This document shows positions 1-360 of a stretch of 360 bases of DNA, one piece after another. Numbering within the stretch: the first letter of the stretch is position 1; the number at the start of each line of letters is the position of its first letter. This DNA is from Escherichia coli (GTDB lineage: Bacteria > Pseudomonadota > Gammaproteobacteria > Enterobacterales > Enterobacteriaceae): NCBI RefSeq assembly GCF_003334255.1, contig NZ_QOWU01000253.1; one strand, 5' to 3'. The translations under genes and the position numbers were made by a program. The notes beneath the pieces are model-generated. The model had not been told where the DNA came from, did no database searches, and worked only from the letters and a program-made list of their open reading frames with translations.

Positions 1-77
1 GGCTACGTAGCTCAGTTGGTTAGAGCACATCACTCATAATGATGGGGTCACAGGTTCGAATCCCGTCGTAGCCACCA
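1..77 (+). tRNA. metT: tRNA-Met, elongator type, anticodon CAU (CAT at 35-37); complete 77-nt gene with encoded CCA
   Basis: Acceptor stem 1-7 GGCTACG pairs perfectly with 67-73 CGTAGCC; discriminator A74; CCA at 75-77. Anticodon stem 28-32 CATCA pairs with 40-44 TGATG; 7-nt loop 33-39 CTCATAA has T two positions before CAT and A after. D-arm motif AGCTCAGTTGGTTAGAGC; T-loop TTCGAAT at 55-61. A fully paired G1-C72 end excludes initiator tRNA-fMet, which has an unpaired C1. Matches my recollection of E. coli elongator tRNA-Met; symbol assumes the first gene of the metT operon. Confidence 0.93.
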
Positions 78-87
78 TCTTTTTTTT
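78..87 (+). other. 10-nt inter-tRNA spacer, TCT followed by a T7 run; likely single-stranded precursor-processing region
   Basis: Sequence TCTTTTTTTT lies between the CCA of tRNA-Met and G1 of tRNA-Leu. It is too short for any promoter, so the genes must be co-transcribed. U-rich single-stranded spacers are typical endonuclease (RNase E) entry sites in polycistronic tRNA precursors; that role is inferred, not visible in sequence. Confidence 0.5.
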
Positions 88-172
88 GCGGGAGTGGCGA
101 AATTGGTAGACGCACCAGATTTAGGTTCTGGCGCCGCAAGGTGTGCGAGTTCAAGTCTCGCCTCCCGCACCA
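88..172 (+). tRNA. leuW: tRNA-Leu, anticodon UAG (TAG at 122-124), class II tRNA with long variable arm; 85 nt with encoded CCA
   Basis: Acceptor stem 88-94 GCGGGAG pairs perfectly with 162-168 CTCCCGC; discriminator A169; CCA at 170-172. Anticodon stem 115-119 CCAGA pairs with 127-131 TCTGG; loop 120-126 TTTAGGT gives anticodon TAG. The 85-nt length implies a long variable arm (around 132-149), as expected for Leu. T-loop TTCAAGT around 150-156. Consistent with E. coli leuW (tRNA-Leu reading CUA/CUG). Confidence 0.92.
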
Positions 173-195
173 TTCACCAGAAAGCGTTGTACGGA
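173..195 (+). other. 23-nt inter-tRNA spacer between tRNA-Leu and tRNA-Gln
   Basis: Sequence TTCACCAGAAAGCGTTGTACGGA. No recognisable -35/-10 promoter pair fits in 23 nt and there is no obvious stable hairpin; consistent with a processing spacer in a polycistronic precursor. Confidence 0.5.
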
Positions 196-270
196 TGGGG
201 TATCGCCAAGCGGTAAGGCACCGGTTTTTGATACCGGCATTCCCTGGTTCGAATCCAGGTACCCCAGCCA
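196..270 (+). tRNA. glnU: tRNA-Gln, anticodon UUG (TTG at 228-230); 75 nt with encoded CCA
   Basis: Acceptor stem 196-202 TGGGGTA pairs perfectly with 260-266 TACCCCA, giving the U1-A72 pair typical of bacterial tRNA-Gln; discriminator G267; CCA at 268-270. Anticodon stem 221-225 CCGGT pairs with 233-237 ACCGG; loop 226-232 TTTTGAT gives anticodon TTG. T-loop TTCGAAT at 248-254. Matches the tRNA-Gln1 (UUG) isoacceptor; I cannot tell glnU from glnW by sequence alone. Confidence 0.92.
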
Positions 271-285
271 TCGAAGAAACAATCT
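271..285 (+). other. 15-nt A-rich inter-tRNA spacer between tRNA-Gln and the second tRNA-Met
   Basis: Sequence TCGAAGAAACAATCT, purine/A-rich and unstructured; same reasoning as the other spacers. Confidence 0.5.
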
Positions 286-360
286 GGCTACGTAGCTCAG
301 TTGGTTAGAGCACATCACTCATAATGATGGGGTCACAGGTTCGAATCCCGTCGTAGCCAC
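286..360 (+). tRNA. metU: tRNA-Met, elongator type, anticodon CAU (CAT at 320-322); partial, truncated by the window edge 2 nt before the end of the CCA
   Basis: Positions 286-360 are base-for-base identical to positions 1-75 of the first tRNA-Met. The window ends at the first C of the CCA, so the gene presumably continues 2 nt beyond 360. Symbol is tentative, assuming the second Met copy of the metT operon. Confidence 0.9.

Follow-up and report, generated by a model that had tools for sequence, protein, structure and literature searches.

A 360-nt stretch of Escherichia coli DNA, referred to here as the window, carries tRNA genes in the order Met-Leu-Gln-Met and is, with a probability that we put at roughly 93%, the promoter-proximal part of the metT operon in a six-gene allele, whose tRNAs would be made as one precursor and separated by RNase P. 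The metT operon is already known and no new mechanism is called for, in line with the original prediction, which had presented the array as a known arrangement and not as a novelty. That prediction named the right locus but not its exact organization: the canonical K-12 order contains two tRNA-Gln(UUG) genes, whereas the window contains one. The window is thus a copy-number allele of the metT locus and not a different operon, and across the analyses described below we found no evidence contradicting its annotation as part of metT.

Gene content of the window

ARAGORN called four tRNA genes in the window, all on the + strand, and the Rfam model RF00005 matched the same four genes over its full length (model positions 1 to 71). 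The RF00005 scores were 71.1, 57.6, 62.1, and 71.1 bits in order (E = 8.6e-16 to 4.5e-12), each above the gathering score of 29 bits, and these matches are far beyond chance. Each gene is therefore recognized as a tRNA cloverleaf by both methods, which bears out the order Met-Leu-Gln-Met on one strand that had been read from the sequence.

The first gene, an elongator-type tRNA-Met(CAU) at positions 1 to 77, is identical to K-12 metT and metU and encodes its own CCA. It is followed by a 10-nt spacer at 78 to 87, TCTTTTTTTT, which contains a T-run at 80 to 87. The second gene (88 to 172) encodes a class II tRNA-Leu(UAG) with a long variable arm, is identical to K-12 leuW, and also carries an encoded CCA; the 23-nt spacer downstream of it, TTCACCAGAAAGCGTTGTACGGA (173 to 195), is identical to the K-12 leuW-glnU spacer. 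The tRNA-Gln(UUG) gene at 196 to 270, again with an encoded CCA, is identical to both K-12 glnU and K-12 glnW; no other Gln(UUG) gene separates Leu from the second Met. A 15-nt spacer, TCGAAGAAACAATCT (271 to 285), identical to that between K-12 glnW and metU, leads into the second tRNA-Met(CAU) gene at 286 to 360, the metU equivalent. Over the 75 nt that are visible, this second Met gene is 100% identical to the first (286 to 360 versus 1 to 75). The spacers thus measure 10, 23, and 15 nt, within the predicted range of 10 to 23 nt. The tRNA genes had been estimated to fill 337 bp, but the actual count is 312 of 360 bp. It had also been claimed that all four genes encode CCA, which can be read directly in three of them; the fourth ends ...GCCAC at the window edge, where the CCA is cut after its first C, and the next two bases are CA in the identical locus of E. 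coli strain AVS0747 (locus L009).

A CAU anticodon is also found in initiator tRNA-fMet and in tRNA-Ile2, the latter being marked by lysidine modification. In the window, assignment of the CAU genes to elongator tRNA-Met is supported by the pairing of G1 with C72 in the RF00005 alignment and by identity to K-12 metT and metU, which are annotated as tRNA-Met(CAU). Published work likewise gives metT and metU as “Met m” (PMC7049720). Minimum-free-energy folding returned a cloverleaf for the Gln gene only, the Met and Leu genes adopting alternative shapes. Because such alternative folds are usual for unmodified tRNA sequences, we gave them no weight against the covariance-model matches. Six open reading frames of 40 to 83 aa in the window were considered as genes and rejected as spurious, as all of them overlap tRNA genes.

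Identity of the locus and comparison with K-12

By string match, the window is identical at 360 of 360 positions to the genome of E. coli AVS0747 (NZ_CP124467.1), where it occupies L009:1215-1574. The AVS0747 array consists of Met, Leu(tag), Gln(ttg), Met, Gln(ctg), and Gln(ctg), spans L009 1215-1811, and is flanked by asnB and ubiF; the window is its start, and AATTCTGAATG is the sequence to be expected downstream of the window in a six-gene allele. A match to the window was present in 5,424 of the 5,426 complete E. coli genomes. Membership of the operon rests on this identity to other genomes; the window itself holds no promoter, terminator, or flanking gene.

We compared the window and the exact-match genome with the K-12 metT operon, a seven-gene array in the canonical order Met-Leu-Gln-Gln-Met-Gln-Gln. 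The tRNA-Met, tRNA-Leu(UAG), and tRNA-Gln(UUG) genes are identical to their K-12 counterparts, so that gene identity and order on one strand agree with zero tRNA-gene mismatches against metT, leuW, glnU/glnW, and metU, and the 23-nt and 15-nt spacers are also identical. AVS0747 shares with K-12 the position between asnB and ubiF as well as a single sigma-70 promoter and a terminator. These results confirm the near-identity to the metT-leuW-glnU locus that the original prediction had expected. The two tandem Gln(UUG) genes that lie between leuW and metU in K-12 (glnU and glnW) are represented in the window by one. In alignment, this difference appears as a clean 109-bp gap that takes out precisely one Gln(UUG) gene together with the 34-nt spacer between glnU and glnW. 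Apart from this gap, the sole difference between the window and K-12 is one added T in the first spacer, which carries T8 in the window and T7 between K-12 metT and leuW.

Origin and frequency of the one-Gln(UUG) allele

We used a 48-nt probe spanning the glnU-glnW junction in megablast searches to estimate how often the second Gln(UUG) gene is missing. The junction was matched in 5,324 of 5,426 complete E. coli genomes, leaving about 100 genomes (about 2%) without it, an indirect estimate that is based on the absence of a match and takes in a few genomes with (Met-Leu-Gln)x3 arrays. A 201-nt Leu-Gln-Met probe gave one-piece 100% matches in 8 genomes, a number that is an undercount, since true exact matches were scored as “2 pieces, 98.5-99.1%.” Among individual genomes, we observed the Gln(UUG) deletion on three T-run backgrounds, namely, T8 in AVS0747, T7 in MG1655p (a K-12 derivative), and T6 in AS19-RrmA-. 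Its occurrence on three backgrounds suggests that the identical 75-bp Gln repeats have repeatedly undergone unequal recombination or slippage. The six-gene allele would thus have arisen from the seven-gene operon by loss of one of its two tandem Gln(UUG) genes, most likely through unequal homologous recombination or slippage between glnU and glnW.

We considered whether the single Gln(UUG) gene could instead be an assembly artifact, with glnU and glnW both present in the organism and the 109-bp tandem repeat collapsed into one copy. Such a collapse is possible for any one genome, as the two 75-bp genes are identical and recur every 109 bp, and the single copy of MG1655p, set against the two copies of the K-12 reference, is what it would produce. 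However, the junction match is absent from the approximately 100 complete genomes mentioned above, which come from many laboratories; ordinary reads are longer than two copies of a 109-bp unit and should normally resolve them; and expanded alleles have been recovered in other assemblies, so the locus can be resolved. While the lost Gln(UUG) gene could be an assembly collapse in some records, we consider this account of the window improbable.

The window could also be an internal unit of an amplified (Met-Leu-Gln)n array, in which case a Gln gene and not a promoter would lie upstream of position 1. Arrays of the form (Met-Leu-Gln(UUG))x3-Met-Gln(CUG) do exist in complete genomes (TUM2805, GF130, and STK78-E), in each of which the window pattern recurs three times, in overlapping copies, with a period of 284 to 285 bp. 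Yet all of these copies carry T7 or T6 in the first spacer and are 359 or 358 nt long, whereas the window carries T8, and the only exact match that we found occupies the promoter-proximal position of a six-gene operon. The two readings differ in the expected upstream flank, which would be ...CCATCGAAGAAACAATCT for an amplified-array unit and the operon leader ...GCGAAAAAAAAAGAT for a promoter-proximal position. Based on these observations, there is only a slim chance that the window derives from an amplified array, and cotranscription and RNase P processing would be the same under either reading.

Four separate transcription units or a phage- or plasmid-borne tRNA island found no support in our searches and are effectively refuted: promoter-like and terminator-like sites are lacking in the window, whose longest spacer measures 23 nt; Leu and Gln tRNAs that are 85 to 91% identical to single window genes do occur in phages, but coverage of the window by any phage record is 24% at most; and full-length “plasmid” matches of at least 96% identity sit in records of 0.28 to 5.4 Mb, while the one small “plasmid” match (28.8 kb) consists of degraded tRNAs with 92.7% identity, so that phage and plasmid origins are for practical purposes excluded. 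The small record, CP043024.1, is labeled an E. coli plasmid and carries a degraded copy of the operon (L013 4001-4662) made up of Met, a shortened Leu, a 320-nt gap, and two Gln(ctg) genes of odd length. It has almost no annotated features and looks like an error-rich chromosomal contig mislabeled as a plasmid.

Transcription of the array

On neither strand of the 360-nt window did we detect a sigma-70-like promoter or an intrinsic-terminator-like site, in agreement with the prediction that the array, with its longest spacer of 23 nt, contains neither. The U8 tract that follows the first Met was considered as an internal terminator and rejected; it lacks a terminator-like site, and its local folding is no stronger than that of shuffled sequences (z = -0.18). 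A promoter with a GC-rich discriminator had been predicted upstream of position 1, and the exact-match locus contains a candidate for it: in AVS0747, TTGACG-17-CATAAT at L009:1145-1173 agrees with 10 of 12 consensus positions, ends 41 nt upstream of the first Met, and is directly followed by the GC-rich discriminator GCGCCCCGC (GCGCCCC). At the other end of the array, an 11-pair hairpin with a T-run lies 3' of the last Gln (L009:1817-1842); no other terminator-like hairpin was found on the operon strand. K-12 carries the same promoter and terminator sites. Both are consensus matches, and their function is predicted. In K-12, the full-length seven-tRNA transcript has been seen directly (PMC2241853). 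By analogy, transcription of the six-gene allele would start at the single sigma-70 promoter with its GC-rich discriminator, yield one precursor, and end at the intrinsic terminator after the last Gln gene.

Processing of the precursor

Experiments on K-12 have established that removal of the terminator comes first and is due mainly to RNase E, the enzyme that also cuts glnV and glnX apart (Mohanty & Kushner, PMC2241853), while the upstream tRNAs are separated by RNase P (Mohanty & Kushner, PMC2241853; Kime et al., PMC3985628). The only RNase E sites detected lie downstream of metU (Kime et al., PMC3985628), and metT and metU have been assigned to an RNase P-dependent operon (PMC7049720). All of these results were obtained with the seven-gene operon of K-12. 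If they are transferred to the six-gene allele of the window, RNase E would remove the terminator first, and RNase P would then be expected to cut at each tRNA 5' end, at window positions 1, 88, 196, and 286, given that the RNase E sites detected in K-12 are confined to the region beyond metU. The 10-, 23-, and 15-nt spacers would be left whole as 3' trailers for exonucleases; for example, TCTTTTTTTT would become the 3' trailer of Met once RNase P has cut at 87/88. Thus, cuts by RNase P are expected to separate the tRNAs of the window, in an order that we infer from K-12. The original prediction had named RNase P together with spacer endonucleases. The RNase P part agrees with the separation of the upstream tRNAs in K-12, but the same K-12 data (PMC2241853, PMC3985628) give no support to endonucleases acting within these spacers.

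This scheme would make the window allele similar to the RNase P-dependent operons (valV-valW, leuQ-leuP-leuV, secG-leuU, and metT), which have short spacers, in which RNase P makes the sole endonucleolytic cut between neighboring tRNAs, and in which the entire spacer stays as a 3' trailer for exonucleases (PMC2241853, PMC7049720). In metT, unlike in operons that depend on RNase P alone, RNase P is stimulated by prior removal of the terminator by RNase E.

Copy-number variation at the metT locus

The metT locus occurs in versions with five genes (Escherichia whittamii), six genes (the window type), and seven genes (K-12) and in three 11-gene arrangements. The 11-gene arrays are (Met-Leu-Gln-Gln)x2-Met-Gln-Gln in ST95-32, Met-Leu-Gln-Gln-Gln-Met-Leu-Gln-Met-Gln-Gln in Origami2-DE3, and (Met-Leu-Gln)x3-Met-Gln in TUM2805, GF130, and STK78-E. 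Arrays in the variant loci lie at L001 1197-2296, L002 999-2095, L006 to L008 at about 1089-2139, and L004 83-565. Unequal recombination between identical Met or Gln repeats can account for all of these arrangements. The Met-Leu spacer likewise varies: its T-run (window positions 80 to 87; also seen in L003, L007, and L012) is a homopolymer of variable length, with T8 in the window, ST95-32, and AVS0747, T7 in K-12, Origami2, and TUM2805, and T6 in GF130 and AS19-RrmA-. In MG1655p, the array (L011 914-1508) holds one Gln(UUG) gene, compared to two in the MG1655 reference (L003); either passage in the laboratory led to the loss of a copy or the assembly collapsed the repeat.

Outside E. coli, a search of 100,044 species-representative genomes found a single-Gln Leu-Gln(UUG)-Met arrangement with identical tRNA sequences only in E. 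whittamii and Enterobacter sp. kpr-6. Both share the order Met-Leu-Gln(UUG)-Met, the single Gln(UUG) gene, and nearly identical spacers, which differ from those of the window by 1 to 5 nt; both are draft assemblies. E. whittamii differs in having a five-gene operon, with one Gln(CUG) gene followed by the terminator. The Enterobacter sp. kpr-6 locus ends at the first Gln(CUG), with any genes further downstream out of view.

The annotation itself matters little, as this is a textbook operon whose transcription and processing have already been dissected experimentally. Only the recurrent variation in copy number at an essential locus is of mild note. tRNA-Gln(UUG) is the expected decoder of CAA. 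In MG1655(DE3), the metT transcription unit is essential, and every E. coli gene for elongator CAU(Met), UAG, UUG, and CUG(Gln) tRNAs lies within it (PMC11480407); therefore, in strains with one copy, a single gene supplies all tRNA-Gln(UUG). We speculated that the one-Gln(UUG) and 11-gene alleles represent a recurrent, selectable gene-dosage polymorphism and not neutral slippage or assembly noise. If true, this polymorphism would tune the supply of tRNA-Gln(UUG), tRNA-Met, and tRNA-Leu(UAG) between lineages, an idea that we regard as doubtful. The metT operon is absent from the text of McDonald et al. (2015) on E. coli tRNA copy number (PMC4539685). More simply, natural and laboratory strains alike have gained or lost repeat units at this locus, which is a small example of tRNA gene-dosage plasticity and a caution for tRNA gene counts derived from assemblies.

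A further variation lies outside the array. Relative to K-12, AVS0747 and WP8-S18-ESBL-07 carry approximately 430 bp of extra DNA between asnB and the metT promoter. This DNA holds a coding sequence on the - strand for a 145-aa hypothetical protein, WP_000943484.1, without a match in NCBIfam or Pfam, at L009 444-881 (also L010 445-881); the coding sequence is frameshifted in WP8-S18-ESBL-07.

Follow-up and report, generated by a model that had tools for sequence, protein, structure and literature searches.

The window, a 360-nt stretch of Escherichia coli DNA, carries four tRNA genes, all called on the plus strand by ARAGORN and by Rfam RF00005 with its gathering score of 29 (Table 1). Both methods read them as Met(CAU)-Leu(UAG)-Gln(UUG)...Met(CAU) along one strand, which is the gene order of the metT operon. 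The Met, Leu and Gln genes do not differ by a single letter from those of K-12, as found by exact string match to the annotated genes of NC_000913.3, and leuW is the sole K-12 gene with the UAG anticodon. The window is the first four genes of the known E. coli metT operon, namely metT, leuW, one gene of the glnU/W type and metU from left to right.

The elongator tRNA-Met differs from the initiator tRNA-fMet or tRNA-Ile2 (CAU) in having a paired 1:72 end of the acceptor stem and in lacking three consecutive G:C pairs at the base of the anticodon stem. In the Rfam alignment of the window genes, all positions of the acceptor stem GGCUACG/CGUAGCC pair and the anticodon stem reads CAUCA/UGAUG, as in the elongator class. 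The window Met gene is identical to K-12 metT and metU, which are the elongator genes, specify the identical tRNA-Met and have no further such genes beside them in E. coli (PMC6265465). The two repeat copies are both functional gene copies for the cell's one elongator tRNA-Met.

Among the spacers, the one between metT and leuW varies in its T-run length, so that the spacer has 8, 9 or 10 nt among E. coli strains. The corresponding lengths are 7 nt for E. albertii and 8 nt for Citrobacter werkmanii.

Table 1. tRNA genes and spacers along the window
Feature	Position	Strand	Basis and remarks
Elongator tRNA-Met(CAU), metT equivalent, encoded CCA, first repeat copy	1..77	+	ARAGORN; Rfam 71.1 bits; identical to K-12 metT and metU
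metT-leuW spacer TCTTTTTTTT, 10 nt	78..87	+	Spacer comparison across ten E. coli loci
tRNA-Leu(UAG), leuW equivalent	88..172	+	ARAGORN; Rfam 57.6 bits; identical to K-12 leuW
leuW-glnU spacer	173..195	+	Locus comparison; same in every E. coli locus examined
Single tRNA-Gln(UUG)	196..270	+	ARAGORN; Rfam 62.1 bits; architecture comparison
Gln-Met spacer TCGAAGAAACAATCT	271..285	+	Locus comparison; same as K-12 glnW-metU spacer
Elongator tRNA-Met(CAU), metU equivalent, second repeat copy, 75 of 77 nt in the window	286..360	+	ARAGORN; Rfam 71.1 bits; 100% identical to 1-75; full 77 nt in AVS0747

Direct repeat of the Met genes

The initial annotation had described a perfect 75-nt direct repeat of tRNA-Met 285 bp apart, and this is what the repeat search of the 360-nt window returned. 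Positions 1-75 match 286-360 at every nucleotide, the two starts being 285 nt apart, and ARAGORN calls both as tRNA-Met(CAT). An exact pair of 75-mers is expected by chance about 3e-41 times in 360 nt. The second copy is visible for 75 nt because the window ends there, 75 of the 77 nt of the gene lying inside.

The extent of homology was read from strain AVS0747, where positions 1515-1874 of the locus are exactly the window. The identical run there is 78 nt, made up of the 77-nt gene including CCA and one upstream T. Comparing the flanks of the two copies, a check that the initial annotation had recommended, gave 40% identity over the 30 nt upstream and 23% over the 30 nt downstream, so the flanks are unrelated. 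The homology stops where the mature tRNA ends.

The only other repeat in the window is the conserved T-arm motif common to the Met and Gln genes, and the search for inverted repeats found none in the 360 nt. Two weak Rfam matches were dismissed as tRNA-shaped noise. One is the Plastid-ycf2 5′UTR RNA on the minus strand, antisense to both Met genes (1-75 and 286-360), with a sub-threshold 32.1 bits against a gathering score of 65.7; its model most likely contains tRNA-like sequence. The other is YrlA, with 17.9 bits against a gathering score of 69.

Chromosomal setting of the array

Exact 360/360 matches were found in E. coli AVS0747, O25b:H4-ST131 strain 751, TUM13066 and 23AR0151. All four have a six-gene array, Met-Leu-Gln(UUG)-Met-Gln(CUG)-Gln(CUG), located between asnB and ubiF. 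The window has no flanks of its own and inherits this placement via the exact match.

The window shares with the K-12 metT operon the mature Met, Leu(UAG) and Gln(UUG) sequences, the gene order, the leuW-Gln and Gln-Met spacers and, in the exact-match genomes, the chromosomal position between asnB and ubiF. It differs in that a single Gln(UUG) gene separates leuW from metU where K-12 has two, hence six genes instead of seven, and in a metT-leuW spacer of 10 nt instead of 9. The operon was reportedly first sequenced, as one of seven tRNAs, by Nakajima, Ozeki and Shimura in Cell in 1981. Both the operon and its repeat are already known textbook material, and tandem tRNA genes ordinarily show the phenomena described below.

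In AVS0747, metT is preceded at a distance of about 40 nt by a promoter-like TTGACG-17-CATAAT, and the last Gln gene is followed by a terminator made of a stem-loop and a T-run. The two sites fit the single polycistronic transcript reported for the metT array, which is processed by RNase P and RNase E (PMC2241853).

By BLAST, 5,424 of the 5,426 complete E. coli genomes have a match to the window, 19,597 of the 19,600 places being chromosomal; the search joins out-of-order pieces and the canonical array also reaches 100% coverage, so its identity bands are unreliable for counting variants. The unique flanks on the asnB and ubiF sides are present in 5,425 of the 5,426 genomes.

Phages often carry tRNA clusters and a few records of a plasmid collection match the window, so we considered a mobile element, phage or plasmid as the source of the cluster. 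The phage matches cover only about 22–24% of the window, all of it tRNA-Leu, at 86–89% identity. The best plasmid-collection matches are records of 0.28–4.9 Mb, several of which are as large as a chromosome, and no feature is annotated where the window matches. Given these partial matches and the near-universal chromosomal placement with unique flanks, we rejected a mobile origin as almost certainly wrong and take the window as part of a core chromosomal operon.

Two features of the surroundings were seen in passing. The ST131-type genomes have an extra stretch of about 430 nt between asnB and the metT promoter (about 735-1250 of the AVS0747 locus), with an ORF at 744-1181 on the minus strand of that locus. 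Its 145-aa product, WP_000943484.1, has a signal peptide-like N-terminus and matched no NCBIfam or Pfam family. In one sampled genome, H51 (NZ_CM177009.1 1713172-1716901), an IS1A-family element is inserted in the array flank on the ubiF/miaB side.

Array variants in complete genomes

Gene arrangements were counted in the 5,426 complete E. coli genomes by junction queries. Each query holds a whole gene with both of its neighbours, and the E-value cut-off can be passed only by a contiguous match. Arrays and junctions were read from assemblies alone.

The window's own arrangement, the Leu-Gln-Met junction with a single Gln, occurs in 71 genomes at 85 places. K-12 has a tandem glnU-glnW pair at this point with a 109-nt period (NC_000913.3 696756-696939). 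With one Gln(UUG) gene in the window and six genes in the exact-match genomes, the window represents a copy-number variant of the operon. It is a minority allele, Met-Leu-Gln-Met-Gln-Gln; the canonical array numbers seven genes, its two Gln(UUG) genes being in tandem. The 181-nt single-Gln junction was absent from all GTDB species-representative genomes scanned.

The initial annotation had proposed comparing array length across strains. In an evenly spread sample drawn by the unique flanks, 55 of the 59 arrays are canonical, three have one Gln fewer and one has one Gln more. A three-Gln(UUG) array was found also in AH19B041. Among all 5,426 genomes, 71 have the single-Gln junction, ten a duplication junction and eight a deletion or collapse junction. 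The array is polymorphic, and most of its variation comes from the 75-nt Gln repeats of 109-nt period, with the Met repeat contributing a small share.

Duplication junctions at the Met repeat

The junction Gln-spacer-Met-T-run-Leu is not in the canonical array and arises only by tandem duplication through the Met repeat. It was found in ten of the 5,426 genomes (0.18%) at 17 places, as single contiguous 182-nt alignments. These genomes have 11-gene arrays, confirmed in six loci. The expectation that the repeat alters tRNA gene dosage is borne out by this junction, if rarely.

The 11 genes are ordered in more than one way. The array of ST95-32 is Met-Leu-Gln-Gln-Met-Leu-Gln-Gln-Met-Gln-Gln and that of Origami2-DE3 is Met-Leu-Gln-Gln-Gln-Met-Leu-Gln-Met-Gln-Gln. 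TUM2805, STK78-E and GF130 share (Met-Leu-Gln)x3-Met-Gln(CUG), at about 1217-2267 of each locus. The T-run has the same length in all duplicated units of a genome, as expected for duplication in place. We infer that the duplications are biological.

The (Met-Leu-Gln)x3-Met-Gln(CUG) array stands on two backgrounds, whose flanks differ at 44 of 900 positions. It may have come about by independent events, by recombination of the array only or as a pipeline artefact.

Deletion junctions and probable assembly collapse

The reciprocal junction, where the metT leader is followed by one Met and then by the glnV spacer, indicates deletion or collapse between the Met copies and occurs in eight of the 5,426 genomes labelled complete. 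In MC1061 (NZ_CP195014.1 633539-633737), the locus is Met-Gln only, and in strain 536 (NC_008253.1 723221-723532), it is Met-Gln-Gln only; neither has leuW or Gln(UUG) there. By a separate query, leuW with normal spacers is present in 5,413 genomes and not in the other 13, its absence at the asnB-ubiF locus being seen in MC1061 and 536.

The segment between the Met copies holds the only tRNA-Leu(UAG) and tRNA-Gln(UUG) genes. The metT unit resisted deletion unless complemented, and metTU, leuW, glnUW and glnVX are predicted essential (PMC11480407). A reciprocal deletion would remove all tRNA-Leu(UAG) and tRNA-Gln(UUG) genes and should be lethal. Because the lost genes sit in this experimentally undeletable unit, the deletion in finished assemblies is most likely an assembly collapse at the Met repeat. 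The initial annotation had named such repeats a cause of short-read assembly collapse, and the eight assemblies, MC1061 and 536 among them, fit that warning.

Artefact and natural variation

Collapse in some assemblies raises the alternative that the single-Gln arrangement and most of the array-length variation are assembly artefacts from miscounting short tandem repeats. Besides the eight implausible collapses in finished assemblies, the variant arrays cluster by sequencing project. Of the 40 single-Gln genomes listed, 19 belong to the AVS, GF, TUM and IPCEC series, as against 3 of 59 in the evenly spread sample (Fisher p = 8e-7), and the same projects also supply collapsed assemblies. Some of the polymorphism seen may thus be due to the pipelines used. 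Furthermore, three K-12 laboratory derivatives with MG1655 flanks, ME8067, Origami2-DE3 and MC1061, have three different arrays, and two divergent flank backgrounds share the odd (Met-Leu-Gln)x3-Met-Gln array. The project clustering and the two-background array could come from clonal relatedness or from errors in resolving short tandem repeats.

Against a general artefact, independent laboratories have reported the six-gene array, and the flanks around it fall into at least five haplotypes. Swiss and US strains of the ST131 type agree exactly in both the array and its flanks. LY180, AQ15 and SL112 map to one chromosomal neighbourhood at about 0.76 Mb, where LY180 and AQ15 have the single-Gln junction at identical coordinates and SL112 has the three-Gln array. 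Moreover, one long read covers the whole of a 0.6–1.1 kb array, which makes it difficult for an error to create an expansion. We thus consider it unlikely that artefacts account for the single-Gln arrangement and most of the length variation, and favour a real single-Gln allele.

The haplotypes with the six-gene array include that of a K-12 laboratory strain with MG1655-identical flanks and that of LY180, a derivative of E. coli W. The presence of this array on at least five haplotypes suggests recurrence. A stronger reading makes the metT array a true hotspot where tRNA copy number has changed repeatedly in natural E. coli, free of artefact and perhaps selected for dosage, with the single-Gln allele arising independently on those haplotypes and (Met-Leu-Gln)x3-Met-Gln on two divergent backgrounds. 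This full version seems to us rather improbable. Our literature search found no paper on copy-number polymorphism of the metT array.

Probable concerted evolution of the Met copies

Arrays of other species were reached by a scan for the Leu(UAG) anticodon arm followed by local ARAGORN calls. In each of the five species examined, both Met copies of an array are identical to each other. Compared with E. coli over 77 nt, they have no difference in Escherichia albertii, one in Citrobacter werkmanii, one in Vibrio bivalvicida, two in Vibrio hannami and 12 in Shewanella sp., all 12 being in both copies. Within a genome, the copies of Leu(TAG) and those of Gln(TTG) do not differ among themselves either; in V. 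hannami this holds for 6 of 6 Leu(TAG) and 3 of 3 Gln(TTG) genes.

The Vibrio arrays repeat the same gene set many times, and their Met-Leu-Gln module is far more expanded than that of E. coli (V. hannami, and V. bivalvicida at 5559-6551). The V. hannami stretch (8331-9726) has six Leu(TAG), three Gln(TTG) and two Met genes with identical copies.

Identity within a genome goes with divergence between species, from 0 to 12 differences that are always common to both copies. This pattern is the signature of concerted evolution, which may proceed by gene conversion or by repeated duplication and loss of the unit. The Met copies would stay identical through selection, as both must make the same tRNA, together with homogenisation or turnover of the array copies by recombination. 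Bacterial multi-copy RNA genes such as the rRNA operons are similarly identical within a genome and diverged between species. The metT tract differs from them in comprising only the 77-nt mature tRNA, with the copies in one transcript.

Purifying selection on the tRNA might instead keep the copies identical all by itself, with neither conversion nor recombinational turnover. The homology stops exactly at the mature tRNA boundaries between unrelated flanks, and the elongator tRNA-Met is 75–77 of 77 identical across Escherichia, Citrobacter and Vibrio, which leaves little to homogenise. Selection alone suffices for the identity in E. coli but not for the 12 shared changes of Shewanella. The same one or two changes are also in both copies of Citrobacter and the two Vibrio species, and independent parallel fixation in two copies is unlikely. 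The Leu(TAG) and Gln(TTG) copies of V. hannami follow the same rule, and the duplication junctions indicate that copies do recombine. Selection as the sole cause is accordingly doubtful, and we prefer selection combined with recombinational turnover.

From the zero divergence, the initial annotation had suggested ongoing gene conversion between the copies. The shared changes in five species support concerted evolution, but that pattern does not demonstrate ongoing conversion in E. coli. The E. coli identity needs no gene conversion, given a tRNA-Met that hardly varies between Escherichia and Vibrio and a homology that does not reach past the mature ends.

Discussion

We consider it very likely that the whole is best explained by a single-Gln variant of the metT operon, whose Met repeat serves as a recombination substrate and whose apparent deletions are assembly collapses. 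The 78-nt homology appears long and close enough for recombination. The viable product would be a tandem duplication of the Met-Leu-Gln(-Gln) unit, raising the dosage of those tRNA genes.

The initial annotation had invoked RecA-mediated unequal crossing-over besides replication slippage. Repeats shorter than 200 bp and within a few kb undergo deletion and expansion prominently by RecA-independent template switching (PMC7145654). Deletions at such short repeats are accompanied by crossovers and expansions, which are attributed to template switching in post-replication gaps (PMC7145654). With 78 nt of homology 285 nt apart, the Met repeat falls within this regime, so RecA-independent template switching probably matters here no less than RecA does.

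The rearrangements of Lovett and co-workers (PMC7145654) resemble the metT case in repeat length and distance, for which both deletions and expansions are expected, and expansions are what the genomes contain at metT. Theirs were made with engineered 101-bp repeats on reporter plasmids and chromosomes, whereas the metT ones are known from genome sequences alone. In Pseudomonas fluorescens SBW25 (PMC10954465), tRNA dosage is likewise changed by spontaneous tandem duplication. The duplications there are described as large-scale, while the metT unit is 285–394 nt and bounded by tRNA genes.

The practical value of these results is in quality control. At least eight RefSeq genomes labelled complete, among them 536, a reference strain, and MC1061, a laboratory strain, are apparently without essential tRNA genes at this locus, and the list of such finished assemblies is the most useful by-product. 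Repeat collapse, the most likely cause, affects the tRNA gene counts and the codon-decoding inferences made from them. If the expansions and the single-Gln alleles are real, the metT array would illustrate, on a small scale and in nature, how very short repeats can vary tRNA dosage.

Follow-up and report, generated by a model that had tools for sequence, protein, structure and literature searches.

The U-rich spacer between tRNA-Met and tRNA-Leu in the metT tRNA operon of Escherichia coli is excised mainly by RNase P, and before its removal it is probably base-paired with the A-rich end of the operon's own 5′ leader, as predicted by folding. The explanation towards which we lean, if only slightly, is that pairing with the leader sequence A8GAU precedes the removal of the spacer, hides the U-run and modulates RNase P. 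What was known before comprises the run, the operon and the nuclease pathway; this analysis adds the proposed leader:spacer helix, the rest of the finding being ordinary and largely known. Published work on the metT operon (Mohanty & Kushner) does not discuss secondary structure of leader or spacer, and a literature search, which covered papers other than those of 1981-82 on the supB-E operon, found no mention of the pairing.

The DNA analysed, called the window throughout, has a length of 360 nucleotides and represents the E. coli metT tRNA operon with the gene order Met, Leu-UAG, Gln-UUG, Met. Four tRNA genes were called on the plus strand by ARAGORN, and the Rfam tRNA model agrees on 4/4 of them. 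The asnB-ubiF interval holds the window sequence in 5,424 of 5,426 complete E. coli genomes (Megablast). The following features are referred to below:

1-77, plus strand: tRNA-Met (metT, elongator, anticodon CAU), by ARAGORN and Rfam tRNA (71.1 bits), matching the E. coli asnB-ubiF annotation
74-76, plus strand: A73-C74-C75 of tRNA-Met (discriminator and CC), a predicted bulge in MFE, centroid and constrained folds
75-77, plus strand: encoded CCA of tRNA-Met
77-87, plus strand: A-T-C-T8, 3′ strand of a predicted 11-bp helix with the metT 5′ leader, by exact reverse complementarity
78-87, plus strand: metT-leuW spacer, serving pre-tRNA-Met as its 3′ trailer and pre-tRNA-Leu as its complete 5′ leader
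80-87, plus strand: T8 homopolymer, length-polymorphic in E. coli (T6 to T10), by sequence and genome census
87-88, plus strand: RNase P cut U87|G88, from the RNase P-dependent separation described in PMC2241853
88-172, plus strand: tRNA-Leu (leuW, anticodon UAG, type II with long variable arm), by ARAGORN and Rfam (57.6 bits)
196-270, plus strand: tRNA-Gln (UUG), by ARAGORN and Rfam tRNA
286-360, plus strand: second tRNA-Met (CAU), by ARAGORN and Rfam tRNA

The limits of the spacer are based on the tRNA boundaries and the published processing pathway, and the bulge was predicted in folds of leader, tRNA-Met and spacer both with and without tRNA-Leu. A genome-encoded ...GCACCA ends tRNA-Leu at position 172. 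Because the window begins at G1 of metT, the metT 5′ leader is invisible from it.

Some features of the window concern the tRNA genes rather than the spacer. Between tRNA-Leu and the second tRNA-Met, at 173-285, there is a single tRNA-Gln(UUG) gene (compare L002 1385-1606), and two such genes (glnU, glnW) are present in K-12 and in the best-matching complete E. coli genomes listed; the segment 120-320 was split in two pieces in 8/8 matches listed, with a span of about 310 bp versus 201. Either a recombination deletion between identical Gln copies or the collapse of a tandem repeat in the source assembly accounts for the single gene. The T-stem of tRNA-Met shows an A.C mismatch at its third pair (positions 52 and 64, also 337 and 349; cmscan), which 80 of 81 aligned Enterobacterales sequences share, Serratia symbiotica (L104) alone having A:U. 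The sequence GCTACGTAGC, found at 2-11 and 287-296, is a perfect 10-nt palindrome that reaches across the larger part of the acceptor stem's 5′ strand into the D stem of tRNA-Met; judged by its sequence, it could be a source of alternative or intermolecular pairing of the precursor. Matches to the Plastid-ycf2 5′UTR RNA on the minus strand at 1-75 and 286-360 were rejected at 32.1 bits versus a gathering score of 65.7; they lie below threshold, fall on the two tRNA-Met copies in reverse complement, and are given no independent significance.

The spacer reads T78, C79 and T80 to T87, between the CCA at 75-77 and G88CGGGAG of tRNA-Leu. An earlier note on this DNA had described a run of seven T at 81-87 that lies immediately 3′ of the CCA and directly abuts G1 of tRNA-Leu. 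The run does abut G1, but it comprises eight T (80-87), and T78 and C79 lie between it and the CCA; T7 is found at this spacer in K-12 derivatives (L002). The T8 run exceeds chance: TTTTTTTT occurs once in the window at an expectation of 0.03, and any match was seen in only 3 of 200 dinucleotide-preserving shuffles. A T-rich tract is kept at the Met-Leu junction in most of the 123 Enterobacterales junctions listed. In its composition, the spacer has features of three kinds of sites. With UCUUUUUUUU following the CCA at 78-87, it presents an A/U-rich segment at least 1 nt beyond the CCA, as is characteristic of RNase E trailer sites, and T8 at 80-87 provides the U-tract of an intrinsic terminator (at least 5 U in 8). 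At T87|G88 the spacer abuts G+1 of an RCCA-encoding tRNA and places a U at N(-1), as in leaders cleaved by RNase P; N(-1) is T in 113 of the 123 Enterobacterales junctions listed, and this leader position contacts A248 of RNase P RNA (PMC10731613).

The suggestion that the homopolymer is a slippage hotspot is well supported by a comparison of run lengths across strains, a check that the note had proposed and that reveals differences from T6 to T10 within E. coli. Among 5,414 complete E. coli genomes, T6 was counted in 2,331, T7 in 1,716, T8 in 1,327 and T9 in 16, the 24 other junctions including one T10-length record (H52). The census used exact matches to queries of 85-88 nt, composed of a 14-nt Met anchor and 63 nt of unique leuW in addition to the spacer, so that a single indel is detectable, since it lowers the identity of such a query below 99%. 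Across at least 120 other Enterobacterales species the longest T-run of the spacer ranges from 1 to 9, mostly as TC followed by T3 to T9.

Met-Leu junctions were found at up to three places per E. coli genome, and the copy number of the Met-Leu-Gln-Gln unit consequently varies among strains. In ST95-32 (L001 897-1996) this unit is duplicated in tandem, giving 11 operon tRNA genes; the T8 spacer is present twice there, the second copy standing behind a metU-type leader to which it is weakly complementary (-3.0 kcal/mol). In Budvicia diplopodorum (L034) and Pragia fontium (L109), two Met-Leu junctions are separated by about 600 bp, each having its own promoter-like CATAATGCGC leader; the leaders differ and the spacers are identical, a pattern which at the sequence level suggests duplication of the whole operon head. 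A record titled Martelella alba BGMRC 2031 (L117), labelled as an alphaproteobacterium, carries a metT promoter, leader and junction of the Enterobacterales type, very similar to those of Acerihabitans (L010), and is probably misclassified or contaminated.

The partner proposed for the spacer is the last 11 nt of the metT 5′ leader, AAAAAAAAGAT (A8GAT), which lies outside the window and corresponds to positions 886-896 of the ST95-32 locus L001. The E. coli leader ends in ...GCG-AAAAAAAA-GAT, to which A77 together with the spacer (ATCTTTTTTTT) is exactly reverse-complementary, and the window allele combined with the L001 leader shows contiguous in-register Watson-Crick complementarity in 11 of 11 pairs. 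In both MFE and centroid folds the predicted 11-bp helix continues the acceptor stem of tRNA-Met, with A73-C74-C75 bulged out, and fold z-scores were -3.6 and -3.8 for leader, tRNA-Met and spacer with or without tRNA-Leu. In a constrained ensemble fold the helix pair probabilities are mostly at least 0.9. The U-run, which the earlier note had described as single-stranded, is thus predicted to be paired with the leader A8GAU instead. The tRNA-Met gene metU, which lacks such a complementarity between leader and trailer, gave only a broken duplex of -3.8 kcal/mol, and it is metU whose CCA is followed, at a distance of 2 nt, by a 'High' RNase E site (PMC2241853; Clarke 2014).

Folding from the transcription start, taken as the C of CGCAACG at the 5′ end of the template of Kime 2014, resulted in a 23-nt leader hairpin followed by the 11-bp leader:spacer helix. 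This hairpin (L001 863-885, CGC...GCC-GAUAA-GGU...GCG) comprises the first 23 nt of the metT transcript as predicted in E. coli, and it was also returned by RNAalifold over 93 Enterobacterales sequences, with a few one-sided changes and a single double change. The hairpin and the helix of the A-run combined would, according to these models, leave the whole 34-nt leader structured.

With both cloverleaves enforced, the helix energy was calculated as -4.6 kcal/mol for T5, -5.5 for T6, -6.4 for T7 and -7.4 for T8, a predicted shift of about 0.9 kcal/mol per U, and it reaches a plateau at T9 and above because the leader has eight A only. The A-run of the leader varies less than the T-run: A8 was found in 4,032 and A7 in 663 of 5,425 E. 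coli genomes. Since the leader usually has A8, U-runs of up to 8 would be fully paired and replication slippage would be free to move among T6, T7 and T8, which may be the reason why such slippage is tolerated while T9 and longer runs are rare. The T6, T7 and T8 variants are natural alleles, predicted to lie about 1 kcal/mol apart per step, that could be used for testing the helix.

The complementarity was compared over 123 promoter-proximal junctions listed, which belong to 54 genus-level groups. At least 6 consecutive in-register pairs are present in 96 of these 123 junctions. In several lineages the sequence has changed and the complementarity is kept, namely in Tatumella ptyseos (leader CAT, spacer side ATG), Edwardsiella hoshinae (ATAAAGTAT and ATACTTTAT) and Budvicia (AAATGTTAT and ATAATATTT, with one G.U). 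Extra G:C pairs occur in Dickeya (GGAAAAGAT and ATTTTTTCC, GG with CC) and in Yersinia (GAAAAAAGAT and ATCTTTTTTC, G at -10 with C at +9), and Hafnia keeps 8 in-register pairs despite a broken U-run. In an 81-sequence alignment restricted to the helix, and with shuffles that leave the relatedness of the sequences in, 78.9% of the cells are paired versus 73.6% after shuffling (0/500 as high), double changes affect 8 of 10 helix pairs (reached in 6/500 shuffles), and there are 26 further pair types versus 18.8 in the shuffles (0/500). All slid registers pair less well than the native one. The duplex energy, in a comparison not fully corrected for relatedness, is -3.95 kcal/mol for native combinations versus -2.60 ± 0.16 kcal/mol for permuted ones (0/5000), and for the 38 non-canonical haplotypes the corresponding values are -3.38 and -1.64 kcal/mol (0/5000). 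The lengths of A-run and T-run are correlated with rho values of 0.64 over all junctions listed and 0.72 over the 54 genus means, and their within-genus deviations are correlated as well (rho 0.36, p = 0.002).

These data have to be weighed against a rival view, in which the run is a neutral, unstable homopolymer in a short AT-rich spacer, its T-richness arises from the U(-1) preference of RNase P and the U-rich composition of trailers, and its fit to the leader A-run simply follows from base composition. Pairing between A-runs and T-runs is promiscuous, and the apparent conservation could therefore largely reflect independent preferences for A-rich leaders and U-rich trailers. Such a view would agree with the extreme length polymorphism within one species and with two null results: RNAalifold applied to the 93-sequence alignment returned the leader hairpin and the tRNA stems and did not call the leader:spacer helix, and a fixed-register 'double-mutant cycle' of native versus hybrid leader and spacer combinations gave no significant advantage of the native ones. 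In addition, some lineages have a weak helix or none, namely Klebsiella sp. BIGb0407-like loci, Arsenophonus, Pragia and Serratia microhaemolytica. On the other hand, neutrality does not sit well with non-homopolymer positions that are altered on both strands in several families, with native pairs of leader and spacer that are more complementary than any of the 5000 permutations, or with run lengths that are correlated even inside genera; moreover, alleles of T9 and longer, which exceed A8, are seldom seen in E. coli (16 with T9, 24 other junctions, among 5,414). We regard the purely compositional origin as unlikely. Support for the helix is nevertheless moderate, because RNAalifold did not recover it, and we rate its existence as somewhat more likely than not.

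The enzymes acting at metT|leuW are known from northern blots with nine oligonucleotides on wild type, rne-1, rnpA49, the double mutant and an rne deletion (Mohanty & Kushner 2008, PMC2241853). According to that study, RNase P is responsible for the junctions of the five upstream tRNAs, metT|leuW among them, and RNase E for removal of the terminator and for the separation of the last three tRNAs. Mature tRNA-Leu3 and tRNA-Met are only marginally reduced in rne-1; in rnpA49 they are strongly reduced and precursors retaining the 5′ leader build up, which comprise the first five, three, two or one tRNAs (PMC2241853). The RNase P dependence of the separation in vivo is also described in PMC7049720. 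RNase P removes the U-rich spacer in one cut at U87|G88, thereby freeing tRNA-Met from tRNA-Leu3, and the UCU(n) tail on tRNA-Met is afterwards trimmed by 3′ exonucleases (PMC2241853).

The earlier note had instead proposed that the U-run is of the single-stranded kind preferred by RNase E; read in this way, it would be an entry or cleavage site at which the separation of tRNA-Met and tRNA-Leu is initiated. The run is indeed A/U-rich and lies 2 nt past the CCA, and 'CCAUCUUUU' of metT appears on the list of Mohanty & Kushner as a site of 'Medium' efficiency, a rating inferred from species that appear with RNase P inactive only (PMC2241853). Intermediates VI (leader and metT) and VII (5′-extended leuW) are visible in rnpA49 and are weaker in rne-1 rnpA49 (PMC2241853). 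Most of the published data contradict a preferred site at this position, however, as RNase P is the primary enzyme: the effect of rne-1 is marginal and that of RNase P inactivation large, and the Met-Leu dicistron, expected by the note to accumulate when RNase E is inactivated, does not do so in rne-1 alone in the published northern blots (PMC2241853). The only RNase E sites detected in vivo lie downstream of metU, in agreement with in vitro analysis (Kime 2014, PMC3985628), and the in vitro cleavages lie 2 nt and 39 nt downstream of metU (Clarke 2014, PMC4191395). Pairing with the leader, as predicted by the folds, would speak against such an entry site as well. RNase E is a backup at most at metT|leuW; as the primary route it is largely refuted, and we give little credence to the run as its initiating site.

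Combining the pathway with the predicted structure, the sequence of events that we favour by a small degree starts from a precursor in which the U-run and A76 of the CCA would be paired with the A8GAU that closes the 34-nt metT leader, forming a putative 11-bp helix of almost only A:U pairs that would end exactly at G1 of tRNA-Leu. Such a helix would shield the U-run from RNase E and so account for the weak or missing cleavage of the spacer by this enzyme. More tentatively, and by analogy to other precursors, it may occlude the leaders of metT and leuW and thereby modulate or order RNase P. With the leaders of both tRNAs occupied, it should slow or order this enzyme, and any inhibition would have to be mild or transient, since wild-type cells process the junction efficiently (PMC2241853). 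The function of the helix is entirely inferred. If it forms, it would be one structural explanation for two observations that are at present without one: RNase E finds a poor substrate in the U-richest spacer of the metT precursor and an excellent one in the trailer of the identical copy metU, and the first junctions of the operon depend on RNase P.

Pausing or partial termination of RNA polymerase at the run, raised in the note as a cause of lowered downstream tRNA levels, is unsupported. A terminator consensus scan of the window returned 0 terminator-like sites and a promoter scan was likewise empty, and full-length transcripts of all seven tRNAs build up strongly in the nuclease double mutant (PMC2241853). 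No G+C-rich hairpin with a loop of 3-8 nt ends 0-2 nt before the U-tract; the nearest stable helix is the acceptor stem of tRNA-Met, which ends at position 73, 6 nt ahead of T80. The Term-seq tables of Adams 2021 contain for this operon only the 3′ ends 696,963 (leuW CCA end) and 696,428 (glnX), and they are blind for the spacer, where metT and metU are duplicates: reads ending there consist mostly of tRNA-Met sequence that is identical in both genes and will probably multi-map, so that the lack of spacer 3′ ends in these tables is uninformative. The TERMITe supplements hold no entry for this site.

A strong terminator 'downstream of leuW' (T3PE-211) is mentioned, with no coordinates in the text, by Choe 2022 (PMC9023263). 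Because the 'leuW' end of Adams 2021 is 696,963, T3PE-211 is probably the mature leuW end or the operon terminator and not the U-run, and it was not counted as termination in the run, the leuW 3′ end in Adams 2021 being the mature CCA end. T3PE-211, a Term-seq 3′ end assigned to leuW, reportedly stops a dual reporter as strongly as rrnB T1 with only 70 nt of upstream sequence (PMC9023263). If it corresponds to the mature 3′ end of leuW, this 'termination' may instead be a tRNA-like processing of the reporter mRNA.

Once the leader is counted, A-tract, stem and U8 tract do resemble the layout of a terminator, and the run might then be read as a pause site or weak intrinsic attenuator with the folded tRNA-Met as its hairpin. 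Its acceptor stem would be lengthened by leader GAU:AUC, A-tract and U-tract would pair as in bidirectional terminators, and the output of downstream tRNAs would be lowered, with the T6-T8 alleles tuning the read-through. We consider this distinctly improbable. The canonical hairpin 0-2 nt from the tract is missing, the acceptor stem ending 6 nt upstream of it, the extension by 3 bp (GAU/AUC) across a 3-nt bulge is approximately energy-neutral, and the 'loop' would be a 63-nt cloverleaf. In the 1996 measurements by Dong et al., tRNA-Leu3 is reportedly not under-represented relative to tRNA-Met-m, which also counts against attenuation. Full-length transcripts of the seven tRNAs are strong in double mutants (PMC2241853), and the Adams 2021 tables, which are uninformative at this duplicate, show no 3′ end within the spacer. 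Finally, Budvicia, Edwardsiella and Hafnia keep the complementarity though their U-run is broken up, and since the complementarity outlasts the run there, the pairing rather than the U-tract is argued to be what is conserved. A variant in which the A8...U8 helix turns the correctly folded tRNA-Met into the 'hairpin' of a folding-dependent attenuator or processing checkpoint, so that T6, T7 and T8 tune the supply of Leu3, Gln and Met tRNAs versus tRNA-Met, we rate as highly improbable; if it were true, read-through and/or access of RNase P to leuW would depend on the co-transcriptional closure of the tRNA-Met acceptor stem.

Compared with known systems, the run shares with intrinsic terminators a U-tract of 8 and a complementary A-tract upstream of a structured element, but differs from them in having no compact GC-rich hairpin adjoining the tract; the true operon terminator follows glnX, at about 1996-2035 of L001. 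Like the RNase E trailer sites of metU, glnV, hisR and lysY it is A/U-rich 1-3 nt past the CCA. Those sites, in contrast, are rated 'High' and are needed for maturation, whereas that of metT is 'Medium', is visible only without RNase P and is predicted to be double-stranded.

A terminal helix between a 5′ leader and a U-rich 3′ trailer, extending the precursor, is also a property of eukaryotic nuclear pre-tRNAs and of bacterial rRNA operons. In yeast pre-tRNA, Pol III terminates at the U-run, and the short helix carries a mismatch at -1; the corresponding helices of bacterial rRNA operons are long and serve as substrates of RNase III. The putative metT helix differs from both in consisting of 9-11 A:U-rich pairs within a transcript of the bacterial polymerase. 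Nothing points to RNase III at metT: a bulge breaks the run of 11 A:U-rich pairs, and the operon has no reported dependence on this enzyme.

The E. coli pre-tRNAs separated by RNase P (metT operon, secG-leuU, valV-valW and leuQPV; Mohanty & Kushner 2007/2008) include this very locus. They have in common a short spacer that doubles as 5′ leader for the tRNA behind it, so that the neighbours come apart through a single RNase P cut at G+1; RNase E, as published, is confined to the terminator and the distal part of the metT operon. With respect to the run itself there is no difference. In the valV-valW dicistron, flanking stem-loops inhibit RNase P and enforce a 3′-to-5′ order of processing, and pairing of the leader with RCCA is an RNase P anti-determinant in E. 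coli (Harris laboratory; PMC9433436, PMC10731613). The metT precursor resembles valV-valW in its promoter-proximal leader structure beside the cleavage site, which extends or abuts the acceptor stem and would be expected to slow RNase P. It differs in that the leader pairs with the trailer, that is the inter-tRNA spacer, and not in a local hairpin or with RCC; in the predicted structure ACC would be bulged and in principle free for the P15 loop, and the leader of the next tRNA would be occupied, too. The model substrate ptRNA-Met82, which is in wide use, carries the metT leader with the reference AAAAAG at -8 to -3 (PMC9433436) and is without the partner strand, because it ends at the CCA. For users of ptRNA-Met82 it is therefore relevant that the natural substrate has a partner strand which the model does not.

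Follow-up and report, generated by a model that had tools for sequence, protein, structure and literature searches.

The 360-nucleotide stretch of Escherichia coli DNA analysed here (the window) is, in our confident though not final judgement, the promoter-proximal part of the metT operon in a contracted form that arose by a repeat-mediated deletion of 109 bp. The whole window is made up of four tRNA genes and three short spacers, all on the plus strand. ARAGORN places an elongator tRNA-Met(CAU) of the metT type at positions 1-77, a leuW-type tRNA-Leu(UAG) at 88-172, a single tRNA-Gln(UUG) at 196-270 and a metU-type tRNA-Met(CAU) at 286-360, the last being cut 2 nt short at its 3' end by the window edge; the anticodons read CAT, TAG, TTG and CAT in this order, and all four qualify as tRNA genes. 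The Rfam tRNA model (RF00005) scored them at 71.1, 57.6, 62.1 and 71.1 bits, respectively (gathering score 29 bits; E-values from 8.6e-16 to 4.5e-12). These scores exclude chance matches, and the four genes are thus genuine. The genes are separated by a 10-nt Met-Leu spacer at 78-87 (TCTTTTTTTT, a TCT8 sequence with a T8 run), a 23-nt Leu-Gln spacer at 173-195 (TTCACCAGAAAGCGTTGTACGGA) and a 15-nt Gln-Met spacer at 271-285 (TCGAAGAAACAATCT), such that the arrangement proposed from the letters alone, one Gln gene at 196-270 followed after 15 nt by a Met gene from position 286, was confirmed by both programs. The 75 nt of the second Met gene are identical to window positions 1-75. A scan of the window found no promoter-like or terminator-like sites, as expected inside a polycistronic tRNA operon.

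Comparison with the metT operon of K-12 revealed no mismatch between any of the four tRNA genes and its K-12 counterpart: the first Met gene is identical to metT and metU, and the Gln gene to both glnU and glnW. The Leu-Gln spacer is identical to the K-12 leuW-glnU spacer, that is, to the 5' leader of glnU, and the Gln-Met spacer to the glnW-metU spacer, the 3' trailer of glnW. What is absent relative to K-12 is the 34-nt glnU-glnW spacer together with one 75-nt Gln copy. The K-12 array does carry two tandem tRNA-Gln(UUG) genes before metU, in the order Met-Leu-Gln(UUG)-Gln(UUG)-Met that the sequence-only reading had given, and the copy-number difference from K-12 that this reading had suspected is borne out by the single Gln(UUG) gene between Leu and Met in the window. 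The missing Gln makes the window an allele of the metT operon and not another locus, and the genomes that match the window exactly likewise hold their array between asnB and ubiF. A further difference from K-12 lies in the Met-Leu spacer and concerns the length of its T-run alone: the spacer measures 10 nt (T8) in the window, whereas K-12 has 9 nt (T7) and strain GF130 has 8 nt (T6). This T-run is polymorphic among E. coli lineages, T8 also being found in ST95-32 and in ST131-type genomes; the variation could be due to homopolymer slippage, or to sequencing error in some long-read assemblies.

The extent of the deletion can be read from two isolates of the same study. The window is an exact substring of the genome of E. 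coli AVS0747 (NZ_CP124467.1), whose array Met-Leu-Gln(UUG)-Met-Gln(CUG)-Gln(CUG) comprises six genes between asnB and ubiF, with the first Met gene coming first after asnB. Over 20.6 kb, the sole difference between AVS0747 and AVS0223, which has the canonical array, is a 109-bp indel corresponding to one 75-nt Gln gene plus the 34-nt Gln-Gln spacer, and hence to exactly one repeat period. Indeed, the two Gln(UUG) genes of the canonical array constitute a perfect direct repeat of 76 bp with a period of 109 bp, so that AVS0223 can be turned into AVS0747 exactly by taking out 109 nt at any one of 77 consecutive offsets. The Gln gene that remains (196-270) has a glnU-type upstream flank and a glnW-type downstream flank, with the deletion joint lying somewhere within the gene, and the undeleted parental allele, too, is found on the ST131 background, its flanks being the same in every other respect. 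Judged from these alignments, the 109-bp indel is the footprint of a repeat-mediated deletion, in support of the earlier suggestion that one Gln copy had been lost by recombination between near-identical tandem genes.

We propose that the glnU and glnW repeats, lying 34 nt apart, would misalign and that exactly one period would be lost as a result, the product being one Gln gene with the glnU leader and the glnW trailer. Considering the length and spacing of the repeats, the likely route would be replication slippage or sister-strand exchange independent of RecA, as earlier work on similarly short and close tandem repeats in E. coli suggests; unequal crossing-over that depends on RecA would be the alternative. 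In kind, the change should be reversible, given that the array is also found expanded. It resembles the repeat-mediated deletion and duplication of tandem tRNA genes, for which the duplicate tyrosine tRNA genes tyrT-tyrV of E. coli are an example, in that exactly one period is involved, that the end points fall inside a perfect direct repeat and that the reciprocal three-copy product is found in the E. coli population. RecA-independent deletion of short tandem repeats has reportedly been described by Lovett and colleagues (Genetics 1993, 135:631).

We then determined the frequency of these forms in 5,426 complete E. coli genomes. As plain megablast coverage is unfit for counting (overlapping pieces are joined, and K-12-like genomes also reach 100%), the counts were made at E-value cut-offs that call for one unbroken alignment over the full length. 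The canonical Met-Leu-Gln-Gln-Met-Gln... array was found in 5,284 genomes (97.4%), at a cut-off that also admits arrays without the last CUG copy. The contiguous Met-Leu-Gln-Met order is present in 71 genomes (1.3%), in 51 of which (0.9% of the sample) it is followed by two Gln(CUG) genes, and three tandem Gln(UUG) genes occur in 34 of the 5,426 (0.6%). Thus, about 97% of E. coli have two copies, and Met-Leu-Gln-Met is not the normal order of the source organism, a finding which, along with the 100% identity of the window to E. coli genomes, agrees with the earlier proposal of a strain with a shorter array. The backgrounds on which one-Gln arrays are found are K-12, B, W-derived and B2; the Met-Leu spacer in such arrays has a T8, T7 or T6 run, and identity over 597 bp ranges from 98.8% to 100%. 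Among laboratory strains, the contracted array is carried by the K-12 strains MG1655p and ME8067, by the B derivative AS19 and by the W-derived LY180 group; MG1655, MC4100 and one assembly of BL21 are canonical. Since the one-Gln form is found on several backgrounds, the contraction has arisen repeatedly, and the genome comparison indicates a copy-number polymorphism that is rare (∼1%) but recurrent.

The allele of the window is shared in full by a group of genomes from diverse sources. Twenty-one complete E. coli genomes are 100% identical across the whole 597-bp six-gene array, in which two Gln(CUG) genes come after the second Met gene. They come from at least seven submitters: 13 are AVS isolates from Swiss wastewater and rivers, and the remaining ones derive from at least six further sources and include a strain labelled O25b:H4-ST131. 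At least 59 other genomes, many with the label O25b:H4-ST131, match the 20.6 kb around the AVS0747 array at 100% identity, the match there spanning 20,710 bp, 109 bp more than in AVS0747. As deleted and canonical ST131 genomes do not differ at all in these flanks, the latter carry no clade signal. That the one-copy allele is more than a neutral slip and is inherited, and possibly favoured, in a sublineage of pandemic ST131, with the metT array acting as a fast-mutating tRNA-dosage locus, is a speculative idea to which we give little credence; if true, an ST131 sublineage would be left with a single essential gene decoding CAA.

Expanded and otherwise rearranged arrays are also found. In at least seven genomes, including TUM2805 (1217-2267 of the extracted locus) and GF130 (1218-2266 of the extracted locus), the array reads (Met-Leu-Gln(UUG))x3-Met and ends with a single Gln(CUG), which makes four genes for Met, three for Leu(UAG), three for Gln(UUG) and one for Gln(CUG). 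This array looks like the result of Met-Met recombination on an already contracted array, accompanied by the loss of one CUG copy. The ST95-32 array reads (Met-Leu-Gln-Gln)x2-Met-Gln-Gln. With contracted and expanded forms both on record, the array evidently changes in both directions. None of six commercial laboratory strains whose assemblies have adjacent accession numbers (XL1-Blue, XL10-Gold, Stbl4, TOP10, BL21(DE3) and Origami2-DE3) shows the canonical array: each has three Gln(UUG) genes in tandem or a more complex arrangement. In Origami2-DE3, a Met-Leu-Gln-Met unit lies within a larger array (999-2095 of the extracted locus). These six arrays may be a pipeline artefact at the repeat. 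Plasmids gave matches as well: the canonical seven-gene array is present in one plasmid record, and a perfect Gln(UUG) gene at two plasmid places, which could reflect an F-prime-like element or a misassigned contig.

The array was also followed beyond E. coli, by scanning species-representative genomes of Enterobacterales for the Leu(UAG)-Gln(UUG) junction. In this arbitrary sample of at least 120 loci, about 109 arrays could be resolved; among those listed, 85 have two Gln(UUG) genes before Met (including Salmonella enterica subsp. arizonae, Citrobacter, Enterobacter and the E. coli representative), 19 have one Gln(UUG) and then Met, four have one Gln(UUG) directly followed by Gln(CUG), and a single array has three Gln(UUG) genes. 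The two-copy form is therefore the majority among the Enterobacterales sampled and, on this distribution, is probably ancestral for Enterobacteriaceae. The taxa listed with one Gln include several Erwinia, Kosakonia sacchari, oryziphila and arachidis, Pluralibacter gergoviae, Siccibacter colletis, Pseudescherichia vulneris, Izhakiella and others, and in Erwinia, some of the Kosakonia and further genera the one-copy order seems to be the rule for the species. The number of Gln(CUG) genes ranges from one to three across the species surveyed; Mixta tenebrionis has an array with Met-Met, and Pantoea sp. 1.19 one with a trailing Gln(UUG). Many of these species arrays come from draft assemblies, and some may be collapsed.

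Three other explanations for the order seen in the window deserve consideration. An assembler could have merged the identical 75-nt copies of two tandem Gln(UUG) genes that are in fact present in the source strain, with the loss of one 109-bp period. The missing segment, being exactly one repeat period, is what a collapse would also give, and the six non-canonical assemblies with adjacent accessions, set beside another BL21 assembly that is canonical, hint that pipelines can misreport this locus. However, the repeat is only 76 bp long and the 34-nt spacer lies outside it, so that 150-bp or long reads would be expected to span it, and the same contracted allele recurs in the 21 complete genomes from at least seven submitters. 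Moreover, in the AVS study the contracted arrays among the matches listed all belong to the ST131-type haplotype, other AVS ST131 genomes being canonical, a pattern that fits inheritance better than random pipeline error. We therefore regard assembly collapse as unlikely, if still the most serious competitor of a true deletion.

Since the window begins and ends in a Met gene and does not itself show its surroundings, it might alternatively be an internal unit of an expanded (Met-Leu-Gln)n array, with no net reduction in Gln(UUG) genes; the arrays of TUM2805, GF130 and at least five others, as well as the unit inside the Origami2-DE3 array, give precedents. Against this, all expanded arrays seen have a T7 or T6 Met-Leu spacer as opposed to T8 in the window, and the T8 matches of 100% that were listed fall at a single place per record, the 597-bp matches continuing into two Gln(CUG) genes, which makes an internal unit very improbable. 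Least credible of all is an origin in another enterobacterial species for which Met-Leu-Gln-Met is the norm and the K-12 comparison would not apply. The 19 one-Gln arrays among the species representatives lend it some substance, and those of Erwinia, Kosakonia, Pluralibacter, Siccibacter and Pseudescherichia vulneris even share the order Met-Leu-Gln(UUG)-Met-Gln(CUG)-Gln(CUG), but these native six-gene arrays differ from the window in their spacers: the best full-length match of the window to the one-Gln species reaches 91.7% with gaps in the spacers, whereas the E. coli matches are 100% over 360 bp, 597 bp and 20.6 kb, and the Leu-Gln and Gln-Met spacers are those of E. coli. We rejected a foreign origin on this spacer identity.

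A contracted metT allele of E. coli thus being the preferred reading, we considered its expression. The asnB-metT gap, which lies upstream of the window, is 812 nt long in ST131-type genomes (9184-9995 of the extracted locus in AVS0747) versus 379 nt in K-12, a difference of 433 nt; within the extra sequence of AVS0747, a hypothetical ORF of 438 nt (WP_000943484.1) is annotated on the opposite strand. A disturbance of the promoter by the additional 433 nt was rejected, as the 252 nt directly upstream of metT in AVS0747 are 98.8% identical to K-12. The K-12 operon gives a single polycistronic precursor, which is cut apart mainly by RNase P (PMC2241853). Transcription of the contracted array from the unchanged promoter and its processing by RNase P should be normal, because both junction types exist in the wild-type precursor.

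The K-12 operon is essential and holds all Gln(UUG) genes (PMC11480407). In a genome-wide search with the 75-nt gene, each genome had between 1 and 4 near-perfect Gln(UUG) copies, the median being two. Strain 23AR0151, one of the exact-match genomes, has exactly one copy genome-wide, and therefore a single gene is left for the only CAA-reading tRNA. One-copy strains include clinical and environmental isolates; one copy is therefore enough for growth, and we infer that the fitness of the one-copy allele is tolerable.

A literature search found no paper on this allele or on glnU/glnW copy-number variation: Raval et al. 2023 (PMC9981150) say nothing of Gln tRNAs, and in a study in which the operon was engineered (PMC6265465) a single Gln(UUG) copy was never tested. 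That E. coli strains differ in their runs of tRNA genes has been described before (PMC2884548). In laboratory populations of Pseudomonas fluorescens SBW25, large-scale tandem duplications are reported to alter tRNA gene copy number (PMC7661048, PMC10954465). The E. coli case is akin to SBW25 in that tRNA dosage shifts through recombination between repeats and varies within a population, and differs from it in that the change is a 109-bp loss within the array, found in natural as well as laboratory E. coli, with no evidence of selection.

Taken together, the one-copy allele is an ordinary copy-number polymorphism of a textbook operon that is already annotated in dozens of public genomes, and it leaves the understanding of tRNA operons and of repeat-mediated rearrangement unchanged, adding little beyond bookkeeping. 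In practical terms, the repeat with its 109-bp period is useful as a check of assembly accuracy. For annotation and typing, tRNA gene counts vary in E. coli, with ∼2% of complete genomes deviating from the K-12 count at the metT array; for physiology, contracted strains have lost redundancy for the CAA-reading tRNA in an essential operon, such that their tRNA supply could shift slightly.
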